Source: a virus. From it: a stretch of 64,000 nucleotides of DNA. Below the pieces are notes generated by a model that was not told the DNA's origin, made no database searches, and saw only the letters and a program-made list of their open reading frames with translations. Positions 1 to 64,000 of this stretch are shown here, in pieces. Positions within the stretch are counted from its first letter, which is position 1. The number at the start of each line of letters is the position of its first letter. The translations under genes and the position numbers were made by a program. The stretch lies in the IMG/VR virus record IMGVR_UViG_3300008117_000088, positions 1 through 64,000 of that record; one strand, written 5' to 3'.

Positions 1-110
1 AAGATCGCTTCCCGGATTTGCACGTTCATAAGACTTACGTCCTTTTTCATTTAGACCGCCTTTTTGATTTTTTCCTTCTTTGCGGGTCCATGCAGCAGTT
101 TTAGTAGCCA

Positions 111-506
111 TTAGATATACCTGTCCCTGTCTATATCCGCTTCAGCGGGTTTTAAGTCTAACTTAGGATTGTTTTCCATTGATCTACGAATTCTGTTTTC
201 TTTGCTACCGTACACGGGAGCGTTATTAGGGGCCTCTTCCATCAACCCTCTAAACTGTTGAGATCCCGGAGTATTAAGTTGTCGTTGGGCCCAATCTTGG
301 TCAATCTTGTCAGCAACCTTCGGATCAACCTTAGCAACCTTGTTTTCTGACATATGTTTTAATATTTCAGAAGCTGCATCTGGATGATAGTTCATTTTTA
401 CAGCCCTAGACGTCAAAGCCTTTTTTGCGGAATGGTCTTGCTTTCCAGTAGCCATTTGACTTAAGGTGCGCCCTTTGTACATGGAAACTTTTTTCTGTCT
501 AGGCAT
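111..506 (-). CDS. hypothetical basic protein (possible virion internal protein)
   Basis: ORF track; stop/start coupled to 506-706; K/R-rich. Confidence 0.6.
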   Translation of the reverse strand: MPRQKKVSMYKGRTLSQMATGKQDHSAKKALTSRAVKMNYHPDAASEILKHMSENKVAKVDPKVADKIDQDWAQRQLNTPGSQQFRGLMEEAPNNAPVYGSKENRIRRSMENNPKLDLKPAEADIDRDRYI

Positions 507-706
507 TATCGTCCCAACATATCTGTAGCTTGTTCAGAGACTTGATAGCGACCGAATGATGGACGTACACCGCCATAGATTCCGCCTTGAATAGAACGTG
601 TTCCATAGAACTCTTTCGCCCGAGACGACCCTGTACGTACACCTTCACCAAATGCACGTTCTTCACGTGTGCGTCCTAGTGCAGGATCTTTAATCTTCTT
701 TTTCAT
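506..706 (-). CDS. small basic hypothetical protein
   Basis: ORF track; operon-like packing. Confidence 0.55.
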   Translation of the reverse strand: MKKKIKDPALGRTREERAFGEGVRTGSSRAKEFYGTRSIQGGIYGGVRPSFGRYQVSEQATDMLGR

Positions 707-833
707 ACTTCTTCACAACTCCTGCATGTTGTGGTCCCCACATGCGCTCGCCGGGTTGAGTCTGTTCTTCTTTCTTTGCTTTGTAATCTGCCATTGAGAT
801 TACTTTGCCAAATTGAGTCTTGTTAGGTTCCAT
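690..833 (-). CDS. 47-aa hypothetical protein MEPNKTQFGKVISMADYKAKKEEQ...
   Basis: Translated by hand; TAATG coupling to upstream ORF at 833. Confidence 0.55.
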   Translation of the reverse strand: MEPNKTQFGKVISMADYKAKKEEQTQPGERMWGPQHAGVVKKYEKED

Positions 834-1201
834 TACTTGCTCTTCTTTAATGCACGTTGTGCGTTAGAACGCTTATTAGGATTCCATTGTGCCCATTGGA
901 TCATCTTCTGACGCTTCTTTTCTTTCTCAGCATCACTCTTTGCTCCACCCTTGCCTGTTACAGGACGGGCCTTTTGCCATTTGCCAACTTGTGCATCTCT
1001 TGCCTTAGTACCGGAACGAGTATTAGTTGTGGTTGCTACGAAATCTGGACTATTAGGATCAGTCTCAGCAAGAGCTTTCTTTGCATTTGCTTTGCGATTT
1101 GGATTGGCCATGGCCCACTGACGCCAGGTTTCACCTGTGCCTGTTTTAGGGGAAGAGTTCTTCCAGTCAGAGTTATCTACGCGGTCAGATTTCTTAGGCA
1201 T
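833..1201 (-). CDS. basic hypothetical protein with internal repeat (QWAxxNPNxxxNAxxAL twice)
   Basis: ORF track; TAAACT 6 nt upstream of ATG. Confidence 0.65.
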   Translation of the reverse strand: MPKKSDRVDNSDWKNSSPKTGTGETWRQWAMANPNRKANAKKALAETDPNSPDFVATTTNTRSGTKARDAQVGKWQKARPVTGKGGAKSDAEKEKKRQKMIQWAQWNPNKRSNAQRALKKSK

Positions 1202-1210
1202 GGAATAAGT

Positions 1211-1432
1211 TTACTTATCTAAAGGGGCGTCGTATGCCTTAATAGCTGCTATGAGATTTTGACGTATCTCAATAAAGCGCTCTGGGTGGTGGTTTATGAA
1301 ATGCTCAACCACAGACTTGACGCTTTTAGGAGGAGGCAGACAGCCGTTATTAAAGTCCCTATGGATGAGTCTTTGTAGATCGCCTACTTCATCATCCCGG
1401 TCTTCTTGCTCCATAAGCCATACCATGAACAT
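1211..1432 (-). CDS. YozE/SAM-like small protein
   Basis: F-x-x-WL-x-x-Q-x-DRDD-x-VGDL pattern recalled from YozE-like phage proteins. Confidence 0.5.
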   Translation of the reverse strand: MFMVWLMEQEDRDDEVGDLQRLIHRDFNNGCLPPPKSVKSVVEHFINHHPERFIEIRQNLIAAIKAYDAPLDK

Positions 1433-1469
1433 GGCATATAGGGTAAGTCAGCAAGGGGCTGAATTTGGT

Positions 1470-1670
1470 CTAAATCTTTTCGCATTCTGTGCGGATGTAG
1501 TCACGCAACTCAAATATTAATTCATCTGCTTCCATAGTGTCTTCATAGCCTTGTTCTTCAAGGTATTCGAAGAAATCACGAGATCCAACAAGGATAGGTA
1601 ACTCTCCGAGATCCGGATGCCAGATAACACCAATAATGTCATCTCTTTCAACAATAAACGGCTCTTTCAT
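1470..1670 (-). CDS. acidic hypothetical protein
   Basis: ORF track, start trimmed to ATG coupled with upstream stop (TAATG at 1670). Confidence 0.55.
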   Translation of the reverse strand: MKEPFIVERDDIIGVIWHPDLGELPILVGSRDFFEYLEEQGYEDTMEADELIFELRDYIRTECEKI

Positions 1671-1825
1671 TAATAACCTCCAAGGCATTGATCTGAATGC
1701 GTATGTATCCAGCGGGACTCATTGTACGCTTCCTTATTCGGAGCATATAACCAGAATCCACAAGCGCCACATTGACCACTCCACTCTTCCGCAAAGAAGT
1801 CGTACTCCATAAGCTTGTATCGCAT
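1670..1825 (-). CDS. 51-aa Zn-binding hypothetical protein (CGAC...HTH...C)
   Basis: Translated by hand: MRYKLMEYDFFAEEWSGQCGACGFWLYAP...HTHSDQCLGGY. Confidence 0.55.
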   Translation of the reverse strand: MRYKLMEYDFFAEEWSGQCGACGFWLYAPNKEAYNESRWIHTHSDQCLGGY

Positions 1826-1900
1826 GGGGGCCGACTCTACTCCCTAGGCTACTGTGTGACAAATTGAGGTGTTACCTACATTTGAGACCTGGCCCCCCTT

Positions 1901-1999
1901 TGTGATTTTGGCCACATTTAACCCTGGGGGGGTCAGCTTTGTGAGATGCGCCACATTATTACAAACCTACTTCCGCTAACTCAGCGTGTCTGCCATAGT
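1901..1999 (+). promoter_or_regulatory. early promoter module 1 with two CRP-like boxes
   Basis: TGTGA-N6-CCACA at 1901-1916 and 1940-1955; AAACCTAC; TTCCGC (1971)-17 bp-CATAGT (1994). Confidence 0.7.
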
Positions 2000-2041
2000 T
2001 CAACCATCAACACCGACCGAGTGTTGGTAAAGGGGCAACAA

Positions 2042-2326
2042 ATGGCAATCACAGCAGAAAACGCAAAGCGCATGATGTTAATCACCTCAAGCGCAAACCT
2101 CAGCGACGAGGACTTCCCGTTCTTTCGCAATCACATCACATCATTCAGCGAGTGGCTGGTATCCGAGGCAATCAACGACCTAGTGCGACTAGGTGTAGAT
2201 AAAGACCTTGCTTCCTCAATGCTCAACACCATCTCCCACATCTCAAGCATGGCGGGCGCAACCAATCTCTTTGATTACGGCGTGAGTGCCACAATCTTTG
2301 AGGAAAACGGACTTCGTGATGCGTAG
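2042..2326 (+). CDS. early hypothetical protein
   Basis: SD AAGGGG before ATG 2042. Confidence 0.7.
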   Translation: MAITAENAKRMMLITSSANLSDEDFPFFRNHITSFSEWLVSEAINDLVRLGVDKDLASSMLNTISHISSMAGATNLFDYGVSATIFEENGLRDA

Positions 2327-2480
2327 TCCTACTTACTATCGAATTCGAACACTTGTTCGGGTCTTATTCTGGACATCATTAGTCATAGGTATCTATTACC
2401 TAGCCACTCACATCAACTGGGTTGGCGATGGATACTGCTGGGGAACAATCACCGAGTGCTTCTTCGAGGAGGGGAAATGA
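2319..2480 (+). CDS. small membrane protein
   Basis: Hydrophobic segment LVRVLFWTSLVIGIYYLA; overlaps upstream stop. Confidence 0.65.
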   Translation: MRSPTYYRIRTLVRVLFWTSLVIGIYYLATHINWVGDGYCWGTITECFFEEGK

Positions 2481-2587
2481 CAGACGGCGAGATGATTGAC
2501 CAAATCATGGAATGGATCAACACGGACGGCGAACAGCTATCTGATGAAGATGTCATGAACAACATTAGGGAAATGCTCAAACAATAG
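2477..2587 (+). CDS. 36-aa acidic protein MTDGEMIDQIMEWINTDGEQLSDEDVMNNIREMLKQ
   Basis: ATGA overlap; SD GGAGGGG. Confidence 0.65.
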   Translation: MTDGEMIDQIMEWINTDGEQLSDEDVMNNIREMLKQ

Positions 2588-2602
2588 AGTTGCCCCACAA
2601 CA

Positions 2603-2634
2603 GCGGAGCGCCTGCCAATCGGTGGGCGCTTCGT
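2603..2634 (+). terminator. hairpin ending cassette 1
   Basis: GCGGAGCGCCTGCC-AATC-GGTGGGCGCTTCGT. Confidence 0.6.
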
Positions 2635-2648
2635 CTTGCTCGGCGAAA

Positions 2649-2789
2649 TGTTTGTGTTGGTCAGCCCACCCACCCTGACTCAACCCTAAAGGGAATAGGG
2701 GGGAGAGAAGCTCGAACAGATGTTCGGCCAGGAATGTGATGTAGATAACAACAAAGCCTATTCCGCTAACTGTGAGAAAGTGAGAAGGT
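2649..2789 (+). promoter_or_regulatory. early module 2
   Basis: TGTTTGTGTTGG 2649; CCCACCCACCC 2665; TGTGA-N6-TAACA 2735; TTCCGC 2761-17-GAAGGT 2784. Confidence 0.75.
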
Positions 2790-2837
2790 TCTCCTATCGG
2801 TGAAACAGAAGTAGCCGATAAGAAAGAAGGGGCAAAG

Positions 2838-3302
2838 ATGACCAAAGTCATCACTTACGGCTCAGCAGTAGAAGCGATAGACGCTCTCATGCTGGAGCAT
2901 GTAAATAACGCACCACTATCAGCAGACCTCGCTGAAGTTGTGGCGTTCGCAGTAAATAACGACCTACAAGTTCGGGATTATATTCTCGGATTACTACCTG
3001 ATGTTCTAACGGCACAAGGAGCGATTAGTTTCGTATCCGACCTGTTGCCACTCGTAGCGGAAGCCGACCGAGTTCCGTTCTACTCCGTATTATCCGCCTT
3101 CTACTCTGAAGCAGGGGATAACGACCTCGCCCACGCTTCACTATTCACAGCGCAGAGTCTAAATCCTGATTACTCTCTCGCTAAGTTGCTCTCTCGGGTT
3201 CTTGCCTCGGGTATGCCAATGGATTTCGCAAGCATGCGTGCGGAACTTCATCCGAAGGTTGTCGAAACCCTTACGGAGAATAGGGAACTGGTCATTTCCT
3301 AG
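2838..3302 (+). CDS. helical hypothetical protein (possibly DUF4192-like)
   Basis: SD GAAGGGG; VRD and YSLAKLL..L..G.P pattern. Confidence 0.65.
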   Translation: MTKVITYGSAVEAIDALMLEHVNNAPLSADLAEVVAFAVNNDLQVRDYILGLLPDVLTAQGAISFVSDLLPLVAEADRVPFYSVLSAFYSEAGDNDLAHASLFTAQSLNPDYSLAKLLSRVLASGMPMDFASMRAELHPKVVETLTENRELVIS

Positions 3303-3310
3303 AACTCACG

Positions 3311-3342
3311 CCGACCCCCACTCGCAAGGGTGGGGGGTTCGG
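3311..3342 (+). terminator. GC-rich hairpin with GCAA loop
   Basis: CCGACCCCCACTC-GCAA-GGGTGGGGGGTTCGG. Confidence 0.6.
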
Positions 3343-3371
3343 TGGATCGCGCCGGCCGCAGCTCGCGCAAA

Positions 3372-3494
3372 TGTTTGTGTTGAGACCCGCCCACCCTAGT
3401 CTCTGACTTACTTCGTAAGGGAGTTGTTGAGAGAGTTCGTGTGGCGCACATCACATCAAACCTACTTACGCTAACTAACGAGATAAGCAAAACT
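3372..3494 (+). promoter_or_regulatory. early module 3
   Basis: TGTTTGTGTTG 3372; CCCGCCCACCC 3386; TGTGG-N6-TCACA 3440; TTACGC 3466-17-AAAACT 3489. Confidence 0.75.
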
Positions 3495-3532
3495 AAGAGT
3501 GTTGGTGAAGGTCATCAACGGAAGGGGCAGTA

Positions 3533-3910
3533 ATGAAAGTAAAAGTGCCTGTAAATCTGGTAATCGCTGGTCTGGAACGCAGAGTAGCAGAAAACCGAGA
3601 GGTATCAGCACGCAACCAAATCGTTCGTGATAAATACGAGCAAGACAAAAAATCATGGGCAGAAGCGGTTGGCAAACTACCACTAGAAATAGATGATGTT
3701 AGTTATTCCACATGGCGAAACTCAGTATCTATTTCTTACAAAGTTCCAAACGGAACACGCATACCTGATGAACCACGACTTGGCGATTTAGAAAGCGAGT
3801 TGGGTAGCCATGAGGTTGATGAAATCGCTAATGCTGTTCGTATCTTAGGCATGAGCGAAGATGAGTATGTATCAGCAAGCACCATGAAGGAAATCGGAAG
3901 GTATCTCTAA
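3533..3910 (+). CDS. early hypothetical protein
   Basis: SD GAAGGGG; ORF track. Confidence 0.75.
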   Translation: MKVKVPVNLVIAGLERRVAENREVSARNQIVRDKYEQDKKSWAEAVGKLPLEIDDVSYSTWRNSVSISYKVPNGTRIPDEPRLGDLESELGSHEVDEIANAVRILGMSEDEYVSASTMKEIGRYL

Positions 3911-4395
3911 TGGGGTTGGACATGTATCTAGGCGCTCGCTCTACAAATAGCGAGTATCAAGAGTTGGGTTATTGGCGCAAGGCTAACGCTGTTCATGGTT
4001 GGTTCGTTCGTGAGTGCGCTAATGGATTAGATGAGTGCCAAGAGATTTTTGTATCTCGTGAGCAACTTCTAAAACTCCGTTCGGATTGTAATAATGCTCT
4101 CGCAAACCGAGAGAACGCAGTTCCGAATAATGAGGACAATGTAGTTATCAAGCAACCTGTTGGTAGCGGTCAAGACCTTGCTCAGTTCATCATGGAGAAC
4201 ATGAAAGCCGAGCAACAAAAGATTGGCACTACTCTGGTGAGTGATGACCCACTTCAGCCAACGGCTGGTTTCTTCTTCGGCTCAACCGAGAAAGATGAGT
4301 GGTATTACAACGACCTGATGGAAACCATTGACATCATAGATAAGGCGCTCGCCTTAGGTGATGATTGGCAAGTTATCTACCAAGCAAGTTGGTAG
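3910..4395 (+). CDS. conserved phage protein (MGLDMYL...YWRKANAVHGWF...YQASW family)
   Basis: Recognisable conserved phage motif; TAATG coupling. Confidence 0.8.
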   Translation: MGLDMYLGARSTNSEYQELGYWRKANAVHGWFVRECANGLDECQEIFVSREQLLKLRSDCNNALANRENAVPNNEDNVVIKQPVGSGQDLAQFIMENMKAEQQKIGTTLVSDDPLQPTAGFFFGSTEKDEWYYNDLMETIDIIDKALALGDDWQVIYQASW

Positions 4396-4404
4396 GTTGC
4401 CCCA

Positions 4405-4439
4405 AGCGAGTTGCCCCCGAAAGGGGGCGCTCGTTTTTT
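4405..4439 (+). terminator. intrinsic terminator
   Basis: GCCCCC-GAAA-GGGGGC stem plus T-run. Confidence 0.8.
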
Positions 4440-4464
4440 AGGGAACGCCAAACCCGAAGCCACT

Positions 4465-4582
4465 TGTTTGTGTTGGCTCCCACCCACCCTGAGCCTGATC
4501 CCTAAAGGGATAGGGAAAGAGAGCTCGTGTGATGTGGATCACTACAAAGCCTATTGTGCTAACTAGTGCTAGGCATTAGATT
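4465..4582 (+). promoter_or_regulatory. early module 4
   Basis: TGTTTGTGTTGG 4465; CCCACCCACCC 4479; TGTGA-N6-TCACT 4528; TTGTGC 4554-17-TAGATT 4577. Confidence 0.75.
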
Positions 4583-4619
4583 GGGTCTAGTTAGGAGATA
4601 CCTAACGGAAGGGGCAGAC

Positions 4620-4721
4620 ATGATGCTAATGGCGACATGTGTAGAGTGCGAGAGGGTGTTCAACCTTCTTGATGAGAATGATGCGAATGAGGTGGCATAT
4701 GGACACGATTGTGAGTCCTGA
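4620..4721 (+). CDS. 33-aa Zn-binding micro-protein (CVEC...GHDC)
   Basis: SD GAAGGGG; MMLMATCVECERVFNLLDENDANEVAYGHDCES. Confidence 0.7.
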   Translation: MMLMATCVECERVFNLLDENDANEVAYGHDCES

Positions 4722-4929
4722 GTCTCAAAAGTTTTACTCTAAGTATTATGGCGATTTAGTGGGCGCCACGATTCTTAGTTATGACGGGATGGTAGAGGAT
4801 GAGTTTGGAATGTATCCATTCCCTACATTTACTGTCCGGTTCAAGGATGGGCAGAAAGGTCAGATTCAGATCTATGCTGATGAGGAGGGTAATGGTGGCG
4901 GGTTCATCTCCGGATTAGCCTTGCCATAG
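4699..4929 (+). CDS. hypothetical protein (DEEGNGGG motif)
   Basis: ORF track; start either 4699 or GTG 4711. Confidence 0.65.
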   Translation: MDTIVSPESQKFYSKYYGDLVGATILSYDGMVEDEFGMYPFPTFTVRFKDGQKGQIQIYADEEGNGGGFISGLALP

Positions 4930-4938
4930 TAGATTTCG

Positions 4939-5037
4939 AGGTAGGTGCGTCAAAGCGGTTTATTTCCTTTCTTGCTCCCGCCAAGCGCATTCATGATCCG
5001 CCACACTTCTCGGGGAGATGTAGCTGCGTGCCTACCT
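4939..5037 (+). ncRNA. candidate structured 3'-UTR/small RNA
   Basis: AGGTAGGTGCG (4939) can pair with CGTGCCTACCT (5027), enclosing further stems and a pyrimidine loop. Confidence 0.35.
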
Positions 5038-5070
5038 ATTCCACAGCTGAGGCCGCCGGCCGCGGGGAAA

Positions 5071-5184
5071 GTTTGTGTTGGCCCACCCGCCCCGTTAAGG
5101 GAGTTGTTGTTATTCAGCTGTGATTCAAATCACAAGAGAAACTTTACAAACCTACTACCACGAAAGAGATATACATGAGAAGGT
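5071..5184 (+). promoter_or_regulatory. early module 5
   Basis: GTTTGTGTTGG 5071; CCCACCCGCCCC 5082; perfect TGTGA-N6-TCACA 5119; TACCAC 5156-17-GAAGGT. Confidence 0.7.
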
Positions 5185-5223
5185 TCACCTACCTAGTCAG
5201 GGCGACTAGAGAAAGAAGGGGTT

Positions 5224-5832
5224 ATGGGTTATTACATTGACCTAGTAGATGCAGAGTGGGAGATAACTGAATCTCCTGAATCTCTTGCAACTATTAGAGA
5301 GATGCCAACTAAATACCATGCTATTAAGCGTGGTGGCTCATCCAATGGCGAGAAGTGGTTCTCCTGGATGAATGATACTGATATCGAAACCGCGGAGACT
5401 GTAGAGAGTGTCTTCAATCAACTCGGATTCGAGACTGAAAAAGTAGACGGCGGGTTCAAACTTGCTTACTACAATAGCAAAACTGGTCAAGAAGATTTAT
5501 TTTTGGCGGTTATGGCTCCCTTTACCAAGGATGGTTCATACATTGAATGGCGAGGTGAGGACGGCGCGTTATGGAAGTTTGAAATCCACAACGGTCGCAT
5601 GTTTCGCTCCGAGTCTGAGATTATCTGGACCAACTCCCAACCGTATTCTTACTGGCACTATGATTTAGAGCCAGCAACAATGCAAGGACGTCAGATTAAT
5701 ATTGACCCACTTGCTCCCGCTGATGAGTTAGCGCAAGCGCTCAAAACTGCTAAAGAATGGGATGATGCGGACCAGGCATACTATGCCAAACTCCGTGCTG
5801 AACGTGAAGAGGCAGAGAAAGCCAACGCGTGA
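5224..5832 (+). CDS. early hypothetical protein (GSYIEWRGEDG motif)
   Basis: SD GAAGGGG; ORF track. Confidence 0.75.
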   Translation: MGYYIDLVDAEWEITESPESLATIREMPTKYHAIKRGGSSNGEKWFSWMNDTDIETAETVESVFNQLGFETEKVDGGFKLAYYNSKTGQEDLFLAVMAPFTKDGSYIEWRGEDGALWKFEIHNGRMFRSESEIIWTNSQPYSYWHYDLEPATMQGRQINIDPLAPADELAQALKTAKEWDDADQAYYAKLRAEREEAEKANA

Positions 5833-5963
5833 GAACTTTGCACGTATGTTGCTCGCACATACAGCATGAGAACTATTGCCCATGCTGTATGAGCGAGTGC
5901 GAAGCAGAGAAGGATTCTGGAATGCAAGGTCCTTACTGCAAGTGCAACAGATGTAGCAGCTAA
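5829..5963 (+). CDS. possible 44-aa Cys-rich micro-protein
   Basis: GTGA overlap; 9 Cys; overlaps strong hairpin 5851-5898. Confidence 0.4.
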   Translation: MRTLHVCCSHIQHENYCPCCMSECEAEKDSGMQGPYCKCNRCSS

Positions 5964-6001
5964 GGCTGCTGATGATCCAAGCTATGCCCCGCTAGGATCC
6001 A

Positions 6002-6041
6002 AACGAGCTCGGCCGCTGCCCCGGCCGGGCATCGTTTTTTT
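6002..6041 (+). terminator. intrinsic terminator
   Basis: CTCGGCCG-loop-CGGCCGGG stem plus T7. Confidence 0.75.
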
Positions 6042-6073
6042 AGGGCGCCAAATCTTATTTCCCGAATGCCTAA

Positions 6074-6210
6074 TGTTTGTGTTGGCCCGCCCTCCCCATT
6101 TATATACTAGGGAATATTCATATATTCATTCAGCTGCTGAAGAGAGCTGCAGTCATGTGATGTAAATCACTACAGACCTACTTACGCTAAAAGAGAGATG
6201 GACCTATGGT
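6074..6210 (+). promoter_or_regulatory. early module 6
   Basis: TGTTTGTGTTGG 6074; CCCGCCCTCCCC 6086; TGTGA-N6-TCACT 6156; TTACGC 6182-17-TATGGT 6205. Confidence 0.75.
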
Positions 6211-6253
6211 TCAGTCACTGGTTACAGATAGTAACTAAGTGAAGGGATAGAGA

Positions 6254-6508
6254 ATGCGTACTCTGAGAGAGATAGCGCTGGAGATAGATTGGGAATGCCG
6301 GGGTAAGTCTTGGTATCCATATGCAGAAGCATATGTCACTCCCATGATGTCACTCGATACCATGCAAGACCGGTACTTCGAGGATTCAGCAGAATCAATA
6401 GTCTCCTATGCACTGGCTAATCTCCAGTCATGGAGAGGAGACAATGCCCGTCGAATTAAGGCGGAACTCAATGCAATGCTCAAGTCAGCAAGGAAGGTGA
6501 ATGCATGA
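6254..6508 (+). CDS. conserved phage early protein (WRGDNARRIKAEL motif)
   Basis: SD GAAGGG; recognisable small phage family. Confidence 0.75.
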   Translation: MRTLREIALEIDWECRGKSWYPYAEAYVTPMMSLDTMQDRYFEDSAESIVSYALANLQSWRGDNARRIKAELNAMLKSARKVNA

Positions 6509-6957
6509 CAGCTGAGACATACAATCCGCATCAGCTAGTAACGTTGCGGGATATCAATGACGGGGCCGAAAGCTTCGTCATCCATAAAGCTACAGACCTC
6601 GAGTGGAAGCTCGAGACAGCTAAGCTCAATCGCCGGGAGCTGGATACAGCTCAAGCTAAGATTGGAGCTATCACTTCGGAGATGACCAGTGAAAGCTGGT
6701 ATCACTCGAATACAGATAAAGATGAAGTACTAAGTAAGCTCGAAGAGATTCTGGGCGTCAACCCTACAGCTACGATCAGCATCACAGCTACGATCGAGGT
6801 GTTCATTACAGCTGAGGTGCCGCTGAAAGAGCTCGACAGCTTCGATTCAGATTCACTGATCCACGACTCGATCACGATAGATGCGAGCGCTTGGGGATCA
6901 GAAGTCAATGTAGATGACTGGAATCTACAAAGCTCAGATTGGGAGGAACAGAGCTAA
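6505..6957 (+). CDS. acidic hypothetical protein (AGCT-saturated gene)
   Basis: ATGA overlap; ORF track. Confidence 0.7.
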   Translation: MTAETYNPHQLVTLRDINDGAESFVIHKATDLEWKLETAKLNRRELDTAQAKIGAITSEMTSESWYHSNTDKDEVLSKLEEILGVNPTATISITATIEVFITAEVPLKELDSFDSDSLIHDSITIDASAWGSEVNVDDWNLQSSDWEEQS

Positions 6958-7008
6958 CTCAGAGACAACGCACCCCGGGCCAGCTTCGCGGCGGCTCGGG
7001 GCTCGCGT

Positions 7009-7122
7009 TGTTTGTGTCGGCCCACCCACCCCATAGGGAATATATATAAGCTGCGGGCTCGGCCTGGTGTGAGATAGATCACTGCAAACCTACTTACACG
7101 TAGAGGGAGAGTCATATACCTT
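7009..7122 (+). promoter_or_regulatory. early module 7
   Basis: TGTTTGTGTCGG 7009; CCCACCCACCCC 7021; TGTGA-N6-TCACT 7068; TTACAC 7094-17-TACCTT 7117. Confidence 0.75.
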
Positions 7123-7144
7123 AAGCAATGAAGAGAGGGGTCTC

Positions 7145-7846
7145 ATGAAACTTAAACGGTCCAAAGATCGTAAAGTGGCTAATAGTCTTACTCCTAATGG
7201 GAAGACTGCAAGAATTGCTAATTCTTTCGGTTTACCCGCGGGGAGAGAGTACAGCTGCCCGGCGCAGACTTCAATTTGCGCTCGCATATGTTATGCCGGC
7301 AAGCTGGAGAAAATCTATCCAACAGTGCGTACTAACCTTATGCACAATTGGGAGATGCTTAAAGATGCAGATCATGACACGATGGAGAGTCTACTCGATG
7401 AGATGATTGTGGAATTCAAGGCGGAATGTGACAAGTGGTCCGCGCCTAAAGAATTTCGCATTCACTGGGACGGGGACTTCTTCTCCTCAGATTATGCATT
7501 CGCATGGAAGCATGTGATCATGAACCATCCGGACGTTCGCTTCTGGGTCTACACACGTGTAGAGTCTGCAGCTTATATGCTCCGGAACCTAGAGAATCTC
7601 ACTTTATACTTCTCCACTGATAAAGAGAATCTCGAAAGCGCTCAACGCCTACAGCGTGAAGGCGTGTTACTGGCAGGATTACACGATACTTTCGATCAAG
7701 CCAAGGATATGCTCCTGGCGCTAGGCGAGAGATCTGCAAAGTGTCCCGAGCAACGCAAGCAAATTCCCCTGGAAGGCGCCTGCATTGCATGCAAGATTTG
7801 CGTCAAGGGCACTAACAATATAACGTTCAGCATTACTAAGAGATAG
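7145..7846 (+). CDS. GP88-family protein (radical-SAM-like Cys motif)
   Basis: SFGLPAG...SCP...C..ICYA, RIHWDGDFF and WVYTR motifs. Confidence 0.75.
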   Translation: MKLKRSKDRKVANSLTPNGKTARIANSFGLPAGREYSCPAQTSICARICYAGKLEKIYPTVRTNLMHNWEMLKDADHDTMESLLDEMIVEFKAECDKWSAPKEFRIHWDGDFFSSDYAFAWKHVIMNHPDVRFWVYTRVESAAYMLRNLENLTLYFSTDKENLESAQRLQREGVLLAGLHDTFDQAKDMLLALGERSAKCPEQRKQIPLEGACIACKICVKGTNNITFSITKR

Positions 7847-7854
7847 GGATCAAT

Positions 7855-8124
7855 ATGGGATACACAACAGCGTTAGACTTAGCCGGCCAAATTCACCTGG
7901 ATCAAGGCCTGGCCCATCACTTAACCGGCAATCATTATCCGCCGGTACCGTTAACGATGGTCGATCCATGCAAAGCTGCAATCGATGCGTACCTGGATGA
8001 AGACTACGACCGGGAGATAGAGCTACCGGATCCAATTACGTATAAGGGCCGCACTACAGCGCCGGCACGGGCGATAGTAGATCAGCATCACTTGCACCCA
8101 TTCGTAGAATCACTGCAAGAATAA
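7855..8124 (+). CDS. conserved actinophage protein (HLTGNHYPPVP...HHL)
   Basis: ORF track; motif typical of small phage proteins. Confidence 0.7.
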   Translation: MGYTTALDLAGQIHLDQGLAHHLTGNHYPPVPLTMVDPCKAAIDAYLDEDYDREIELPDPITYKGRTTAPARAIVDQHHLHPFVESLQE

Positions 8125-8170
8125 TAGAGTTGCTCCCCTAGGTACTACCCTTCCACCTAGGGTCGAGCAC

Positions 8171-8214
8171 GGAGAAGCCGCGTTGTTTCAGGTCAGCGCG
8201 GCTTTCTTCTTTTT
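8171..8214 (+). terminator. intrinsic terminator
   Basis: GAAGCCGCGTTG...CAGCGCGGCTTTC plus T-run. Confidence 0.75.
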
Positions 8215-8245
8215 AAAAGGGAAATGCCTACTCCCAAAAGCCAAA

Positions 8246-8331
8246 TGTTTGTGTTGACCCTCCCACCCCTCATCCCTTCGGGATAGGGTGCGGCCGAAAA
8301 GTCAAGTAGCTTTGCTGTGATATTGCTCACA
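8246..8331 (+). promoter_or_regulatory. module 8, left half
   Basis: TGTTTGTGTTG 8246; CCCTCCCACCCC 8258; perfect TGTGA-N6-TCACA 8316. Confidence 0.7.
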
Positions 8332-8334
8332 CAG

Positions 8335-8485
8335 TGAGAGAGAGGCTCGGCCAGGCCGCCTATTCCAGTTAGTTTCACGTGAAACAAGCGATCTTCGAAG
8401 AAGAGAGCATGAATAAGAGAGATAGCTATTGGCAGAGAGAGCAGAGAGAGAAGAGAGAAGCCAAAAAGAGAGATAAGAGAGATAG
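8335..8485. repeat. GA-rich low-complexity tract
   Basis: Repeated GAGAGA/AAGAGAG; partial complement CTCTCTCTCTGC near 8666. Confidence 0.6.
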
Positions 8486-8711
8486 CCGACATTAAATGTC
8501 GACAAATCGACTAGTCGATTAGGCTACTGCATTGACCGGTCATGGCCTCCCCGGCTGTGCAGCCAGCTTTACAGCCTCGATCGGCTGAAACTATCCGATA
8601 TCACTGCAAGCTAATTGCTACCCAATGGCTGGCAGGGCAAAGAGATGTCAGTCCCTCTCTATATCCTCTCTCTCTGCATGTATAAGCCAATCTATTTGGG
8701 GCCGATTTTTC

Positions 8712-8766
8712 TGTGAGTCAAGTCACAGCAAACCTACTACCCCTAAGACGGCATATACGTAATGAT
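8712..8766 (+). promoter_or_regulatory. module 8, right half (promoter)
   Basis: Perfect TGTGA-N6-TCACA 8712; GCAAACCTAC; TACCCC 8738-17-AATGAT. Confidence 0.7.
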
Positions 8767-8803
8767 TAGAAAGTAAGGGCAAGAACTCAACGAAAGGTAT
8801 CAA

Positions 8804-9076
8804 ATGAGTCTCAAATGGGAACTCGATTATCACCAAGGTAAGTACAACGAAGCCAAGGCTAAGGAAAACGAAGCGTTCCACGCAATCCTCAAGATCATCA
8901 CTGATTTAGGCGGAAAGCGTGAGCACGTAGACAAGGCGATCGGTCTATGGGTAGATGGCACTTTGGCATCCAACGATATGGGATGGCACAGAGCATTTAG
9001 GTCTGAGGCTGAGGACAAGATTCAAGAACTTCGCAAGTTAGTCGATATGGATGAAGACGCGGAGTTGTTGAAATGA
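8804..9076 (+). CDS. hypothetical protein
   Basis: SD GAAAGG; ORF track. Confidence 0.7.
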   Translation: MSLKWELDYHQGKYNEAKAKENEAFHAILKIITDLGGKREHVDKAIGLWVDGTLASNDMGWHRAFRSEAEDKIQELRKLVDMDEDAELLK

Positions 9077-9180
9077 CGGGCAGACAAGTAGTCTGTCCTA
9101 CCTGCGGTAAAGAATTGGAGGTGAGGTCGGGCATCTTTGCCCACCAAACCCTCGCCCGCCATATGAAGGAGCATGAATGA
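9073..9180 (+). CDS. 35-aa C2H2-type zinc-finger micro-protein
   Basis: MTGRQVVCPTCGKELEVRSGIFAHQTLARHMKEHE; ATGA overlaps at both ends. Confidence 0.7.
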   Translation: MTGRQVVCPTCGKELEVRSGIFAHQTLARHMKEHE

Positions 9181-9431
9181 GCACTGATGATATATCTGTA
9201 GGCGATGCAATTATTGTAAAGGCGCTGTTGAACGGCACCTTTACTGATCCCGATGGAAACAAAGCAACATTAACTGTTAAGGGTTTTGTTGGTGCAAATA
9301 TCATTGCAGCTCGTGTGGCGTTGCTCACGCAACCACGCCCACTATCTGAAAGTGATATCACTGAGATTGTTAAGTTTCTCAAGGATGCAGAGACTGCATT
9401 GAACATGCTTGAGGACAAGGAACAAGAATGA
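9177..9431 (+). CDS. hypothetical protein
   Basis: SD AAGGAG; ATGA overlaps. Confidence 0.7.
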   Translation: MSTDDISVGDAIIVKALLNGTFTDPDGNKATLTVKGFVGANIIAARVALLTQPRPLSESDITEIVKFLKDAETALNMLEDKEQE

Positions 9432-10063
9432 AAGCGGTGTCGTTATTCGCCGGGGTCGGAGGTTTCGATCTTGCATTAGAACGTGCGGGTGTACCTGTTG
9501 TTGCATCTGTAGAGATTGATAAGCATGCACGTGGTGTACTGCAACAACAATTTCCTAACACAACATTATTGGAGGATGTAAAAAATGTCACAGGCGATCA
9601 ACTTAGAGAACTCGGATTCGAAGGTTCTGACGGAATTATTGTCGGAGGCTTCCCGTGTCAAGACCTCAGCGTTGCTGGTAAGCGAGCAGGTCTTGCTGGA
9701 GGTAGAAGCGGACTCTTCTGGGAAATCTGTCGCATCCTCGACGAAACGAAAACGAAATGGTTCGTCCTCGAAAACGTCCCCGGTCTTTTGTCATCTAACG
9801 AAGGACGAGATATGGGAACCGTCATCCAAGCGTTGGTTGAGCGCGGGTATGGGGTCGCATACAGGATTCTTGACGCTCAATACTTTGGAGTCGCCCAAAG
9901 AAGACGTCGTATCTTCATTGTCGGATGTCTTGGAGACAACGGGCGAGCACCTGCAGAAGTACTTGCTCTCATCGAAGGCATGCGAGGGTATTCTGAGGCG
10001 ATCAACCAAAAAGGGAAAACAACTTCCTCCCTTGCTTCACTCAGCTTTGGAGAACATGACTAA
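9428..10063 (+). CDS. DNA (cytosine-5) methyltransferase, N-terminal catalytic part (motifs I-VIII)
   Basis: FAGVGG (I), GGFPCQD (IV), ENV (VI), QRRRRIF (VIII). Confidence 0.92.
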   Translation: MKAVSLFAGVGGFDLALERAGVPVVASVEIDKHARGVLQQQFPNTTLLEDVKNVTGDQLRELGFEGSDGIIVGGFPCQDLSVAGKRAGLAGGRSGLFWEICRILDETKTKWFVLENVPGLLSSNEGRDMGTVIQALVERGYGVAYRILDAQYFGVAQRRRRIFIVGCLGDNGRAPAEVLALIEGMRGYSEAINQKGKTTSSLASLSFGEHD

Positions 10064-10082
10064 TGTGGTTCATAAAGAGTAG
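9585..10082 (+). CDS. overprinted MTase beta-like subunit in alternative frame
   Basis: SSLSDVLE...KYLLSSKACEGILRRSTKKGKQLPPLLHSAL, recalled pattern of M.EcoHK31I-beta-like polypeptides; true start uncertain. Confidence 0.6.
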   Translation: MSQAINLENSDSKVLTELLSEASRVKTSALLVSEQVLLEVEADSSGKSVASSTKRKRNGSSSKTSPVFCHLTKDEIWEPSSKRWLSAGMGSHTGFLTLNTLESPKEDVVSSLSDVLETTGEHLQKYLLSSKACEGILRRSTKKGKQLPPLLHSALENMTNVVHKE

Positions 10083-10602
10083 GCGTGCAAAGGACGTGGA
10101 AGATTATGAAACTTGGGTTGATGCGGAGGTTACTCCTACATTGAACGCATTCGATAACAATGGCGATACACGATCAACGGTGCTTATCTTCTACACTGGT
10201 ACCTTTGGTGAAGTACGAGTACAGGGAGATGTGATTAATACGTTGCCGGCAAAGATGGGAACGGGTGGTAATAACACTCCTATGATGGCATTCCCTATCC
10301 AGGGAACAATCATCGGTCGCAGTGATACTGCTGGACCACAAGGCAAAGGATTTGGTGATTCTACTGATCCTATGTACACAATAGATACCGTTGGTGGTAA
10401 TGCGGTTGCAACTCCTGCAATGGTGCGACGTTTAACTCCGTTAGAATGTGAGCGCCTACAAGGGTTTCCCGATAACTGGACTGCATCACAGTCTGATTCA
10501 CAACGATATAAACAAATGGGCAATGCGGTAGCAGTACCGGTTGTTCAATGGATAATAGATAGGTTGGTTGACGTTGAAACAAGATTTAATGCAAATGCTT
10601 AA
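10063..10602 (+). CDS. cytosine MTase C-terminal part (TRD repeats plus motifs IX-X)
   Basis: RRLTPLECERLQGFP and YKQMGNAV; TAATG coupling. Confidence 0.88.
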   Translation: MWFIKSRRAKDVEDYETWVDAEVTPTLNAFDNNGDTRSTVLIFYTGTFGEVRVQGDVINTLPAKMGTGGNNTPMMAFPIQGTIIGRSDTAGPQGKGFGDSTDPMYTIDTVGGNAVATPAMVRRLTPLECERLQGFPDNWTASQSDSQRYKQMGNAVAVPVVQWIIDRLVDVETRFNANA

Positions 10603-10771
10603 GTCTCAAGTAAAAGACATGTATGGAAAGCACGGCTTAAAAGCTGTGGATGAGTATTTAGATCAAAACTACAAGTTAATACCTTGGGAGCAATGCTACG
10701 AGTGCGACAAGATTACGCCCCGTGATCCACGCACACTAAAGTGTTTCTTTGAGGAGGATCATGAGTTCTAA
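10595..10771 (+). CDS. small Cys-containing hypothetical protein
   Basis: ORF track, start trimmed. Confidence 0.55.
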   Translation: MLKSQVKDMYGKHGLKAVDEYLDQNYKLIPWEQCYECDKITPRDPRTLKCFFEEDHEF

Positions 10772-11174
10772 ATGGGACTATGCTTTTTACGATCGTAACT
10801 CACAGCCTTGCACTTTAAAGGAATGGAGCGAAGAATTCGGTAGTCCATATGCATTCAAGAAGGATGTGTTTGTAAAAGATTATCGAGTATTAACCAAGTG
10901 GACCGGAGTTGATATGCCGGAATACGATTGGTTGCAAAAGAATCAATTCAGTTCTAAGAACTGGAAACCAAACTCTAAGCCATCACCGTTTGTTTCATAC
11001 GTATGGAATGCTGACGGGGAAATCGTAGAGTCAAAGCGTTATCAAACTATTGAACGTGCATACAAAGGTCATGCTGAATTAGTTCAGCGCTTTGCTAAGG
11101 AAGACCTTGGTGTGTATCATGTGCCTGTAGTCCTACAAGATATGGAGGAAACAAATGGCGAAGAAAAAGATTAA
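10761..11174 (+). CDS. hypothetical protein
   Basis: SD GAGGAGG before ATG 10761. Confidence 0.7.
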   Translation: MSSKWDYAFYDRNSQPCTLKEWSEEFGSPYAFKKDVFVKDYRVLTKWTGVDMPEYDWLQKNQFSSKNWKPNSKPSPFVSYVWNADGEIVESKRYQTIERAYKGHAELVQRFAKEDLGVYHVPVVLQDMEETNGEEKD

Positions 11175-11463
11175 AGTCTTTAAAGTTTCGCTTACAAACA
11201 ACTTTGAAAAAGGTGGCGGTTGGCTGTGCCACGTTCGTTGTTATGATGAACGTGATCAGTACGAAGCATCTTTTACAGATGTAATTGGTCAGTCAGACTA
11301 TTCTGCTTGGAAAAACCCTTCAGCAGCTAAGCGTCACGCTAAAGCTATGGCTCAGAAATGGACCACCAAGAAAAGCGTAAAGATGATTGCTGGTACAACT
11401 ACCGATTCAAAGGGCAAGCCTGCAACATTTCATGGCGAGTTTACTTTTAAAGTCGACGCCTAA
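11155..11463 (+). CDS. hypothetical protein
   Basis: SD GGAGG; ORF track. Confidence 0.7.
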   Translation: MAKKKIKVFKVSLTNNFEKGGGWLCHVRCYDERDQYEASFTDVIGQSDYSAWKNPSAAKRHAKAMAQKWTTKKSVKMIAGTTTDSKGKPATFHGEFTFKVDA

Positions 11464-11472
11464 ATAGAATAA

Positions 11473-11520
11473 CCCCCAGCATTAAGCATCGGCTGTGACC
11501 GACATGCTGGGGGCTTTTCT
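11473..11520. terminator. terminator at convergence of plus and minus transcription
   Basis: CCCCCAGCAT...ATGCTGGGGG stem followed by T-rich run. Confidence 0.75.
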
Positions 11521-11781
11521 TTAGTACGACAATATTTCTGGCAGTACTTCTTTACCTATAATTCTGTGCTTTCTTCTGTACTCATCTCTTTGATCTGTCG
11601 TAGTGCCCGCCCATATTCCTTGAACTTTATTCTCTATTGCGTATTTAAAACATTCATCTTGAACTGGGCAGTTTTTACATATTCTCTTCACATGACCCAA
11701 CTGTTGATAATGCATTCCTTCATCAGGAAAGAACAATTCAGTGTCAAGTCCTAAACATGAAGGGGTGCCACTAAAGCGCAT
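11521..11781 (-). CDS. whiB: WhiB-family transcription factor
   Basis: C...ELFFP...CKNCPVQDEC...GIWAG motif. Confidence 0.9.
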   Translation of the reverse strand: MRFSGTPSCLGLDTELFFPDEGMHYQQLGHVKRICKNCPVQDECFKYAIENKVQGIWAGTTTDQRDEYRRKHRIIGKEVLPEILSY

Positions 11782-12019
11782 TACTCTCCGGTTTCACTGT
11801 TCTTAATGAAGCAATTTTATCTGGTCTAAATCCAGACCAATGATTGTTATTGCTGACCACAACCGGAGTGTATTTATACCCCATAGAAACTACTAGATCA
11901 TAAGCATCTTTGTTTTCAGTTATGTCAACAGTATTAAATTCAATACCGTATTTGTTTAAATACTTTTTAGTTGCATCGCATTGTGGGCAATCTGGTTTTG
12001 TATATACCGTAGTGCTCAT
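11771..12019 (-). CDS. nrdH: NrdH-like glutaredoxin
   Basis: VYTKPDCPQC and WSGFRPDKI. Confidence 0.92.
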   Translation of the reverse strand: MSTTVYTKPDCPQCDATKKYLNKYGIEFNTVDITENKDAYDLVVSMGYKYTPVVVSNNNHWSGFRPDKIASLRTVKPESNAL

Positions 12020-14049
12020 TGATTCTCCTTAATTAATTTGATCTCACATGCATCAGTTGTGCAGTATGCCTCACCAATCGCATCGGCTGCAAGTCCTGCG
12101 TATACTCCGCTGAAATCTATGGGGAATAATTTCATCGTTGCATCTTCATATTCTTTTTCAGTAATCTGGGTGTACGGCATCTGCGGATAGGTCTCGTTCC
12201 CCATCGGTAAGAAGGAAACGGTTTTGAGCTGTCCGTCGAACATGTGAAGCGCTGTACCTACAGCTGACTTCTCCGTATCTTTGTTAAAGGATACTGTCAC
12301 TGAAACAGAATTGTCGGACCAATAGTATTGAGCGGTCGAAGCAAGGTGCATCTTTTCATAAATTGATACGTCTTTCTCCGAGCGTTTAGCATTAGATTTA
12401 ATAGGGAAGAACACCACAGAGGTTGTCTTTGGTGATTCTGATGCCTTCTCTACCCGATAGTTAGCCATCTTAAATAACGGCAACATCGGATCTTCATTGC
12501 TAAATCTAATAGCGCGGAGGAAGTATTCACCTCCTGGTGTCCAGTGAACTCCTGGTGATTCACCTGCAAGTATTGAAACTGTTCCTGATGGCTTAACTGT
12601 TGTCATCTTGATTGACTCACGGGTACATAGCCACTCTGAATATGTAACGTCGTATTGCTTTACGACTTCATATCCTGCATCCATCCATTCACGTAATGCC
12701 GGCATGCCTTTGGTATCTGCAAAGTTAGCTACGCCTGAAATAGATGTTCCAATACGGCGATTGCGTTGCATGATTGCATTGGTTTCTTCCCAGTGGGTAG
12801 GCAACAGGGTTACAGTCTTGGCATATAAATACGCAAACTTAAGTGTGCGCTTGAAATCTTCAAGGCTGTCATGACGATTTAAATAAGTTTCTACAAGTGT
12901 GCACATTTCATATGACTCAAGGCTCTGTTCAGCACATGGGTTATACCCAGCTACACGCCAGTCTTTGTTATTAACACCATCTTTGATACGCCCATACTTA
13001 CGGCTCATGTCCATCCATACAACACCTGGCTCACCGTTTAACGCAATACCATCTACGATCTTGTTTAAGTCCATACCAACGGTTGCGTCAATGGAGTTAT
13101 TGCTCATCCATGCCCAGCCTGGATTCTTAGGATCATAGGAGTTGCGCTCCGGAAATACTTCAGCGTTCTTTAGGTTAAGGAAGTTCTCGTCATCCGCTCT
13201 ACCAATTAAAAGCTCAGCAGAACGACGTACGTTGCCGCTTACAACACAAACCCCGATTAGGTTTCCAAGATCGGCTATATCAGTGCGAGTTAACTTCTCT
13301 CCAGCCCTACCCGTAAACAGTTTACGAATATGGTTGTGAAGTTTTTCTAACGGCTCGTGCCCGGCCGCTGTTCCCCCAAAAGTTTTGATTGGCGTACCTG
13401 CTGGGCGGACCTCTTTGTAATCAAATAGTGGAGCCTTCTGATCTGGTCGGAGGTAGGAATTGATGAGGAGTGTGACGGAATCAACCCATCCTTCTCTGGT
13501 GTCTGGGACGACATGAGTGTCTCCTTCCTGTGGTTCGTAGATTTGGAATTCTTTGTCTGCGCCTTTATCGTCAAAACCAACTCCAACGCCAAGCATCGAT
13601 GCTTCCATTAGAAATGCGAATGGTCTTGCGGGGTCTATTTTAGTCATTGATGTGGTTGAAACGAATGCACAGTTCTGCAAAGCTGCAGAGTTTTTTTGCT
13701 CGTTTACCAGTGGGGTTCCCATAACCCACAACCCACGTCCGGGTGGAGTCCACTTCAAATGAAACAGGCGATCAAAGGCTTCTTTGGCTGATGCCTGAGC
13801 TCGTGCATCATTCCATGGGAGTCGGTTGGATTTGCAGTGGTCTTTTTGTAATGAATACATGCCATTGATTACTCGCTCACAAACGTCTACCCAAGTTTCC
13901 TTTGTCCCGTCCTCTTTGAGTCTTGAGTAAGTTCGTAGGAATGTGATCTCTCCTACTGAGTTTCCGGCTGCATCTTTATAGCCCCAAGGGACCTGCTTCT
14001 CCTTGTAGGTGGACACGAACTCGTCCGCTAGTCGAAAACTTAATGACAT
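12016..14049 (-). CDS. nrdJ: class II (adenosylcobalamin) ribonucleotide reductase
   Basis: PPGRGLW, NCAF, GNVRRSA, NPCAEQ, TTVKPSGT, C-terminal CTTDAC. Confidence 0.93.
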   Translation of the reverse strand: MSLSFRLADEFVSTYKEKQVPWGYKDAAGNSVGEITFLRTYSRLKEDGTKETWVDVCERVINGMYSLQKDHCKSNRLPWNDARAQASAKEAFDRLFHLKWTPPGRGLWVMGTPLVNEQKNSAALQNCAFVSTTSMTKIDPARPFAFLMEASMLGVGVGFDDKGADKEFQIYEPQEGDTHVVPDTREGWVDSVTLLINSYLRPDQKAPLFDYKEVRPAGTPIKTFGGTAAGHEPLEKLHNHIRKLFTGRAGEKLTRTDIADLGNLIGVCVVSGNVRRSAELLIGRADDENFLNLKNAEVFPERNSYDPKNPGWAWMSNNSIDATVGMDLNKIVDGIALNGEPGVVWMDMSRKYGRIKDGVNNKDWRVAGYNPCAEQSLESYEMCTLVETYLNRHDSLEDFKRTLKFAYLYAKTVTLLPTHWEETNAIMQRNRRIGTSISGVANFADTKGMPALREWMDAGYEVVKQYDVTYSEWLCTRESIKMTTVKPSGTVSILAGESPGVHWTPGGEYFLRAIRFSNEDPMLPLFKMANYRVEKASESPKTTSVVFFPIKSNAKRSEKDVSIYEKMHLASTAQYYWSDNSVSVTVSFNKDTEKSAVGTALHMFDGQLKTVSFLPMGNETYPQMPYTQITEKEYEDATMKLFPIDFSGVYAGLAADAIGEAYCTTDACEIKLIKENQ

Positions 14050-14178
14050 ATATAAATCCTTTCCCCTAATGGTGAACTTGTTATTCTACTTATCGACCTG
14101 CCTTAGTTCAGCAAGTCTTCGAAACCGTTTTATGCTTGTATCGTTTCATGCTCTAGAAATAGAACATATACGATATGT

Positions 14179-15645
14179 TTACTCTTCGATTGCGCCCTTA
14201 ATTATCTGAGTTGTCTGGTCCTCATTGAGTCCTTCATTAGGTAACTCTTTAAGAACTTGAGCCTTCTCCCCAAAAATTTGGGATAGAACTCCGGCAGATC
14301 CTTGGCGCTCTACAGTCATCCGAATGAACTCTCTTGAGTCATCCAATTCCTTAGTTGTTTTGATAAGTTTGAATAACCTATCGATCTCTTGCGATACATT
14401 GGGGTCAGCGTATCCGCCGTTCATTTCCTCTGCAAATCGCATAAAAGCTACCCTTTGACCCTGCATTTCAATGATTGCATTGATCAAACTCTTAAGTTGT
14501 TCTTTAGTCTTAACCTCTACTGGAAGCTTAAAGGCGCAGGTATTTTGAGGTTTAAATGCTGGACAATTTGATGCTACAAAGCATGTATCGCACTGTCGCA
14601 AACTACTATCTCTGGTTTGCATAACTGGTACATCTTTAAGTACATCGTTACCTGAATCATCCTTCTCAATAATGGTCTTAACACCAAAACCAAACACTGG
14701 AAGATTGGTCATTTCCTCTGGATTTCGCGGTTCAAGTTTCCGCATCTCAACCCCTGACCTATCCGATATTGCGGGTAGGTTTTCCGCAAAGTCTTCACCA
14801 GCTGGATCCTCGAAACTATCGTATATGTTCGGATCTTTGGTCATACTCAACCTCGTTTCTAGTTGGTCAAACGACCAAACCGCTAACTTGCATAGTTCTT
14901 CAGAATCATCCGCTACGATCTTTTCGAAGCTTAAATTCGCCTTTTCATAAATTGCTTTATGACGAGGCCTGGCCTGTTCTTTCATGCTTTTTGGATACCG
15001 GACCAATCTTGTACCGTCCCAAACAATGGTCTCACCTCTAGTCATAGGTGACAGCCAAGACATGGTGCTGGCGGTCTCTACGGGCACCTGACGCAGGTTA
15101 TCTGGTCGAATGGTCCCCATTGCATGGAGTCTGGTCTCGTGCTTGTTCTTAAGCCCTCTGGCGGTCCTAGAAAGCCATACAGACTCGTCTATGGCTTCGC
15201 CTGGTATGGATATATCCAAATACCGTTCTGCCAGTTCCTCAAGCCCAGACTGCCCGCTTTCGGTCCTCCAGACCGGCAAGAACTTGGCTGGTGGAACCTC
15301 GCCCCAGACGGTATCTCGTTGATCTCGTATAAAGTCAGGTCCAACTTGATGGTGCGCTATCTCTGTGAAGTAGGTAATTCGGTCTATGTTGTTCATTATG
15401 AACTCTTCATAGTCTGCCGCAAACTCTTCAAGGGCTACTCGTTCTAACTCTTGAGTCTTTGGTATGCCGGGGTGAACCAGAATTGCCATATCCTCAGGAA
15501 AATAGTTAGCTAACAGGTATGTTTTAGTTTTAGGCAATCCGCGTTTGCTGGCTCTCCAATAGCTAAACCCAACTGCCGTAGCTCCGGCTGATCCAAGCAG
15601 TAGCCGATTACTAGGGACCTCAGCCCCTAGGTAAAAAAGTCTCAT
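14179..15645 (-). CDS. TGT/DpdA-like TIM-barrel protein with C-terminal Cys4 and helical domain (apparently degenerate)
   Basis: RLHAMG...VPVETASTMSWL...RGET resembles the HxxG...SxDSSSW region of TGT-like folds; CDTC..NC...C. Confidence 0.45.
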   Translation of the reverse strand: MRLFYLGAEVPSNRLLLGSAGATAVGFSYWRASKRGLPKTKTYLLANYFPEDMAILVHPGIPKTQELERVALEEFAADYEEFIMNNIDRITYFTEIAHHQVGPDFIRDQRDTVWGEVPPAKFLPVWRTESGQSGLEELAERYLDISIPGEAIDESVWLSRTARGLKNKHETRLHAMGTIRPDNLRQVPVETASTMSWLSPMTRGETIVWDGTRLVRYPKSMKEQARPRHKAIYEKANLSFEKIVADDSEELCKLAVWSFDQLETRLSMTKDPNIYDSFEDPAGEDFAENLPAISDRSGVEMRKLEPRNPEEMTNLPVFGFGVKTIIEKDDSGNDVLKDVPVMQTRDSSLRQCDTCFVASNCPAFKPQNTCAFKLPVEVKTKEQLKSLINAIIEMQGQRVAFMRFAEEMNGGYADPNVSQEIDRLFKLIKTTKELDDSREFIRMTVERQGSAGVLSQIFGEKAQVLKELPNEGLNEDQTTQIIKGAIEE

Positions 15646-16094
15646 TTACGAGGATCCTCCAAATACAGATCCTGTTGTTTATCTAACTCTGCCTTTATAT
15701 CTGACCAGCTTTTCATACCGGTTCTGGTATCTGGTCGGAACTTATGGTCTAGGTATACAGGGTCTAAAAACAGCAATACCCTAAAACCGAACTCTAATAG
15801 TTTTTTACTCAGGTCTACATCTGAAGTAACTACATAATCTACTGGACCCTGGGATCTACACCACTCTGCTTGTCTAAAAAGCACATCATCTAAGGCTCCG
15901 GGAAGTTTTTGATCAACTATGTTGTCTACTTGCAGAATCTTGTTTTCTCTTAACCAGCGGTCTGCTTTTTCTTTATCCTCACATAAAAGGATTACAGCCA
16001 TCTTTTCTTTTAGGGTTCGATACAAGGCTAACCCGTCTTTTATGGCTACTCCTTTGTTGGAAAGCACGCCATCTATATACATCAAAACCGCCAC
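15642..16094 (-). CDS. HAD-like protein
   Basis: VLMYIDGVL N-terminal motif; WL..N helix. Confidence 0.5.
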   Translation of the reverse strand: MAVLMYIDGVLSNKGVAIKDGLALYRTLKEKMAVILLCEDKEKADRWLRENKILQVDNIVDQKLPGALDDVLFRQAEWCRSQGPVDYVVTSDVDLSKKLLEFGFRVLLFLDPVYLDHKFRPDTRTGMKSWSDIKAELDKQQDLYLEDPRK

Positions 16095-16118
16095 AGTTTA
16101 TGCTCCGTCGACTCTCTG

Positions 16119-17051
16119 CTACTGCTTGTAGGTAGCTGCTCTCCTAATAAGGGTTGAAACTGAAGGTAACTCTATACCATACGTGGCTGCTGAAAACTCT
16201 TTAGCGGACATATCTGATATTTCTTTCATTTTGGCAAGCGCCTGAACAATTCCAGACTCTTTACCAGCCTGCCACCTGAAGTTAGCAAAATCTAAATAGC
16301 CTTCCCCAGACTCACTAAACGCATATTTGCGACCTTCATGAATCTCATCGTACAAAGCAGCTCCTTGATCAACAGCCAGTTTAAGTGCTCGCTCTGCGTT
16401 TAATCTTGATGCTGGGTTTGTAGCCGTTTGTATTTGTTGCAGTGCTGCTGCATATCTTGCAATTAACTCTGCAACTCTGGTTTTGTCTGACTCTGATTTA
16501 GATACCCAATCTCCGCTGTTTGGTGCTTGAACAACTGTTGGCTCTACTACCCAATCATCATTAATTAACGAATAAGCCGCATATGGTTTGATCTTTTTTA
16601 TATCTGTCTGTACGTTTACATAGAATGTAAGTTCAAAAGTATTTAAAAACTCTGTTGTTTGCGGCCACAATTCTTCACGAAAGTGCTCATTAAACATCTG
16701 CGAAATCTCTTTGTCGCTTAATCCCGAATATTTTGTGTTGGCGCGACGGAACCCGTTGTAGTCAACTCCAACTAAGCAATCTAGATCTCCTGGCCATCTT
16801 TTAGCTGCCCACTGGTGCGATACGCCGGAACCCGCCAACCATGCGTAAGTCCAATCGTATGGGCTTTGGTATTTGGAGGATAAGTGGTTAAACAATACGG
16901 TCAAGACCGCATTTCTAACTGATGGTATTAACTTATTGTTTCTAAATAATCTTGGATCTAAACCTACTTGCGGGGCGCTAAAATACGAAGTCTGTGATGG
17001 CTCTATATTTACTGGTGTTGCTTTTGCGGCCAGCGCTTCGTAAAAGTCCAT
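16119..17051 (-). CDS. Pol-beta-superfamily nucleotidyltransferase
   Basis: LAGSGVS...GDLDCLV (GS...DxD); ELTFYVN. Confidence 0.75.
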   Translation of the reverse strand: MDFYEALAAKATPVNIEPSQTSYFSAPQVGLDPRLFRNNKLIPSVRNAVLTVLFNHLSSKYQSPYDWTYAWLAGSGVSHQWAAKRWPGDLDCLVGVDYNGFRRANTKYSGLSDKEISQMFNEHFREELWPQTTEFLNTFELTFYVNVQTDIKKIKPYAAYSLINDDWVVEPTVVQAPNSGDWVSKSESDKTRVAELIARYAAALQQIQTATNPASRLNAERALKLAVDQGAALYDEIHEGRKYAFSESGEGYLDFANFRWQAGKESGIVQALAKMKEISDMSAKEFSAATYGIELPSVSTLIRRAATYKQ

Positions 17052-17065
17052 GACTTTATTTTATG

Positions 17066-17641
17066 CTATTTACGCTGGGTATAGGTGTGTATATCTCCGG
17101 CAGTAAAGGCATCCCATTGTTTTGCAATCTCAATTGACTTGCGGATCATCTTCTCTGCTTGTTCGGGGGTCCTACATTTCTCATAACCTTGAGCACACAT
17201 AGCTCCAAGGGCATAGGACGAACCACTACCGGCTATGTATATGTTTCTTTCTTCTCTGTCCCATGAGTAATCCTCAAATATTGGATATAAAACCCCTTGA
17301 ATGGAAACGATTAAATTAGAGTCAAAGCTAGCTGTGTCCCCGTCGTCCTTCATATCAAAACCAGAATCAATAAATAACTTTCTTAGTTCTGGTATAAACC
17401 TTTTGGTCATAAAAGTGTCTAGGGCCTGTAAAGTTAAAGTTGACTTTGGCTTTGGTGGTTTCCAACCAAATTGGACCAAGTTACCGCCTCTTGATGCTCC
17501 GGCTACGGCAATTAAATATCCGTTGTTCTCTACAACCTTTGGTGTTGCTAGTTGCATGACCATGCCGTTGTCTTCAGTTGCACGACTATCGCAACCTATT
17601 GCGGTCCAGCCGTTACCTTGAACTGCCACTAATGTGGTCAA
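17066..17641 (-). CDS. proteasome-beta/HslV-like Ntn hydrolase
   Basis: N-terminal MTT, GCDSRAT, K, GSGSSYALGA, D..TAG. Confidence 0.85.
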   Translation of the reverse strand: MTTLVAVQGNGWTAIGCDSRATEDNGMVMQLATPKVVENNGYLIAVAGASRGGNLVQFGWKPPKPKSTLTLQALDTFMTKRFIPELRKLFIDSGFDMKDDGDTASFDSNLIVSIQGVLYPIFEDYSWDREERNIYIAGSGSSYALGAMCAQGYEKCRTPEQAEKMIRKSIEIAKQWDAFTAGDIHTYTQRK

Positions 17642-17659
17642 TTTGGGTCCCCTCTGTCG

Positions 17660-17950
17660 TTACAGAATCTCTCGCTCCGTCAAAGCATGCCGTATAGCCT
17701 CACTAGTTCGCTGGCTATCCGACCTGTTAGCGGACGAAAGTTTGTTGACTATGTGGGTAGCCAAATCCTCATCTGCTAAAAACTCATACATTTCACGGCA
17801 ACCTGTCTTTACATCGTGCCGTTGGGACTCTCGTTCAATTGTGAAAGCCTGGGACATATCTGTAATCACCAACCAACTGCCGTCCCATTGCTTTGCCAAG
17901 ATAAAAGCAGTCTCTGTGTCTGCTCTTTCTATTTTTGCAATTTCTTCCAT
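17660..17950 (-). CDS. hypothetical protein
   Basis: ORF track; TAATG coupling. Confidence 0.65.
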   Translation of the reverse strand: MEEIAKIERADTETAFILAKQWDGSWLVITDMSQAFTIERESQRHDVKTGCREMYEFLADEDLATHIVNKLSSANRSDSQRTSEAIRHALTEREIL

Positions 17951-18507
17951 TAGTTATACAAACCTTTTTCTTCATTGTGCTTCTTCATGTTGTATGACTT
18001 AACTGGGCAAAAATCACACAAATAAGCTTTAGGAAGTTTGCTTGGATCTAATCCAGCCTCAACTCTTTCTTTGGCTGTGTCAGGAGTTAACATCTTTTTA
18101 TCTGACTTGTAGTCAGGGCATTGACCTTTTGGTCTGTTATGTTGTCTATAACACTCTAATGCGTCGGCTGAAAAATTGGCTTTAGTGTCGTAAAAGTTAG
18201 TTTTAAATACGTCAAGACCTGGTGATCCCTTACGTAATTGATCAACAATTTGTTGTCTTGAGTCTTTATGTTGCCAAATAGCTGTTGGAACATCAAACAA
18301 CAACCCTTTAGGGCATTTACTTTCTGGGTGACGTTCAACTATTGAAGGCAAAAATGGATTGTTTTTTTGATCGTGACCTAAAGATCCGTCTGGTTTAGTG
18401 ATTGGATATCTATCGTCATACCAAATTTCTTCCATGGTATTGCAACTAAAACAGGCTAATACAAGGACCTTTGGTACTTCGTCTAAATGCTTGGCGGTTG
18501 TTGACAT
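17950..18507 (-). CDS. Cys-rich hypothetical protein
   Basis: CFSC, C...C, LCDFCPV; TAGTCT 6 nt upstream of ATG. Confidence 0.7.
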   Translation of the reverse strand: MSTTAKHLDEVPKVLVLACFSCNTMEEIWYDDRYPITKPDGSLGHDQKNNPFLPSIVERHPESKCPKGLLFDVPTAIWQHKDSRQQIVDQLRKGSPGLDVFKTNFYDTKANFSADALECYRQHNRPKGQCPDYKSDKKMLTPDTAKERVEAGLDPSKLPKAYLCDFCPVKSYNMKKHNEEKGLYN

Positions 18508-18523
18508 GCGCCAAGACTACCAC

Positions 18524-18946
18524 CTAATCCCGGGGGCGTCGAACGTTCACTGGGTTACCGCCAATAGGCTTGCAACCACCAGTTGTCTCACAAGTTACGT
18601 TCTCTGTGTTAGCACGACGGCATCCACCGCTTGGACATGGCGCTTCCATGCCTTTTGGGACTCCGCGAGAACGAGCACGAACCTCATGAAATGCAGTTCT
18701 TGCAGCCTCAGCCTTTCCTCGATCTCCTCGAGTAGCGGCTGCAATAAAATCTGCTGAATGCTTTGCCATTTGCTGATGCAATGGGTTATCGCTATCTGCG
18801 CCAGGAACACGGCTGTGGATTGGGTTGTTTTTTCCGCCAGGTAGCTCATGCTCACGTGAAATGGCTGCGCCTACTTCTCGGCGTTGCTTGCGACCGGCTT
18901 CGTATTTATCCGCTGCTACGTCTGCTGAGTCTTTCTCATCTGCCAT
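18524..18946 (-). CDS. hypothetical protein
   Basis: ORF track; SD GAGG. Confidence 0.65.
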   Translation of the reverse strand: MADEKDSADVAADKYEAGRKQRREVGAAISREHELPGGKNNPIHSRVPGADSDNPLHQQMAKHSADFIAAATRGDRGKAEAARTAFHEVRARSRGVPKGMEAPCPSGGCRRANTENVTCETTGGCKPIGGNPVNVRRPRD

Positions 18947-18948
18947 GA

Positions 18949-19128
18949 CTATTTACCTCTCAGTTTATTAACAGCGGCCATTCCGCCTTTATCAAAAACT
19001 TCTTCTTCGCGCTGATGCGCTAATTGTCTTTCTTTAGCCGCAATAAAGTCATCTGGTGATGCAAGTGCTCCCATGCCAATAGGTGTTGGCCATGGAGCAT
19101 CTTTAAATTGACCTTTTGCGGGTTTCAT
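18949..19128 (-). CDS. 59-aa protein MKPAKGQFKDAPWPTP...
   Basis: Translated by hand; TAATG coupling; fills the gap exactly. Confidence 0.6.
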   Translation of the reverse strand: MKPAKGQFKDAPWPTPIGMGALASPDDFIAAKERQLAHQREEEVFDKGGMAAVNKLRGK

Positions 19129-19337
19129 TAATTACCTGCTGGGTTTACCTTTGCTGATTCTTCTGAATTAACAAATCCATAATTCATGTATGGGTGTAAA
19201 CCGGAGCGGTTCTTAACAACAATTTGATCTCCCATACCTGCGGAGACTTCTGTGTTTGGACGGCGCTTGCGGTACTTTCCGTCTGTTGCTCCCTCAAGAA
19301 GGGATGCGTTTTCTGAACGTGCTTTACGAACGGTCAT
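19128..19337 (-). CDS. small hypothetical protein
   Basis: ORF track; ATGA overlap. Confidence 0.65.
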   Translation of the reverse strand: MTVRKARSENASLLEGATDGKYRKRRPNTEVSAGMGDQIVVKNRSGLHPYMNYGFVNSEESAKVNPAGN

Positions 19338-19564
19338 GCCATCCGTCCTTTCACTAGTTTTGCGTGGTTACGGCGTGTGCAGTTTGGGCACATTCCGCTC
19401 GAATGCAAAACCTCTACAGGGTTCATAGCGATACCGCACTCGATACACGGCTTTGACCCATTGTAATAGGTTTTCTTCAAATCTTGTTGCGTTTCTAGGG
19501 ATGTATCAACAGTTCCGGCCATTCCCTCGCCGGTGCTATCGGTTAAAAGTCCTGGATCTTTCAT
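19334..19564 (-). CDS. small zinc-ribbon protein
   Basis: CIEC...CPNC. Confidence 0.7.
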   Translation of the reverse strand: MKDPGLLTDSTGEGMAGTVDTSLETQQDLKKTYYNGSKPCIECGIAMNPVEVLHSSGMCPNCTRRNHAKLVKGRMA

Positions 19565-19566
19565 TA

Positions 19567-19905
19567 TCAGCTCTTTATCTTTATGGTTTTTTTGTCTTTT
19601 TTGGACAGTTCATCTCTAAAAGAACTGTTTCTACGAGCGTCTGCAACTGAAGCTCCATAAGCAGCCGCTGCTCCTGACTTACGCATGTTAACTAGATCAG
19701 TGCTTACCTGGTTGTAATGTTCTGGGGTTAAAGCGGTAAAAGCACCATTTCTAGGCTCAATAACCGTTACGTTTTGTGAAAATTTTGTTTTCTTATGCCC
19801 AGCTAACGCTGAGGATGAAAACGAATCTACAGTTTCAGGAAGTTCAATTCCTCGGTTTTTAAAACCCATTAAACTTTTAGGGAACTGGTCTTGATTTGGA
19901 TTCAT
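19567..19905 (-). CDS. hypothetical protein (MNPNQDQF...)
   Basis: ORF track; SD GAGGGG. Confidence 0.65.
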   Translation of the reverse strand: MNPNQDQFPKSLMGFKNRGIELPETVDSFSSSALAGHKKTKFSQNVTVIEPRNGAFTALTPEHYNQVSTDLVNMRKSGAAAAYGASVADARRNSSFRDELSKKDKKTIKIKS

Positions 19906-20078
19906 TATTTCCCCTCAAATGAGTCTTCGATTTGATCTTCTAAAGGCTTAGCGTTTTTACCTTGGCAAGTTGGGCAAGTCTCCATTGAATAATCACTTTT
20001 ATCTTGTGATACCCAACCAAGATATCCACGACCATAACATTCTGGGCAGGACTTAAAGTCTTTGTTATTACGACCCAT
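19905..20078 (-). CDS. 57-aa DnaJ-type CxxCxGxG zinc-finger protein
   Basis: Translated by hand: MGRNNKDFKSCPECYGRG...CPTCQGK. Confidence 0.65.
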   Translation of the reverse strand: MGRNNKDFKSCPECYGRGYLGWVSQDKSDYSMETCPTCQGKNAKPLEDQIEDSFEGK

Positions 20079-20079
20079 C

Positions 20080-20430
20080 TTAAACGCCCTTTCCTAAAGT
20101 GTTGCGACTTGTAGACTCTTGAGTTGTAGGTTCTCCCGAGAAATCGTTTCGTTGTCTCGGGCGACCACTAAGTTCAATGATATCTTCAATACCAAGTTCT
20201 TCTTGTACATACCCGTATCTATCTGGGAAAAGTTCGATTTGTGGCAGGTTTGGTCGAACATGTTGTTGTAATTCTTCAGAAGTCATGGTGTAAGCCGCTA
20301 AAGACTGACTTACCAAGCGTTCCATGTTGGATGCAAAAGGACCAATGTATGCCTGTGGAGGGTACGCCGCCTCTGTTGGGGCTACCCAAGGTTTACGTGC
20401 GTAAACTCCGTCTTGATATTTTCCTGCCAT
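20080..20430 (-). CDS. hypothetical protein
   Basis: ORF track. Confidence 0.65.
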   Translation of the reverse strand: MAGKYQDGVYARKPWVAPTEAAYPPQAYIGPFASNMERLVSQSLAAYTMTSEELQQHVRPNLPQIELFPDRYGYVQEELGIEDIIELSGRPRQRNDFSGEPTTQESTSRNTLGKGV

Positions 20431-20431
20431 G

Positions 20432-20971
20432 TTATTTCCAACCTGGACGCATGTTAGACAATTGACTAATGCGTTTTTGATTCATTGTGTATGGGGAATC
20501 ACTACGTACCGAAGGACCGGCTTTTCCGTCGTTTGGTAAGTGTGGAGCTGGGGCTAACTTGGCTACATCCGCATTGCGGGGCGCCATTCTTACTCCATTG
20601 ACCATTACGCTTTTCATTTGACGTTTAATTCCACGATCCGCTTCAAGCCCGGATGGGTAATAATAGTCTGATGGATCAATACGCTCACCACGGTGAACAC
20701 CACGTTGATAAGAACGCTGACCAACGCGATTCTTTACGCCATCTAAAACCTTATCGGAAGTGCTGGAAGATCTACCGCGATCATCTCGACGGCTACGAAT
20801 TGTTCCTAAATAACCATTCGGATATTCGGCCTGAGGTTCACGACCAACACCCATTCGCAAAAAGTCCATTTCAGAACGAGCGACGGGTACGCCACCACCA
20901 CCATAGGTTGTATTAGTGGCATACATGCCACCTGCGCCAAGTGATTGGACGTTTTGATGTGGACTAGGCAT
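20432..20971 (-). CDS. hypothetical protein (R/G-rich)
   Basis: ORF track; TACAAT 6 nt upstream of ATG. Confidence 0.7.
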   Translation of the reverse strand: MPSPHQNVQSLGAGGMYATNTTYGGGGVPVARSEMDFLRMGVGREPQAEYPNGYLGTIRSRRDDRGRSSSTSDKVLDGVKNRVGQRSYQRGVHRGERIDPSDYYYPSGLEADRGIKRQMKSVMVNGVRMAPRNADVAKLAPAPHLPNDGKAGPSVRSDSPYTMNQKRISQLSNMRPGWK

Positions 20972-20994
20972 TCTCTAATTGTAAGTTAGGGAGC

Positions 20995-22167
20995 CTAAGC
21001 AATCACAGTTAACTCTCTGCGTGGATCAAAACCATCGCCCACCACCATGGAAACTATGCCGGGGGCGCTCTCTAAACCGCTCTTATCCCTGAACCAAGCG
21101 GATCCATTGTCCATGGTTGGGTTTTGAACAAACAATCTAGGACCAACGCTTCTTGTGTAATAGTGATGGAAATGACCAACATTTAAAATATCTGCCTGAG
21201 CAACTGAACAACGACCAAGGGCTTGACCTTGCCACCACTTAATCATGTCTTTTGCTTGATGACCATGAGCCATTCCGTAAAGAACACCGCTCACCTTTAT
21301 TGCCAATGTGCTGTCATCTTTAGCTGGAAATCTAAATTCAACTTTATCTTTTAAGTATTCGTTTTCTGCACAAGCGTCTGCTACAGCAGCGACTACTTCA
21401 ATTTGCCATGAATCTTCCGGTCTACCGACTAAAAAGCGCTGCACTTCATCGTGGTTTCCAGGAACAACAGGGACAATAATTTTATCCGCTAACTGGGCAA
21501 AAGCCTTAATCTGTGACAAAAGGACTCTGCGACCAACTCGTACTTGTTCTGAAACACCTATGTCGTGACGCCCCATGACTTTACCCTTTTGGCTTGTCAT
21601 ACCTTCAACGCAGTCTCCAAGTTGGGAAAGAACAACTTGATTGATTCCATATTGAGCTGCAATTCTCTTATGGTGCTCAACTGTTGAGTTTATTGATCCA
21701 AGAACTCTATCTATGATTGCTGGAGTGTCGTCTTTTCCATATTGTGTATCGCTAATACTGTAGATTGCGGTCAAATCACCTTTAAAACTTTGTACATTTT
21801 GTGGAACCCACGTTGAAAGTTTTTCAATTAAAGCTTCTTTGTCATAATCGTTTGAACTACTGGATGTTACTGGAACTACATTAACTCTAAATGATTCTAA
21901 CCATTCTCCATCGTACCTTTGCCATCTAGACCTTCTATGCGATATTACTGCCCACTCTTCCGGGTTTAAATTTGCTTCTCTTAATATTTCTTCAGCACCT
22001 GGGGTTGTTCCGTCTGGTCTTGGGGTTGAGATTACAAAACCGCCATCTGTGCCAATTTCTGATCTAGGACGCCAAGCTTCTGGGATGTCCTTTGTTACCG
22101 AGTCTGACCCTTCTTGACCAGCGTTTATAAACTTAGAAAACTCATCTTTTATTGACATGAGCACCAT
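20995..22167 (-). CDS. calcineurin-like metallophosphoesterase
   Basis: SDTQ, LGD, GNHD, HGH, GHFH motifs. Confidence 0.85.
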   Translation of the reverse strand: MVLMSIKDEFSKFINAGQEGSDSVTKDIPEAWRPRSEIGTDGGFVISTPRPDGTTPGAEEILREANLNPEEWAVISHRRSRWQRYDGEWLESFRVNVVPVTSSSSNDYDKEALIEKLSTWVPQNVQSFKGDLTAIYSISDTQYGKDDTPAIIDRVLGSINSTVEHHKRIAAQYGINQVVLSQLGDCVEGMTSQKGKVMGRHDIGVSEQVRVGRRVLLSQIKAFAQLADKIIVPVVPGNHDEVQRFLVGRPEDSWQIEVVAAVADACAENEYLKDKVEFRFPAKDDSTLAIKVSGVLYGMAHGHQAKDMIKWWQGQALGRCSVAQADILNVGHFHHYYTRSVGPRLFVQNPTMDNGSAWFRDKSGLESAPGIVSMVVGDGFDPRRELTVIA

Positions 22168-22382
22168 TTATTTCTGTGAGATTTAAAAGTGGTTAATCCT
22201 ACGTCAAGATCATCAAACTTTGCTATTAAAAACCTATGCAAACTTGCTGTTGACGCGGATTCTGATAATAGATCAATAATTTCTTGTTGTAATTGATCGT
22301 CTTTGTTTGCCAACCATTGACCCATAGAACAAAAACCCTTGCTGTTAATAGCAATGGGAGTTGGCGTAGGTGTTATCTCCAT
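22149..22382 (-). CDS. small hypothetical protein (C...HR..WCSC)
   Basis: ORF track. Confidence 0.6.
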   Translation of the reverse strand: MEITPTPTPIAINSKGFCSMGQWLANKDDQLQQEIIDLLSESASTASLHRFLIAKFDDLDVGLTTFKSHRNKWCSCQ

Positions 22383-22427
22383 TGCACGTATTAAATCACA
22401 GCCGTGTAATTGGGTGCAAAATAGAAT

Positions 22428-22448
22428 GCCCCCCTTACGGTGGGGGGC
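22428..22448. terminator. GC hairpin
   Basis: GCCCCCC-loop-GGGGGGC. Confidence 0.55.
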
Positions 22449-22465
22449 TAACCGCCTAGGTATTA

Positions 22466-22789
22466 CTAGGATTGACTGCTGATGCCCTCTTTAAAGTTTG
22501 GGGCAGTGCGACGAACAGCAGCCGAGAACAAGCGACCATTTGCTTGGGTCATTCCGGCTTCCGGTGCTGCATATGAAGGCATTGAAACTTTGATTCCGCC
22601 ATAAGTAGCTTTACCAGTTGCCTTTTTATTTGTTCGTGCAGGCTTTGCCTGCTTGTAAGGGTCCGCAGCTTGTGCGCCCTTCTTCTTTACAAGTTTTGCT
22701 TTTCCGGTGCCTTCAGCGGAAGCGTTGCGGAATCCGCGAGCTGCGCTGGTGCCCATAGTTTCAAACTTGCTCTTGCTTGATTCTTCCAT
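22466..22789 (-). CDS. basic hypothetical protein
   Basis: SD AGAGG; K/A-rich. Confidence 0.7.
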   Translation of the reverse strand: MEESSKSKFETMGTSAARGFRNASAEGTGKAKLVKKKGAQAADPYKQAKPARTNKKATGKATYGGIKVSMPSYAAPEAGMTQANGRLFSAAVRRTAPNFKEGISSQS

Positions 22790-22834
22790 AGTTACCTCTT
22801 TTGGCCAAAGGGTTGAAATTAAAATGTACCAGTA

Positions 22835-23107
22835 CTACGTGGTTTTTACTTCGAATACGATGGCCGAAATCTGACCATCATGGCTTTCGATGCTGGCAAA
22901 ACCTGGAACGCATACTAGATCGATGCCTCGTGGAGCGGTGTAACCGCGAGCAATAGCAATGGCTTTTACAGCTTGATTGACTGCTCCGGCTCCTACAGCT
23001 CTGATCTTGCATCCACGTGTTTCATACACGCTGTGTGCAATTGCTGAGGCAACGGATTGTGGGTTTGATCCTGCGCTTACACGTAAGATCTGTTCTTCTG
23101 TAGACAT
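22835..23107 (-). CDS. spoVS: SpoVS-family (Alba-like) protein
   Basis: LRVSAGSNPQSVASAIA...AVGAGAVNQAVKAIAIARG...GIDLVCVPGF matches the SpoVS signature. Confidence 0.9.
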   Translation of the reverse strand: MSTEEQILRVSAGSNPQSVASAIAHSVYETRGCKIRAVGAGAVNQAVKAIAIARGYTAPRGIDLVCVPGFASIESHDGQISAIVFEVKTT

Positions 23108-23186
23108 GTTGTGAACCTCTGAGTACGTTTAGTGGGTCTCCCTAACGTAAATTATGAGGGGTCTTTATTAGGGTGTAACGCTAAAC

Positions 23187-23396
23187 CTAGGGTTTGTCTA
23201 AAGGGGTTGGAGCCTTGGCAAAAGTGCCACAAGAAGCACACTCCATGTCTAGGAAATACGTGGATATCTCATAGTCTTCAAAACAAGCCTTGATATTCCA
23301 TATATTTGACTCGCATACAGGGCATTCATGAAGGACCTGGTCTTGATAGTCCAAAGATCCTGAGTAATCAGGCTTTAGTTGGCGAATCGATTTCAC
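23187..23396 (-). CDS. zinc-ribbon protein
   Basis: CPVC...CASC. Confidence 0.7.
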   Translation of the reverse strand: MKSIRQLKPDYSGSLDYQDQVLHECPVCESNIWNIKACFEDYEISTYFLDMECASCGTFAKAPTPLDKP

Positions 23397-23610
23397 TTTT
23401 TAACTTCTCTACTAGGGCTCTATTTTCCTCTAGTTGCTTTTCGATTGCCTCAATCTCTGACTCGGACAGTTTCTCTTTATTAGTCTCGTAAATCCGAACG
23501 CCCGCTTCTAGTGCCTGTTCAAATAAGTAAAGCTGTTGAATACGCCTAGCTCTGATGAACTCTTGTTGTTCTGCTTTGCGCTGTGCTCTTTTATCCTGAG
23601 TCTTGCTCAT
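23368..23610 (-). CDS. coiled-coil hypothetical protein
   Basis: ATGA overlap at 23610. Confidence 0.65.
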   Translation of the reverse strand: MSKTQDKRAQRKAEQQEFIRARRIQQLYLFEQALEAGVRIYETNKEKLSESEIEAIEKQLEENRALVEKLKSEIDSPTKA

Positions 23611-23780
23611 CCTTGTCCTCCCCAACCGCCACCTTTAAAATGTAATCCGGGCGCTGTCCAAATCCTAGTTAAAGTACTTTTACACAACTCGCATGAATAT
23701 TCTTGCTCAGGTTCGTCAAACCCTCGCATAAAGGTAGTGCGATCACCGCAGTTATCGCATACATATTCGTAAGTTGGCAT
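23607..23780 (-). CDS. FmdB-family zinc-ribbon protein
   Basis: Translated by hand: MPTYEYVCDNCG...CELC...FKGGGW. Confidence 0.85.
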   Translation of the reverse strand: MPTYEYVCDNCGDRTTFMRGFDEPEQEYSCELCKSTLTRIWTAPGLHFKGGGWGGQG

Positions 23781-24349
23781 TATCGCTCTCTATATTCTGC
23801 TGAGTTCAGCTTATCGTAAACTTCTTTTTCGTAGCTTAGTTTAGCCTTTCCAGAAACAATATGTGCTAAACCATATGAATCAGCAGCATTATCATCTGTA
23901 AACTCTGCGCCCCATTTCTTGTATACGTTAAGGAGGATTTGGCTCTTTGAAGTGCCTTGTCCTTTACCGGTTACGTATTTCTTAAGGCTGGTGGGTGGGA
24001 CTATTAATGGGTATTTTCCAGCCTCTAGTCCTTTGAGTTTATACAAAGTAAGTTTAACTACTCCGCCAAGTTCACCTAACATGTTAGCCATTTGAGATCC
24101 AAATGCATAACCTTCTATGGCTACATCTTTTACTACGGCATTTGCCATAGACTCGTTTAGGGTTTCAATTATGTGGTTTTCAATTTCGTTTAAGCGCTCA
24201 GGGCCACGAGTTTCAAACCTAGCAACTGTGGTTTTGTAAGAGCCGTCTTCAGCAAAAGCAGTCATAGCAAATCCGCTATAGGACTGATCAATGCCTATAT
24301 AAAGATCAGAACCGTGTGTGTATCCGGGTCCAAAAGACTTTAGTCTCAA
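23780..24349 (-). CDS. ruvC: RuvC-like Holliday junction resolvase
   Basis: IGIDQS, IEGY, ELGG, KKYVTGKG, DNAADSY. Confidence 0.85.
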   Translation of the reverse strand: MRLKSFGPGYTHGSDLYIGIDQSYSGFAMTAFAEDGSYKTTVARFETRGPERLNEIENHIIETLNESMANAVVKDVAIEGYAFGSQMANMLGELGGVVKLTLYKLKGLEAGKYPLIVPPTSLKKYVTGKGQGTSKSQILLNVYKKWGAEFTDDNAADSYGLAHIVSGKAKLSYEKEVYDKLNSAEYRER

Positions 24350-24837
24350 GGGAACATCCTTGTACTCTTATTAAAAGAAGATGTGCGTCTAGTTAACTCA
24401 CGACTTACTAATTGAGTGTTTCTATCTATGTTGTTAACCATAACTTCAATTAGTTTTTTGTAGGCGTATTTAGCTGACACCGCCTCTCTCATTTCGATTA
24501 TCTCTGGGTCTGCGGATAGTCGAGCCTTTGTTAGCGTTATGGTTTCTTTTTTATTATTTTCATGAGCTGCAATAAATCTTTTACTTTCAAGAAAATCAAG
24601 CGATTGTTCTGCATTTTTTTCATCAATTAAAGCACAAGAATATTGGGCAGATAGGAAATTGGCATAGGCAGTTAGTTCAGCAAATAGATTCATCAGACCT
24701 TCGTCGTCTAACTCAGTTATATCTGTAGGCACGGAAGGTATTGCAATTTCCATACGTGTGGAGAAGTTGAGACCTTGGTTCTTTAATACATCAATAATAG
24801 ATTCGCTAGATCCAACATTGATTGCTAGTTCTCCCAT
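24346..24837 (-). CDS. helical protein, possible recombination mediator
   Basis: Coiled-coil ending SRELTRR; lies among recombination genes. Confidence 0.5.
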   Translation of the reverse strand: MGELAINVGSSESIIDVLKNQGLNFSTRMEIAIPSVPTDITELDDEGLMNLFAELTAYANFLSAQYSCALIDEKNAEQSLDFLESKRFIAAHENNKKETITLTKARLSADPEIIEMREAVSAKYAYKKLIEVMVNNIDRNTQLVSRELTRRTSSFNKSTRMFP

Positions 24838-24839
24838 GT

Positions 24840-25697
24840 TTACTCCTCCGTGTAATTGCTACATTTGTTACAGCCGGCTACGCCGTTAATATTACATGTA
24901 GGGGGTACTCCCCCGTCAACTGCTGAAATGATTTGAGCAGCGTGATCAAATAGCTCAGCCACCCCAAAATCGCTTTTTGCAATTACAAACTCTTTTACCT
25001 CGTGCAAACCTTTGGCTTCATAAAGAATCAAGGCTTCTTTAGGGGCATTAGGTAGACCCATTAATTCCATAAGCTTCATGTAAATCTGAGCTTGTTGGAT
25101 ATGCTCGTGAAACGGGGCCTTAACAGCATCCCACATGCTTTTAAAGTCAGGATTGTTCATGCCAATCTCTGGTGCATACCAACGAATACTGCCTTCTCCA
25201 ATAGATTTAACTTCTAACAGAAGAGGGTCACCAAATTCGACAAGCCATCCATCTGCGTGACCGGAAATCCTTAACGGATCAAAACTTAAAGGAACTTCTT
25301 CGTAAACAACGTTGTACTTGCATTTACCTGGGTGGTCAGAAGGTAAACCAAAATATTCTTTTTTACATACGGTGCAAAACCATTTTCCTTTTAATTTGCC
25401 CATCTCATGAAACCAGTTTTGCCAAGTTTTGTGAATACTGTGACCTTGAGCAAATATCAATGCTCTGCGAAGTCCAACTGGTTCGTGCTTTGGCTTTTCA
25501 CCTTTTAACCAAAAGTATTGAGCTCTGTGACACCAAGAAGCGGATGCCATCTCAGACGGATGTATAACTAATGAAGATCTATTTGAAGGAGGTCTGCTAA
25601 GTAAGTATCTGTCTACGTGACCAATTACTCGACTGCTTTTATCCGTCGCCAAAAATGCTTTTAACGCACCTGATGGTCTTACTTTTTCTTTACCCAT
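24840..25697 (-). CDS. Cas4-like PD-(D/E)XK exonuclease
   Basis: HPSE..C.R, GHADG, LLEVKS, QAQIY, C-terminal Cys cluster. Confidence 0.85.
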   Translation of the reverse strand: MGKEKVRPSGALKAFLATDKSSRVIGHVDRYLLSRPPSNRSSLVIHPSEMASASWCHRAQYFWLKGEKPKHEPVGLRRALIFAQGHSIHKTWQNWFHEMGKLKGKWFCTVCKKEYFGLPSDHPGKCKYNVVYEEVPLSFDPLRISGHADGWLVEFGDPLLLEVKSIGEGSIRWYAPEIGMNNPDFKSMWDAVKAPFHEHIQQAQIYMKLMELMGLPNAPKEALILYEAKGLHEVKEFVIAKSDFGVAELFDHAAQIISAVDGGVPPTCNINGVAGCNKCSNYTEE

Positions 25698-26005
25698 TCT
25701 TCGAGTGTCTTCCCGTTCTTGGTCGCCTTACGCTTAAGAGCATTACGCTCTCTGTGGCTAAGACCGCCCCATATGCCGTGTTGTTCATCGTTTTGGTCCG
25801 AATACAGTAAGCACTCTATTCGCACAGGACATTCTGCCTTACCATCCTTGCCAAAGCAAACCGCCTTGGCTTTATCGGCAATAGGCTTATATTTAGTTTT
25901 ATCTCTGGGGGGAAACCAGTAATCAGTCTCGGGACTTGAGCACATGCCGCGACACTTGGCTTGGTATCGCCACTTTTCTACGCCTTCGTCTTCGTACAAG
26001 AGCAC
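25679..26005 (-). CDS. whiB: WhiB-family transcription factor
   Basis: AKC...WFP...AKAVC...CPVRIEC...GIWGGLS..ER. Confidence 0.9.
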   Translation of the reverse strand: MLLYEDEGVEKWRYQAKCRGMCSSPETDYWFPPRDKTKYKPIADKAKAVCFGKDGKAECPVRIECLLYSDQNDEQHGIWGGLSHRERNALKRKATKNGKTLEEWVKKK

Positions 26006-26316
26006 TCCAATAAGTATTGGCGCAGCTCTAAAAAGTCGTCTTCGGTCAGCATGACATAGTTTTCACCGTTAAGATGAAAGCCAAGGACAGGCATTCGACC
26101 GTCCAGAATTGCTTCTGTGACAATCTTTTCAAGAACCGCAGCCTTGATGGATACGGAGGCTTTGCCAGTCCACTTATGCTCTACGAGCAAATCTTTGGAT
26201 CTAACATCGCCTTTACGACTCCAGAATGCTCCGCTTCCAGCATTACGCTTTCCACCGATCTTCTTTGCAAGTCGTTCCTCGTGCTTCCTTGACTCCTTTT
26301 GTCCTTTACTCCGCAT
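25978..26316 (-). CDS. Hjc-like PD-(D/E)XK resolvase/endonuclease
   Basis: HE..LA, GSGA...KGDV, LVEHK; start trimmed to MRSKG. Confidence 0.75.
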   Translation of the reverse strand: MRSKGQKESRKHEERLAKKIGGKRNAGSGAFWSRKGDVRSKDLLVEHKWTGKASVSIKAAVLEKIVTEAILDGRMPVLGFHLNGENYVMLTEDDFLELRQYLLECSCTKTKA

Positions 26317-27379
26317 TGTCTTCCGGCTCGACAACGTACTTCGAGCTCGCTCTGACGGTTTCAAGAACGTCCTTCTCCAGTGTTTCTTTTAGGTCGATCT
26401 CTTCTTTAATGGAGGCAACCATAGCATCTGAGCCTTGCCACTGCCTTTCGGCATAGCGGTAATAAGCCCCTGCTCGTTTAATTACGCCATTTAGAATACC
26501 TAAAGCAACAATTTCTTTAGCAAAATCATAGGACCCAGGACTGACAGATCCTCCTTCTGCAAAGTAAAAATCCATATAAGCGGTCTGAGATGGCGGGGCA
26601 GACTTGTTTTTCAAAGTTCTAGCCTTGATTGTCTGACCAACTCGACGCTTAGCGTCACCAGTTCCTACTTCAATCCACTCATCACGTTTAATCTCTACTC
26701 GAGTAAAGTAACTGTAGTTCTTACCTTTGCCTCCTGGAGTAGTGCGAGGATCTCCGTACATAACTCCAACTTTGTCACGCCATTGATTAATCATAATTCC
26801 AATAAACGGTCTTTCTGATTCAACAAGGCTTCTCTTTGATGCCTTACCTACTTTACGAAAGAACTTATTAGTCATGATTGCTCCACGACCTACTGTGAAC
26901 TCTTCCATTTCTTTTTCATTTTCTGCACTAGGTACAAGAGCAGGAAGGGAGTCGATAACAACGCAATCGATAGATTTGCTTTCAACAATTTGAATAACCG
27001 CTTCATAAACTTCTTCCATGATGTTAGATTCGATGACAAAAATTCTTGACACATCAACGCCACATAGTTCTGCGTACGATGGAACCCATTGCTCAGCTGC
27101 TACCCAAACTGTTGTAAATTCAGGATCGCGTTTTTGATTAGCCGCAATAGTTTTGAAAGCAATAGCAGTTTTACCATTGGACTCTTCTCCAATAATTTCA
27201 TGCCATTGATTGGCGGGCCATCCTCCGCCTAAAGCAACATCTAGCGCTAATGATCCGCTAGTAAATCTTTCTGATAAGTCGCGTATGTCTGATCCAATGA
27301 CAATAGTGTCATCACCAAACTTTTTGTTTAACTTTGCTACTACTTTTAAGAGGTCCGTATTTAGCGCCATAGATTTCAT
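26306..27379 (-). CDS. recA: RecA recombinase
   Basis: SGSLALDVALGGG, GEESNGKT, VIDSL, INQ.R.KVGVMYGDP.TTPGG. Confidence 0.95.
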   Translation of the reverse strand: MKSMALNTDLLKVVAKLNKKFGDDTIVIGSDIRDLSERFTSGSLALDVALGGGWPANQWHEIIGEESNGKTAIAFKTIAANQKRDPEFTTVWVAAEQWVPSYAELCGVDVSRIFVIESNIMEEVYEAVIQIVESKSIDCVVIDSLPALVPSAENEKEMEEFTVGRGAIMTNKFFRKVGKASKRSLVESERPFIGIMINQWRDKVGVMYGDPRTTPGGKGKNYSYFTRVEIKRDEWIEVGTGDAKRRVGQTIKARTLKNKSAPPSQTAYMDFYFAEGGSVSPGSYDFAKEIVALGILNGVIKRAGAYYRYAERQWQGSDAMVASIKEEIDLKETLEKDVLETVRASSKYVVEPEDNAE

Positions 27380-27738
27380 TACCCCAGTTTACCAATAATC
27401 CCTTGGGGGTTCCAACCCCCTGTTTCTATTTGTAGTGCGGCCTGTGTGGGACCGGCATTTGGGACACTTATTCCTTTTCCAAGACCGCTACCACTTTGTT
27501 TTAACGGATAACCACAGTCATAACATCGAGCGCGAGCTCCCTCAAAGCTTCCATAATTTTTACTGCGACATTCTGGACACGCTGAAATTTGTACAGCACT
27601 TTGCGGAAGATTTGGTTGAGCCGGTCTTGCTGGTGGAGCCATAGTCATTGGCTGTTGAGAAGGAGGCATTGGTGGAAGGTTTGCTGGTCTTGCTTGGGGT
27701 TGCGGAGTCCCTAATTTATTAGCCCACCAACTACTCAT
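27379..27738 (-). CDS. Pro-rich zinc-ribbon protein
   Basis: CPEC...CYDCGYP. Confidence 0.7.
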   Translation of the reverse strand: MSSWWANKLGTPQPQARPANLPPMPPSQQPMTMAPPARPAQPNLPQSAVQISACPECRSKNYGSFEGARARCYDCGYPLKQSGSGLGKGISVPNAGPTQAALQIETGGWNPQGIIGKLG

Positions 27739-28175
27739 GTGCGAATGTCTCCTTTAACGGTATCGGTGCTAATGATACCTAACTCTAGCGCAGCCGCAAA
27801 AGCCGACAGTAAAGCCGAGTAACTGACTTGCCTATAAAGTTCTTCTACAACGTCTTTTTCATCAGTCAATTGTTTAGGGTCTAACTGATGGGTCTCAAAA
27901 TAATGATCAAATTGAAGTTCTGCAAAGCTTCTAGCGTTTATCTCTGTCATGGTCTCTATATAGGGGATAAGAGGCAAAACCCTAGAAATCCTCAGATCGC
28001 TGGCTTCTTCTTCCATCTCACTGCCCTCTATGCTGTCTGGGACCATCCCCACCACAGAAGCCATTTTGTTAGGTTCATCCAACCCGGCGTCATAGAAATA
28101 CCACCTGGCTAAGGTGGTCATAGGGATTTCGGTTACAAAGGTATCTTGTTTTTTGCGTTTCTTTTTGCGCCACAT
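27735..28175 (-). CDS. hypothetical protein
   Basis: ORF track; coupled to polA stop. Confidence 0.7.
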   Translation of the reverse strand: MWRKKKRKKQDTFVTEIPMTTLARWYFYDAGLDEPNKMASVVGMVPDSIEGSEMEEEASDLRISRVLPLIPYIETMTEINARSFAELQFDHYFETHQLDPKQLTDEKDVVEELYRQVSYSALLSAFAAALELGIISTDTVKGDIRT

Positions 28176-30130
28176 TATTTAGCGTCACCCCAGCGCTCAA
28201 CTACAGTTATGTCTGCTACCAATGGAACATCTAGCATATTTATGCCCTCCATAGCGGTTCTGATTGCTTCTACAGACTGTTCGACCAGGTTATCCGGGGC
28301 TAAAGTCACAAGTTCATCGTGAACTGTAAGTATAAGTTTAGACCCTGTGGGTAGGAGCTTGTGTGCTCGAACCATAGCCATTTTTATTACGTCTGCAGCC
28401 GTTCCTTGGATTTTAGTGTTGAACGCCTGACGCTCTGCTCCAGCTCGCTCTCCCTTATCTGATGAGTTCATTTCAGGAAGATATCTACGACGACCTAGAA
28501 CAGTTGTTACATATGGAACTGGTTTATCTTTGTCACCAAGTTTTTTAGTAGAAACCAATACCTTGGTTCTGTACCTGTTAATTGAAGGGAAACGATCGGA
28601 AAACCTATCTAATAAATCTCTGGCTTCTTGTTTAGTACAACCAATTTGCCTAGAAATTTTTTCTGGACCAACACCATAAGACATAGCAAGAACTAAAACT
28701 TTACCTGCCTTACGATCAACGCCCATCTCGTTTCCTACAGCAGTGTAAATATCTCCTCCGGATTTGTAATTTTCGAGCATGATTGGGTCTTTGGATAGTG
28801 ATGCGATGACCCTAGGCTCGATTTGTGAGTAATCCGCAACAATGAATTTGTAACCAGTTGGTGCTTGGAAAAGGTTTCTAATGGCTTTTCCGTGAGCGGT
28901 ATGCGGAGCCGGAACGTTTTGGAGGTTTGGGTCTCGACTCGAGAACCGTCCGGTTTCAGCTCCATGCTGTATGAAGTTACAGTGGATTCTATTGTTAATG
29001 AGCAAACTTTGTTTGTATTCAACTTTGGACTTACCTCCAGTTGTTCTTGTGACATTTCCCCCTAAGTAGGGAACAACATAAGTACTATGCAACTTGTTTA
29101 AGTCAGCATAAGTTAGCAGTGCAGTAACTAAAGGGTCCTTGTCTCGGTACTCCTCTAGTGCCTCTGATGAAACAGATGCGTTACCTGTACTTGTTAACAA
29201 AGTTTGCTTAAGTCCTCTACCACCTTGGGATACTGGACTGTAAAGCAAAGTTTGCTTTTCAGCGTTTGAATTAATGTTAAATTGTCTGCCGGCAACTTTA
29301 AAGATTTCTGCTTTGGCTTTCTCAATATCTTCCGTTAGAGAGGTATCAAGTTCTTCTAACGCTGATCTATCTATAGGTGCTCCGGTTAACTTCATGTCAC
29401 ACAGAACGGCAAGAACATCCATTTCCAAAGCCATTATGTTTTCTACATTACTTTCTTTTAATTTAGGTGCAACAACCTTCCACAATAGAAATGTGTATTT
29501 GGCGTCTAAATACGCATACTTTGCTACTTCTGTAAAAGAGTAACGTTCAACCTCAGCGCCTACGCCCTTCTCCATATGAAAACCTAATTCGCGTTTTAAG
29601 CACTCAGCAAGACTGCACTTATTTTTATTTCTATTGTCGTAAAGAAATGAAGCAATCATTGTGTCAAAGTAAGGACCGGGAGGTATTTCTCCCCCGTAAT
29701 ATTTAGCCACAGAAGTAAGATCAAACACTAAATTGTGACCTATAGTTAATTTACTATTATCAAACAATAGAGGCTTTAACGCTGCAAACACCTCTGATGG
29801 AAAAAGTTGTTTAGGTGGATCAGAAAAAACTTTGGTAGATTTTTTTGCGTCACGAGAATAATCGCTTGGTCTTGCCTGTAATCCTGCTTGTACTCGCTTC
29901 TCTCCTTGACCCGTTAAAGGGTAAATTACATCAAGTAATTCACCATTTGGATGACCCATAGGAATAACGTCGCACCGACCATGAGTAGCAAAAGAGATCC
30001 AAAGTACTTCATTAACAGGAGTGTCGCCTCTACGATCTCCGACCGTCTCAACATCAAAGGCCAGGGCATCTTGTCCAAGGTAATACTCCACCATCTCCTG
30101 TAATTGTTCTTGAGATGTAATTATATTCAT
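28175..30130 (-). CDS. polA: family A DNA polymerase with 3'-5' exonuclease
   Basis: DVET, HNLVFD, YAYLD, TGRFSS..PNLQN, DYSQIEPR, K...YG, VHDE. Confidence 0.95.
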   Translation of the reverse strand: MNIITSQEQLQEMVEYYLGQDALAFDVETVGDRRGDTPVNEVLWISFATHGRCDVIPMGHPNGELLDVIYPLTGQGEKRVQAGLQARPSDYSRDAKKSTKVFSDPPKQLFPSEVFAALKPLLFDNSKLTIGHNLVFDLTSVAKYYGGEIPPGPYFDTMIASFLYDNRNKNKCSLAECLKRELGFHMEKGVGAEVERYSFTEVAKYAYLDAKYTFLLWKVVAPKLKESNVENIMALEMDVLAVLCDMKLTGAPIDRSALEELDTSLTEDIEKAKAEIFKVAGRQFNINSNAEKQTLLYSPVSQGGRGLKQTLLTSTGNASVSSEALEEYRDKDPLVTALLTYADLNKLHSTYVVPYLGGNVTRTTGGKSKVEYKQSLLINNRIHCNFIQHGAETGRFSSRDPNLQNVPAPHTAHGKAIRNLFQAPTGYKFIVADYSQIEPRVIASLSKDPIMLENYKSGGDIYTAVGNEMGVDRKAGKVLVLAMSYGVGPEKISRQIGCTKQEARDLLDRFSDRFPSINRYRTKVLVSTKKLGDKDKPVPYVTTVLGRRRYLPEMNSSDKGERAGAERQAFNTKIQGTAADVIKMAMVRAHKLLPTGSKLILTVHDELVTLAPDNLVEQSVEAIRTAMEGINMLDVPLVADITVVERWGDAK

Positions 30131-30194
30131 TTAGTGTCCCCTAAGGTCTGAAAGCGCTAGGGGGATCGTCTAGCGCCTTCAGACATCTATTTGT

Positions 30195-30866
30195 TTAGAG
30201 CAGGCTCTTTGCGAGTTCTTCTAGCGCAGCGAAATTATCCTGACGGATATCGGCGATAGTGAACGGCTGGAACCCTGCGATTGCAGCTTCGACTTCCTCA
30301 ACACTCAGACCCCAATCTTCTTGAAGATCACGAGCCTTGACTGCCATCAAGTTGTAGACAGTTTGTTGCTTCTCTCCCGTGCGACTTAACGCCCAGTAGT
30401 TCTTTGTTAAAGGACCCTGTGGCGAAAACTCTGCAGCATGCAACGTTTTGTAAAGTCTTGGACTTGCAATAATCATCTGTCGTTGGAATGGCTTAGCGGA
30501 CAGATTGACAATAGAAAAAGCACGCTTAATTTCTGGCTTGCTTTTTAGGATGGTTTCCAATGGATCGTAAGCGCCGACTCCGTCCCATACATAGGACTTG
30601 CGACCCTCTTTATCCTTTAGGAAATGCTGGCGATAGCTAGCAAATGGTCCACTGAGATCAATGAACTTGATTAGTTGGAAAGTGTTTGAGTGCTTGTACT
30701 CAACAGGAAACTCTTTAAGAGTTGTTGTAACAAGTTTCTCTGCTGCTTCCCATCCGCCTTGAACGGCGGTAGATGTTGCGTTAGTTGGACGAGCCTCAAT
30801 TAATGAAGCTTCGTCAATTGCTTGACCGTATGTCGAAACATCCGGTGCTGTTGGGTTTATACCCAT
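30195..30866 (-). CDS. probable single-stranded DNA-binding protein
   Basis: Position next to polA; SRTG...TVY motif. Confidence 0.5.
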   Translation of the reverse strand: MGINPTAPDVSTYGQAIDEASLIEARPTNATSTAVQGGWEAAEKLVTTTLKEFPVEYKHSNTFQLIKFIDLSGPFASYRQHFLKDKEGRKSYVWDGVGAYDPLETILKSKPEIKRAFSIVNLSAKPFQRQMIIASPRLYKTLHAAEFSPQGPLTKNYWALSRTGEKQQTVYNLMAVKARDLQEDWGLSVEEVEAAIAGFQPFTIADIRQDNFAALEELAKSLL

Positions 30867-30890
30867 TTTTCTCCTTTGTCAGTTGTTTCA

Positions 30891-31346
30891 TCAGTTTGCA
30901 GTTTCCTCGGCACGAGATTTCTCCCACGCCTTGGCGATTTCTTCAGTAACCTTTCGGTACTTCTCCCAGTCTATACGCTTCACGTGCAAAACGCCAAACT
31001 TAGTAAATACCTCGATTGCTGATTCAATCATCGACCTGCTGTAGAGGCGTCTTCCTTGCCGATCCTTACCGTTCTTGTCGACTTTCGTCGGTAATCGATA
31101 CGGAGAGGTTGGCAGGTGACCCTCTTTCATCCACAATTTGATTGTTATTACAGGTCGCCCTAAGGCTATTGCTAACGCACCAATTGTGAACAAATCTATT
31201 TCTTTGCCATTGGGAAGCACAGTAGGTCGTGGGTGTTTATCCCACGAGGTGTCTACCGGCTCTTCTACTTTTGGTTCTCTGCGTTTTCTTTTACTACCTG
31301 GGTAGTAAAGGTCTCCAAAAGTTTCCGCAATTAAATCTTCACTCAT
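30891..31346 (-). CDS. MerR-like HTH DNA-binding protein
   Basis: FTIGALA.ALGR...TIKLW..G.LP...RLYS. Confidence 0.75.
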   Translation of the reverse strand: MSEDLIAETFGDLYYPGSKRKRREPKVEEPVDTSWDKHPRPTVLPNGKEIDLFTIGALAIALGRPVITIKLWMKEGHLPTSPYRLPTKVDKNGKDRQGRRLYSRSMIESAIEVFTKFGVLHVKRIDWEKYRKVTEEIAKAWEKSRAEETAN

Positions 31347-31735
31347 ACGATCAGTGCGTAGGTAACCTTTGCGGGGAACATTGAATCAACTTCGTCTTCA
31401 GTTAGTTGACCTTTATACACAGCTGCCATAACAGCATCTTGATCAACTTGACGAACTAATGGGGCACAGTCATCAAGAAGATTTTTATCTGTAAGGATCT
31501 TCATTGCTGTGTCGTTATCCAAAACTTTGGATACTTTGCGTTGATTTACGACTTTAATGTCATCATCCAGCTCTAGTGTGATGTGACCGCGACCATCGAC
31601 TTCGCCGAGTTCTTTTACGGCGTCATTAAGTCGTTCTTTAACTTCACCAAGTCGTTCTGTTAAGAACTTTATTTCATCCTTAAGCGACTTGTATTGCTTA
31701 GCTTCATTGGTCAGTTGTTTCTTGTCTAGTGTCAT
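31343..31735 (-). CDS. coiled-coil hypothetical protein
   Basis: ORF track; SD GAGGG. Confidence 0.7.
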   Translation of the reverse strand: MTLDKKQLTNEAKQYKSLKDEIKFLTERLGEVKERLNDAVKELGEVDGRGHITLELDDDIKVVNQRKVSKVLDNDTAMKILTDKNLLDDCAPLVRQVDQDAVMAAVYKGQLTEDEVDSMFPAKVTYALIV

Positions 31736-31817
31736 TGAGATCCCTCTCGTTAAGTGGTTAGAGGGTATAACCTAACAGACCCTACCGACAAATCCAATAG
31801 GGTTTGTATATGTCCGA

Positions 31818-31967
31818 TTAGTCCTTTTTGTCTATGTAGGCTTCAAGAGCCTTAATAATCACGCTTGTGACAGTTACGCCTTCAAGGGCGGCCTTTTTTT
31901 GGACTGAGACCCACAGGTCATCGGCTACGCGGATAGTACGCGTTGGGGTCTTAGGTGCGTTTGGCAT
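31818..31967 (-). CDS. ribbon-helix-helix DNA-binding protein (49 aa)
   Basis: Translated by hand: MPNAPKTPTRTIRVADDLW...A..EG.TVT.VI..AL..Y; TACAAT 6 nt upstream. Confidence 0.8.
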   Translation of the reverse strand: MPNAPKTPTRTIRVADDLWVSVQKKAALEGVTVTSVIIKALEAYIDKKD

Positions 31968-31979
31968 GCCTTAATTGTA

Positions 31980-33572
31980 TTACACATAGTTGCTCAAAAG
32001 GAACTTATTCAAGCTACTAAGTGTGAAATCTATGCCTCCAGCCTCATTTATGCCCTCTCCATCGATTACTGCGCTTGCTACAGCATTCTTATGCTGAAGC
32101 ATGTCGTGTTGTCTAACTTCGATTGAGCCGTCTACCAAAAGATCTTGAATAACTATGCTCGGCCATTTTGATGATGCACGCATGATTCTGCCGTTGCGTT
32201 GTGTAGCCCCTCCGGATGACCATGGCAAGTCGTAATTGATGAGGAGGTTAGCAGCCGGTAAATCAACGCCATAACCACCAGCGTCTGAAGACACAAGGAC
32301 ACGAATACCAGGATCAGTGTTGAAAGCAATTTTGTTGTCCTCCTTGGTTTTAGCATCTAGTTTACCTGTGTAAGTTTTTACTCCGTATTCTGAAAGCGCC
32401 TCAGATATTTTATCTACCATGTCTACATACGTGGCAAAAACAACTAATTTGTTTTCGCTGTCCTGTTCCAAAAAGTCTTTGGCGTACTGGATTAATAGTT
32501 TTAGTTTAGGAGAGGTATCAACTCCATCTAAATAACCGCCTTCTACCAGGTTATTAGCGTAAGAAGAACCTTCTCCCGAAGAAGTTAAAAACTTAGTGGC
32601 ACTAGTGCGAAGTAAATCTGGGTGTGAACAAAGCATCTTCAATGCCCCAACTTTAGCCATAATCTTTCCGCGCCACTCATTTTCAGCAGTATTTCCAGAA
32701 GACCCTTGCATCCCGTAATGAGCAAAGATATTAAAGTTTTTACCAAATAAAGCAGTTGCTTCTTCTAAGTCATCTAGTAAATCGCTTTTTATCTTTTCGT
32801 AAAGCTTGGCTCCTCTTCTATCGAGCGAGATGAGAATTGGTTCATTATGTATGGAATCTGGTAGGTGAGGCGCAACGTCTGGATCTTTTTGTGACTTTCT
32901 AACACTTGCTTCCTTAAGACGCTCATGAAGAGTAGGCAAATTACGATAACGCTGAACTCCACCCCAATTATTACGAACAATAAATGCTGAGTCAAAGATG
33001 TCAAACCTTCCTAGAACGGAATCGTCTACAAACTGCATGATGCTAAATAACTCTTCTGGTTTTCCGTTCTCTATAGGGGTACCAGTTAGAGCAAACTTAA
33101 AGGGCGCGTTAGACATTCGTTTAACGGCTTTAGATCTTTTTGATCTAAATGATTTGATAGCGGTGGCTTCGTCACAGACAATAAATCCTCTAGGCAATTT
33201 TTTTACAAATGCCCAATCGTTTACTACCTGCTCATAGTTCATGATTACATAATCTACTTTTGTTTCACGCCAGTTATACGCTGATTCGTACTGTTCCTGA
33301 CGTTTCTTTGGGGTACCGTCTATGACTAATGCTTTAGACGTACCGTTAGTAAATTTTTCTATTTGATTAGCCCATTGATATTTAAGGCTGGATAAACAAA
33401 TGACCATCCCAGGTTCAGTTATTTCTCCTGAATCCATCAATTGTTCTACCGCTGCAATAGTAAGAACGGTTTTACCTAGCCCAAGATCATAGGCAACAAG
33501 AACCTTATGGCGGTCAGTCATTTTCTCAACCGCCTCAGGTTGATAAGGTAAAAGCGTCCCCGTAAATGTCAT
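31980..33572 (-). CDS. SNF2-family helicase
   Basis: DLGLGKT, CDEA, LTGTPIEN, GVDL, QRNGRI.R. Confidence 0.9.
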   Translation of the reverse strand: MTFTGTLLPYQPEAVEKMTDRHKVLVAYDLGLGKTVLTIAAVEQLMDSGEITEPGMVICLSSLKYQWANQIEKFTNGTSKALVIDGTPKKRQEQYESAYNWRETKVDYVIMNYEQVVNDWAFVKKLPRGFIVCDEATAIKSFRSKRSKAVKRMSNAPFKFALTGTPIENGKPEELFSIMQFVDDSVLGRFDIFDSAFIVRNNWGGVQRYRNLPTLHERLKEASVRKSQKDPDVAPHLPDSIHNEPILISLDRRGAKLYEKIKSDLLDDLEEATALFGKNFNIFAHYGMQGSSGNTAENEWRGKIMAKVGALKMLCSHPDLLRTSATKFLTSSGEGSSYANNLVEGGYLDGVDTSPKLKLLIQYAKDFLEQDSENKLVVFATYVDMVDKISEALSEYGVKTYTGKLDAKTKEDNKIAFNTDPGIRVLVSSDAGGYGVDLPAANLLINYDLPWSSGGATQRNGRIMRASSKWPSIVIQDLLVDGSIEVRQHDMLQHKNAVASAVIDGEGINEAGGIDFTLSSLNKFLLSNYV

Positions 33573-34120
33573 CGATTGACGTTAGCACCGTTGTATAGGT
33601 AGGAGTTTATTCCTTTTTTAGCCATAAACTGAAGTTTGCTTAACGGACCATCGTTATCAATAACGTAATCAAACGGGTACATATCCATTGCAACTTCAGA
33701 TGCATGTTTATTTATTGGAGCAACCCCCCAACGATTAATGCGCCAAACAGCACCGGCTAAATCTCGTATGTAATCAGCTTCGTTTGGAAACCTAACATCA
33801 GAAATAACATAATCTTCTGATGGGTCTGCTCCAGCAAATGCTTGCTCGACCCAGAAGTCTTCGCCAAACATAATGCGAGCGGCCATGCCGGTTTCTTGTA
33901 GAAGTCTACGAACTTCTTCTTTTGATTTAGCAACTTCCCAACCATACATTTGAACAACATCTTGTAACCTAAGTTGACCTTCAATGATTGGGTTAATTTT
34001 TAATGTGAACTCTTTAATTGGATCTGCAAACGCAAGTCGTTTAAACCCATGCTCTTCTACTAAAAAAGAAGCAACCGTATCTTTACCGCTACGGGCATAC
34101 CCAGATATTCCAATAATCAC
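33569..34120 (-). CDS. deoxynucleoside monophosphate kinase
   Basis: GYARSGKDT, FADPIK, R.LLQ..G, DVRFPNE, HASE. Confidence 0.9.
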   Translation of the reverse strand: MIIGISGYARSGKDTVASFLVEEHGFKRLAFADPIKEFTLKINPIIEGQLRLQDVVQMYGWEVAKSKEEVRRLLQETGMAARIMFGEDFWVEQAFAGADPSEDYVISDVRFPNEADYIRDLAGAVWRINRWGVAPINKHASEVAMDMYPFDYVIDNDGPLSKLQFMAKKGINSYLYNGANVNR

Positions 34121-35046
34121 GCTAAGCTCCTATCTCCGTATAAACAATGTTTTGCTCGATCAAGACCCTGGAGGATCTCGTTCTTGCTCATAGCGCCTAT
34201 ATCTTTCACGTCTACGTGAGAATAGTCAAAAAGCCAAAACTCCATCCACAGGTCTCGCGCTTTATTGACCAGGTCTAATGAGGTTGCTTTGCCAGCCTCA
34301 TCATTATCCATAGCAAGAATCACTCGATTAGCTCCCTTAATAAGCGCAAGTTGGTCCATGGAAACTGAGGTTCCAAAAGTTGCTACGCCACCCGACACCC
34401 CAACAGAATCTAGCCTTAATACATCTAACGGCGACTCAACAACAACCATGGTTCCACCTGTGTATTGGTGATACCCAAATAAAGATTTACTCTTTTGCAT
34501 GCCTGCTGGGTAATTTCTAAAAAATCTTCCCCTAACACTTTTTTCTTGCCATCCCAATAATTTTCCAAAAACATCTCGTATTGGAATAATCCATAAGTCT
34601 TTTCTGTAATCGTACAAAACTCCATACTTAATTGCGGAGTCTGTTGTTATTCCACGACTAAGTAATATCTCCTTTGGTGGAGTGGTGTAAGCAGCCAAGT
34701 TTGCTTCTGTTATATCAATCTCTGGTTTCTCAACAACTTTCTTAGGAGCTAGGGCACGCTCTAAACGTTTAGCAAGATCGCTAGTGGTTGTCTTTACCCA
34801 CTCTCCAGCTTCTTCCATAGGAATGCCATTCATGTAAGAAACTAAATACTGAAGGCTTCCTCGAAAGCCACAAGAAAAACAATTGTGTGCTCCGGTATCA
34901 GAATTAATAGACCAAGAGGGATTGTTATCGGGCTTTCCTGTTCTATCTAAATGCCCAGGGCAAAGCGCTTTTACTTCAGAACCGCGAGCGCCGTATGTCT
35001 CAATACCGAGACCATGTAAAAAATCTTCCATCTCTTCTGGTGTCAT
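34117..35046 (-). CDS. dnaG: DNA primase (Zn finger plus TOPRIM)
   Basis: CPGH...CFSC; VESPLD; DNDEAG. Confidence 0.9.
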   Translation of the reverse strand: MTPEEMEDFLHGLGIETYGARGSEVKALCPGHLDRTGKPDNNPSWSINSDTGAHNCFSCGFRGSLQYLVSYMNGIPMEEAGEWVKTTTSDLAKRLERALAPKKVVEKPEIDITEANLAAYTTPPKEILLSRGITTDSAIKYGVLYDYRKDLWIIPIRDVFGKLLGWQEKSVRGRFFRNYPAGMQKSKSLFGYHQYTGGTMVVVESPLDVLRLDSVGVSGGVATFGTSVSMDQLALIKGANRVILAMDNDEAGKATSLDLVNKARDLWMEFWLFDYSHVDVKDIGAMSKNEILQGLDRAKHCLYGDRSLA

Positions 35047-36287
35047 AGGTCTTCACCTGACATCTCACGAAATGTTCCAGAGTCCCAACCCCAAGCAAGG
35101 AATGTAGATCCTGGACCAGAATTACGGCTGGCAAGAATGGAAAGAATGCGAGTTTCATCAACACTATCTTCAGGTTTTTCTAGACCGAAAATAACGTCTG
35201 CATCTTGATAGAAAGATGATGAGTAACCAATAGAGTTAGCGGTTAGTCGCCCGCCTTTGCCTTTCTTCCAATCAAGAGACTGAGTAGTTATAACAATAGG
35301 AAGACTGTACTTCTGCGCCAATCTTTTAAATCCACGAGTTAAGTTAGTTAAAGCTTGTGGGGTGTTAGATTCTCCAGTCTGCTCATCAATCATCAAATAC
35401 ATACCGTCAATAAAAAGAATTCCAGGTTGATGTGTTTGTAGTTTTGCAGCTACCTGAGAAAGAGTGGCTCCTGAAGATTGATCAACCAACCAAAACTTGT
35501 TTTTGTCTTCTCTCATTCGTTCAATAACTAGGCGAGAATATCTAAGTTCTTCGTCAGGTGTAAGTGTTCCTGTGATTAAACGCTGGTGTGAAACTCTTGC
35601 TCTCATTGCATCGTAACGATCTTCTTGCTCTCTGTTACTCATCTCAAACGAATAGAACATAGGCGTTACATCCGAGTTTACGTGGATGTTAATGGCAATT
35701 TGCATAGCAACAGTTGATTTACCTGTTTTAGGGGTAGCGGTAATAACAATCAATTGTTCTGGTTGAAGACCGTTAGTTACTTTATCAATAGTAGGAAAAC
35801 CTGTAGGTAGCCCAAGCAAACCGTCTGGTATTTCTTTACGGCGTTGATACCGTTCCCAACGTCTATCTAGTTCCGGCTCTTGCGTAATATCTACGTCGTT
35901 GCTTTTAGAAAAACCTTGATCGTCCATTTGGACAATACCGGCTTCAAGAACTCTAACAGCAGCTTCGTGGTCGTTTTCCCTATCTAACTTCTCGATAGCG
36001 TCTCTAAGAATATTGGCAGTAGTTATTCTGCGACGCGAAGAAACTAACGAATCAAGAATGTAATCAATAGAATCAGTTACTGGAGCAAGTTCAAAAGAAG
36101 GGTAATTTTCTTTAACAACTTCTAGGCTGGGGCATTCGCCATATCTGCTGTGGTGTTCTCTTAAAAACACCCAAATCTTTTTATCGTTTTCATCTGAGAA
36201 CCAAGATTGATTAACCTGACGATCAAATAAAGGTACAAGGTCACGACTTTCAATCGCCTTACTTAATAAACGTTTTTCGTTATTCAT
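35043..36287 (-). CDS. dnaB: replicative DNA helicase
   Basis: TGFPTID, ATPKTGKS, EMS, IDG, QDAD. Confidence 0.92.
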   Translation of the reverse strand: MNNEKRLLSKAIESRDLVPLFDRQVNQSWFSDENDKKIWVFLREHHSRYGECPSLEVVKENYPSFELAPVTDSIDYILDSLVSSRRRITTANILRDAIEKLDRENDHEAAVRVLEAGIVQMDDQGFSKSNDVDITQEPELDRRWERYQRRKEIPDGLLGLPTGFPTIDKVTNGLQPEQLIVITATPKTGKSTVAMQIAINIHVNSDVTPMFYSFEMSNREQEDRYDAMRARVSHQRLITGTLTPDEELRYSRLVIERMREDKNKFWLVDQSSGATLSQVAAKLQTHQPGILFIDGMYLMIDEQTGESNTPQALTNLTRGFKRLAQKYSLPIVITTQSLDWKKGKGGRLTANSIGYSSSFYQDADVIFGLEKPEDSVDETRILSILASRNSGPGSTFLAWGWDSGTFREMSGEDL

Positions 36288-36694
36288 AACCTCGTTATAT
36301 CCATTCCCCAGTGCCCGTACCGTAACAGACGGCTTGGCATGTCTATGACACCCAAAAGTTCCGGTCTATACGGAAGTTGGCTAACCAAATCTTCCACAGA
36401 TGTGTAAGCAACGCAATACCTGAAAGGATTGGTTCCGTACTCATCTAACGTATCAAACAATTTTTGCAGTTCTTCTTGTGACAAGTCAAATGAGGCTAGT
36501 TCTATCGTGTAAGGAACTTGCATTCCCCACAAGTACAACTTGCTTAAGACTTCTTTTTTAAAAGAAACTTTTTTGCGCGTCTGTTTAAATAATTTATATT
36601 TGCGTGGAAGTTTTTCATACTCCAGCAAAACAAAAACGTTAGTAGTAACAATTACACGCTTAGGTATATCGTTACTGATATCCCCAAACTGCAT
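36284..36694 (-). CDS. hypothetical protein
   Basis: ORF track. Confidence 0.7.
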   Translation of the reverse strand: MQFGDISNDIPKRVIVTTNVFVLLEYEKLPRKYKLFKQTRKKVSFKKEVLSKLYLWGMQVPYTIELASFDLSQEELQKLFDTLDEYGTNPFRYCVAYTSVEDLVSQLPYRPELLGVIDMPSRLLRYGHWGMDITRL

Positions 36695-37003
36695 TTAAAA
36701 AACTTCTATCTTTGCAAAACGAATTACAAAGTCTCTAAATGCTTCTGGAGAAGACTCGGCTACCTTTGCGTCTGTAGGGGTGGCGGACTTTAGTATCTCT
36801 AACGGATAAGTTCCACCATTTGACTCAATACGAGCTTTTACAAATCGAGTGTGCTTGCAAGTTGACCGTCCGTTAAAACCTGGACAGGTGCAGTACAACT
36901 TTCCGTTATTACTGCTAACTTCAAAGATGCAAGGACCGGGGCTGGCAGCAGGACTTAAGAAGATCTGTATAAGTCGGCTCTGCTCCACTGATGACTCCAT
37001 CAT
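36695..37003 (-). CDS. SWIM zinc-finger protein
   Basis: CTCPGF...CKH. Confidence 0.8.
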   Translation of the reverse strand: MMESSVEQSRLIQIFLSPAASPGPCIFEVSSNNGKLYCTCPGFNGRSTCKHTRFVKARIESNGGTYPLEILKSATPTDAKVAESSPEAFRDFVIRFAKIEVF

Positions 37004-37683
37004 ATTCGTCTGAGGTCTCCCTTCTCCGATTTTAGTTCAATATTGGCAAATGCTTCATGGGTAAAGCTACCTGTGGCTTCACCGTACCATTCAGGCCACT
37101 TTTCTTGCAAAATATTAGAAGTTACGATGGTAGGAAGCCCTCTGTTAAAACGGCTTCTCAATACGTGATGCAATAAATTCTTATTCCATCCGCTTCCACT
37201 TGGATGCTCACGCCCAACATCATCTAAAACCAAAATCTTTATATTTCGGTACTCATCTTTGTGCTCTCCCATAATGCCTGCAAAAAGGTTTTGAGTAGAT
37301 TCATCTACGTACTCTTCCATGGTTAAACCCTTTAGATCTACCAAAGATGCGTAAGTTATAAAGTAGCAGGGGCGTGCGTCGTTTAAAGAAAAAACGTCTT
37401 GTGAGAAAGTACGCATAGCCTCTTGAATAATTGAAGCTGCTAAAGTTGTTTTGCCGTTACCTGGACTTCCGTAAAACGCTAAACCCTTACCGCAAGTTCT
37501 TTCTCCAATAGCATCAATAATTTTTCCTGACTGAACCTTATGAAGCCAGCCTTTTACAATGCTTAAAGTGTTTTCCGAAACTTCCAAACAATCAGATAAT
37601 TCCCAACCAATTAAATGAGACGGCAAACCTGCAGACCTAATCCAAGTATTTCTACGAAGTTTTAAATCGTTTACGTTAAACAA
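37000..37683 (-). CDS. DnaC/IstB-like helicase loader ATPase
   Basis: GSPGNGKT, LVLDDVGRE, R...PTIVTSN. Confidence 0.88.
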   Translation of the reverse strand: MFNVNDLKLRRNTWIRSAGLPSHLIGWELSDCLEVSENTLSIVKGWLHKVQSGKIIDAIGERTCGKGLAFYGSPGNGKTTLAASIIQEAMRTFSQDVFSLNDARPCYFITYASLVDLKGLTMEEYVDESTQNLFAGIMGEHKDEYRNIKILVLDDVGREHPSGSGWNKNLLHHVLRSRFNRGLPTIVTSNILQEKWPEWYGEATGSFTHEAFANIELKSEKGDLRRI

Positions 37684-38599
37684 TGTTTCCGAACTCCCTC
37701 ATCGCTCTAGCCATTGATTCCTCTGCAACCTTCTGAGTCTCCTCAGTAACTTGGGACATCTTAACCTCACCAATCAAGGATGCAAACCGACTTATGTAAA
37801 GTCTCCAAAGAACCTCAGCGTCTTTGTAATCTTTTATGTTTATCTGGCGAAAGAATATATCCATAACAGCAACTTCTAGTTCGCCGTTAGTGCCAAGACG
37901 ACTACGTAATCCAGCAAGTGCCCCAGAGAACTGGCTTTGATTTACTTTCCAAGGTTCGATATGGAAGTGCTGGTCGATGCGATCAGCAAACTCATAACAA
38001 ACGTCAACCACTCGCCAATCTTCCATCAGGTTACGCTCTCTAAAAGTCTTGCGTTCACCTTGAAGCTCTCGCCTAGCCTTAGTCTGGTCAGATTTTCTTT
38101 TATCGCTGGCCGCCTTTGACTCAGCCTTTTTAACTTTCTGGTCCTTAACCAGCTCTTCCTTAAGTTCGGCGGTCGGATCGGACGTCGAATCAAATAATCC
38201 TCCCCATCCCATATCGCTCACCTCGATTTCCATAGTCTTGAACTCTTCCTTTGGCTCCGCCAAAGAATGTTTATTACTTATAACAGTAGAATATTTATTA
38301 TTCTGCTTTATTAGCCTATTCCGTGTAATAGCAGTCGCATTATGTGACTCCACAAAACGTGGAATCCCAAACATAGACCGCTCTGCTTTTTTGGTTAGTT
38401 TAGACGCTGTCACAATTCGGTTTTCAACTCTAAGCAGGTTTGTTTTTATGTAGTTGTTTTCACGCAACTCTTTCAAACCGCTTAGCGCTGCTCTACGTCC
38501 AACGCCAAAGTGATCCATCATGGACTCAGCTGAGATATTTAACCCATGCTGGTAGATGGCTACCAAAAAGCCGTATGCCTTGGCTGAAATGTCTTTCAC
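37676..38599 (-). CDS. probable replication initiator (N-terminal HTH)
   Basis: ISAKAYG...GLKEL...YI; directly upstream of the loader. Confidence 0.65.
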   Translation of the reverse strand: MKDISAKAYGFLVAIYQHGLNISAESMMDHFGVGRRAALSGLKELRENNYIKTNLLRVENRIVTASKLTKKAERSMFGIPRFVESHNATAITRNRLIKQNNKYSTVISNKHSLAEPKEEFKTMEIEVSDMGWGGLFDSTSDPTAELKEELVKDQKVKKAESKAASDKRKSDQTKARRELQGERKTFRERNLMEDWRVVDVCYEFADRIDQHFHIEPWKVNQSQFSGALAGLRSRLGTNGELEVAVMDIFFRQINIKDYKDAEVLWRLYISRFASLIGEVKMSQVTEETQKVAEESMARAMREFGNIV

Positions 38600-39153
38600 T
38601 TAATGACCCCTGAGTCCCTTAACTGGGCGAGGACGATATCAGCAACCTTGACCGCAATGCGAGAGGCTAGGTCGTCTTCCTCAATAACCACCTTTGGGGC
38701 TTCTGGGGCGTTTAGAGACGGTGTAATGGCATTCCCAGCCGATATCTCTACCAAACCTAGGCAAAGGTCGTAGCAGGGCACAGAAGCCGTTTTAAGGGCT
38801 GTTTGTAGTGCGACCGTGTTCGAGTCTTCCTCAGTCCAAAGCAAAAAGGCTACAGAGCCGTTTTCAGCGGTTCCAGCCAGTTCTACCGTAGCCTGTATTG
38901 GATCCGACGAATGGTGCAAATCGGACGTATTGAGTCCAATCAACAAAGCGTTCTCTGGAGCAACCACCAAGCTAGGTATCCCTAAGTCATGGGCTAATTG
39001 ATGAGCCCATATCTGACCCTGACTTGGTCTATCGTAAAACGGAAGAACTAATCTGAAGTCCTTGCCATTGCCTCGAAAATAGTCTTCTAAAAGGGCTTCT
39101 ACGTTTACCCGTGTAGTTTCTTTGTTTCCAGCAACTATTAAAAATGATCCCAT
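38596..39153 (-). CDS. hypothetical protein
   Basis: ORF track; SD AGGAGG. Confidence 0.7.
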   Translation of the reverse strand: MGSFLIVAGNKETTRVNVEALLEDYFRGNGKDFRLVLPFYDRPSQGQIWAHQLAHDLGIPSLVVAPENALLIGLNTSDLHHSSDPIQATVELAGTAENGSVAFLLWTEEDSNTVALQTALKTASVPCYDLCLGLVEISAGNAITPSLNAPEAPKVVIEEDDLASRIAVKVADIVLAQLRDSGVIK

Positions 39154-39200
39154 GTGATCCTCCTAGGCGGTGGATACTACACAGACTTTTTAACCGGCGT

Positions 39201-41441
39201 CTACTCCTCGGGTTGAGCCAGCCTAATTACGAAAGGAGTTCCGTGAACTAGGTAGTTAGGTAATTGAGCAATTAAGCGTAGTTGAGTAGCAACTCTGTTC
39301 TTGTAGTAGTGAGATCTAGACTCGTAGGGGCTACTCTCCCACACAAGGTCTGAAGTTGAGCTGAATCCTGTGCTTCCATCAAAATATGGTTTTGCAATTG
39401 TTGAGCGCTCAAACATACAACTGTCTAAATGGATAATTTGTCCGTTAAGAGGGTTATCCCAAACAAATTTAATTTTGGCGTAAGCCGCGTTTGTTGGGGA
39501 AAGCGCAGAATATGAGTTTCTAACAAAATCAAGTTTTAAATCTTGAACATATGTTCCTGGATTAACTTCCGTTAAATCAATGTCAGGTCCCGCTGCAACC
39601 ACTTGAAAGAACCTTCCAGAAACAAATTGAACTTCATATTCTCCATCCAAAGAAGGATCATCAAAGTCTAAAAGACGAACGTCTTGACCAGCAACGAGAC
39701 TTGTTGTTTCTGATGTATATACCGTCAAAATACCTTGAGTTCTGTAGTACTCAGTTACATTATAGAACTCGGTTAAGTTTTTAGCGGAATCAGTGCTTGT
39801 AGAAATAAGAGTTTGGTTAGAGTCATACCAAGAAATAACCCAGTTACCTAAACGATCTTCTGCTCTATCTCCTGTAAAACCTGTTCTTATGTAACCACTT
39901 GCGCTGTACCAAAATCCTGAAGACACAGGCATAAATCTGTTATAAGAAACTTCAACTACGTCATTTGTCGTAGAAGTTAATGCTAAAGAATACGCGCTAT
40001 TTCTATCCGTATCTTTAATTGTATTTGTTCTAGTCCCAGTTGCGCCGGTAACAACCCAAGGAGTTATTGTTGTGTCAAACCCAGGGTTTTCAAGTTCGTT
40101 GACTCTTGTGGCTTTTAAAGTAATGTTAATTCCTCTAGCCTCTTCAAAATCTGTAACGCCAATTGAGCTTTCTTCTACTTGAGCTGCGTCAAAGTAATGA
40201 ACTTCACTAGCTGCAGATCCTTGAATTCGAATTGTTGGAACCATAAAAAAGCAATCAACGGGCGCCGTGTCGGTCACTGAACCACGAGTCCAACCACCGG
40301 CTGAATTTGTCCAGTTAGTTTCGCCAGCACGAGACAGTTCTTGTCCGTATAGATTAAACCAACGTATATCTAAGTAAATGCCTCTTGTTGTTGAGGCTGC
40401 TCTTGAGTAAATAGAGAACGTATAAACAAAACCTTCTTTTACAGGTATGCCACGTGTTTTAGGTGCGCTAAGTCCGCAAGCAAACTCTGCGTCACCACCA
40501 GAACCACAGGTAACTCTTAGAGCACCAGTAGCTTTGTTTGGGAAAAGGGAAGGTAATGTAGACTCTACGTACGGAGCAACTACTGCATTGTTAACTCTAT
40601 CAAGAGTTGCTCTAGCAATTGATGCCCAACGACCAACAGACTCTTCAAAAGAAGAATCATTGTAATCAAGCATGATGTTTTTGCTTGGTGTAGTTATTTG
40701 ATCGTATCCAGTAAAAGCTTTAATAAAATTTTCAATACCCTCTAAACTACCTTTTGATTTGTCAATATAAGCAACGTTACGCAAAAGAATACGTGACTGT
40801 TGTAATCCAAGTTCTGGCTCAAAAGCCAAACCAAATTGTTGCATCATTACAGGAATGATTGGGGCGTACGCTACTGAGGTATCGTATGTTTGACGAACAA
40901 GGTCTGCGTTAGTCTTGTACAAGTCTAAAGCAACAGCAAAAATTCTTAAAAAGTCTTCGAGGTCTTCATTTGCCCCAGTATCTGTAATAACCTTTAAGTT
41001 ATTTGTTCTGTAAATTCCAGGTATGGCGTTGTATAGATAATCAAAAGTTCCGTAGTCTTTAATAGAAATTGCAAAAGCGTTACCGGCTTTTACCCAAACT
41101 TCGTTTTGAGTATCAAAAACAAAAAGACTGTAGTGATAAGCAATTCCTGGTTTTAAACCAATTTCGTCCGGAATTTGACCAGTGTCATCGTATACACCTA
41201 CGTCAAAGCTTTTAGGTTCATCGTAAACCACAGCACCATCATCCACAGACAAAGGGAATCCATAGGTGTTACGGACTAAACGAATTCTTGACCAGTCTCC
41301 AGAAGGAGAGGTCCATTCAAGACGAATTTTTTGATAGCCGATAGGCGTCGCTGTAAACGGGGATGCGTCAAACTCAACAAAAGAAGTTGAGTCTGATCCG
41401 TACGCAACTAAACCGTAGTAATCAACGCCATAGCGTGCCAT
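39201..41441 (-). CDS. baseplate/tail protein (P2 gpI-like plus carbohydrate-binding-like modules)
   Basis: LYNAIPGIYR...KSKGS..GI; SFEE/NPGF beta modules; follows baseplate J. Confidence 0.7.
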   Translation of the reverse strand: MARYGVDYYGLVAYGSDSTSFVEFDASPFTATPIGYQKIRLEWTSPSGDWSRIRLVRNTYGFPLSVDDGAVVYDEPKSFDVGVYDDTGQIPDEIGLKPGIAYHYSLFVFDTQNEVWVKAGNAFAISIKDYGTFDYLYNAIPGIYRTNNLKVITDTGANEDLEDFLRIFAVALDLYKTNADLVRQTYDTSVAYAPIIPVMMQQFGLAFEPELGLQQSRILLRNVAYIDKSKGSLEGIENFIKAFTGYDQITTPSKNIMLDYNDSSFEESVGRWASIARATLDRVNNAVVAPYVESTLPSLFPNKATGALRVTCGSGGDAEFACGLSAPKTRGIPVKEGFVYTFSIYSRAASTTRGIYLDIRWFNLYGQELSRAGETNWTNSAGGWTRGSVTDTAPVDCFFMVPTIRIQGSAASEVHYFDAAQVEESSIGVTDFEEARGINITLKATRVNELENPGFDTTITPWVVTGATGTRTNTIKDTDRNSAYSLALTSTTNDVVEVSYNRFMPVSSGFWYSASGYIRTGFTGDRAEDRLGNWVISWYDSNQTLISTSTDSAKNLTEFYNVTEYYRTQGILTVYTSETTSLVAGQDVRLLDFDDPSLDGEYEVQFVSGRFFQVVAAGPDIDLTEVNPGTYVQDLKLDFVRNSYSALSPTNAAYAKIKFVWDNPLNGQIIHLDSCMFERSTIAKPYFDGSTGFSSTSDLVWESSPYESRSHYYKNRVATQLRLIAQLPNYLVHGTPFVIRLAQPEE

Positions 41442-41444
41442 TTA

Positions 41445-41921
41445 TTACGACCCTAAAATGCCAAGAAGTAAAGCGTGGTCTGTTTCTGGCGCTGATACAG
41501 ATGGGACCGACAATACGCCGCTTGCCGAAACGCTTGCTAACAAAGTATTAGACGAGTTACGCCATTCCAATAGATTTGCGCTTTGACTGGCCGCCCCTCT
41601 AATAACTAATGCTACGTTGGTAGAAGTTCCGTTAACGATTGTTTCGTTACCTGTTTTTCTAACATACTGCGTATGCACATCCGCGACAATACCGGTTTCA
41701 ATATTTGCCAATCTTTGTACAAGAGTGGTGTATTGAGTCGCTGTTGCTGAAAAAGTTCCTGATGGAGAAGGGGCTGTTGAAAGCGCTGGGTTTAAACCAA
41801 TTGTGCTCTCAATAGCAACAACTTCTTCTTGTAATGAATTTGGGTGAGCTGCGTCAATAATGTCAACAACGTTTGTTTTGTTAACAAAGGGACGTACCGC
41901 ACCTGGATAACTGGCTGCCAT
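41445..41921 (-). CDS. tail/baseplate-associated protein
   Basis: AAHPNSLQEEVVAIE; position. Confidence 0.6.
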   Translation of the reverse strand: MAASYPGAVRPFVNKTNVVDIIDAAHPNSLQEEVVAIESTIGLNPALSTAPSPSGTFSATATQYTTLVQRLANIETGIVADVHTQYVRKTGNETIVNGTSTNVALVIRGAASQSANLLEWRNSSNTLLASVSASGVLSVPSVSAPETDHALLLGILGS

Positions 41922-41928
41922 ATCTCTC

Positions 41929-43392
41929 CTAACCTACGATTCCGCCACTGACGGTTACAGTAATTGTCCCCGCTGTTGGAATTTCACTTACAACAAACAC
42001 AGCATCATTAGTGCCTGATTGAGCACCATCAGCTCTAGCCAATAAGGTTACGTTTGAATAAGCCACTCCAGGGGCATTTGCCAACGCTTCAATCACATAG
42101 TGAAGAGAAATACGATCGGCAAAATTAACATTATCAAAAGCCAAAATTTCTTGAAGCGCTCTTTCAGCATTTCTTTTTACTACGCTCTGCTTGTATTGAG
42201 CAAGTGCTGTAACGCTAACAGTTATATTTACTCCAACAAATGTTGGCGGAAATAGAGTAACGCTAACGTTTGGCGGAGTTTTATCAACAAAGAATCGTTG
42301 AATTTCATTACCAAGTTGGTTAAACACCTGTGTTAAAACTCCACCGTTTTGCCCAGGGTCTCCAAACGGTGCAATATAAAGGTTAACGCTTGTGTAAACC
42401 TCTGATGTTGCAACTGCTTTAGCAACACCCGATACCTGTAAAGCAAGATCTGAATAATCTTTTAGCGACACGGCACGGTTTTGTACTCGGAGGCTGGCTG
42501 GAGCATTGACACGTATTGAGTCAGTTGATTCCGCGTCAGCTCCACCAGAAGCAGCCGCTGCGTTGTTAACAGTTAGTCCAGGAGAGTAGTTTGTAAGAAT
42601 GTTCTTTAATGTATTGGAGTTTACGTTTCCAATAGTTCCGCCACCTACTCGATAGGTAACTAAAATTTGAGAGTTTGCTGGAGGAATACGACCGCTTACA
42701 CCATCACCAAATACAATCTTGGTTACGTCCTCGGCATCAGTTACGCTGTAGAACACAGCATCTGTTCCAGAGGCGTCAATTAAATACGGGACGCTAATGT
42801 AAACAGTATCGTTAACCGTTACAGATATGCTGTTATTAATAACAGGAGTGTTATCAAGTATGAACTCTTGATCTGAAGTTCCGTTTGAGTCTCCAACATC
42901 TTCGTTTACTATTGTTTGACCCTGTGTAGCGGCTGCGTTTGCCTGACCGCTAGTAGAACCAACCGCAGCTGGCACAGTAACAGCAGAATTTGTTTCAAAT
43001 ATAACTTGAGTGGTAACACCGTTAACAATTGTTGTAGTTGCTACTTGAGTTAATGCTGGTACGACAATTGCAGCGTTGGTGCTGTTGTAAAAGGTAAGAG
43101 TAACTGTTGCTGGAATGCTTCCAGTTGGAGTGTATCCAAGCAAGTTAGCAATATTTAGAATGCTTTGGCGTTGGCTTGCTGTAGACAAGAACGCCTCATT
43201 AGCCGCTCTATCAATGTAATAATTAAGAAGGTCTCCAAGATAGGAAAACATTTCCAAAAGAATGATTCCAAAGTCAGCGGGGTCACGGGTTGTCCATTGA
43301 GGCGCGTATAGAGGAATTAAGTTGACTAGATCTTCTCTAATAGAGTCATAATCTCTAGAGGTATAGTCAATCTGAGGTATGAAATTAGCCAT
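41929..43392 (-). CDS. baseplate wedge protein (gpJ/gp6-like)
   Basis: IDYTSRDY, YYIDR.ANE.FL.TA, FGDG..GR.P, GGAD.E, RAVS..DY. Confidence 0.9.
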   Translation of the reverse strand: MANFIPQIDYTSRDYDSIREDLVNLIPLYAPQWTTRDPADFGIILLEMFSYLGDLLNYYIDRAANEAFLSTASQRQSILNIANLLGYTPTGSIPATVTLTFYNSTNAAIVVPALTQVATTTIVNGVTTQVIFETNSAVTVPAAVGSTSGQANAAATQGQTIVNEDVGDSNGTSDQEFILDNTPVINNSISVTVNDTVYISVPYLIDASGTDAVFYSVTDAEDVTKIVFGDGVSGRIPPANSQILVTYRVGGGTIGNVNSNTLKNILTNYSPGLTVNNAAAASGGADAESTDSIRVNAPASLRVQNRAVSLKDYSDLALQVSGVAKAVATSEVYTSVNLYIAPFGDPGQNGGVLTQVFNQLGNEIQRFFVDKTPPNVSVTLFPPTFVGVNITVSVTALAQYKQSVVKRNAERALQEILAFDNVNFADRISLHYVIEALANAPGVAYSNVTLLARADGAQSGTNDAVFVVSEIPTAGTITVTVSGGIVG

Positions 43393-44441
43393 TACTCAAT
43401 CTCCTCAATTAACTCTCCGGCTCTGGTGAAAGATCCGATTTTGGTGGTTATGGTGTCCACTTGCTTATTTGGCAACCTATATTCTACCGAAACTGTCAGT
43501 ACTAGGTCACTTAATCCTTGGTTAGGTTCTTTTTCAATTTCAACTCTAATGAGCTTTAGTTCAGGCAAAAACTCTCCAAAAGAAGAAGTGATGGTCTGTT
43601 GTACAAAATCAATGACCGAGCCTTCCGGTTCAAACAATGCGTCGGTCGCAATGCTGCCGTAGTTTGGTCTCATTGGTCTTTCCCCAAATCGAGTAAAGAT
43701 TGCTCCAAATACCCGGTCTGCCCACTGTTTAGACTCTAGGTTGTTTGTGTTGATGGCACCTGAGGCATTGAAAGAAAAAGGAAGCGATATATCTCCGCCT
43801 TCAAACATAGCCCAAGCCGGGGTGTTTGGTCTCGGTTTATATTTACCAATTAAGCTTACAGTAGCAATAATGCCAGGCGTAGCGGGACCTACCCCTGCGG
43901 CATCAGAACTTATAAACGTATTGGTGTTGCTTGCGGATGCAACAAATTGAATGTAATCCCCGGCGTCTAAATCTAAAATAAGAGCTACGGTCATTGTAAT
44001 TTCAGAATTGTTTCCAGCTAATGTAATTTTAGTATTGCTATCAGGAATATCTACACCATTTTTTCTAAACCAAATATTAGCTGTCCCAGAGTTAGCGTTT
44101 GTTTTAGTAAGCATAGAAGAAAACTGAACAAAATAATCTCCAGTTTCTTCCACATATATTTTATCCCCATCTAAATACGTTTTATTTGCGTCTCCCTCAA
44201 CCCAACTAGTGTTGATTAAGGTAGGGGTATTAACCCCAATAGCCTGATCTCCTGTTGTGTAAAAAGTTCCATAAGGGTAGTTAATTTGGTTGATTGCACC
44301 ACCTACAGGCCAGGCCCATTCGGTCACGGCTTCGCCAAGCACTTGAGGTATGTAAAGTTTTGCTCTACCTAGGTCTAACGGATCGTCTGCGTCCGCTATT
44401 ACCCCACGATAGATACCATAAAAACGATTATCAGAGGACAT
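43392..44441 (-). CDS. fusion: gp5/gpV OB-fold with C1q-like insert plus gp25-like sheath initiator
   Basis: YGIYRG...DP..GR...WAWP; L.AGDYIQ; FEGGD then ISLPF...T..GERPMRP.YG. Confidence 0.75.
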   Translation of the reverse strand: MSSDNRFYGIYRGVIADADDPLDLGRAKLYIPQVLGEAVTEWAWPVGGAINQINYPYGTFYTTGDQAIGVNTPTLINTSWVEGDANKTYLDGDKIYVEETGDYFVQFSSMLTKTNANSGTANIWFRKNGVDIPDSNTKITLAGNNSEITMTVALILDLDAGDYIQFVASASNTNTFISSDAAGVGPATPGIIATVSLIGKYKPRPNTPAWAMFEGGDISLPFSFNASGAINTNNLESKQWADRVFGAIFTRFGERPMRPNYGSIATDALFEPEGSVIDFVQQTITSSFGEFLPELKLIRVEIEKEPNQGLSDLVLTVSVEYRLPNKQVDTITTKIGSFTRAGELIEEIE

Positions 44442-45696
44442 TTATCCATCTTTGTGCAATTATTGTTTTATTAGCAACCTTAGGTTTAGACCTATTTGTT
44501 ATGTTACCAAAACCTGTTTGAGACTTAACACCAGGATTTTTTGTACCCTTTTTTAATTTACTCTTTGGTTTTTTATTAGTTTGACGAACTCCCTTTTTAA
44601 TATTTCTTTTTGCTTTGGCTGAAGGTACTTCTACAAGTCTGTTGTCTTTACCCTGAGTTGCAGTGCCAAGTGAGTCCGTTCCCACAGTTAGGGTTGTTGT
44701 GTAAATATAGGAGTTATAAGAATTAGAAACAATTTTATGTTTTGCTTTTAGTACTACCCAAAAACCAGAATAAGTATTACCTAATCCGTCAAAGAAAGCC
44801 GGCATACCTGGGTATACAGTGGAGTCCCCAAGAACTTCTGCTTTTGCTCTATAAGGAAATCTAGTTCTTTGGTCTACTGCCTTAGATTCATTGTCAGCCA
44901 CAGAGTAATCGTTAGCGACTACTCCTGAAGCAAACCGATCGAAGAACTCAGGCTCAGCCTTTTTTCTTGTTGCCTTTGGTCGTTTTTGATTTGTAAGTTT
45001 AATTATTTTTCCAGTAAAAGCATCAACGCCAGATACGGCAGTTGCTGATTTGTATTCTCCGTCCTCAAACTCAAGGCTTTCTCCAACTAAAGGCTCAAAA
45101 GAATAAAGGGTTGATCCCTCAGGTCTAGCTGCGTCTCGCAAAGTAAAGGTAGGAGCGTTGTCTCTAAACTCTTCATACAATTTAGTCATTGAGTGAAAAT
45201 AGATTTGAGTATTTGTTACTCTTAAAAAATAACCAGATTGTTTTGCTAACTTAACCATGGTCTCCATATCGGTAAGACCGGCTTGAGAAAATTGAGGGTA
45301 AACGCGAGGGTGTGCGTCTACGTCGTAAGCAAAGTTATTTCTTTTAGCAATTGCAGTAACTATGTCTGACGCTGTTTGCTCTACGTACACTTGTTGAGAA
45401 GTTTTTTTAAGGAAGTAAGACGCGCCAATAACGTGTACTTCAACAAAACGTTTACCGGGCGTAACGTGAGGTTCAATGTGGTGCACGTAACAACTAAGCT
45501 CTTGTGTTCCATTTTGTCCGGCAAGGGTTATTAAAACAGGTGTGCCGGGGCGAATATCATCGTAATCAACGTCCCAGTCTCTAAATTGAATTGTCCCAAA
45601 GTCATGCTTGTATCTTTCCTGCCAAAAGGTCATAGAATGAACTCGAGCAGGCGGTACCTTTGCATTAGGAAAATCAACACCAACAAAGTTATACAT
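44431..45696 (-). CDS. baseplate hub (gpD/gp27-like)
   Basis: TASDIV..IA, Q...TD..L.K..G; G...YSG.W.V. Confidence 0.75.
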   Translation of the reverse strand: MYNFVGVDFPNAKVPPARVHSMTFWQERYKHDFGTIQFRDWDVDYDDIRPGTPVLITLAGQNGTQELSCYVHHIEPHVTPGKRFVEVHVIGASYFLKKTSQQVYVEQTASDIVTAIAKRNNFAYDVDAHPRVYPQFSQAGLTDMETMVKLAKQSGYFLRVTNTQIYFHSMTKLYEEFRDNAPTFTLRDAARPEGSTLYSFEPLVGESLEFEDGEYKSATAVSGVDAFTGKIIKLTNQKRPKATRKKAEPEFFDRFASGVVANDYSVADNESKAVDQRTRFPYRAKAEVLGDSTVYPGMPAFFDGLGNTYSGFWVVLKAKHKIVSNSYNSYIYTTTLTVGTDSLGTATQGKDNRLVEVPSAKAKRNIKKGVRQTNKKPKSKLKKGTKNPGVKSQTGFGNITNRSKPKVANKTIIAQRWINVL

Positions 45697-45970
45697 TAGG
45701 AATCCTAATAACAGTTCCCGGCTTTATATTTGTAGGGTCAACAATTTCTGGGTTTACATCAAGAATAATCCACCAAAGGGCTGGGTCTTGGTAGAAATCA
45801 AACGCTATGTTATCTAGGCGCTCGCCTTGTTTGTAGGTATGTTCTCTGTAAGAAATTGTTCCAATATCCTCAAACTCGTAAAACACAACAGCGTTAGCAT
45901 CAGAGTCTTCTGCAATAGATATAAAATCAACTACCGAAAACTCGTATCTAGATCCTTGGTATATAGACAT
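45689..45970 (-). CDS. LysM/gpX-like baseplate protein
   Basis: GERLDNIA..FY.DP.LWW.I...NP..PG.VIRIP. Confidence 0.85.
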   Translation of the reverse strand: MSIYQGSRYEFSVVDFISIAEDSDANAVVFYEFEDIGTISYREHTYKQGERLDNIAFDFYQDPALWWIILDVNPEIVDPTNIKPGTVIRIPNV

Positions 45971-45978
45971 ATCTACTC

Positions 45979-47055
45979 CTACTTCGTTGGCGCAATGGCC
46001 GCTGCAGTTTTTTCAACAGATGCAATACCAGCAGAAGCCATAAGGTTCATAGCGATGCTTACGTCTGTTCTAATTGGGGTCATATCTTGAGCAAAAGCAA
46101 TATGAGTTACGTTTAGGTTGTTTATATACCCTACGTAAGACAAAGGACCAATATCAACACGCAAAAGCGTTGCAGCTAGGTAACCAATATCTCCAGTAGA
46201 ACGACCGGTAATACTCTTCCAATCAGGTCCGTTAACCGCTTTATACAGATACTCTAAATCAGCAACTGTTCCATAGTTAACAAGGTCTAATATTTTGTCA
46301 GAAATTTTTCCAGCGTCTGCTTCTGCAAAAAAGCCAGTTTTGTAAAACTCAGCCATTCTTTCAAACGTTGCTGCAGACCCAGACCTTTGATCTAACTGTA
46401 GGTCAAACTCTTTTTGTAGCAAATGTTTCATACAAGCAAAATCGTTAGTTCTATCTAAACGCAGCTGTAAAGAAAGAGTTTCCCCGCTTGGGAAGGCTCC
46501 GGCTACTGAAGCAAAGATGTCTGCAGGGTGCGGAGTAACTTCGGTGTTAAGCGCAACAGAAGTGCTAAAGGTGTCTGGGTTCCACATAAATTGAAAACCA
46601 ATTCTTCTATCTTTACCAGTACTCTGAGTTTTTTCTTCACCAGTAGCCGTAACGTATGTGTTGTTAGCGTTGTAGTACCACCAGATACGACCGCGTCTGT
46701 ACTTTTCAGGAACTTCTCCGGGAGGAGTTGTGTAACCCCATTTGCCCGGCTCTATGTATAGATCTGGTTCAACTATCTTTGGTTTTACAGGCAGGCTCCA
46801 TTGATGTGGAGGTAAATTCCAGTCATAATCAATTGGAAGTTTTAACGGCTTTACTTCTTTGTTCTTCTTGTTTTTGTTCTTTGATTTTTTATCTTTCTTT
46901 TTCTTTTGTTCTTCAGCCGCACGTACTTTTTGACCTTCTGTTAGCCTTCTAAAACGTGCTCTTTCAGCCTCATCTTCGGCAGTTGCGTTAGGGTACTGAG
47001 TACCATAATTTTGAGGTGCAGTAGTTGTGCTAAACGTGATACCTTCAATTGGCAT
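45979..47055 (-). CDS. tail tube initiator-like protein
   Basis: FQFMWNP; HIAF...MTPIR; between tape measure and LysM. Confidence 0.6.
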   Translation of the reverse strand: MPIEGITFSTTTAPQNYGTQYPNATAEDEAERARFRRLTEGQKVRAAEEQKKKKDKKSKNKNKKNKEVKPLKLPIDYDWNLPPHQWSLPVKPKIVEPDLYIEPGKWGYTTPPGEVPEKYRRGRIWWYYNANNTYVTATGEEKTQSTGKDRRIGFQFMWNPDTFSTSVALNTEVTPHPADIFASVAGAFPSGETLSLQLRLDRTNDFACMKHLLQKEFDLQLDQRSGSAATFERMAEFYKTGFFAEADAGKISDKILDLVNYGTVADLEYLYKAVNGPDWKSITGRSTGDIGYLAATLLRVDIGPLSYVGYINNLNVTHIAFAQDMTPIRTDVSIAMNLMASAGIASVEKTAAAIAPTK

Positions 47056-49382
47056 TACTTAGACACCGCCTTTTCTCTTATATTGTCCACACTAAGAATC
47101 TTTTTAACTTCCCTAGCAATTTCTTTTGCATCTGCCGCTGTTTTTTCAGGCATATGGAAGTTTACCGTTACTCCGCCATAATTAACTGTTGCTCCATGGG
47201 ATTGAGCATTTGTCATTGATCCCATGTCAGTTGAAGACACAATAGAAGGACCACCAGAACCAATAATTAGACCCGATGGATTTCGGCTCATTACTAGATC
47301 TGAACTAGGTGCAGGCTGTGCTCCCTCAACAATAGACGGAGTTCCTGCGCCCGCAAGCCATGCGCTTGGATCCATCTTTTGACCATTTTTGCGTACCTCA
47401 AAGTGAAGGTGGGCTCCGGTAGATTGTCCAGAGTTTCCGCTATAACCAACAAGGTCTCCAGCTTTAACACGAGTTCCACCAGTAGCTATCTTGCTACTTA
47501 AGTGGCCATAAAATAGTTGTGCCCCATCTTCTGTAACAAGCTTTATGTAATTTCCAAAACCAGGAGCGTCATAAGGTGTTGCTTCTATAACACCATTAGC
47601 GGATGCAAAAACTGGAGTGCCTTCTGGCAAACCGTAGTCAATTCCGCCGTGACCTTCTCCGTAGGATGGGCTCTTCTTTCCATTAAACATTAAGTGACGA
47701 ACTACACCAAACGGACTTGTAATTGAGTAATTTCCTTGGAACGGCATTACATAGCCGGAAGCTCCTGCGCCCTCTCCGCCACCTTTACCGCCAGGATTGC
47801 TGTTTCTAGCAATTCCAACTCCACCTTGAACAGCGCCTACAGCAGTTCCAGCAATTGCTCCAGGAAGACCTCCAGCAACTAATCCAGTAGCTGCGCCTTG
47901 TCCAGTATCAAAAGCAAAATTTCCAATATCTCTAATAAATTCAGGTCCAGCATAATTTTCGTTTAACCAATCCTGGACTTTATCTAGTCCAGCGTAAGCT
48001 CCAGCAGCAAGACCAGCTCTTCCTAAACCTCCCAAGAAACTTTTTGGCATGAACTTGCCAAATTTTCCAAACAAACCGCCCTTGGCTCCACCGGCTGCTG
48101 TTGCACCACCGCCACCACCAAATAAATTTTTAATTCCGCCAAAAGCTTTTCCAGCCATCATTGCGGCGCCACCACCAAGTACTCCAAGGATTCCTGCGCC
48201 AGCACCATTACCTGATGCTCCAATTGTGTCAATAAAACCTTTACCTTCAAGAATTTTACGGAACGCATCTCCCATTAAACCCGCATCTCTTGCTATGTCG
48301 GCAACTTTATTGCTTGCCGCTGCAAGAAGATCATTAGCAGCTTCAAATCCTTTTAGAACAGATGGGGCAACTGCTTGAGTAGCATTTAACGATGCTGCGT
48401 TTTTATCGCTTGTACTTAAAACGGCACTAGTGGTTGCGCCTTCTTGAGCCAAAGTCGCTTTATTTAGAGAGGATCCTTTACCACCAGTTCCAGCAAGAAG
48501 CATAAGTTCTGAAATAACTGATTGACGAAGGATTGGGTCATTGCCAAAATATTGGTTAAGCATTGAGTCAAGAGCATTACCAGGTTGCAATGAGAACGAA
48601 ATTTGTTCTTTAGTGATTGCACCTTCGCCAGTCTTACCTTTGTTAAGTACTTTCCAAAGGTCTTTAGCAATGTCTTGGAATCCACGCATCATTCCATCTG
48701 CGCCACGAACGTTAACGCCAATCATGCGAAGCATGTTTACGTTACGTCCTTGGTTTAACGCAGCTGTAGCCTGCATACCTCCAGATAGACCAACACCTGG
48801 CATTAAGTTAGATATTGCTGCTGCGCTTTGACCAACTTGATTAAAGTTCTTTAAGCCAGGCATTATGCCCATGCTTGCGCCAAGCATTGTGGCGCGGGCT
48901 GCGTCTAAAGTATCAGTAGTAGTTCCTTGACGAGCCATTCGCATTTGAGTTGCGTTGGCATTGGCTCCACCATAGAAACCAAAACGGGATCTTAATAAAT
49001 CTTGTTCAAAAGATTGTTCAACTGTAGGAATGCCCTGCAATCCAGCAAGAGCAATTTTGCCAGTTCCTTTTAGTAACGCTGCGCCAGCGCTCTTTAGGAA
49101 TCCTCCAAAGCCACCGCCTTGGCTTCCATCATTTTCTGTAGCAGTTTTTGTTCCCGTGGAAGTTCCCATACTTCCATTGAGAAGATTGCCTGAACCGCCA
49201 CCAGGGAAAGAGCCTTTTAAGTTTCTAGATATCTCCGCCGATAAATCGCGGGTGCGCTCAAGCTCTTTATTTAACTGTTTAAAGGCAGACGTAAGATCGG
49301 CAACAAGTTCGGTTTTGCGACCGAAAATGCCACCACCGCCACTGGTTCCCATGGCTGTGCCGGTATTTTTTTTAGCCAACAC
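47055..49382 (-). CDS. tape measure protein with M23 peptidase domain
   Basis: A/G-rich helical body; HGGID, YGHLS, STGAHLHFEVR. Confidence 0.88.
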   Translation of the reverse strand: MLAKKNTGTAMGTSGGGGIFGRKTELVADLTSAFKQLNKELERTRDLSAEISRNLKGSFPGGGSGNLLNGSMGTSTGTKTATENDGSQGGGFGGFLKSAGAALLKGTGKIALAGLQGIPTVEQSFEQDLLRSRFGFYGGANANATQMRMARQGTTTDTLDAARATMLGASMGIMPGLKNFNQVGQSAAAISNLMPGVGLSGGMQATAALNQGRNVNMLRMIGVNVRGADGMMRGFQDIAKDLWKVLNKGKTGEGAITKEQISFSLQPGNALDSMLNQYFGNDPILRQSVISELMLLAGTGGKGSSLNKATLAQEGATTSAVLSTSDKNAASLNATQAVAPSVLKGFEAANDLLAAASNKVADIARDAGLMGDAFRKILEGKGFIDTIGASGNGAGAGILGVLGGGAAMMAGKAFGGIKNLFGGGGGATAAGGAKGGLFGKFGKFMPKSFLGGLGRAGLAAGAYAGLDKVQDWLNENYAGPEFIRDIGNFAFDTGQGAATGLVAGGLPGAIAGTAVGAVQGGVGIARNSNPGGKGGGEGAGASGYVMPFQGNYSITSPFGVVRHLMFNGKKSPSYGEGHGGIDYGLPEGTPVFASANGVIEATPYDAPGFGNYIKLVTEDGAQLFYGHLSSKIATGGTRVKAGDLVGYSGNSGQSTGAHLHFEVRKNGQKMDPSAWLAGAGTPSIVEGAQPAPSSDLVMSRNPSGLIIGSGGPSIVSSTDMGSMTNAQSHGATVNYGGVTVNFHMPEKTAADAKEIAREVKKILSVDNIREKAVSK

Positions 49383-49535
49383 TAACTCCTACGTCTGTTA
49401 ATGGCTCGTTCGAGCCAGTTCTTTCTTTCTCTGAAAGACAGTGACAGTACATCTGTCAAAGTCCAGCCGGGGTATGCTCGAGTTAGTGCTTCAAATTGGT
49501 CCAGTAAGTTTTCGTAATCTTCGTGCTTATATGCG
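49382..49535 (-). CDS. C-terminal extension of tail chaperone (+1 frame)
   Basis: Open frame ...KHEDYENLLDQFEALTRAYPGWTLTDVLSLSFRERKNWLERA with no ATG start. Confidence 0.6.
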
Positions 49536-50321
49536 AAACAAAGCAGCTAAGGTCAACGGCATAGGAATATCCTCACCGCATGCCTCGCATGCCTTCTTCA
49601 CCTCCCCAAGGCGTGGGCCTGGGTTACGTTCAAGAATCTCTTGGACAATTGCTTCACGGTCTTTCCAACTTAGTTTCAAGACCGTAGATGCTCCGATAGA
49701 TGGGCTTCCATTTATTGAAGCAACGCAACCTGCCAAAAGGATTGTGTTTAGTTCAGCTGAGTTCTTGTCGTTGTTTTCAAGCAAACGACGTTGTGTAACT
49801 CCCGTAGGAAGTCCAACAACTACTGTTCCCAACTTAGACTCATATGTCCAGAGTCGATCTTCTTTTGGATCTTTTAGTTCGACAATTGGAATGTCCTTGG
49901 TTAGATCCAGAGTTAAAGTTTGCTCTGTTCTACAGGACGGACAAGTGCCTGTGAAATCAATTGTGTTTCCAAAGGTTGCTCTACGGATTCCAATTAATAT
50001 CGCATCTCTGTCGCCTGAAAGAAGAGTTTCTAAGTCTTCCTTAGACGCTTGCTCCATACCTAAACTGACCAGACCTCTTTGAAGCATTGTGTTTAAAGCA
50101 CGACCAGTAGTTCCTGCTCTAGCAACAGCTTCTTCGTCTGCGCCGTTTAACTCTCTAACCTCAACATATTTGACCAAGGCGCCTTCCCGATTGATATATC
50201 CACCGGGAAGTGCGACCTCGGTATCAGACGGAGCCTGTGTTTCTACTTTTACAACAGGCTCCGCTGCTAAAGCTTTGACCGCTTGGTTAACGACTTTTGG
50301 ATCTGAAATTAATTCTGCCAC
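49527..50321 (-). CDS. tail assembly chaperone (CxxC-containing, gp26/gp51-like)
   Basis: VRELNG.DEE, GDRD..L..IR..TFG, CPSC/CEAC; between tube and tape measure. Confidence 0.75.
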   Translation of the reverse strand: MAELISDPKVVNQAVKALAAEPVVKVETQAPSDTEVALPGGYINREGALVKYVEVRELNGADEEAVARAGTTGRALNTMLQRGLVSLGMEQASKEDLETLLSGDRDAILIGIRRATFGNTIDFTGTCPSCRTEQTLTLDLTKDIPIVELKDPKEDRLWTYESKLGTVVVGLPTGVTQRRLLENNDKNSAELNTILLAGCVASINGSPSIGASTVLKLSWKDREAIVQEILERNPGPRLGEVKKACEACGEDIPMPLTLAALFRI

Positions 50322-50341
50322 GTCTTGTGTCTCCTAATTGT

Positions 50342-50962
50342 TTAGAGTGCTGCCGGCCTTACTGGGTCGTATCCACCGGTTCCATTGGTAAAGAATACCG
50401 AAAGTCCTTCGTGGACAAGTCCAAGGGTTTCGACCATAAGGTTGTTTCCGCCAGCATCTAGGTCAGAGTAGTTCAAAGTTGAAATCCATGCGTTGTGCAC
50501 ATGGAAGCCCATCTTTGGAGTATTTGATCCACCTTCACCGCTTGCGGTTGCTGTTGCGTTACTTGCTGCTGGATGATCAAGAACATAAATCTTGATATCG
50601 CAACGGAAGTCTTTACCACTGGTCAAAGCAATTCCGTCTCCGGCTGCTGCTGCAAACAGTGTACGCATCCAATCAATAGCCTGGTTGTTACCAAAGATAA
50701 CTCCACGGTCCATAGTGATTGGGTTGAATGTTGTCATACCAGGTACCTGGTGAATGGTGGTGTTGTATCCACCTTCGCGGTACGCGATACTTTGTGTGTT
50801 AATGCCGAGACCGCTGATTGAACGAAAACCGCCAGTAAAGCCGGTAATCCGCTTGTCCACCGAAGAACCTTGTTGTGGTGGAAGGAACTCAGCGATAAAT
50901 CGGAACGAGCGTAACGGATCGGTCGCCACACTCGAGAACCGATTAATTGTTGTATCTGCCAT
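50342..50962 (-). CDS. tail tube protein (T4 gp19-like)
   Basis: DPLR.FRF, GF..ISGL, YREGG, PG...F..IT..RG, NAW. Confidence 0.92.
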   Translation of the reverse strand: MADTTINRFSSVATDPLRSFRFIAEFLPPQQGSSVDKRITGFTGGFRSISGLGINTQSIAYREGGYNTTIHQVPGMTTFNPITMDRGVIFGNNQAIDWMRTLFAAAAGDGIALTSGKDFRCDIKIYVLDHPAASNATATASGEGGSNTPKMGFHVHNAWISTLNYSDLDAGGNNLMVETLGLVHEGLSVFFTNGTGGYDPVRPAAL

Positions 50963-50977
50963 GTTTGGTTATCTCCT

Positions 50978-52474
50978 TTACGCCGTAGTAACGGTGGTGC
51001 CACCGTCAAACTGACCGATTTTAATAACTACGAACTCGGCTGGGCGTTGTAGAGCCACACCAACTTCGATGTTAACTAATCCAGCGTCAATGGACTGTTG
51101 TGGGTTCAATTCAGCGTCACATTTTACATAAAATGCTTGTGCTGGGATTGAGCCACGTAGACCGCCTGAGCGCCAGAAGTTATTTAAGAAGCCTTCCAAA
51201 GTTGCAACAATTCGACGCCAAGTCTTTTCATCGTTTGGCTCAAAGATTGCGAACTGGGTTAGCTCTGATAAGGACTTGCGTAGATAGATGAGAGTACGAC
51301 GAACTGGAACATACTTGTCTACGTATGAACCAAGAAGCGTGCGTGAACCCATAACTACAATTCCTGAACCAGGAACAAACTTGATTGCGTTAACTGCAGC
51401 CGCGTTGCTGTTCATTCCATCCAACTGAGCGTTGGTTAGTGGACGAACTGAAACTGCGCCTCCAACTCGAGTGCTGAGACCAGCAGGTGCCTTAAAGACT
51501 CCTCGAGCTGCATCGGTTCCTAGGTATAGACCAACAATTGCTCCACCTGGTGCTACTTCACGAGTAACTCCTGGGGTTGTAACTGCTGGGTCTTTAATTG
51601 TGATTGGTGGGTAGTACACAGCACCGTAAGAGGTAGCTGTATAAGAATCTGCTCTTGTAATTTGATTATCTACAGATCCAAAAACTGGGTCAATAACAAC
51701 AAATACGTCTCCGCGGTTTGATGCGTAGGTAGTCATTGCGTTGACAGCAGCTGCTTCTGTAACTCCAGGAGCGTTTAGAACTAGCGAGTTCAAGACAGTA
51801 TCAAAACGAACAACTTCGTTAGATATTTCTACCTCACTAACAGAACCAGTTCCGTTAGTTCCACCAGCTAATGATTGGTTTGTAGAAACTACTGGTAGTC
51901 GGGCTGAGCCGGTAGCAGTAGATCCTTCATCAACAGCTGAGATGAACTTAGATTGAGAATTGATGATATCAATCACATAGCGATCGTTACCAGGTGTCAT
52001 AGAAAGATCTGTGTATCTTTCTACAACATTGCTATTTGCGGTTCCACCAAACTTTACAGTGATGTCTACATTGTTTGCTGTAGCAGAGTTCGCAATGCTG
52101 ATATTAATGTCATTTCCCCAAGCACCAGCATTCTTTGAATTGATGGTGAGGGTAGCGTCTGCCGTTGGGGTGACGCGGTCATTAAATGTACGGGTAGCAA
52201 CGTCTGCATCAGCATTTGCTGCACGCAAGAAGTATGCTTGATTACCACCGTTTGAGAAGAACAACAGCGCTGCAACGTGCAACGGTGAGTCGTTCTCCCA
52301 GCCACCATACAGACTGACGTATTGACTCCAAGATGTGACCAGAGTTGGAACAAGCGGACCACGATCTACGACGCCAACAAATGCAGCGATGGACTGTGAA
52401 GTGGCACTTTGAACTGGGGTTACTAAGTTAAGGGATTCCTCAACATAGACACCAGGCCGAAGGTATACAGCCAT
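50978..52474 (-). CDS. contractile tail sheath protein
   Basis: YLRPGVYVEE, RGVFKAPAG, YVPVRR, FEPND, RPAEFV. Confidence 0.95.
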   Translation of the reverse strand: MAVYLRPGVYVEESLNLVTPVQSATSQSIAAFVGVVDRGPLVPTLVTSWSQYVSLYGGWENDSPLHVAALLFFSNGGNQAYFLRAANADADVATRTFNDRVTPTADATLTINSKNAGAWGNDINISIANSATANNVDITVKFGGTANSNVVERYTDLSMTPGNDRYVIDIINSQSKFISAVDEGSTATGSARLPVVSTNQSLAGGTNGTGSVSEVEISNEVVRFDTVLNSLVLNAPGVTEAAAVNAMTTYASNRGDVFVVIDPVFGSVDNQITRADSYTATSYGAVYYPPITIKDPAVTTPGVTREVAPGGAIVGLYLGTDAARGVFKAPAGLSTRVGGAVSVRPLTNAQLDGMNSNAAAVNAIKFVPGSGIVVMGSRTLLGSYVDKYVPVRRTLIYLRKSLSELTQFAIFEPNDEKTWRRIVATLEGFLNNFWRSGGLRGSIPAQAFYVKCDAELNPQQSIDAGLVNIEVGVALQRPAEFVVIKIGQFDGGTTVTTA

Positions 52475-52512
52475 TATTTATCTCCTTTGATTTTATCTAG
52501 TTTGCACATATG

Positions 52513-53133
52513 TTAAACCAACTCGAATCCCGAAGGGGGGTTCCCTGTTGTCATGATGTTTGCCGATTGAATCTGTGGTGTTGGAACAGACGGCGTGTAA
52601 GGCGTCATTTCACTTACCACTCTGATACTAAAGACGTTTCTTAGTAAACGTCTTCCATCCTCAATGGAGTCGCGTTTTACGAATCCCTCGAGAAACATAT
52701 GCCTAGCAACATAGCCATTGCCATTCGCTTGCGGAATGATGAGGTGACCATATTTGCCAGGAATTTTTCTATTTAGCATTTCAAAAATTATTGTTCTATC
52801 GTGGCGTGGGTGACGAGCAAAAGAACTAACTTGATAATAAAGATCGTAGACCACTGGGGCGTAGTAACTGTGTCTAGCGTTGCTTGACGCTTGTTGAGTT
52901 CCACGATTGGTGTTATCAATCCAAAAACCAGAACTTTGACGATCGTTAGCCGGTTGAATGTCAAACAAGTCAATAACCATGTATGGGTATTCTTGAGCTT
53001 TTAACTCTACGTCCGGATAACCAAACCATACTTTTACAGGTCTTGTGCTGTCTTTTGCATCTTGCACTTGAATGCCTTGAAGATGTGTTTTAAGAGCCTT
53101 GTCTTCTGCATACAAAAATGATGTGTCGCTCAT
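52513..53133 (-). CDS. tail terminator-like protein
   Basis: Upstream of sheath; YP...IDL, P..DL.YQ. Confidence 0.6.
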   Translation of the reverse strand: MSDTSFLYAEDKALKTHLQGIQVQDAKDSTRPVKVWFGYPDVELKAQEYPYMVIDLFDIQPANDRQSSGFWIDNTNRGTQQASSNARHSYYAPVVYDLYYQVSSFARHPRHDRTIIFEMLNRKIPGKYGHLIIPQANGNGYVARHMFLEGFVKRDSIEDGRRLLRNVFSIRVVSEMTPYTPSVPTPQIQSANIMTTGNPPSGFELV

Positions 53134-53447
53134 GGCAGAATCCCCTTATCAAATAAGTAATCAAGTGCATCGCCTTCAATCGCTTCTCTAATTGCTACAT
53201 CTGCTTTAGTCATAAAGGGGCGGATTACTACAGTAGGAGGTCTATCCTCAGTTCCGTATTCAAGATTAAATATTTCATCTTCACGGAACTCAAAATACTC
53301 AAGTGAAATTACACCCTTATTTTGGGTTAGTTCAATTGGATTACCCCAGCCAGCATCGGCCGTCGCTTCTTGAAGAAGAGGATCTAACTCCTCAACCAGA
53401 CTTTCGGCTAAACGCGGGGCACGTGCTTCGAAGCTATTAGTGTTCAC
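53130..53447 (-). CDS. hypothetical (neck/tail completion-like) protein
   Basis: LEYGT...PP..IR.F. Confidence 0.55.
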   Translation of the reverse strand: MNTNSFEARAPRLAESLVEELDPLLQEATADAGWGNPIELTQNKGVISLEYFEFREDEIFNLEYGTEDRPPTVVIRPFMTKADVAIREAIEGDALDYLFDKGILP

Positions 53448-53608
53448 TTCTTTTTCTTTTTCTTTACCTTCTTGACGCCGTATAGAGCACCAAGTCCGAT
53501 GGCTGCGTAGGTCATGGCAGATTCTTTTGCGCCTGGGGCATTTTCAATAATGCCTTTATAGAAATCAACCTCAGTGGGTCTATCTATCCAGTCTTTGTAG
53601 CCAGACAT
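53444..53608 (-). CDS. small hypothetical protein with hydrophobic then poly-K C-terminus
   Basis: ORF track, start trimmed to MSGYKDW. Confidence 0.55.
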   Translation of the reverse strand: MSGYKDWIDRPTEVDFYKGIIENAPGAKESAMTYAAIGLGALYGVKKVKKKKKK

Positions 53609-53694
53609 AGCATGCTCCAATCGGAGTTCGCAGGTACTCGTACGCAAAAGGGTAAAGCCACTCCCCGCATGGGAGTTACCACTATAGTAAATGA

Positions 53695-53716
53695 AAAAGC
53701 CCCCTTGCGGGGGCTA
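53695..53716 (-). terminator. intrinsic terminator
   Basis: AGCCCC-loop-GGGGCT plus T-run on minus strand. Confidence 0.7.
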
Positions 53717-53721
53717 ATTCG

Positions 53722-53916
53722 CTATTTCTTCCGTTTTGCTTTTATGCCTTTAATAATCTTGGCATCAATTTTTCGGTCTTCTTCTAGGGTCTTTGGCTTC
53801 TTCTTTTTACCGTGGGCTGTGTCCTTTTTTTCAAACTCAGCCTTTTCTTTTTTAGACAGCCCTTTTGTCATTTTGGCGTCTTTTTTTTCGTCAGCCTCTT
53901 TTGTGTATTTAGCCAT
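53722..53916 (-). CDS. lysine-rich small protein
   Basis: ORF track; TAATG coupling. Confidence 0.7.
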   Translation of the reverse strand: MAKYTKEADEKKDAKMTKGLSKKEKAEFEKKDTAHGKKKKPKTLEEDRKIDAKIIKGIKAKRKK

Positions 53917-54044
53917 TATTTTTTCTTAGCTTTCTTGTCTTTTGCATTTGCACCCTTCTTTGCAGCAAACTTCTTGTTCGCCGCCTTGAGGGTCTTCATC
54001 CCGTGTTTGTCCTTGGGACGGCCACAGCCGCAGGTCGCGCACAC
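53916..54044 (-). CDS. 42-aa MCATCGCG lysine-rich micro-protein
   Basis: Translated by hand; GTG start overlapping upstream TAG. Confidence 0.7.
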   Translation of the reverse strand: MCATCGCGRPKDKHGMKTLKAANKKFAAKKGANAKDKKAKKK

Positions 54045-54184
54045 TACTTTTTCTTCTTCTTACGTAGAGCTGCAAAATCAGCCCCATCAAGCTTCTTCTT
54101 ATCGCCAGCTTTGCCAGCAATTTTCTTTTGCTTTGGGGAAAGCTTCTTGCTTCCCTTTCCACCGCAACCACATGTAGCACACAT
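54044..54184 (-). CDS. 46-aa MCATCGCG lysine-rich micro-protein
   Basis: Translated by hand; TAATG coupling. Confidence 0.7.
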   Translation of the reverse strand: MCATCGCGGKGSKKLSPKQKKIAGKAGDKKKLDGADFAALRKKKKK

Positions 54185-54333
54185 TACTTTTTACCTGCTT
54201 TCTGTTTTTTGGGTTTTGCGACCTTGCTCTTACCGGATCCTTCTGGTACACAGTTAGGAACCTTCTTACCGTTCTTTGTTTTAAAACCTACTTGGACATA
54301 GCCGTCCCAGCATGGACCTTGCTTTGCCATCAT
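54184..54333 (-). CDS. micro-protein with CWDGY...VPNCVP motif
   Basis: Translated by hand; ATGA overlap. Confidence 0.7.
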   Translation of the reverse strand: MMAKQGPCWDGYVQVGFKTKNGKKVPNCVPEGSGKSKVAKPKKQKAGKK

Positions 54334-54536
54334 TTACCTTTCTTGTGCGGGTTCTTCTTGTGCCAGTCCTTCACGGCTTTTACGCCTTGCTTGACTGTCT
54401 TAGACCCACCATTCTTTGTCAAATTAATCTTATCCCACTTACCGGCTGACTTGCCTTCGTGGTCAACAATGACATCGCCCTTTTTATTCTTTTTAACGGT
54501 GTGCTTCATGCCGCCAACTTTAAGAGTTTTACCCAT
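54330..54536 (-). CDS. basic small protein
   Basis: ORF track. Confidence 0.7.
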   Translation of the reverse strand: MGKTLKVGGMKHTVKKNKKGDVIVDHEGKSAGKWDKINLTKNGGSKTVKQGVKAVKDWHKKNPHKKGK

Positions 54537-54538
54537 AA

Positions 54539-54700
54539 TTATTTACTCTTATAACGAATAGTTGCTTTAGGGCGTCTAGCAATCCCGCCTTTTTTACGAC
54601 GAGACTTTGCTCCACCAGAACGATATTTGCTTTGATCTAACTCAATAGAAATATTCTTAGTTGGGTTTTTACCAACTGTGTCTCCGATACGACGTGGCAT
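54539..54700 (-). CDS. basic small protein
   Basis: SD AGGAG before ATG 54700. Confidence 0.65.
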   Translation of the reverse strand: MPRRIGDTVGKNPTKNISIELDQSKYRSGGAKSRRKKGGIARRPKATIRYKSK

Positions 54701-54707
54701 ATGTCTC

Positions 54708-55247
54708 CTAAGAAGCAGGTTGTGCGTAGGCCTGGAACTGTTCATCATTAACCAGTTCGTCTGGCATCAGCTGAATCATGTTCAGGGTAATAAGTGTACC
54801 GCGGTCATCAATGTATCCGTCAGGCTGTGTGTGGTATGGCCTAAAAACTTGACCTTTCCATACGCAACGGTAACGGTTTGCTTCCTGTAGGCGAGCGCGA
54901 AACTCACCGCGCTTGTCAAACAACTGAGGGCTTACCCTGTACAGGTCATCAATGTTTATAGTTAGGTTTAACGTATCGGCTGCGTAGAAACCTCGTTGAT
55001 CCATAGGTGACTTACCCATTTGTAAATCAGCGCTAACAATATGAAGCACTTTTGGACCAACCCAGACACGGCCGCCAGAGATAGACTCAACATCGTAAAT
55101 AGGGTCGGTAGTAGTAGAAGAAGTGTCGTACTCCCACCATTCTGCGTGAGTACCAAATGGGTTAGTTGAATCCCACGTAATGCCGTCTCCGACCTCGTTT
55201 AGTTCAAAATCAATGGTGAACCTTCCACCCGGCTCAAAGGATCTCAT
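54708..55247 (-). CDS. probable head-tail connector/neck protein
   Basis: DPIYDV..G..W; RGFY..D.L; position. Confidence 0.55.
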   Translation of the reverse strand: MRSFEPGGRFTIDFELNEVGDGITWDSTNPFGTHAEWWEYDTSSTTTDPIYDVESISGGRVWVGPKVLHIVSADLQMGKSPMDQRGFYAADTLNLTINIDDLYRVSPQLFDKRGEFRARLQEANRYRCVWKGQVFRPYHTQPDGYIDDRGTLITLNMIQLMPDELVNDEQFQAYAQPAS

Positions 55248-55255
55248 GCCACCCC

Positions 55256-56305
55256 TTATTCACTGTAGAAGACTAGGTTACGCTTTAGGCGCTCGTCTGT
55301 AGGGTTTAACTCAACCGCCTTTTCGCCGTACTCCTTTGCTTTGTCTGTAAGTCCTAAATGATGTGAGGCAATTGCCGCATAATCGTATGGTGCCGAACCC
55401 CATGCAAACTCTTCGCATAAGTACTCAAGTGGTTTTTCTGTAATACGAAGCGCCTCTTCCGCTACGTCAAGGCAGTCAAACCAACGGTTGTTTTCATAAT
55501 AAAGTTTGGCTAACTCTACGTAAGCCTCCCGTCTATCTGGTGCTTCTTCAACGGCTTTTTTAAACCAATCTTCAGCTCCCATAAAATCATCAGACATCTT
55601 TGCAATGTAACGCATAGATGCTGCTCTTTCAGGTTTCCACACTGCCCGTGGTAGAGATAAGTGACGCTTAAACTCTTCTGTTGCTTCTGCAAACTTTCCA
55701 TAAAAGAATAATTCTCTGGCGTAGTAAAACGCGTTCCTATCATCGTGTGGGTCTTCAATTACAGATTGAGCCAATAACGGGAAATACTGAGAGCGTGGTT
55801 TAGTGTCGTCTGGGTGATGATGGATCTCAAGTCCTACCCAATTTTCAATTTGTTGTATTCGATCAGTTACCAATACTTCGTGGACAGGATGCTTCCAACG
55901 ATAGCCGTGGCGTTTGTGGATCTTGTCTCCACCATACTGAAGACCAGGAGACCCGTCGGGGTTCCAGTTCCAGGTGTATTTGTAGCGTGGTCTGGTTGTT
56001 TGTGTTGGGACAGCCTCTAGGTGTTTACGCCATCCTTCAACTAATACCTCATCCATATCCAAAGCAATACAGTAGTCAATATCATTTGGAAGCGCTGCAA
56101 GGGATGCATTGCGTGCATCGTCAAACCGCCAAGGTTTTACAGAAATAGATATAACATTGATACCAAGTTCTTTGGCTAGTTCAACCGTATTGTCTGTAGA
56201 CCCGGTGTCCGCAATTAATAAGTAGTCAGCTTCTTTAGCGGACTCATACCACTTATGAACAAATTGTTGTTCATTAAGGGCGATTGTGTAAACCGCTATT
56301 TTCAT
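55256..56305 (-). CDS. GT2 glycosyltransferase with TPR repeats
   Basis: YTIALNE, DTGSTD, FDDARN, LDMDE, HPVHE, FYYARE. Confidence 0.9.
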   Translation of the reverse strand: MKIAVYTIALNEQQFVHKWYESAKEADYLLIADTGSTDNTVELAKELGINVISISVKPWRFDDARNASLAALPNDIDYCIALDMDEVLVEGWRKHLEAVPTQTTRPRYKYTWNWNPDGSPGLQYGGDKIHKRHGYRWKHPVHEVLVTDRIQQIENWVGLEIHHHPDDTKPRSQYFPLLAQSVIEDPHDDRNAFYYARELFFYGKFAEATEEFKRHLSLPRAVWKPERAASMRYIAKMSDDFMGAEDWFKKAVEEAPDRREAYVELAKLYYENNRWFDCLDVAEEALRITEKPLEYLCEEFAWGSAPYDYAAIASHHLGLTDKAKEYGEKAVELNPTDERLKRNLVFYSE

Positions 56306-56523
56306 TAGCTAAGGGCTGCTAGTTTTTCCTTATGAAAAGCCAAAGCGTTTTTTACGCCTTCAACAGCAACTCGGTACTTTTCTGCCGTTTCTTCTTGGTT
56401 TTGAGAAACAGAAAATAAGTAGTTAAGCTCTAAAGAATATCCGTCTTTAGAAAGTTTATTTATTCTTTCAATAAGAACGTCTTTCTTTGTTTCTACGTCT
56501 AAACCCCAGTCAATGTCTTCCAT
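56305..56523 (-). CDS. small hypothetical protein
   Basis: SD AAGGAG; ORF track. Confidence 0.65.
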   Translation of the reverse strand: MEDIDWGLDVETKKDVLIERINKLSKDGYSLELNYLFSVSQNQEETAEKYRVAVEGVKNALAFHKEKLAALS

Positions 56524-56531
56524 GATTCTCC

Positions 56532-56660
56532 TTATTCTTCGTTTGGTGCCACCATATCATATCCGATTACTTCTCCTGTATCGGCATTCTTGACTTCAAA
56601 TTTCTCAAAGCCTGAAGCATCTTTTCCAAGGCTTGTTTTAATTACATTAATAGATGTCAT
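56532..56660 (-). CDS. 42-aa hypothetical protein (possible fibre chaperone)
   Basis: Translated by hand; ATGA overlap with fibre gene stop. Confidence 0.55.
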   Translation of the reverse strand: MTSINVIKTSLGKDASGFEKFEVKNADTGEVIGYDMVAPNEE

Positions 56661-58381
56661 ATGAACCTCGCCCAATATCCGTTAGATGTGTTGTTAAGTG
56701 GTGTGGCTGAAGAGGGTAGATCTGACTGACTGTCTAAGTAGCCACGCATGACTGGTGATAGTGCGTTTAAAACCGCTGGTGGGTAACCAAAGGCAAGGTA
56801 GCCGGTACCAGGGGTTGTAGCAATAACAAGGATTGCAAAGCCGTAGCGTTGTCCAGCCTGGAACGTTACAGAAGAACTTAGATTTCTTGTGTAAACAGTG
56901 TTACGTGTTCCAAAAATAGTAATGTCGTTTGCTGTGCTTGCCAACAGTGTGGCTGTAGTCTCATCAAAAGAGTAAACACCCATCTTAATAAGGGTAGCGC
57001 CAGTAGTTGCTGTACCAGCAGATGCCACCGATACAGTTGATGCGGTATGGGTGTGAAGCGGGCTAAAGAAGCTCCAGTAAACAGTTCCGCTAGTAAACGA
57101 GGCAGAACGGTTGTCATAACGAGGGGCTACATCGATGTATGTATCAGACAACTCCATACGAGCCTGCACTCGATTAATAAGAGCTATCTCTCCAGAAGCA
57201 TTTGGCAACGTAAGTGTACGGTCTGCAGTTGGGTCTGTTACTTGAAGGGTAGTCTCAAACGCATCTGCGGTTGCTCCTTCAAAAACAATTGAAGATCCAA
57301 CAGTAAGACCACTAAAGGTTGGGGTTGTAATAGTTCCACCTAAAGAAACCGTGTCAGTTCCAATAGTTATAGAGGAGTTCGCTAACTTAACGTTAGTCAC
57401 ATTTCCATCAACTATTTTTGCTGTAGTAACAGTGTTGTCGGTTGGGGTACGGGTGTCGGAGAGTCGAGTATCTGTTCCATAAACAACTTCTGTTGCTGAA
57501 GCGTTTCCAGTAGCGGGAATGTCTTTTGTAGATGACGTTCCAAGACCAGTAACTTGAGTGTTTGCAATTGACAATAATGTTTGATCAATACCAATAACTG
57601 CAGCAATATTTGTTCCAGTATTTGTTATAGGACCTGTTACAGATACAACTCCTGTAGCCCCAGTAGGGCCAGTAGGACCGGTTACTGTTGAGTCAGCTCC
57701 CGTAGGACCGGTTGGACCAGTAGGTCCTGTGGGACCAGTAGGACCAGTTACATTAGAGTCTGCGCCTGTTGGACCGGTTGGTCCTGTGGGCCCTGTTGCT
57801 CCAACAATTTGACCAGCGCTGTACCAAGTTGTTCCATCCCAAACGTACACATCTCCATCTGCATCAACAATATACGCATCGTTAATGTCATTTCCTGTTG
57901 ACGGAAGATCAACAACGTTAGCAACACTACCTATTAAAGTAATAGGAACACCTTGAGGACCTTGTGGTCCAGTAGGTCCAGTAGGTCCGGTTGGTCCAGT
58001 TACTGTTGAATCTGCGCCGGTTGGTCCAGTTGAACCCGTAGGACCCGTTGGTCCAGTTGGACCAGTTGGTCCAGTTGGACCCGTTACACCTTGAGGAATT
58101 CCAAAATTATAAATTGCCGATGAAGCTGTTCCAGTATTAGTTACTGTTGCTGATGCTCCAGGACCTAATGTTGTTACTGCACCAATAGTGGCTGTAGAAC
58201 TTGGACCAGTAGGACCAGTTACACCTGAAGAGTATTGAAGACCAGACCACGGAGTTGTACCTGTGCCAACTTTAAATCTACCAGTATCAAATTCATAACC
58301 AACTTCACCTTGTGAAAGTGTTGGGTTATTAGTTGTCCAGTTAGCTGCGGTGTCACGTCTGAATTGAATCTTTACAGCCAT
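56657..58381 (-). CDS. collagen-like fibre protein with Mtd-type N-terminus
   Basis: IQFRRDTAANW..NP.L.QGE.G.E.DTGRFKVG; (GPT)n repeats. Confidence 0.85.
   Translation of the reverse strand: MAVKIQFRRDTAANWTTNNPTLSQGEVGYEFDTGRFKVGTGTTPWSGLQYSSGVTGPTGPSSTATIGAVTTLGPGASATVTNTGTASSAIYNFGIPQGVTGPTGPTGPTGPTGPTGSTGPTGADSTVTGPTGPTGPTGPQGPQGVPITLIGSVANVVDLPSTGNDINDAYIVDADGDVYVWDGTTWYSAGQIVGATGPTGPTGPTGADSNVTGPTGPTGPTGPTGPTGADSTVTGPTGPTGATGVVSVTGPITNTGTNIAAVIGIDQTLLSIANTQVTGLGTSSTKDIPATGNASATEVVYGTDTRLSDTRTPTDNTVTTAKIVDGNVTNVKLANSSITIGTDTVSLGGTITTPTFSGLTVGSSIVFEGATADAFETTLQVTDPTADRTLTLPNASGEIALINRVQARMELSDTYIDVAPRYDNRSASFTSGTVYWSFFSPLHTHTASTVSVASAGTATTGATLIKMGVYSFDETTATLLASTANDITIFGTRNTVYTRNLSSSVTFQAGQRYGFAILVIATTPGTGYLAFGYPPAVLNALSPVMRGYLDSQSDLPSSATPLNNTSNGYWARFI
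57655..58090 (-). repeat. GPT collagen coding repeats
   Basis: Tandem 9-bp GGNCCNACN units in two blocks. Confidence 0.85.
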
Positions 58382-58738
58382 TTACACTCCTAATGCATTT
58401 CCGCAGTCGATTGTGGGAGTACCACCATATATTGTAGAGGCTTGACCGCCATCTATATTCTGAAAAATAGGACCAGTTGGTCCTGTTGGTCCGGTGGGAC
58501 CTGTAGGACCAGTAACAGCGGGACCTGTAGGTCCCAAAGGTCCTGTTGGTCCGGTAGATCCAGTTGGTCCAGTTAAACCTAAAGGTCCAGTCGGACCAGT
58601 GGGACCTAAAGGTCCAGTTGGTCCAGTTGCTCCTTGAGAGTTACTGATACGCCAAACTGATCCATCCCAGTACCAAGTAACATCGCCAACCGTAAACAGT
58701 TCGTTTAGCGCAGGGCTATTAGGGAAGTCAATTGGCAT
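58382..58738 (-). CDS. short collagen-like fibre protein
   Basis: [15 protein letters not shown]; (GPT/GPL)n; IDGG. Confidence 0.8.
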
Positions 58739-58760
58739 AGGAAAAAGTGTATCTCTTTAC

Positions 58761-59447
58761 TTATTCAAAAGTCTTCTTAACCCACCAGTGCTTTCTATAT
58801 CCACCAGTTATGTACTTAGATATAGACCAAATCTGTTTATCAGCCCAGTCAGGATCGTACTCTGCTACTTCCGATTTCCATCCTTCTCTTTTTATAGGTA
58901 CCACCTGAATGATTGGAGTGCCTTCAGGGATAACTCCTTCAAAACCTTCTTTTAAAAAGAAGGGGATACCCCCACCGGCTGAAAATCCATCAGATTCTAC
59001 AAAACCATTGGTTGTAGTAAAGGGCAGATCAAATCTATTAAATGGGTGAGTAAATAAGCAGCTATACCCTTCCGGAACTTCTATTCCCCAAGTTGTGTTC
59101 CAAGCATATAGATCGTGATCGTGACCTGCTGGTCTAGGTAATTCAGTAGCCATGTCTTTTGGACGAACTTCTAACGGAGAAGATATTTGGTTTCTTGCAC
59201 CATTCCAAGCAAATCCAACCCTACCGTTTTTTCGTTCTATAAGAACATCCCCGGGCAAGGTAATGCAGTAGCCGGCAGTCATTGCTTCTAAAAATGGAAT
59301 ACAAAGTTTTATGTCTTTGTTTACTCCTCCACCTTCAAGAATTTCAGGCTTACCACTACGCCAACGTTTTGATTTTTTGTACCAATCTGGAACAAATGCT
59401 CGTGCAGGCTTAGGGGGAGAGTGCAGCTTAGCCACACTCTCTTCCAT
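58761..59447 (-). CDS. DUF6065-like beta-rich protein
   Basis: PDWYK, CIPFLEAM..GY, P.GYS.LF.HP.NR, GTPI.Q..P. Confidence 0.6.
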   Translation of the reverse strand: MEESVAKLHSPPKPARAFVPDWYKKSKRWRSGKPEILEGGGVNKDIKLCIPFLEAMTAGYCITLPGDVLIERKNGRVGFAWNGARNQISSPLEVRPKDMATELPRPAGHDHDLYAWNTTWGIEVPEGYSCLFTHPFNRFDLPFTTTNGFVESDGFSAGGGIPFFLKEGFEGVIPEGTPIIQVVPIKREGWKSEVAEYDPDWADKQIWSISKYITGGYRKHWWVKKTFE

Positions 59448-59467
59448 AGCTCTAAAAGTTATCTTTT

Positions 59468-60418
59468 TCAGAGGATTCCTCCGTAATATAAAGTAATTCC
59501 CATTAAAATTATCGGAATTACTAAAGCAAAGATGGCTTTGTAGTAGTCCTTAAGAGGAGTTCTAAAGTAACTTTTACCAACTACTAAACATTTATGGGCT
59601 GGGGACAGCATGTAGCCAGCGTAGTCAAAAGCAAAGAATAGTGGCAAAGTTTCAACGCCAAATACCCCTACAGAAAGTACAACAAAACCAGCAAACTTAC
59701 TACTGCTTCCTAGAGCAAAACTGGCTAGAAAACCGGTAGCAGCAACTAAAAATAGTAGATTGTGTTGATGAGCGTCTTCTAACCACGCATTAATAGTTTC
59801 TATATTTGCTTTAATAATGTTGCTAAGAACAATAACAATTGCCGTAAATACCAAAACTCTAGCGTAATCTATTAGCTGTTTACGATCTCGTTTCCAGTCG
59901 GCTTCAATTTGCCAAGGCTCTTTGTCTTTCTTTTTTAAAGGTTTTTCTGGAATTGATATCTCAATATCGTCTTCTTTTAAAACCTTAAATATGTAGAACA
60001 AAATAACAATTCCCGCAGTAGCTAATAGCGGCCATGTTTTACCTAGAAGCTCCCAATAACTAAGGCTGAGAGCTGCCATAGGTAGTAAAACAGTTGCCTC
60101 TAGCGGAGACCAAAAATAAAAGTGATGCGTAGATAGATAATCAATAATTCCGTAGTTCTTACGTTTTTTATAATCATCTGGGGCAATAGTGTCTAGAGCA
60201 CCTGCCGATACAGCGACGCGACCTGAAATCGGTAGTACGCCCGAGAACAGAGAGATAAGAGCAACAACTGCTCTTTTTGATTTTATAGTTGTGGCAATCC
60301 AAGCATAGAAGGGCATAAATATTTGGCTCTTCTTTGCCGCAAAGGACAAAGCCATAACTGAAGCAAGAAGTAGAAGGTATTGCTGATTATCCAGCAACAA
60401 CGAGGATGTAAACTCCAT
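59468..60418 (-). CDS. multi-pass membrane protein (ion-transporter/DUF401-like)
   Basis: Many hydrophobic segments; GVLPI.GR..VSA; GYMLSP.HKC. Confidence 0.7.
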   Translation of the reverse strand: MEFTSSLLLDNQQYLLLLASVMALSFAAKKSQIFMPFYAWIATTIKSKRAVVALISLFSGVLPISGRVAVSAGALDTIAPDDYKKRKNYGIIDYLSTHHFYFWSPLEATVLLPMAALSLSYWELLGKTWPLLATAGIVILFYIFKVLKEDDIEISIPEKPLKKKDKEPWQIEADWKRDRKQLIDYARVLVFTAIVIVLSNIIKANIETINAWLEDAHQHNLLFLVAATGFLASFALGSSSKFAGFVVLSVGVFGVETLPLFFAFDYAGYMLSPAHKCLVVGKSYFRTPLKDYYKAIFALVIPIILMGITLYYGGIL

Positions 60419-62030
60419 TCCACCATAACCTTTCGTTCTCGATACTGTTAAGTATCTTTTTAGAGTATACGGGTGTAAGACCCGCGGCTTTTACCGCGTC
60501 GTCTGCAGCCCGTACCGTATCTGTCCAATTCGCGTCATCGAACACCAGGATGGCCTGCTTGGCGAAGCAGTCCCTATAACGGGTCACGGTCTTATATATA
60601 TGCTCGTACTCGTGAGGTCCATCATAGAAAAATAAATCTACATCTTTGATAGTAGACACATCAACTTCGTGCACATCTTCATTAATAATGTGCACCTTGT
60701 TGTTGCCGATATAAGGGGCTATATTCTTTTCAAATTCATTTTGATCATTTGGAGGCAGCTCGCCGTGTCGCTCTTCTACAGGCTGAAGGTCCTCTTCCCA
60801 CATATCAATGAAATAGGCTTCGAGGTTATTGCCCGCTAAAGCAGCCGCACCGGTTGCGCCTAGATACGCTCCAACCTCAAGGTAAACCTTAGATTGTGAG
60901 GCTAAACCGTTTAAGAGCTGCTGAACTCTACGGCTAGTCAAACCAGGAATGTCGATGTCCAGTTTTCTATTGACAGAGTCAACCAGCTCTCGGGTTACCA
61001 CTAGGGTCCTGGGTTGGCGCTTATCTCCGTACTTAGCTGCAACAATCTTGTCGCAGTATCCGCAGTCCCAGCAGTCAAATTTGCAAGTGCGAATTTTTTT
61101 ACGCCAGATGTCTATAGGTTTATCTACCAAGTTAGTCTCTTCAATAAAATCTTTAAAATGGTCAAAAAGTATTTCTTTACCGGCTGCATAGTTTTTGATA
61201 ATTTGCATAGTCTCTCTGAGACGAGACTTGGACTCTCTTCCATGCATCTTTATAACGTCTATGCCTAGATCGGTAAAAAAGTACTCCCAATCTTCACGCC
61301 ATGGTGGGAAATTAGCTGTTTTTAAAGGCACTGCTTGATCTTCGTATGTCCACTTCATACATGAAACGTGGCTAACAGGGTCGTGAAAATATTGTGGACC
61401 GTCTGTACGAGTGTTGTTAAATTGATAGTGCTCATCCATCATAGGGCATCCACCAAGACACCCCTCGTTGGCTAAAAGAGATAATTTAACTCCGTACTGT
61501 TCTTTAGCCTTTTTAAATCTCAGTAACTTTTCGTGATCTCTCATTAGATCTCGATCTAAGTTTATATAGTTAAACCCAGCCTTGGCTAAATGAGATATTT
61601 CTCTGGGTTCATTTACGTTTCTTAAAATAGTATTTTTAATAAAAATGCCGGGGAAAGCGTCTTGAATTTGACCCGTAGCTACCCAATGGGTGTGCGGAAT
61701 AGTTACCGATTGTATGCCGGCATCATACAAAGGTTTAAAGTTTTGAATAAATAGATCTAAATTTTCTTGAGATGGGCGAACGTAAATATTGTTAAACACA
61801 GCAGATGCTGTAACCCCAGTAACTTCTTGTATATATAGGGCAAGTTGATTTAGGTAATCCCAGTCTTCTTCACGACCGTTAAATACGTCCCCCATAGCGT
61901 CTTGAGTAAAAGGAGGAATGCGACAGGTAAAATAAAAATCATAAATATAAGGCTTATAGTCAATTAAAAAATTTATAAATTGTTCTGTCTCTGCTTCAGC
62001 CAATTTAGGGTTTAACGGAACGGTAAACAA
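60387..62030 (-). CDS. U32-family Fe-S protein fused to class I SAM methyltransferase
   Basis: LDRDL.RD, LLANEGC.GGCP, IK.HGRE, C..DCWDC.YC; C-terminal LEVGAYLG, FYDGPH, VFDD. Confidence 0.75.
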   Translation of the reverse strand: MFTVPLNPKLAEAETEQFINFLIDYKPYIYDFYFTCRIPPFTQDAMGDVFNGREEDWDYLNQLALYIQEVTGVTASAVFNNIYVRPSQENLDLFIQNFKPLYDAGIQSVTIPHTHWVATGQIQDAFPGIFIKNTILRNVNEPREISHLAKAGFNYINLDRDLMRDHEKLLRFKKAKEQYGVKLSLLANEGCLGGCPMMDEHYQFNNTRTDGPQYFHDPVSHVSCMKWTYEDQAVPLKTANFPPWREDWEYFFTDLGIDVIKMHGRESKSRLRETMQIIKNYAAGKEILFDHFKDFIEETNLVDKPIDIWRKKIRTCKFDCWDCGYCDKIVAAKYGDKRQPRTLVVTRELVDSVNRKLDIDIPGLTSRRVQQLLNGLASQSKVYLEVGAYLGATGAAALAGNNLEAYFIDMWEEDLQPVEERHGELPPNDQNEFEKNIAPYIGNNKVHIINEDVHEVDVSTIKDVDLFFYDGPHEYEHIYKTVTRYRDCFAKQAILVFDDANWTDTVRAADDAVKAAGLTPVYSKKILNSIENERLWWNGVYILVVAG

Positions 62031-62032
62031 GT

Positions 62033-62440
62033 TTAATCCTTATAGTAGTCGTTATACGGGACATAGCAGTCTATCTTATTTCTTAAAGAAAGAGCTTTTT
62101 CTCTATCTTCAGAAGTAAGGGTGTACTTGTACTTTATCACCTCCGGATCAACTTCCCCTGTAGATTTGTTTACTACTTGTGGCACTTTTTCTAAATAGCG
62201 GTCTTTTAATTGCTCGTAAACTTCGGTATTTGGGCGCACAGTTATTTGAGAAACGTTTTCTGGGACCTCTACAAATCTCCAAGCAAATGCTTCTTCTTTA
62301 GTCAGTTCAACCCTAGAGCATCTAGCAGGATCCACATCAGACTCTACTATGACCGCTAAATATGACCTACCAATTTCTTTAAATTTAAACAGATCTTTAT
62401 ATTTTAAATAATCGTCTAGAAATATAGCAAAGTACTTCAT
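62033..62440 (-). CDS. hypothetical protein
   Basis: ORF track; ATGA overlap. Confidence 0.65.
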   Translation of the reverse strand: MKYFAIFLDDYLKYKDLFKFKEIGRSYLAVIVESDVDPARCSRVELTKEEAFAWRFVEVPENVSQITVRPNTEVYEQLKDRYLEKVPQVVNKSTGEVDPEVIKYKYTLTSEDREKALSLRNKIDCYVPYNDYYKD

Positions 62441-63219
62441 TCAATTTCCTTTACCGCTTCCTTACGTATTTTGTAAAGGTCTAAAACAGGTAAATCATTT
62501 TTAAGAGAAGGTAAAATTGCCTGTTCAATTCTTCCCATTTCAATTTTCATTTGATTACCGTAACTAATTGCAAGTTGTAAAGTTTCCTTAGCCGCGTTGT
62601 TATCCATCTGCAGTATGGCGTCCATATTACCTATTCCAATTTGACCATAAGCCATCAAATCTAAAGAGGCCTGTCTTGCTAGTCTTACTATCCAATGATC
62701 CCTCTCTAGTTGAGAGTTTAAATACGGGTCTCTAATTGCGTCTAGTAAATCGGTACCATCTTCTAGATACGCAGATCCATCATCATACATTTCTTGAATC
62801 ATTCTGAGGTATTGATCACGTTCGTATATTGTTTGACTCATACGACGCATGATTATAAGTCGTTCACGATCTAAATCTTTTATACGAGTTTTACATAATT
62901 TTTTAAACGCTACGGAGTCTGACTCATTTGCTCGTTCTTGCTCATAGTCTATTTCAGCTAATTTTTCTTCTAACTTTAGGACATGAACTTCTAAAGCCTC
63001 TTCACGAGAACGGAGTTCTAAAAGAAATTGTTTAAACTTTTGATATGGCGTAATCTGAGCATCGCCAACAAAATGCCTAGTTTTAAAATCAGATTGACTG
63101 TGCTCATAATTTGTCGCAACTTCAAGCCACTTCTGTTGCGTGTCTGTTAAATGTTCTTTATTAGTCCCAATAGGACCAGGCAAAAGTTCTTGTTTTCTTT
63201 GCTCCATAGTAATCTCCAA
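62437..63219 (-). CDS. coiled-coil hypothetical protein
   Basis: FV...QITPY..Q..LE; W..RLA.QA..D...G.IG.GN. Confidence 0.7.
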   Translation of the reverse strand: MEITMEQRKQELLPGPIGTNKEHLTDTQQKWLEVATNYEHSQSDFKTRHFVGDAQITPYQKFKQFLLELRSREEALEVHVLKLEEKLAEIDYEQERANESDSVAFKKLCKTRIKDLDRERLIIMRRMSQTIYERDQYLRMIQEMYDDGSAYLEDGTDLLDAIRDPYLNSQLERDHWIVRLARQASLDLMAYGQIGIGNMDAILQMDNNAAKETLQLAISYGNQMKIEMGRIEQAILPSLKNDLPVLDLYKIRKEAVKEIE

Positions 63220-63231
63220 TTATAGTATAAG

Positions 63232-64000
63232 TTAGTCACGCCAAGCACATGCGCCGGAAGAGCGCCCGCTAATACCCGATCCTCTCGGTTGCATTGTAGA
63301 ACTGCCTTCAAATCCTGAATCTGTGGAATAGTTCCATCTCCAAGCACGGTTATTTTGAGCTCCGTCAAACATACCTAGCATGTAGGCATGTGCCTGACCC
63401 ATGTCTAGATTTTCTTCCCCAGAGTTAGCAATAGGTTTGCTGTGGTTAGAAACAACACTATCCGTAGCATAGTTCCATTTACGAAACGCGTTTCCTCCGT
63501 TATACGATCCCTCGTTGCCGGCCCAACCAAAACCAATTTTAGAACTATGTCCTTTTTGTTGGTGATGGTTTGCCGCAGAAGCCACGCCAGATTGAGCTTC
63601 GGTAGCATAAGTAAACTTTGTTGTTGTCCCTGAACCATTCCAAACATAGCCGTAGTTTTCACCATAGTGGTGTCCAGCGTTAGAATCGTTTAGCGCAGAG
63701 GACCCAATAGTTCCTGCAAAACCCTCAGTAGCAAGGTTAAACTTTGAAATTGTAGTGCTATTGCCAAATACATACGCCATCATTCCAAAACCGGTAACTG
63801 GATCTGAGGACTGCATACCTTCAGAGTCGTCATAGGTTTGGGGCATAGAGAAATCTCCAGTGTTTACGTTAGTTCTCATGTTGTATGAGGAAGCGGTTGA
63901 ATAGCCTCCCATACCGCCAGTGTTCCAAACAAAGTGACGGTTTGCGTTGTGACTTGACCCAATATACCCTCCAGCAGATGAAATCAAGTTACCCTGATCT
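63232..64000 (-). CDS. beta-propeller-like virion/fibre protein (5' end probably outside window)
   Basis: Repeated KF/W-N-Y-ATE/D blades, G/S/N-rich. Confidence 0.65.
   Translation of the reverse strand, partial: DQGNLISSAGGYIGSSHNANRHFVWNTGGMGGYSTASSYNMRTNVNTGDFSMPQTYDDSEGMQSSDPVTGFGMMAYVFGNSTTISKFNLATEGFAGTIGSSALNDSNAGHHYGENYGYVWNGSGTTTKFTYATEAQSGVASAANHHQQKGHSSKIGFGWAGNEGSYNGGNAFRKWNYATDSVVSNHSKPIANSGEENLDMGQAHAYMLGMFDGAQNNRAWRWNYSTDSGFEGSSTMQPRGSGISGRSSGACAWRD

Follow-up and report, generated by a model that had tools for sequence, protein, structure and literature searches.

Gene-centred loss of short palindromes from the early region of a freshwater phage genome points to selection against Type II restriction sites

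Why should about a kilobase of phage DNA, spanning two early genes and their control elements, lack nearly every four-base palindrome, and does that absence follow the genes or the order in which the DNA enters the cell? The window analysed here (64,000 nucleotides) opens a single virus record of 96,030 bp, and the initial 114 bp of that record recur at its end. The genome encodes a tail sheath, baseplate, portal, T4-type terminase, family A DNA polymerase and ribonucleotide reductase, and appears to belong to an uncultured, myovirus-like phage. At the protein level its gene order, read in reverse, is collinear with that of Streptomyces phage LuckySocke and the BRock group (72% identity for the major capsid protein, 57% for the portal and 53% for the terminase), and megablast found no DNA-level match to the region in phage or plasmid records. 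From this relatedness to Streptomyces phages, together with the WhiB-like genes present in the genome, we infer an actinobacterial host. About 19 runs from 13 studies of lake or freshwater metagenomes contain near-identical DNA (runs, n = 24, taken as assembled contigs), which suggests an abundant uncultured freshwater phage. The genes point leftward almost throughout. The exception is a rightward block at 1946-11463, built of short cassettes, each with its own promoter and terminator; a repeated intergenic module containing CRP-like boxes stands between one cassette and the next. PHROG labels 14179-15645, outside this block, as a queuine tRNA-ribosyltransferase; Pfam and NCBIfam gave no confirmation, and DNA hypermodification was therefore not assumed.

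The sequence-only reading had claimed that just three palindromic 4-mers occur in 3481-4395, and the recount agrees exactly: CATG is present nine times, CTAG twice and GCGC four times, while the other 13 are absent. The interval without those 13 words is 1132 bp long and is bounded by sites at 3364 and 4497; the runner-up gap free of the same words in the 96,030-bp genome is 385 bp.

3365-4496: the clean interval, one full unit comprising a repeat-module box, promoter, two genes, terminator and the next module box

The sole 6-mer palindrome within it is ACATGT at 3920, and none of the metagenomic variants inside it creates a palindrome, although at n = 5 they are too few to carry weight. The 1-kb segment 3501-4500 contains 17 palindromic 4-mers, against 61.5 expected from base composition or 55.9 from a Markov model, and is the minimum of the 64-kb window; the maximum, 98, lies at 7001-8000. 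The effect is not genome-wide: under a second-order Markov model the observed/expected ratio (O/E) is 0.46 in 1946-5200 as against 0.86 for the whole genome, and it rises to 1.33 in 6000-8500. Six-base palindromes follow suit, with 28 in 1946-5832, whereas control stretches of equal length average 47 and never fall below 32.

Synonymous codons were then shuffled within each of 135 ORF calls, keeping both the protein and the codon usage. Across all calls the resulting z scores have a mean of -1.1 and a standard deviation of 1.3. The depletion came through this codon-aware shuffling intact, and the three most depleted calls (z -4.3 to -5.0) sit within four consecutive ORF calls, an arrangement whose chance we count as roughly one in a thousand. 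We show in this way, with the composition and Markov expectations in agreement, that the depletion is independent of protein sequence, codon usage and base composition. Observed and expected palindrome counts for the early genes are as follows.

1946-2326, plus strand: first cassette gene, likely start 2042; 9 observed, 17.3 expected, z -2.6, moderate depletion
2838-3302, plus strand: 154-aa acidic, all-helical, TPR-like protein; 8 observed, 25.7 expected, z -4.3, strong depletion
3533-3910, plus strand: 125-aa protein; 6 observed, 23.9 expected, z -5.0, the most depleted gene of the genome
3910-4395, plus strand: 161-aa acidic protein, pI 4.3, translationally coupled to 3533-3910; 9 observed, 28.1 expected, z -4.9
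5224-5832, plus strand: very acidic protein of 202 aa (phrog_38862), where the purged zone ends; 20 observed, 35.0 expected, z -3.3, partial depletion
6254-8124, plus strand: four downstream early genes, the most enriched of the 135 ORF calls (z +1.3 to +2.7); pooled 153 observed, 117.5 expected

The genes at 2042-2326 and 2838-3302 had been described as depleted to a similar degree; this holds for the second, whereas the first is depleted only moderately. Avoidance does relax in 5224-5832 (O/E 0.57), as had been supposed, and its loss after about 6250 was a correct but understated claim, since the genes from 6254 onwards are enriched. Within the early region the purge is centred on coding sequence, the 13 avoided words occurring at 8.9 per kb in coding and 22 per kb in intergenic DNA, compared with 40 per kb genome-wide. 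About 19 sites of the avoided types persist in 1946-3364, chiefly in intergenic hairpins, and the intergenic hairpins of the early region retain GATC, CCGG, GGCC, AGCT and TCGA. A four-base cutter could thus still cleave between cassettes, which counts against an explanation by restriction. One such element directly precedes the clean interval:

3345-3364: GC-rich terminator hairpin 3' of 2838-3302, which keeps GATC, CGCG, CCGG, GGCC and AGCT and exemplifies the unpurged intergenic sites

The words that are missing share a single geometry. Thirteen of the 16 palindromic 4-mers are absent from 3365-4496, as against one of the 120 non-palindromic reverse-complement pairs (Fisher p = 1.6e-14), so the under-representation is specific to short palindromic words and does not extend to words generally. 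Palindromic 6-mers occur in the interval at 0.9 per kb compared with 12.1 per kb genome-wide, dyads with a spacer of 1-2 nt are approximately halved (8 of the 16 interrupted 5-mer types are absent), and dyads with a spacer of 3 nt or more stand at the genome level. This dyad-spacing pattern fits orthodox Type II sites. It also bears on the idea of a nucleic-acid structure or translation effect, in which self-complementarity would be avoided in highly expressed early mRNAs, or hairpins in the DNA. Strong, conserved ribosome-binding sites do precede the purged genes, which also have promoters of their own, as such an effect might lead one to expect. However, only dyads with 0-2 nt spacing are depleted and those able to fold, with a loop of 3 nt or more, are not, which argues against avoidance of hairpins; three palindromes, moreover, are fully tolerated. 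We regard an origin of this kind as extremely improbable.

The products of the purged genes have few recognisable relatives. The 154-aa protein from 2838-3302 matches DUF4192 (PF13830; E = 1.9e-8, 35 bits against a gathering cut-off of 27.8), the match spanning only profile positions 204-319 of 321, the C-terminal third. Its predicted structure is a TPR-like helical array (pLDDT 93.5) with weak, generic TPR/Fis1-like matches only, and tblastn found no BLAST-level relative in plasmid or phage records. We know of no function for the DUF4192 family, which is a marker ORF of Arthrobacter conjugative plasmids. The 161-aa protein from 3910-4395 belongs to a family of at least 7957 homologues, mostly from phages and none named, with the invariant motifs YWRK..N..HGW and GFFFG; it has no Pfam match and no tblastn match in phage or plasmid records. 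Its model is of lower confidence (pLDDT 73) and gives no convincing fold match: Foldseek against the PDB and a profile search of PDB sequences were both empty, and the BFVD matches are unnamed. In fold comparison the best score is Z 6.9, to the DapD N-domain, followed by YfbM (Z 5.4) and DMP12 (Z 4.3, below the meaningful level), and a language-model search likewise scored the DMP12 feature at 0.82, below the meaningful level; the YfbM/DUF1877 and DMP12 DNA-mimic signals thus appear in both kinds of search and are sub-threshold in both. The 125-aa protein from 3533-3910 has no match in Pfam, PHROG or NCBIfam, and 1946-2326 has no family match in Pfam or PHROG searches. That no purged-gene product matches a known anti-restriction family or fold in Pfam, PHROG, NCBIfam or the fold searches counts against a role for restriction. 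The setting, for its part, has an anti-defence character, made up of an ArdC-like neighbour in related phages, the DUF4192-like product and the early cassette architecture.

A scan of IMG/VR for the intergenic module returned 49 loci, which belong to a clade of about 96-kb phages. Three metagenomic contigs with 75-81% nucleotide identity (L021-L023) have a clean interval with the same boundaries, interrupted only by a few AATT, ATAT or CGCG, and gene O/E values of 0.26-0.66 (pooled 0.42). A substitution-by-substitution estimate of the new palindromes expected between the window and these contigs was confounded by neighbouring differences and set aside. Among related metagenomic phages the orthologues are depleted across 30-88% protein identity. 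Pooled over 7.9 kb, distant orthologues (30-53% protein identity) contain 191 palindromes where 426 are expected, with individual genes as low as 1 against 16.3 and 2 against 18.6 in L100, 3 against 20.7 in L095, 3 against 16.3 in L093 and 5 against 23.5 in L069. Orthologues of 3533-3910 at 30-36% identity in L100, L095 and L093 have O/E values of 0.11-0.18, while those of 2838-3302 range from 0.06 to 0.84. In L100, L093, L095 and L075 the depletion is a local dip on a normal background. The site spectrum in the distant orthologues is as follows.

GATC: 1 observed, 25 expected, avoided
AGCT: 3 observed, 43 expected, avoided
ACGT: 0 observed, 16 expected, avoided
CCGG: 0 observed, 6 expected, avoided
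GGCC: 3 observed, 17 expected, avoided
TGCA: 6 observed, 24 expected, avoided
GCGC: 27 observed, 24 expected, not avoided
CTAG: 27 observed, 31 expected, not avoided

A minority of relatives (L115/L056, L070 and L077) show little depletion, with O/E of 0.7-1.1, and these count against an explanation by restriction. The 161-aa family also occurs in unrelated phage lineages, and there its gene exceeds the neighbouring genes in depletion only modestly, at 20 of 27 loci (Wilcoxon p = 0.005, with loci that are not fully independent).

Conservation of the depletion in such diverged orthologues argues that it is maintained by selection. The cassettes might instead have come recently from a genome that avoids palindromes globally and not yet have equilibrated. 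Compatible with this are the G+C content of the early array, which lies above that of the remaining genome (0.48 vs about 0.43), the comparison of metagenomic contigs, in which cassettes seem to have been exchanged among strains at the repeated modules, and the many unrelated phages with the 161-aa family that are palindrome-poor overall. A relic of transfer would, however, have decayed: the depletion, with a consistent site spectrum, is still present at 30% protein identity, a divergence at which synonymous sites are saturated, and neighbouring cassettes of equal G+C are enriched. We consider recent transfer very unlikely as the source, and the evidence points to ongoing selection against Type II sites in place of either chance or a transfer relic.

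The enrichment in 6254-8124 mirrors the purge. Orthologues of these four genes are also enriched (457 against 360.9 expected), and the words most avoided in the purged genes (AGCT, CCGG, GATC, TGCA and TCGA) are the most enriched here, with GCGC and CTAG neutral in both sets. Two features of this part of the array are relevant:

7145-7846, plus strand: Pfam GP88 member (E = 4e-46), within the enriched 6254-8124
9428-10602, plus strand: split C5 cytosine DNA methyltransferase that closes the early array, its two pieces at 9428-10063 and 10063-10602 (PF00145, E = 1.6e-55)

No second DNA methyltransferase, and no N6/N4 or Dam-type family, was found in the genome, and alignment of the C5 enzyme to M.HhaI is limited to motifs IX-X. 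The mirror-image spectrum, with a methyltransferase closing the array, could mean that the avoided words are targets of this possibly multispecific enzyme combined with methyl-dependent (Type IV) restriction, or of a DNA-binding regulator, and are selected against in the first genes and for downstream. Against this, palindromes made of A and T only, which contain no cytosine, are likewise absent, 13 of 16 palindromes is too broad a set for one binding protein, and methyl-dependent cuts elsewhere in the genome would remain lethal. On balance such an explanation seems improbable.

The location of the genome end bears on whether the purge marks a position. The early array starts at a divergent junction:

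1862-1946, no strand: divergent junction, from the ORF map, between leftward genes (1862 to 111, continuing across the contig join) and the rightward early array

The start of the contig is arbitrary. A 14.5-kb metagenomic contig extends 2.4 kb across position 1, and the metagenomic contigs aligned to the genome show no pile-up of starts or ends; the early array is located at 13, 19, 36, 41 and 83 kb in five complete relatives; and the terminal overlaps of relatives (23, 123 and 123 bp) fall at unrelated map positions, which renders the 114-bp overlap uninformative. The LuckySocke record, by contrast, has fixed ends with an exact 344-bp terminal repeat, and directly inside its right end is a 10-kb opposite-strand block of small genes in a position equivalent to the rightward block here. 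Given this synteny, with a homologous terminase, a terminal repeat and an end-abutting block, we predict a physical genome end near 1862-1946. Homologues of GP88 lie about 2 kb from the right end in L5-like mycobacteriophages, and in large Streptomyces phages (BE-type) each record has two of them, at 4-5 kb from the end.

The sequence-only reading had proposed a strictly positional purge, in which the leading end enters first, by first-step transfer as in T5 or staged entry as in T7-like phages, and stays free of sites until its products protect the rest. Several observations are in keeping with that proposal. The purged zone begins right at the junction and spans about the first 4 kb of the rightward early array, the opposite side of the junction is without depletion, LuckySocke has fixed ends and an equivalent block at its right end, GP88 homologues are found close to physical ends in other phages, and T5 and Murciavirus provide precedents. 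Others are contrary to it. Besides the arbitrary contig ends and the contig that bridges position 1, sites of the avoided types persist between 1946 and 3365, and the right end of LuckySocke is not palindrome-poor; searches of that phage for ArdC, DUF4192 and homologues of the early genes were all negative. In four relatives (L093, L100, L115 and L116) a gene of 290-320 aa with an ArdC N-domain and a zincin peptidase domain (E about 1e-28 to 1e-34) stands directly upstream of the purged genes, on their junction side. This ArdC-like gene is undepleted (O/E 0.80-1.26), and in all 1.5-3.5 kb of undepleted DNA stands ahead of the purged genes. The genes immediately after it are strongly depleted in L093 and L100 (O/E 0.10-0.47) and weakly in L116 and L115 (O/E 0.61-0.82). 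Taking the junction as the end, the DNA leading up to the candidate protective genes is thus not site-free, and with residual sites and an undepleted ArdC-like gene nearer the junction the purge tracks gene families in preference to position. A strictly positional origin is in our judgement unlikely, though it has more in its favour than those considered above. ArdC is the one recognisable anti-restriction gene in the clade and is itself unpurged, which also weighs against restriction as the cause; it is absent from the present genome, as judged by searches for the ArdC N-terminal domain (PF08401) and the zincin metallopeptidase domain (PF18818).

We therefore return to selection by restriction acting on genes. 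That restriction sites had been purged was part of the original proposal, and this part is upheld by the palindrome specificity, the 0-2 nt dyads, the survival of the codon shuffle and the conservation with a stable site spectrum. It is reasonably probable, in our view, that Type II restriction enzymes of the hosts have selected against short palindromes in a few immediate-early genes, namely 2838-3302 and the pair 3533-3910/3910-4395, and more weakly 1946-2326 and 5224-5832, with the clean interval 3365-4496 as the core. These few cassettes probably serve anti-defence. They would need intact transcription from incoming DNA in the first minutes, after which the site-rich remainder might be protected by an anti-restriction product, by later entry of the DNA, by repair or by some other means. 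It counts against this reading that cuts elsewhere, where the genome-wide totals include 331 GATC and 214 CCGG, should be lethal unless there is staged entry or repair. On this reading the purge would follow the gene cassettes and not mere distance from the start of the array, and the products of the purged genes would be the best candidates for a protective function. Tolerance of GCGC and CTAG may mean that the relevant hosts lack such enzymes, or that the phage's own C5 methyltransferase covers these sites.

In a bolder version, the purged genes would together be a restriction-proof, self-contained unit of expression that can be transcribed while the genome is being cut elsewhere. Its products would then be a new class of Type II restriction inhibitors, rescuing the genome, or kin that co-infect, afterwards. 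The clearest case would be 3365-4496, which runs from promoter to terminator, and the products concerned would be the 125-aa protein, the 161-aa protein and the TPR-like relative of DUF4192. This would be a strategy at the level of genes and not of entry order, with the palindrome-rich downstream genes as its functionally linked counterpart. We offer it as a speculative extension that is rather unlikely to hold.

The comparison with known systems is instructive. The siphovirus T5 has a 10-kb terminal repeat, and its DNA has been demonstrated to enter in two steps. Its first-step-transfer (pre-early) region is naturally without EcoRI sites, and in the passage on T5 in PMC12455610 the gain of one site in that region confers sensitivity. 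As in T5, restriction sites that abound elsewhere in the genome are missing from a minor part of it that holds early genes. The purge described here differs in covering nearly all 4-bp palindromes where that of T5 concerns one enzyme's site, and in being centred on particular genes with intergenic sites persisting; the terminase relatives, moreover, have a repeat of 344 bp. In the T7-like Murciavirus, challenged by the Type I system Mme2I, motifs in the early-injected region were shown experimentally to matter and motifs elsewhere to be harmless (Martinez-Cazorla et al., NAR 2025, PMC12455610). The two cases share restriction pressure on a sub-genomic, early-expressed region, which in Murciavirus carries variable anti-defence genes. 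Murciavirus phages, however, are podoviruses whose entry is known to be staged, and one bipartite Type I motif is at issue there, whereas the purge seen here, from sequence statistics alone, takes in Type II-like palindromes broadly and concerns an apparently myovirus-like phage.

The leading DNA of conjugative plasmids, which carries ArdC and other anti-restriction genes, enters single-stranded from a defined origin of transfer. Plasmid leading regions are depleted in restriction targets (PMC12455610). The likeness to them is that the ArdC-like gene of the relatives adjoins the purged genes and that 2838-3302 resembles a plasmid-marker family; the differences are that this is a tailed phage whose genome lacks ArdC, and that the relatives' ArdC is itself unpurged. 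Genome-wide under-representation of Type II palindromic sites in phages is described as a passive anti-restriction strategy in the part of PMC8594841 that cites Rusinov et al. 2018. Here, by comparison, the genome is only mildly depleted, and the effect is concentrated about three-fold in three to five genes and reversed in their neighbours.

The general principle is thus already known from T5, T7-like phages and plasmid leading regions. What is new is how broad the purge is, that it is linked to genes and not to position, that it is conserved across an uncultured phage clade and that its neighbours are palindrome-rich. Local site avoidance offers a cheap computational marker of the genes that a phage must express before other defences act, and suggests that surveys of site avoidance are best run per gene. 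In this abundant clade of uncultured freshwater phages, which are apparently actinophages, the marker singles out three unannotated gene families, one with thousands of members across phages, as candidate anti-restriction genes, and restriction-alleviation assays could take the purged genes as targets. Selection can evidently act on a gene cassette as its unit, and not on a genome end, which refines the view from T5 and T7 of the leading region as a battleground.

The gene order of the whole 96,030-bp genome of the record is collinear with that of Streptomyces phage LuckySocke (OR725497.1) and its kin, the BRock group, with identities of 72% for the major capsid protein, 57% for the portal and 53% for the terminase. 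The host is likely a freshwater actinobacterium, and the window carries two WhiB-like genes:

11521-11781, minus strand, WhiB-like gene 1
25679-26005, minus strand, WhiB-like gene 2

The first 114 bp of the window (1-114) recur at genome positions 95917-96030, inside a minus-strand gene (95749-96027). Overlaps of this kind in relatives measure 23, 123 and 123 bp and sit at unrelated map positions. In this genome and its relatives the 'direct terminal repeats' are assembly features rather than virion ends.

Four early genes directly downstream of the purged zone (6254-8124) show the strongest palindrome enrichment genome-wide, with an observed/expected ratio of about 1.3 after codon shuffling. 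In the window, the words enriched across these genes, AGCT, CCGG, GATC, TGCA and TCGA, are those that show the strongest avoidance upstream. The enrichment extends to the orthologues in related metagenomic phages (L095 6061-7868; L102, L061 and L068). A member of the Pfam GP88 family is encoded at 7145-7846. In L5-like mycobacteriophages its homologues are separated from the right end by about 2 kb, and Streptomyces phages of roughly 130 kb each have two copies at 4-5 kb from the end of the record; GP88 is thus an early, recurrently end-proximal gene of actinophages.

In four relatives the purged genes are directly preceded by an ArdC-like anti-restriction gene (PF08401 and PF18818 in each):

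L116 6920-7789
L093 4458-5351
L100 3589-4539, minus strand
L115 12743-13621, minus strand

No ArdC-like gene was found in the genome studied here, and the corresponding slot is occupied by a small gene (2042-2326) followed by 512 bp of spacer (2326-2838). The 488-aa product of 14179-15645 (minus strand) matches the PHROGs family 'queuine tRNA-ribosyltransferase' (E = 5e-54); it has no match in Pfam or NCBIfam, and the homologue in LuckySocke carries only the annotation 'hypothetical'. The label does not warrant assuming a DNA modification of the DpdA type.

The 4396-5223 'spacer' may itself contain an unannotated mini-protein cassette (4604-4721), in which a 33-codon reading frame with a CxxC motif starts at an ATG at 4620; upstream of this ATG lies a 20-nt stretch that copies, at 90% identity, the ribosome-binding region found in front of gene 3533-3910. 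Metagenomic contigs join 3338 to 6074, 4318 to 5071, 5097 to 6075 and 2677 to 3355, and all four joints (window 2459-6075) coincide with the repeated intergenic modules or lie close to them. This suggests that whole cassettes are exchanged or lost among related strains through recombination at these repeats. Joints of low likeness may also derive from relatives.

Follow-up and report, generated by a model that had tools for sequence, protein, structure and literature searches.

The IMG/VR record IMGVR_UViG_3300008117_000088 derives from an uncultured freshwater phage and comprises 96,030 bp with a 114-bp terminal repeat; its first 64 kb (64,000 nucleotides) were analyzed here and are referred to as the window. 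This repeat does not guarantee that the record begins at a physical end of the phage DNA. Genes at 1.9–11.5 kb lie on the + strand in short promoter/terminator cassettes, and nearly all other genes are on the − strand. Six early ORFs at 1946–5832 (+) are purged of most 4-bp palindromes and contain no AGCT at all. They are followed by a two-gene cassette that is headed by a promoter-like site at 6099–6126 (+; a consensus match only) and closed by a terminator-like hairpin at 6982–7003 (+), the latter part of a module 93% identical to that of the related loci L004/L005. The upstream cassette gene (6254–6508, +) encodes an 84-aa protein of family phrog_13953, and its stop codon overlaps the start (ATGA) of a 150-aa ORF at 6505–6957 (+), which is the subject of this report and is called the AGCT gene below. 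Further downstream are a palindrome-rich GP88-family gene (7145–7846, +), an 89-aa gene with a second palindrome pile-up (7855–8124, +), and a split C5 cytosine methyltransferase (9428–10602, +). Clade-specific small genes at 8804–9431 and 10749–11463 gave no family matches.

The relatives of the GP88-family neighbor are found only in Mycobacterium and Streptomyces phages. Together with a WhiB gene at 11521–11781 (−) and a DUF4192 protein encoded in the same phage, this suggests that the host is probably an actinobacterium. The large-subunit terminase domains map to 76,970–78,238 (−), within a gene at 76.9–78.5 kb, about 25 kb from the AGCT gene round the circle.

Judged by its conservation, ORF 6505–6957 is a genuine protein-coding early gene, and its acidic product belongs to a conserved family seen only in phages. 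A first scan of IMG/VR with the single protein found nothing, and the GenBank phage collection contained no match by DNA or protein. In metagenomes, 25 homologues were found (45–98% identity, 24 invariant positions), and more distant ones were recovered with DNA. The window protein has a pI of 4.2 and a net charge of −20, and all 12 of the 12 family members tested are similarly acidic (pI 4.05–4.3, net charge −19 to −24). The AlphaFold model (pLDDT 81) combines a beta hairpin with two helices, the first of them 30 residues long. When two copies were modeled together, the ipSAE was 0.46, compared with 0.00 for the best control, at least 97% of contacts agreed between runs, and the pLDDT was at least 82. 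Among proteins solved as pairs, 20 of 30 reached this ipSAE mark, compared with one of 23 solved as single chains; the product is thus predicted to form a homodimer. Searches of Pfam, PHROG, and NCBIfam with the product gave no match, and neither did Foldseek against the PDB at E ≤ 0.001. Foldseek against BFVD returned other uncharacterized phage proteins only, the wide VIA-align search generic helical hairpins only (best Z 4.7), and the ESM Atlas unnamed viral clusters only. A small-terminase identity, hinted at by weak Foldseek hits with probabilities of about 0.1 at most, was dropped once the large terminase had been located at 77–78 kb. The gene is fast-evolving and probably dispensable.

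The 453 bp of the AGCT gene contain 20 AGCT, 8 TCGA, and 5 GATC sites, in line with the counts of an earlier note made from the letters of this DNA. The AGCT pile-up fills this single ORF, starting at codon 2 and ending at the stop codon. Across the genome, AGCT occurs on average 3.2 times per kb, and no more than 6 sites fall in any other 453-bp stretch. The sites occupy all three codon phases (5 AGC-T, 6 xAG-CTx, and 9 xxA-GCT), which bears out the remark in the earlier note that they fall in different reading-frame positions and are not explained by one amino-acid repeat. When all 256 4-mers were scored in 122 ORFs, AGCT in ORF 6505–6957 was the top genuine outlier (z = 8.7). An unbiased k-mer scan of the gene identified the 4-mer AGCT, and neither a shorter nor a longer word, as the enriched unit. 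Enrichment of CTCG and GCTC is accounted for by overlaps of AGCTCGA, leaving the palindromes AGCT, TCGA, and GATC as the enriched words. In the 4-mer survey, one value above z = 8.7 was obtained; it belongs to a spurious ORF across an AG repeat.

We compared the observed count with several nulls. Resampling codons from genome-wide synonymous usage yielded 3.7 ± 1.8 AGCT and never more than 13 in 20,000 draws. With codons drawn as in the early block, in the unpurged section of that block, or in the three neighbor genes, the result was 3.4–3.75 (maximum 10–11). The codon usage of the gene is itself atypical (Leu as CTC/CTG/CTA, Ser as AGC, Ala as GCT), as would be expected if the pile-up had no function and were a by-product of such usage, of a foreign cassette, of very-short-patch-like biased mismatch repair, or of an antisense gene. 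However, permuting the gene's own synonymous codons, a procedure that keeps this atypical usage, reached only half of the observed count (10.0 ± 2.1, maximum 19, p < 1e-4). The same permutation was rejected at p < 1e-4 in four alleles (those of the window, L004, L006, and L024), which largely refutes an origin in codon usage. Since own-codon permutation gives about 10 sites, half of the AGCT excess comes from context-dependent codon choice: Lys, for example, is AAG before Leu and AAA before Ala. The excess of TCGA and GATC was significant relative to genome or early-block usage (p about 0.0005–0.007) and absent relative to within-gene permutation.

Dynamic programming over all synonymous encodings showed that the protein can accommodate at most 23 AGCT, of which 87% are used. 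Across 122 ORFs, the median ratio of used to possible AGCT is 9%, and the second highest value is 33%. The order of amino acids in the protein also favors AGCT-capable dipeptides, with 23 possible sites compared with 14.4 ± 2.1 in the shuffled protein (z = 4.1). The homologues P0003, P0005, and L004 show the same bias at z 3.0–3.5. For about 20 intermediate homologues (P0003, P0004, and P0007–P0024), the analysis covered possible-AGCT counts of the proteins, which are a weak proxy. The codon-shuffle null that the earlier note had proposed thus leaves the excess standing, as does every other codon null. We conclude that selection has pushed AGCT to nearly its maximum in this gene, acting through the choice of synonymous codons and, in some measure, through the dipeptides encoded.

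Other forms of the by-product explanation fared no better. The GP88-family gene beside L004 is 95% identical to that of the window, and the two-gene cassette is only 60–80% identical to L004/L005 at the DNA level between flanks of 93–97% identity, so the cassette is a mosaic or a fast-evolving unit. While this would suit a foreign origin of the pile-up, the upstream gene, co-inherited in the same mosaic cassette, uses none of its 11 possible AGCT sites. Biased repair would act genome-wide, where AGCT is depleted, and the phage has no Vsr homologue. In L004 and L024, a codon-aligned antisense frame stays open for 111–117 codons (p = 0.01 and 0.07, respectively), but for only 64 codons in the window allele (p = 0.12), and dual coding would not favor one palindrome in three phases. 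An overlapping antisense gene was rejected on these grounds, as it is not open in the window allele and leaves the three-phase palindrome unexplained. Absence of function is, in our judgment, very improbable.

Several further candidates were also rejected. Hypermutation by deamination of 5-methylcytosine would erode the sites, and the upstream gene, which has no AGCT, has diverged to the same degree. If a host nuclease drove alleles in a homing-like manner, those free of sites would be favored. A primase hot spot at GCT does not fit, as 20 of the 22 GCT in the gene are preceded by A, and an intercalator sponge does not fit the lack of enrichment of ACGT and TGCA.

The excess is present in close homologues, a comparison also suggested in the earlier note. 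Alleles L004–L006, with 66% protein identity to the window allele, use 15–16 of 22 possible AGCT sites, while their flanks hold about 6 per kb. Alleles L024/L025, at 38% protein identity, use 14 of 18 (3.0 expected), and L027, which is truncated and N-terminally different (50% identity over residues 52–149), uses 6 of 14 (2.0 expected). The window allele and L004 have 9 site positions in common (of 20 and 15, respectively), and the window allele and L024 have only 2. Because AGCT positions turn over in this way between alleles, it is density that is selected and not position. Outside the AGCT-rich clade, the homologue at each of 18 loci (18/18) has no AGCT; for five lineage representatives without AGCT about 5.9 would be expected (Poisson p about 0.003 by our own arithmetic). 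In the gene tree, all AGCT-bearing alleles form one supported clade. The AGCT-rich trait probably had a single origin and has persisted from then on; convergent origin of the AGCT-rich alleles is not supported, as all of them fall in this one clade. When 79 loci with the same methyltransferase family were scanned for AGCT-dense windows, only this gene family and one unrelated ORF (in L107) were found. Positive selection for AGCT density has acted on this ORF across diverged alleles, and the evidence for positive selection on a restriction word is strong.

According to the earlier note, five of the sites lie in exact 10-bp register. Their positions are correct; the ~10–10.5-bp periodicity of AGCT, however, is no stronger than in random placement (p = 0.44 for the window allele and 0.24–0.26 for L004/L006) and is attributable to chance. 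The gene contains no tandem or dispersed repeats or iterons beyond a single 12-bp duplicate, and no flank consensus was found around 52 pooled AGCT sites. Its G+C content is 48%, and AATT, TTAA, and TATA are all absent from it. We conclude that the selected unit is the double-stranded 4-bp palindrome, whose density matters and whose position, spacing, and flanks do not.

These features bear on whether the gene is a binding array for a DNA-binding factor unrelated to restriction-modification, i.e., a replication origin, a pac site, or an injection-stop signal as proposed for T5. Origins and pac sites often lie inside genes, as with P1 pac (PMC10028697). The array comes immediately after the purged early ORFs, at 6.8–7.2% of the record, and the order of the palindrome-rich zone at 6505–8124 is conserved in relatives, as a site of this kind would have it. 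On the other hand, iterons, a longer motif, a flank consensus, and helical phasing are all lacking, and AGCT positions are not conserved between alleles. The sister clade retains the gene with zero sites, and the product is too acidic for DNA binding. With the large terminase at 76.9–78.5 kb, the AGCT gene is not the small-terminase gene, and the 114-bp terminal repeat does not establish coordinate 1 as a physical end. We consider a binding array of this type unlikely.

Elsewhere in the genome AGCT is avoided. It ranks among the three most under-represented 4-mers in all five of five methyltransferase-bearing genomes (O/E 0.69, 0.70, 0.61, 0.50, and 0.44), as does GGCC, while the non-palindromic AGCC/GGCT are not avoided in the same genomes (O/E 1.09–1.30). 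Palindrome-specific avoidance of this kind is what type II restriction pressure usually leaves behind. In the ORFs that precede the AGCT gene (1946–6508), no AGCT occurs in 2,842 coding bases, where about 15 would be expected, which confirms the site-free zone that the earlier note had placed nearby. The intergenic modules between these ORFs hold 14 AGCT in 1,980 bp, and there are 284 AGCT sites in the genome outside the gene.

The genes that follow are rich in other palindromes. The GP88-family gene has 60 palindromes (44 expected) and is palindrome-rich in all methyltransferase-bearing relatives as well; the 89-aa gene has 6 CCGG (0.7 expected) and 4 GGCC (0.6 expected). The two genes carry 75–119 palindromes per kb in all methyltransferase-bearing relatives compared with 30–53 in the sister clade. 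The enriched palindrome differs by lineage, being GATC in L027, GATC and TCGA in L033, and CGCG and GCGC in the GP88-family gene of L035. Selection for density alone, co-enrichment exclusively of palindromes, lineage-specific pile-ups in the neighbors, and avoidance elsewhere all suggest that double-stranded DNA is being recognized by enzymes of the restriction-modification type.

Selection could instead act on the transcript if AGCU were the word of an endoribonuclease, be it a host toxin or a phage-encoded enzyme that times shut-off in the way of T4 RegB; 20 sites would then give the mRNA an extremely short life or turn it into an abundant decoy substrate. The pile-up fills exactly one ORF regardless of position and phase, and transcripts are multi-copy, which makes a sponge quantitatively likelier as RNA than as DNA. 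Early ORFs are free of AGCT, yet the largely untranscribed or structured intergenic modules keep it, and the mRNA folds slightly better than shuffled controls (z = −2.3). Against this, every enriched word is a palindrome, here and in the neighbor genes of relatives, and an RNase has no reason to prefer palindromes; likewise, the genome-wide avoidance is palindrome-specific and spares AGCC/GGCT. The co-transcribed upstream ORF would be destabilized as well, and no Rfam match was found. We know of no AGCU-specific RNase. MqsR cleaves at GCU, but the gene shows no enrichment of GCU lacking an A in front (2 of 22). An effect at the RNA level seems to us improbable, to about the same degree as the binding array.

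The split C5 methyltransferase is the sole DNA methyltransferase family found in the window genome; searches of the phage for N6/N4, D12, and phage Dam methyltransferase families and for Vsr found none. Every long contig with an AGCT-rich allele carries the split enzyme at the position corresponding to 9428–10602. The sister genome G001, the only complete one with an AGCT-free homologue, lacks it, and a search of the AGCT-free loci L028–L032 that covered their ±5-kb flanks found no match. The AGCT-rich trait is confined to the methyltransferase-bearing clade, although, with one AGCT-rich clade in the gene tree, the association rests on a single evolutionary event. Genome G001 has no CCGG and a single CGCG in 107 kb, and the O/E of CCGG is 0.00 there compared with 1.09 in the window genome. 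That CCGG is missing where the methyltransferase is missing and at expectation here, while AGCT is still avoided, suggests that the enzyme protects words of the CCGG/CpG type rather than AGCT. PDB relatives of the enzyme align only in the motif IX–X region, from which specificity cannot be read.

In our estimate, there is an even chance that selection has made the AGCT gene into an array of AluI-type restriction-modification sites that works at the DNA level. The earlier note had inferred a DNA-level function laid over the gene and named decoy, methyl-reader loading array, and entry checkpoint as candidates. A DNA-level signal beyond codon usage is indeed present; the helical phasing that a reader-loading array predicts is not. 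The proposed link to restriction or methylation gains indirect support from the enrichment of 4-bp palindromes and the avoidance of AGCT elsewhere, whereas a simple decoy is opposed by the single copy of the array, by the 284 other AGCT, and by the 14 sites in the upstream intergenic modules.

If the gene is such an array, we infer that a restriction-modification enzyme is the selective agent. The array would then consist of target sites for a host AluI-type (AGCT) enzyme of the same class that would be behind the genome-wide avoidance of AGCT. With the first, site-free early ORFs just before it and the phage-encoded cytosine methyltransferase still to follow, it would engage the AGCT enzyme pair at one defined place. 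We identified neither an AGCT-specific enzyme nor an AGCT methyltransferase in the phage. Within this array reading, we give slightly more weight than to any bait to a methylation-state sensor or checkpoint, in which the 20 sites would report the presence or absence of the protective AGCT mark and thereby control the AGCT gene itself or a step linked to it; this form is plausible but short of an even chance. A sensor would avoid the problem of lethality and has partial precedents in P1 pac and in GATC clusters. A double-strand cut is normally lethal, which counts against an array that serves as a decoy. Against a sensor, the sites show no helical phasing, and we know of no established effect of gene-body cytosine methylation on bacterial transcription.

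Somewhat behind the sensor within the array reading comes bait, by which a nuclease would be captured beside the gene for an acidic, dimeric, and possibly DNA-mimicking product; comparisons with the PDB, BFVD, and by VIA-align gave no fold match in support of a DNA-mimic function. As a plain decoy, a single-copy array of 20 sites would be a poor titrant and is quantitatively weak, and with 284 other AGCT in the genome and 14 in the intergenic modules upstream, bait that works by first encounter is hard to justify. The least favored of these forms, with roughly one chance in four, is an array onto which the cognate methyltransferase would load or in which it would be sunk.

The textbook sign of restriction-modification in a phage genome is that restriction sites are avoided. 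In this phage, AGCT is avoided across the genome and has been cleared from the first early ORFs, yet one gene holds 87% of its theoretical maximum; the high density has persisted while the proteins diverged to as little as 38% identity and nearly all sites changed position. A limited literature search returned no phage gene that positive selection has nearly saturated with a restriction word, and to our knowledge no such case has been described. The gene is a clean natural example of DNA-level selection that overrides codon choice and even amino-acid order. More tentatively, and with the balance of our judgment against it, one or more early genes in this phage clade may be restriction-site collectors, filled to the theoretical limit with host-targeted 4-bp palindromes (AGCT here; CCGG/GGCC, GATC, TCGA, or CGCG/GCGC in neighbor genes of relatives), serving as DNA-level bait or as an epigenetic sensor in a new counter-restriction or host-memory strategy. 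If so, they would be the mirror image of restriction-site avoidance, without described precedent. A bait or a methylation sensor would be a new kind of move in the phage–host arms race, and the ratio of used to possible sites per gene would provide a simple signature for finding such elements in metagenomes.

Known systems resemble the AGCT gene in part. Ocr (T7 gp0.3) and ArdA are DNA-mimic anti-restriction proteins that act on type I enzymes and not on 4-bp type II enzymes. Like them, the product is small, strongly acidic, and encoded in the early + strand block, and it is modeled as a homodimer; the searches of Pfam, PHROG, NCBIfam, and the PDB returned no similarity to either protein in sequence, profile, or fold. 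We know of no site pile-ups in the genes of Ocr or ArdA.

In phage P1, pac carries seven Dam GATC sites in 161 bp within pacA, and its cleavage is controlled by methylation (PMC10028697, PMC12707154). Common to both cases are a dense 4-bp palindromic methylation/restriction word placed in phage coding DNA by synonymous choice and a phage with its own methyltransferase. The window gene differs in having AGCT instead of GATC, with 20 sites over the whole 453-bp ORF and no hexamer repeat structure. Its site positions are not conserved between alleles, and it is an early acidic-protein gene far from the terminase genes. A pac-type cluster would lie in or next to the small-terminase gene, whereas here the large terminase is ~25 kb away and the gene belongs to an early promoter/terminator cassette. 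The phage has one split C5 methyltransferase and no N6/N4 or Dam enzyme, and avoidance patterns point to CCGG/CpG, not AGCT, as its target.

Clusters of GATC occur at oriC, where SeqA binds, and also in coding sequences of E. coli and Salmonella, where the proposed regulatory effect is itself a hypothesis (PMC493266, PMC2912659). These, too, are short methylatable palindromes distributed non-randomly within coding DNA and proposed to act through their methylation state. However, such clusters comprise four or more sites, while the AGCT gene uses 87% of those its protein allows, and AGCT is otherwise avoided in the phage genome, while GATC is not avoided in E. coli. The sites of a SeqA/oriC array would lie on one helix face, at multiples of ~10.5 bp, and those of the AGCT gene do not (p = 0.44 in the window allele, 0.24–0.26 in L004/L006). 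Iteron origins have 12–22-bp consensus repeats and an AT-rich unwinding element; the AGCT gene has one 12-bp duplicate, no consensus at 52 sites, and 48% G+C.

The closest counterpart to its surroundings is the pre-early region of T5, the first phage DNA to enter the cell, which is without restriction sites. The early ORFs of the window phage are similarly purged of 4-bp palindromes, including AGCT, implying the same selective agent. In the AGCT gene the sign of selection is reversed, with 20 sites where 3.7 are expected, while its sister-clade homologues obey the avoidance, with no AGCT.

A separate palindrome pile-up lies two genes downstream of the AGCT gene, in an 89-aa gene (window 7855-8124, + strand), where CCGG occurs 6 times against 0.7 expected and GGCC 4 times against 0.6 expected. 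Homologues of the 89-aa gene in methyltransferase-bearing relatives have amassed words other than these two: 8 GATC at L027:5709-5984, 6 GATC and 6 TCGA at L033:1076-1351, and 5 TCGA at L035:2957-3241. Homologues in the sister clade, the relatives with AGCT-free counterparts of the AGCT gene, contain few palindromes (30-46 per kb). At the L035 locus, the 705-bp GP88 gene (L035:2248-2952, equivalent to G006:5599-6303 in its parent genome) holds 10 CGCG and 10 GCGC; across the remaining GP88 genes, the count is 0-3 for CGCG and 0-6 for GCGC. We conclude that the L035 GP88 gene is a further case of gene-specific pile-up of 4-bp palindromes.

On L107, a GC-richer phage contig with a homologous methyltransferase, a 127-aa ORF unrelated to the AGCT gene (L107:5339-5722) has a raw count of 8 AGCT in 384 bp, and the 450-bp window around it has a raw count of 10. 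A 290-aa gene lies directly downstream.

The palindrome purge at window positions 1700-6508 is restricted to ORFs. AGCT was absent from the 2,842 coding bases, compared with 14 occurrences in 1,980 intergenic bases, and the same comparison for GGCC gave 0 versus 11. Several of the intergenic AGCT sites stand immediately upstream of the TGTGA-type boxes that belong to the repeated promoter modules.

When window 6241-7420 was compared with the related loci L004 and L005, the two-gene cassette (6254-6957) showed 60%-80% DNA identity, the terminator module after it 93%, and the GP88 gene (7145-7846) 90%-97% to L004 and 77%-87% to L005. Judged from these alignments, the cassette either has been exchanged or is evolving much faster than its flanks. 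Codon-aligned antisense frames on the minus strand are open for 111 codons at L004:201-644 (p = 0.01, synonymous permutation) and 117 codons at L024:4166-4624 (p = 0.07, same procedure); in the window's allele of the AGCT gene, the frame is open for only 64 codons.

One intergenic module contains a brief AG/GAGAGA repeat (window 8432-8460) that gives rise to a spurious minus-strand ORF (8193-8492), the first entry in the 4-mer outlier lists. WhiB-family and DUF4192 proteins are typical of Actinobacteria and their phages; the presence of a WhiB-family gene (window 11521-11781, - strand) and a DUF4192 protein gene (2838-3302, + strand) points to Actinobacteria as the host phylum.

The complete sister-clade genome G001 (107,545 bp), from which locus L003 comes, contains no CCGG (133 expected) and a single CGCG (86 expected), and it encodes no C5 methyltransferase. 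Methyltransferase-bearing relatives have CCGG observed/expected ratios of 0.58-1.09. On this distribution, CCGG/CpG-type sites are probably protected by the split methyltransferase (window 9428-10602, + strand).

Follow-up and report, generated by a model that had tools for sequence, protein, structure and literature searches.

A reading frame overprinted on the split C5-cytosine methyltransferase genes of an uncultivated freshwater phage, and its possible role as a third subunit

What is a third open reading frame doing inside a phage DNA methyltransferase gene? In bacteria and phages it is rare for long genes to overlap on the same strand with selection demonstrable in both frames, and such genes are discarded by gene callers. 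In the window (the whole stretch of DNA that was analysed, 64,000 nucleotides of an uncultivated freshwater phage), a predicted C5-cytosine methyltransferase is encoded by two consecutive genes, A and C, and a third protein of ~165 residues, B, is nested in the +1 frame of the first. Two points are at issue: whether B is a gene in its own right and, if it is, how its product relates to the enzyme.

The locus and its three reading frames

An earlier note on this DNA had described a three-piece cytosine methyltransferase with an overprinted subunit. Translation recovered all three ORFs (Table 1), each in a different frame (A, A+1 and A+2 for A, B and C, respectively), and the three-piece description was borne out by these ORFs and by the matches of A and C to PF00145. 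ORF A matched positions 1-166 of this family (E 1.6e-55) as well as TIGR00675 dcm (E 5e-53), and its translation shows the large-domain motifs I, IV, VI and VIII of C5-methyltransferases (FAGVGG, PCQ, ENV and QRRRR). ORF C matched PF00145 positions 254-322 (E 3.8e-17), bears RRLTPLECERLQGFP and GNAV, and holds the variable recognition region in addition to motifs IX and X. This division between adjacent genes, with motifs I-VIII on one chain and the variable region and motifs IX-X on the second, is that of M.AquI, as the earlier note had proposed. Because C's start codon overlaps A's stop codon, C would be translated by coupling. Together, A and C (with B) likely form one orphan phage C5-cytosine DNA methyltransferase, an activity predicted by sequence.

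Table 1. Features of the methyltransferase locus (positions are those of the window)
Feature	Position	Strand	Description	Basis
ORF A	9428..10063	+	211 aa, predicted catalytic N-terminal chain: motifs I-VIII and 45-residue tail	PF00145, TIGR00675, translation
ORF A start overlap, ATGA	9428-9431	+	A's ATG shares bases with the TGA of the upstream ORF 9177-9431	
Motif I, FAGVGG (AdoMet binding)	9446..9463	+	A residues 7-12	F7-G12 columns near-invariant or invariant, alignment A3
GGAGGA, Shine-Dalgarno-like	9571..9576	+	8 nt upstream of B's ATG; within A's L-E-D codons	
ORF B	9585..10082	+	165 aa, +1 of A; extends 19 nt beyond A's stop and shares C's first 20 nt	
Motif IV, PCQ (catalytic cysteine C77)	9653..9661	+	A residues P76, C77, Q78	Invariant in alignment A3
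Motif VI, ENV	9770..9778	+	A residues 115-117	E115, N116, V117 invariant in alignment A3
Predicted folded part of B	9840..10079	+	B residues 86-165	AlphaFold2 model, complex-model interface residues, frame-B purifying selection from ~residue 111
Motif VIII, QRRRR	9896..9910	+	A residues 157-161	Alignment A3, codon-phase entropy
TAATG	10061..10065	+	A's TAA stop overlapping C's ATG start	
ORF C	10063..10602	+	179 aa, frame A+2: recognition region and motifs IX, X	PF00145, alignment A4
Motif IX, VRRLTPLECERLQGFP	10423..10470	+	C residues 121-136	Invariant columns in alignment A4
Motif X, GNAV	10519..10530	+	C residues 153-156	Invariant columns in alignment A4

A decaying or mis-assembled methyltransferase gene, its three frames being frameshift errors, was considered and is very improbable. 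In its favor, the window lacks ~80 nt (3n+2) relative to locus L007 between B's end and the conserved junction, a loss by which C was moved to frame A+2, and the database ORFs P0007, P0062 and L159 are A/B indel chimeras. Against it, contigs from three studies carry the same sequence, although one of the runs may be the source sample: those of runs X1 and X6 cover 9400-10650 with 0 differences and 0 gaps relative to the window, and that of run X8, covering 9755-10374, is identical with no indels listed. The A/C split is therefore not an assembly artefact, which also speaks against the sequencing error at 10063 that the earlier note had named as a possible flaw. A protein from another data set (P0002) has the same ...ENMTNVV... 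junction as the window. Decay or mis-assembly is further opposed by the three intact ORFs with their start signals, by the new TAATG coupling and by the layout of the closest relatives, among which a split A and C with B is commonest. Chimeric ORFs running from the A N-terminus into the B C-terminus (P0002, P0007, P0062, L159) were rejected as evidence, since they carry indels and leave motif VIII in another frame.

A TAA at 9579-9581 shuts the +1 frame upstream, so that the ATG at 9585 is the first possible start of B. The protein ends in SSLSDVLE...KACEGILRR...GKQLPPLL, as quoted in the earlier note, and matched phrog_16143 (E 4e-15). Like the other nested members of this family, which comprise ~150-190 codons in the +1 frame, B lies across motifs IV/VI-VIII, ends ~45 codons past motif VIII and shows the terminal domain pattern L.D.LE...Y.LS.KA..GILRR...GK.LP. 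Residues L112, L116, A132, G135, I136, R139 and P148 are invariant in alignments A1 and A5. Read in frame B, the bases of motif IV give 'S(P/R)(A/V)KTS' and those of motif VI 'SKTSP'.

Conservation of and selection on the nested frame

Among loci picked by B-like similarity, B was found at +1 of motifs I-VIII in 87 of 87 viral loci, in 80 of 81 loci of bacterial genomes and in P1 dmt. A set of 70 loci picked by A similarity alone, free of that bias, had B at +1 in 65, and the remaining five keep +1 ORFs of 154-312 codons; the +2 frames in this set mostly measured 7-86 codons. A profile of B finds 6,902 protein cluster representatives. The nested gene is conserved in phages with hosts among the Actinomycetota, Pseudomonadota, Cyanobacteriota and Bacillota, as well as in prophage-like loci of bacteria from several more phyla. 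The stop position of B, its Shine-Dalgarno-like site and its start are conserved among relatives, a Shine-Dalgarno-like core preceding B's first start at 59 of 85 loci (69%), compared with 20.5% at other positions in the same genes.

The codons of A were shuffled synonymously. For the window, 10% of the trials then left the +1 frame open, and the mean over 85 loci was 6%; the observed +1 frame carried stops in 0 of the 85 loci versus 2.6 expected from the shuffles, and the +2 frame held 7.5 stops on average. With all 85 frames open, the concern of the earlier note that the alternative frame might be broken in homologues did not materialize at these loci. In a version anchored at motif IV, of moderate power and with some anchors misplaced, 150 of 164 loci were open versus 33% of shuffles.

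By codon-phase entropy, the coding signature leaves frame A for frame B just past motif VIII. Wobble entropy of A fell from 1.76 upstream of the overlap to 1.03 at residues 141-172, which is the suppression of synonymous variation for which the earlier note had proposed to look. Past motif VIII, the most variable codon position is A's first, which is B's third (1.44 versus 0.77), and amino-acid entropy amounts to 2.05 in frame A versus 1.07-1.37 in frame B. In the same segment, Javan422 and TC7 share ~56% identity in frame B versus ~20% in frame A (hand count).

Could B nevertheless be untranslated, its openness and similarity merely following from base composition and from how strongly A is conserved? 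Its first 110 residues lie over the most conserved motifs of A, and much of the similarity there is accounted for by constraint on frame A; from motif IV to the B domain alone, one shuffle in three is open. We give this explanation hardly any weight: past motif VIII it is frame B that is conserved and frame A poorly so, with variation concentrated at B's third position, as the Javan422/TC7 comparison also illustrates, and the conserved stop, ribosome-binding-like site and start likewise speak against it. The codon-phase switch and the lack of stops relative to synonymous shuffles show that purifying selection acts on frame B and that the overprinted gene is real, which upholds the overprinted ORF of the earlier note; we infer that B is translated.

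A recoding scheme would account for the same switch in another way. A +1 shift past motif VIII (A to B) and a second near 10063-10080 (B to C) would give one chain of motifs I-VIII, B domain, recognition region and motifs IX-X. The frames of the window advance from A through A+1 to A+2, as the scheme requires, the best local alignment of the B domain to E. coli Dcm, a weak one, falls just past Dcm motif VIII, and the junction of A's end and C's start is unusually conserved at the DNA level in split relatives. Recoding is nonetheless far-fetched. Relatives have C in frame A at 55 loci and in A+1 at 27, never in A+2, so no single frameshift scheme fits the family; no slippery run is present at the A-to-B switch; and the ~100 open upstream codons of frame B, together with the conserved Shine-Dalgarno-like site and start, would be superfluous for a frameshift product. 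As to the Dcm alignment itself, the resemblance of the B domain to the Dcm segment past motif VIII is too faint to count as homology (hhalign P 0.016, probability 2.8%, with a shallow profile built from close Dcm orthologues only), and hhalign of B against the single E. coli Dcm sequence gave no signal.

A candidate bridging subunit

The reading that we favor, with a probability of about 0.6, is a three-polypeptide C5-methyltransferase in which B is a bridging third subunit. Chain A would provide the AdoMet pocket and the catalytic cysteine (motifs I-VIII), and chain C, made by coupled translation, the DNA-recognition region and motifs IX-X. Chain B would be initiated at its own Shine-Dalgarno site and ATG within A, one base out of step. 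Its residues ~1-85 are probably a loosely constrained, disordered leader over A's motifs IV-VII, and its last ~80 residues a hairpin and four-helix unit over A's motif VII-VIII and poorly conserved tail. By bridging A and C, B would complete or stabilize the enzyme.

This arrangement draws on structure prediction and on the layouts of relatives. In the AlphaFold2 model of B, pLDDT reached 80-96 at residues 121-165 (block means) and was below 65 elsewhere; a beta hairpin is followed by helices 111-117, 121-124, 130-143 and 149-164, with residues 1-85 predicted to be disordered. A complex of A, C and B(60-165) was modeled with an ipSAE of 0.84 in all three runs, the best of three controls giving 0.17; this score is the model's own confidence, obtained with author-made alignments for a three-chain job unlike the calibration, in which 58 of 80 solved complexes and 2 of 110 mismatched pairs attained this mark. 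The runs share at least 72% of contacts, with partner pLDDT of at least 79. In the model, strand 86-91 of B docks antiparallel on the exposed edge strand 142-147 of A (motif VII), and B also touches residues 39-58, 74-78 and 118-132 of C, contacting its recognition region and motif IX.

Several relatives hold the B domain and the C-terminal motifs on one chain. In loci L216 and L246 the B-homologous nested ORF extends into motif IX, motif X remaining in the main frame, and in L237 it extends into motifs IX and X; in the database proteins P0188, P0201 and P0163, the B region is followed by PF00145 positions 238-323. P0061 and P0063 are B-C fusion proteins in the database. Since a genome scan seeded with P0063 mostly gave genes for a single chain that have B nested in them, P0063 itself may have arisen through an indel. 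The layouts form a series: a single chain with B, an EcoHK31I-like form, A followed by a joined B-C, and separate A, B and C. The joining of the B domain to motif IX or IX-X in relatives and the complex model together make B a likely subunit, and we infer that it binds A and C and is needed for activity.

B might instead be a real protein that is not a stoichiometric subunit: it could regulate the expression or timing of the methyltransferase, or be a factor that binds DNA or counters restriction and merely shares the DNA. This is unlikely, yet it has points in its favor. B is retained in complete single-chain enzymes (50 of 87 viral and 75 of 81 bacterial loci), which hold all ten motifs in one frame; since by Pfam these look complete even when B is disregarded, B may serve regulation or be dispensable. 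Its last helices are basic (RR..K.GK), and known enzyme folds and families gave no match to it: a Foldseek search of the PDB with the B model returned nothing below E 4, its sequence profile had no match among PDB chains up to E 10, neither Pfam nor NCBIfam gave a family (PF00145 not at E up to 1), and matches in the ESM Atlas were to viral clusters without names only. An unrelated function is hard to reconcile with the covalent joining described above; the complex model, moreover, binds B to A and C (0.84 versus 0.17), and among ~240 loci examined B was never found apart from a C5-methyltransferase gene. Metatranscriptome contigs over 9971-10121 were set aside as proof of transcription, as they indicate at most RNA and could be DNA carry-over.

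For the bridging subunit, the complex modeling proposed in the earlier note seated B and C together on A. That note had suggested alternative partner subunits and possibly switchable specificity. The former does not agree with the data: B, lacking a recognition-domain or IX-X match, cannot replace C, is kept in single-chain enzymes and is modeled on A together with C. Switchable specificity is unsupported, given the joint seating.

A wider reading, to which we give somewhat less than even odds, holds that a very large clade of C5-methyltransferases from phages and prophages, P1 Dmt and the Cluster J enzymes among them, cannot do without the B-type product as a subunit. 'Single-gene' enzymes would then really be two- or three-chain, the segment past motif VIII being delivered in trans, and the M.EcoHK31I, two-piece and three-piece forms would have arisen as the nested ORF was joined to motifs IX and X or separated from them. 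Selection maintains the nested frame in hundreds of sampled relatives, among which is the textbook phage P1. Should B be a subunit, recombinant expression from the annotated gene silently co-expresses it, re-coded or codon-optimized methyltransferase versions lose it, and thousands of phage methyltransferases are incompletely annotated. The layout series offers a natural experiment in which enzymes were split and re-joined via overlapping frames.

Comparison with known systems

Lee, Kam and Shaw reportedly described M.EcoHK31I in 1995 as an alpha/beta C5-methyltransferase. This enzyme of E. coli HK31 (YGGCCR) needs a second polypeptide, whose gene is read from the catalytic gene in a different frame; motif IX is on beta, the recognition domain and motif X are on alpha, and the N-terminus of beta is largely dispensable, with deletions of up to 67 aa (PMC2836561, PMC3404938). 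The link to beta drawn in the earlier note held in part. B is likewise nested in another frame of the catalytic gene, save for its last 19 nt, by which it runs beyond A, and this likeness rests on layout; the disordered leader of B, comparable to the dispensable N-terminus of beta, may be dispensable too; and L216 and L246 show the exact arrangement, the nested ORF having motif IX and the main frame motif X. The B of the window itself, in contrast, is without motif IX, and recognition region, motif IX and motif X all lie in chain C. The long-isolated M.EcoHK31I case is hereby placed in a large family.

[quoted passage not shown] The window's A and C match this division, but its nested third gene has not been described for M.AquI (PMC3404938). 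Searches of the literature found no description of the nested ORF. The out-of-frame HNH 'ShiLan' insert of actinophage methylases (PMC11855218) is a different element.

A split A and C with a separate B is a recurrent variant (33 of 87 viral loci), including mycobacteriophages Omega (gp127/gp128) and Dove. In Omega and the Cluster J phages (NC_004688, PQ184790), whose enzymes belong to the same family (A ~62-66% identical), annotation gives the methyltransferase as two genes. A +1 ORF of 157-159 codons, missing from the annotation, terminates in the domain seen in B (SSLSDILE...KACQGILRR...). In Omega, C lies in A's frame past a stop and B stops ~100 nt short of C, whereas the window's C, in frame A+2, overlaps A as well as B. 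Coliphage P1 Dmt is a bifunctional Dam/C5 methyltransferase whose C5 part belongs to the same family as the window's enzyme. It too contains a +1 ORF that is missing from the annotation (L087 2159-2650); this stays open for 163 codons and has the B domain at its end, but here the enzyme is one long, unsplit chain fused to an N6-adenine methyltransferase.

Layout and integrity of the methyltransferase locus

The region 9428-10602 of the window is covered by three ORFs on one strand, each in a different frame and each a piece of a C5-cytosine methyltransferase locus (Table). The TAA stop of A overlaps the ATG of C (TAATG), and the ATG of A in turn shares bases with the stop codon of the preceding ORF (ATGA); the block was therefore read as a coupled operon. 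The ATG of the nested ORF B is immediately preceded by TAA, with GGAGGA 8 nt upstream. The source record of the window is a 96,030-bp IMG/VR virus with direct terminal repeats.

Table. Coordinates of the features discussed
Feature	Position	Strand	Description
ORF A	window 9428-10063	+	211 aa; Pfam PF00145 positions 1-166, E 1.6e-55; motifs I FAGVGG, IV PCQ, VI ENV, VIII QRRRR
ORF B	window 9585-10082	+	165 aa; +1 frame of A
ORF C	window 10063-10602	+	179 aa; PF00145 positions 254-322, E 3.8e-17; motifs IX VRRLTPLECERLQGFP, X GNAV
A-end/C-start junction	window 10040-10130; L026 2960-3040		also in L068, L036, L043 and others
Lone B/C stop	L009 2984-2989; L018 1882-1887; L023 2089-2094; L026 2951-2956; L027 2990-2995; L043 430-435		TAG, TGA or TAA, differing among loci
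WhiB-like small Cys protein	window 11521-11781	-	assigned by eye only
NrdH or glutaredoxin-like protein	window 11771-12019	-	assigned by eye only
Ribonucleotide-reductase-like ORF	window 12016-14049	-	677 aa; assigned by eye only
P1 nested frame	L087 (phage P1, NC_005856) 2159-2650		inside dmt; open 163 codons
Chimeric ORF	L159 2293-2949		motifs I-VI, then B domain
HNH endonuclease gene	L001 2904-3236; L002 3192-3404		Cluster J mycobacteriophages; H37, H38, H45

A 1,251-bp stretch was found at 98-100% of sampled words in 15 DNA runs, which came from about nine studies of lakes or fresh water. Contigs from runs X1 and X6 covered it entirely, showing 0 differences and 0 gaps; in X8, a contig was identical over 9755-10374. 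No indels relative to the window were listed in the run contigs of the stretch. Three studies agree, although the window record may itself derive from one of the runs. The split at 10063 is thus not an assembly error (the earlier note had raised a sequencing error), and a decaying or mis-assembled locus was considered highly improbable. Short contigs identical to 9971-10121, spanning the A/B/C junction, were also obtained from the aquatic metatranscriptome run X16, which could reflect transcription or DNA carry-over.

Between the end of B and a conserved junction, at which relatives read ...VVHKE-stop overlapping M(L)WF.KSRRA..., the window is ~80 nt (3n+2) shorter than L007-L009, its nearest relatives (87-88% identity in A). 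This deletion puts the short tail NVVHKE in frame B instead of frame A, and C in frame A+2, whereas C occupies A or A+1 in all relatives. The same junction as in the window was present in the independent database protein P0002. Double +1 frameshifting, yielding a single chain, would follow the frame order A, A+1, A+2, but this order is unique to the window, and such a route is most unlikely.

In split relatives, DNA at the junction, which in the window lies just downstream of the deletion, is conserved far above its surroundings, following the pattern ATG(TTG)TGGTTCA.AAAGAGTAGGCG...GA.GA.TA.GA.AC.TGG and encoding ...VVVHKE-stop and, one frame on, M(L)WF.KSRRAQ..D.ETW. This conservation may reflect dual coding alone or, additionally, a signal for coupling or recoding. 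Six split relatives have B and C in one frame with a single stop codon between them, so that one point change would fuse or split B-C; this arrangement fits the fused forms in locus L237 and database proteins P0188 and P0201.

Conservation of and selection on the nested frame

B matched phrog_16143 (E 4e-15), a small phage family whose sole label is 'DNA methyltransferase', and no family in Pfam or NCBIfam. Mycobacteriophages Omega and Dove (Cluster J) share the window's layout; their methyltransferase is annotated as two genes, with an unannotated +1 ORF of 157-159 codons ending SSLSDILE...KACQGILRR...LPEPL. The B domain lay +1 of motifs I-VIII in 87/87 loci chosen by B (80 from IMG/VR, six phage records and the window), in 80 of 81 chosen by a B-C protein (80 bacterial-genome loci and P1 dmt), and in 65 of 70 complete IMG/VR loci chosen, without bias, by A alone. 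The sole bacterial-set exception, L159, is an indel chimera, and the five remaining A-selected loci all the same had +1 ORFs of 154-312 codons. In nearly all loci of that set, only 7-86 codons were open in the +2 frame. Hence the alternative frame is not broken in these homologues, as the earlier note had allowed it might be. Bacterial loci included Acidobacteriota, Pseudomonadota, Planctomycetota, Actinomycetota, Chloroflexota and Spirochaetota. Typical lengths of the nested frame are 155-165 codons; it starts 47-60 codons into A in most loci and ends ~45 codons past motif VIII. A family profile retrieved 6,902 representatives of 50%-identity clusters at E <=1e-3 and 1,216 at E <=1e-30.

In phage P1, the +1 frame of dmt ends in the B domain (...LLSQVLEQ...YFLSSKACAGILRRGEKRRKSLPPLL...) and is missing from the annotation. 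Public protein sets also hold chimeric ORFs (P0002, P0007, P0062 and that of L159), which start with motifs I-VI, end in the B domain and originate from indels or deletions between frames. They bear the PF00145 label and could mislead annotation.

After synonymous shuffling of A codons, the +1 frame averaged 2.6 stops and was open in 6% of trials; it was open in 85/85 tested loci, where the +2 frame averaged 7.5 stops. Codon-phase entropy was computed over 72 non-redundant loci. The wobble entropy of A fell from 1.76 at residues 1-52, outside the overlap with B, to 1.54 (53-100), 1.21 (101-140) and 1.03 (141-172) within it, bearing out the suppressed synonymous variation proposed as a check. 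In the overlapping residues 173-211, after motif VIII, A position 1 (B position 3) was most variable, at 1.44 vs 0.77 at A position 3. B codons varied most at position 2 (A's wobble) up to residue 110 and at position 3 from residue 111 on, and amino-acid entropy in the last stretch was higher in frame A (2.05) than in frame B (1.07-1.37). The constrained part of each protein therefore overlies the tolerant part of the other, and such complementary constraint marks a genuine dual-coding region. A Shine-Dalgarno-like core preceded the first start of B in 59/85 loci, vs 20.5% elsewhere in these genes. The loci behind all these results are mutually related and mostly found via B, which the A-selected set and the shuffles offset only in part. 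Taken together, B is very probably a translated, selected gene, and there is little chance that it is an untranslated by-product.

Candidate role of B in the enzyme

B carries no motif IX or X and no recognition-domain match, and therefore cannot stand in for C. B is also retained in 50/87 viral and 75/81 bacterial loci in which the enzyme is a complete single chain, as it is in most relatives, and the alternative partner subunits suggested earlier were not borne out. In loci L216 and L246, the nested B homologue extends into motif IX while motif X remains in the main frame, which is the published arrangement of M.EcoHK31I (PMC2836561, PMC3404938); in L237, the nested ORF bears both motifs. 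Similarly, in database proteins P0188, P0201 and P0163 the B region is followed by PF00145 positions 238-323. This repeated covalent joining to integral enzyme parts argues that B is itself an enzyme part. The best local hhalign alignment of the B domain was to Dcm 292-341 (P 0.016), and the extended nested ORFs aligned, at low Pfam scores, to positions 170-296 of PF00145; these hint weakly that the domain may be the canonical segment after motif VIII.

An AlphaFold2 model of B, built from a 69-sequence alignment, showed residues 1-85 disordered, a small hairpin near 90-97 and helices at 111-117, 121-124, 130-143 and 149-164, with block-mean pLDDT 80-96 from residue 121. Searching the PDB with B by fold and by sequence gave no match. 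A three-chain model of A, C and B(60-165) reached ipSAE 0.84 in 3/3 runs (best of three controls 0.17), a mark attained by 58/80 solved complexes and 2/110 mismatched pairs, although a three-chain job differs from the tool's calibration. Runs shared >=72% of contacts, with partner pLDDT >=79. In the model, residues 86-91 of B form an antiparallel pair with the motif VII strand of A (142-147), and B further contacts residues 121-138 and 170-182 of A as well as 39-58, 74-78 and 118-132 (motif IX) of C. The predicted complex thus supports binding of B to A and C.

We propose an orphan, self-protective phage C5-methyltransferase whose three chains would be A, B and C. Translation would be coupled between A and C, B would be initiated at its own site within A's message, and B would bridge the catalytic and recognition chains, a role given a probability of about 0.6. 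That B is instead a regulator or serves some other function is rather unlikely.

Comparison with known systems

Next to the methyltransferase lie the WhiB-like, NrdH or glutaredoxin-like and ribonucleotide-reductase-like ORFs, whose presence, taken with the freshwater runs and the relatives among mycobacteriophages, suggests an actinobacterial host. The methyltransferase halves of Cluster J mycobacteriophages are followed, or in some members interrupted, by an HNH endonuclease gene, which recalls the out-of-frame HNH inserts of actinophage methylases (PMC11855218); the Schatzie record reads 'coding region not determined'.

Our literature search found no paper describing the nested ORF B. The A/C split, motifs I-VIII on A and IX-X on C, is like that of M.AquI, as the earlier note had recognized. 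Its parallel with M.EcoHK31I held for the nested-chain layout and failed for the defining feature, since the nested chain of the window lacks motif IX. To these systems the window adds a specific deletion, which re-frames C and the tail of B, and a form with three chains, A, B and C. That form recurs: it was seen in 33/87 B-selected loci, in most of the nearest A-selected relatives and in mycobacteriophage Omega.
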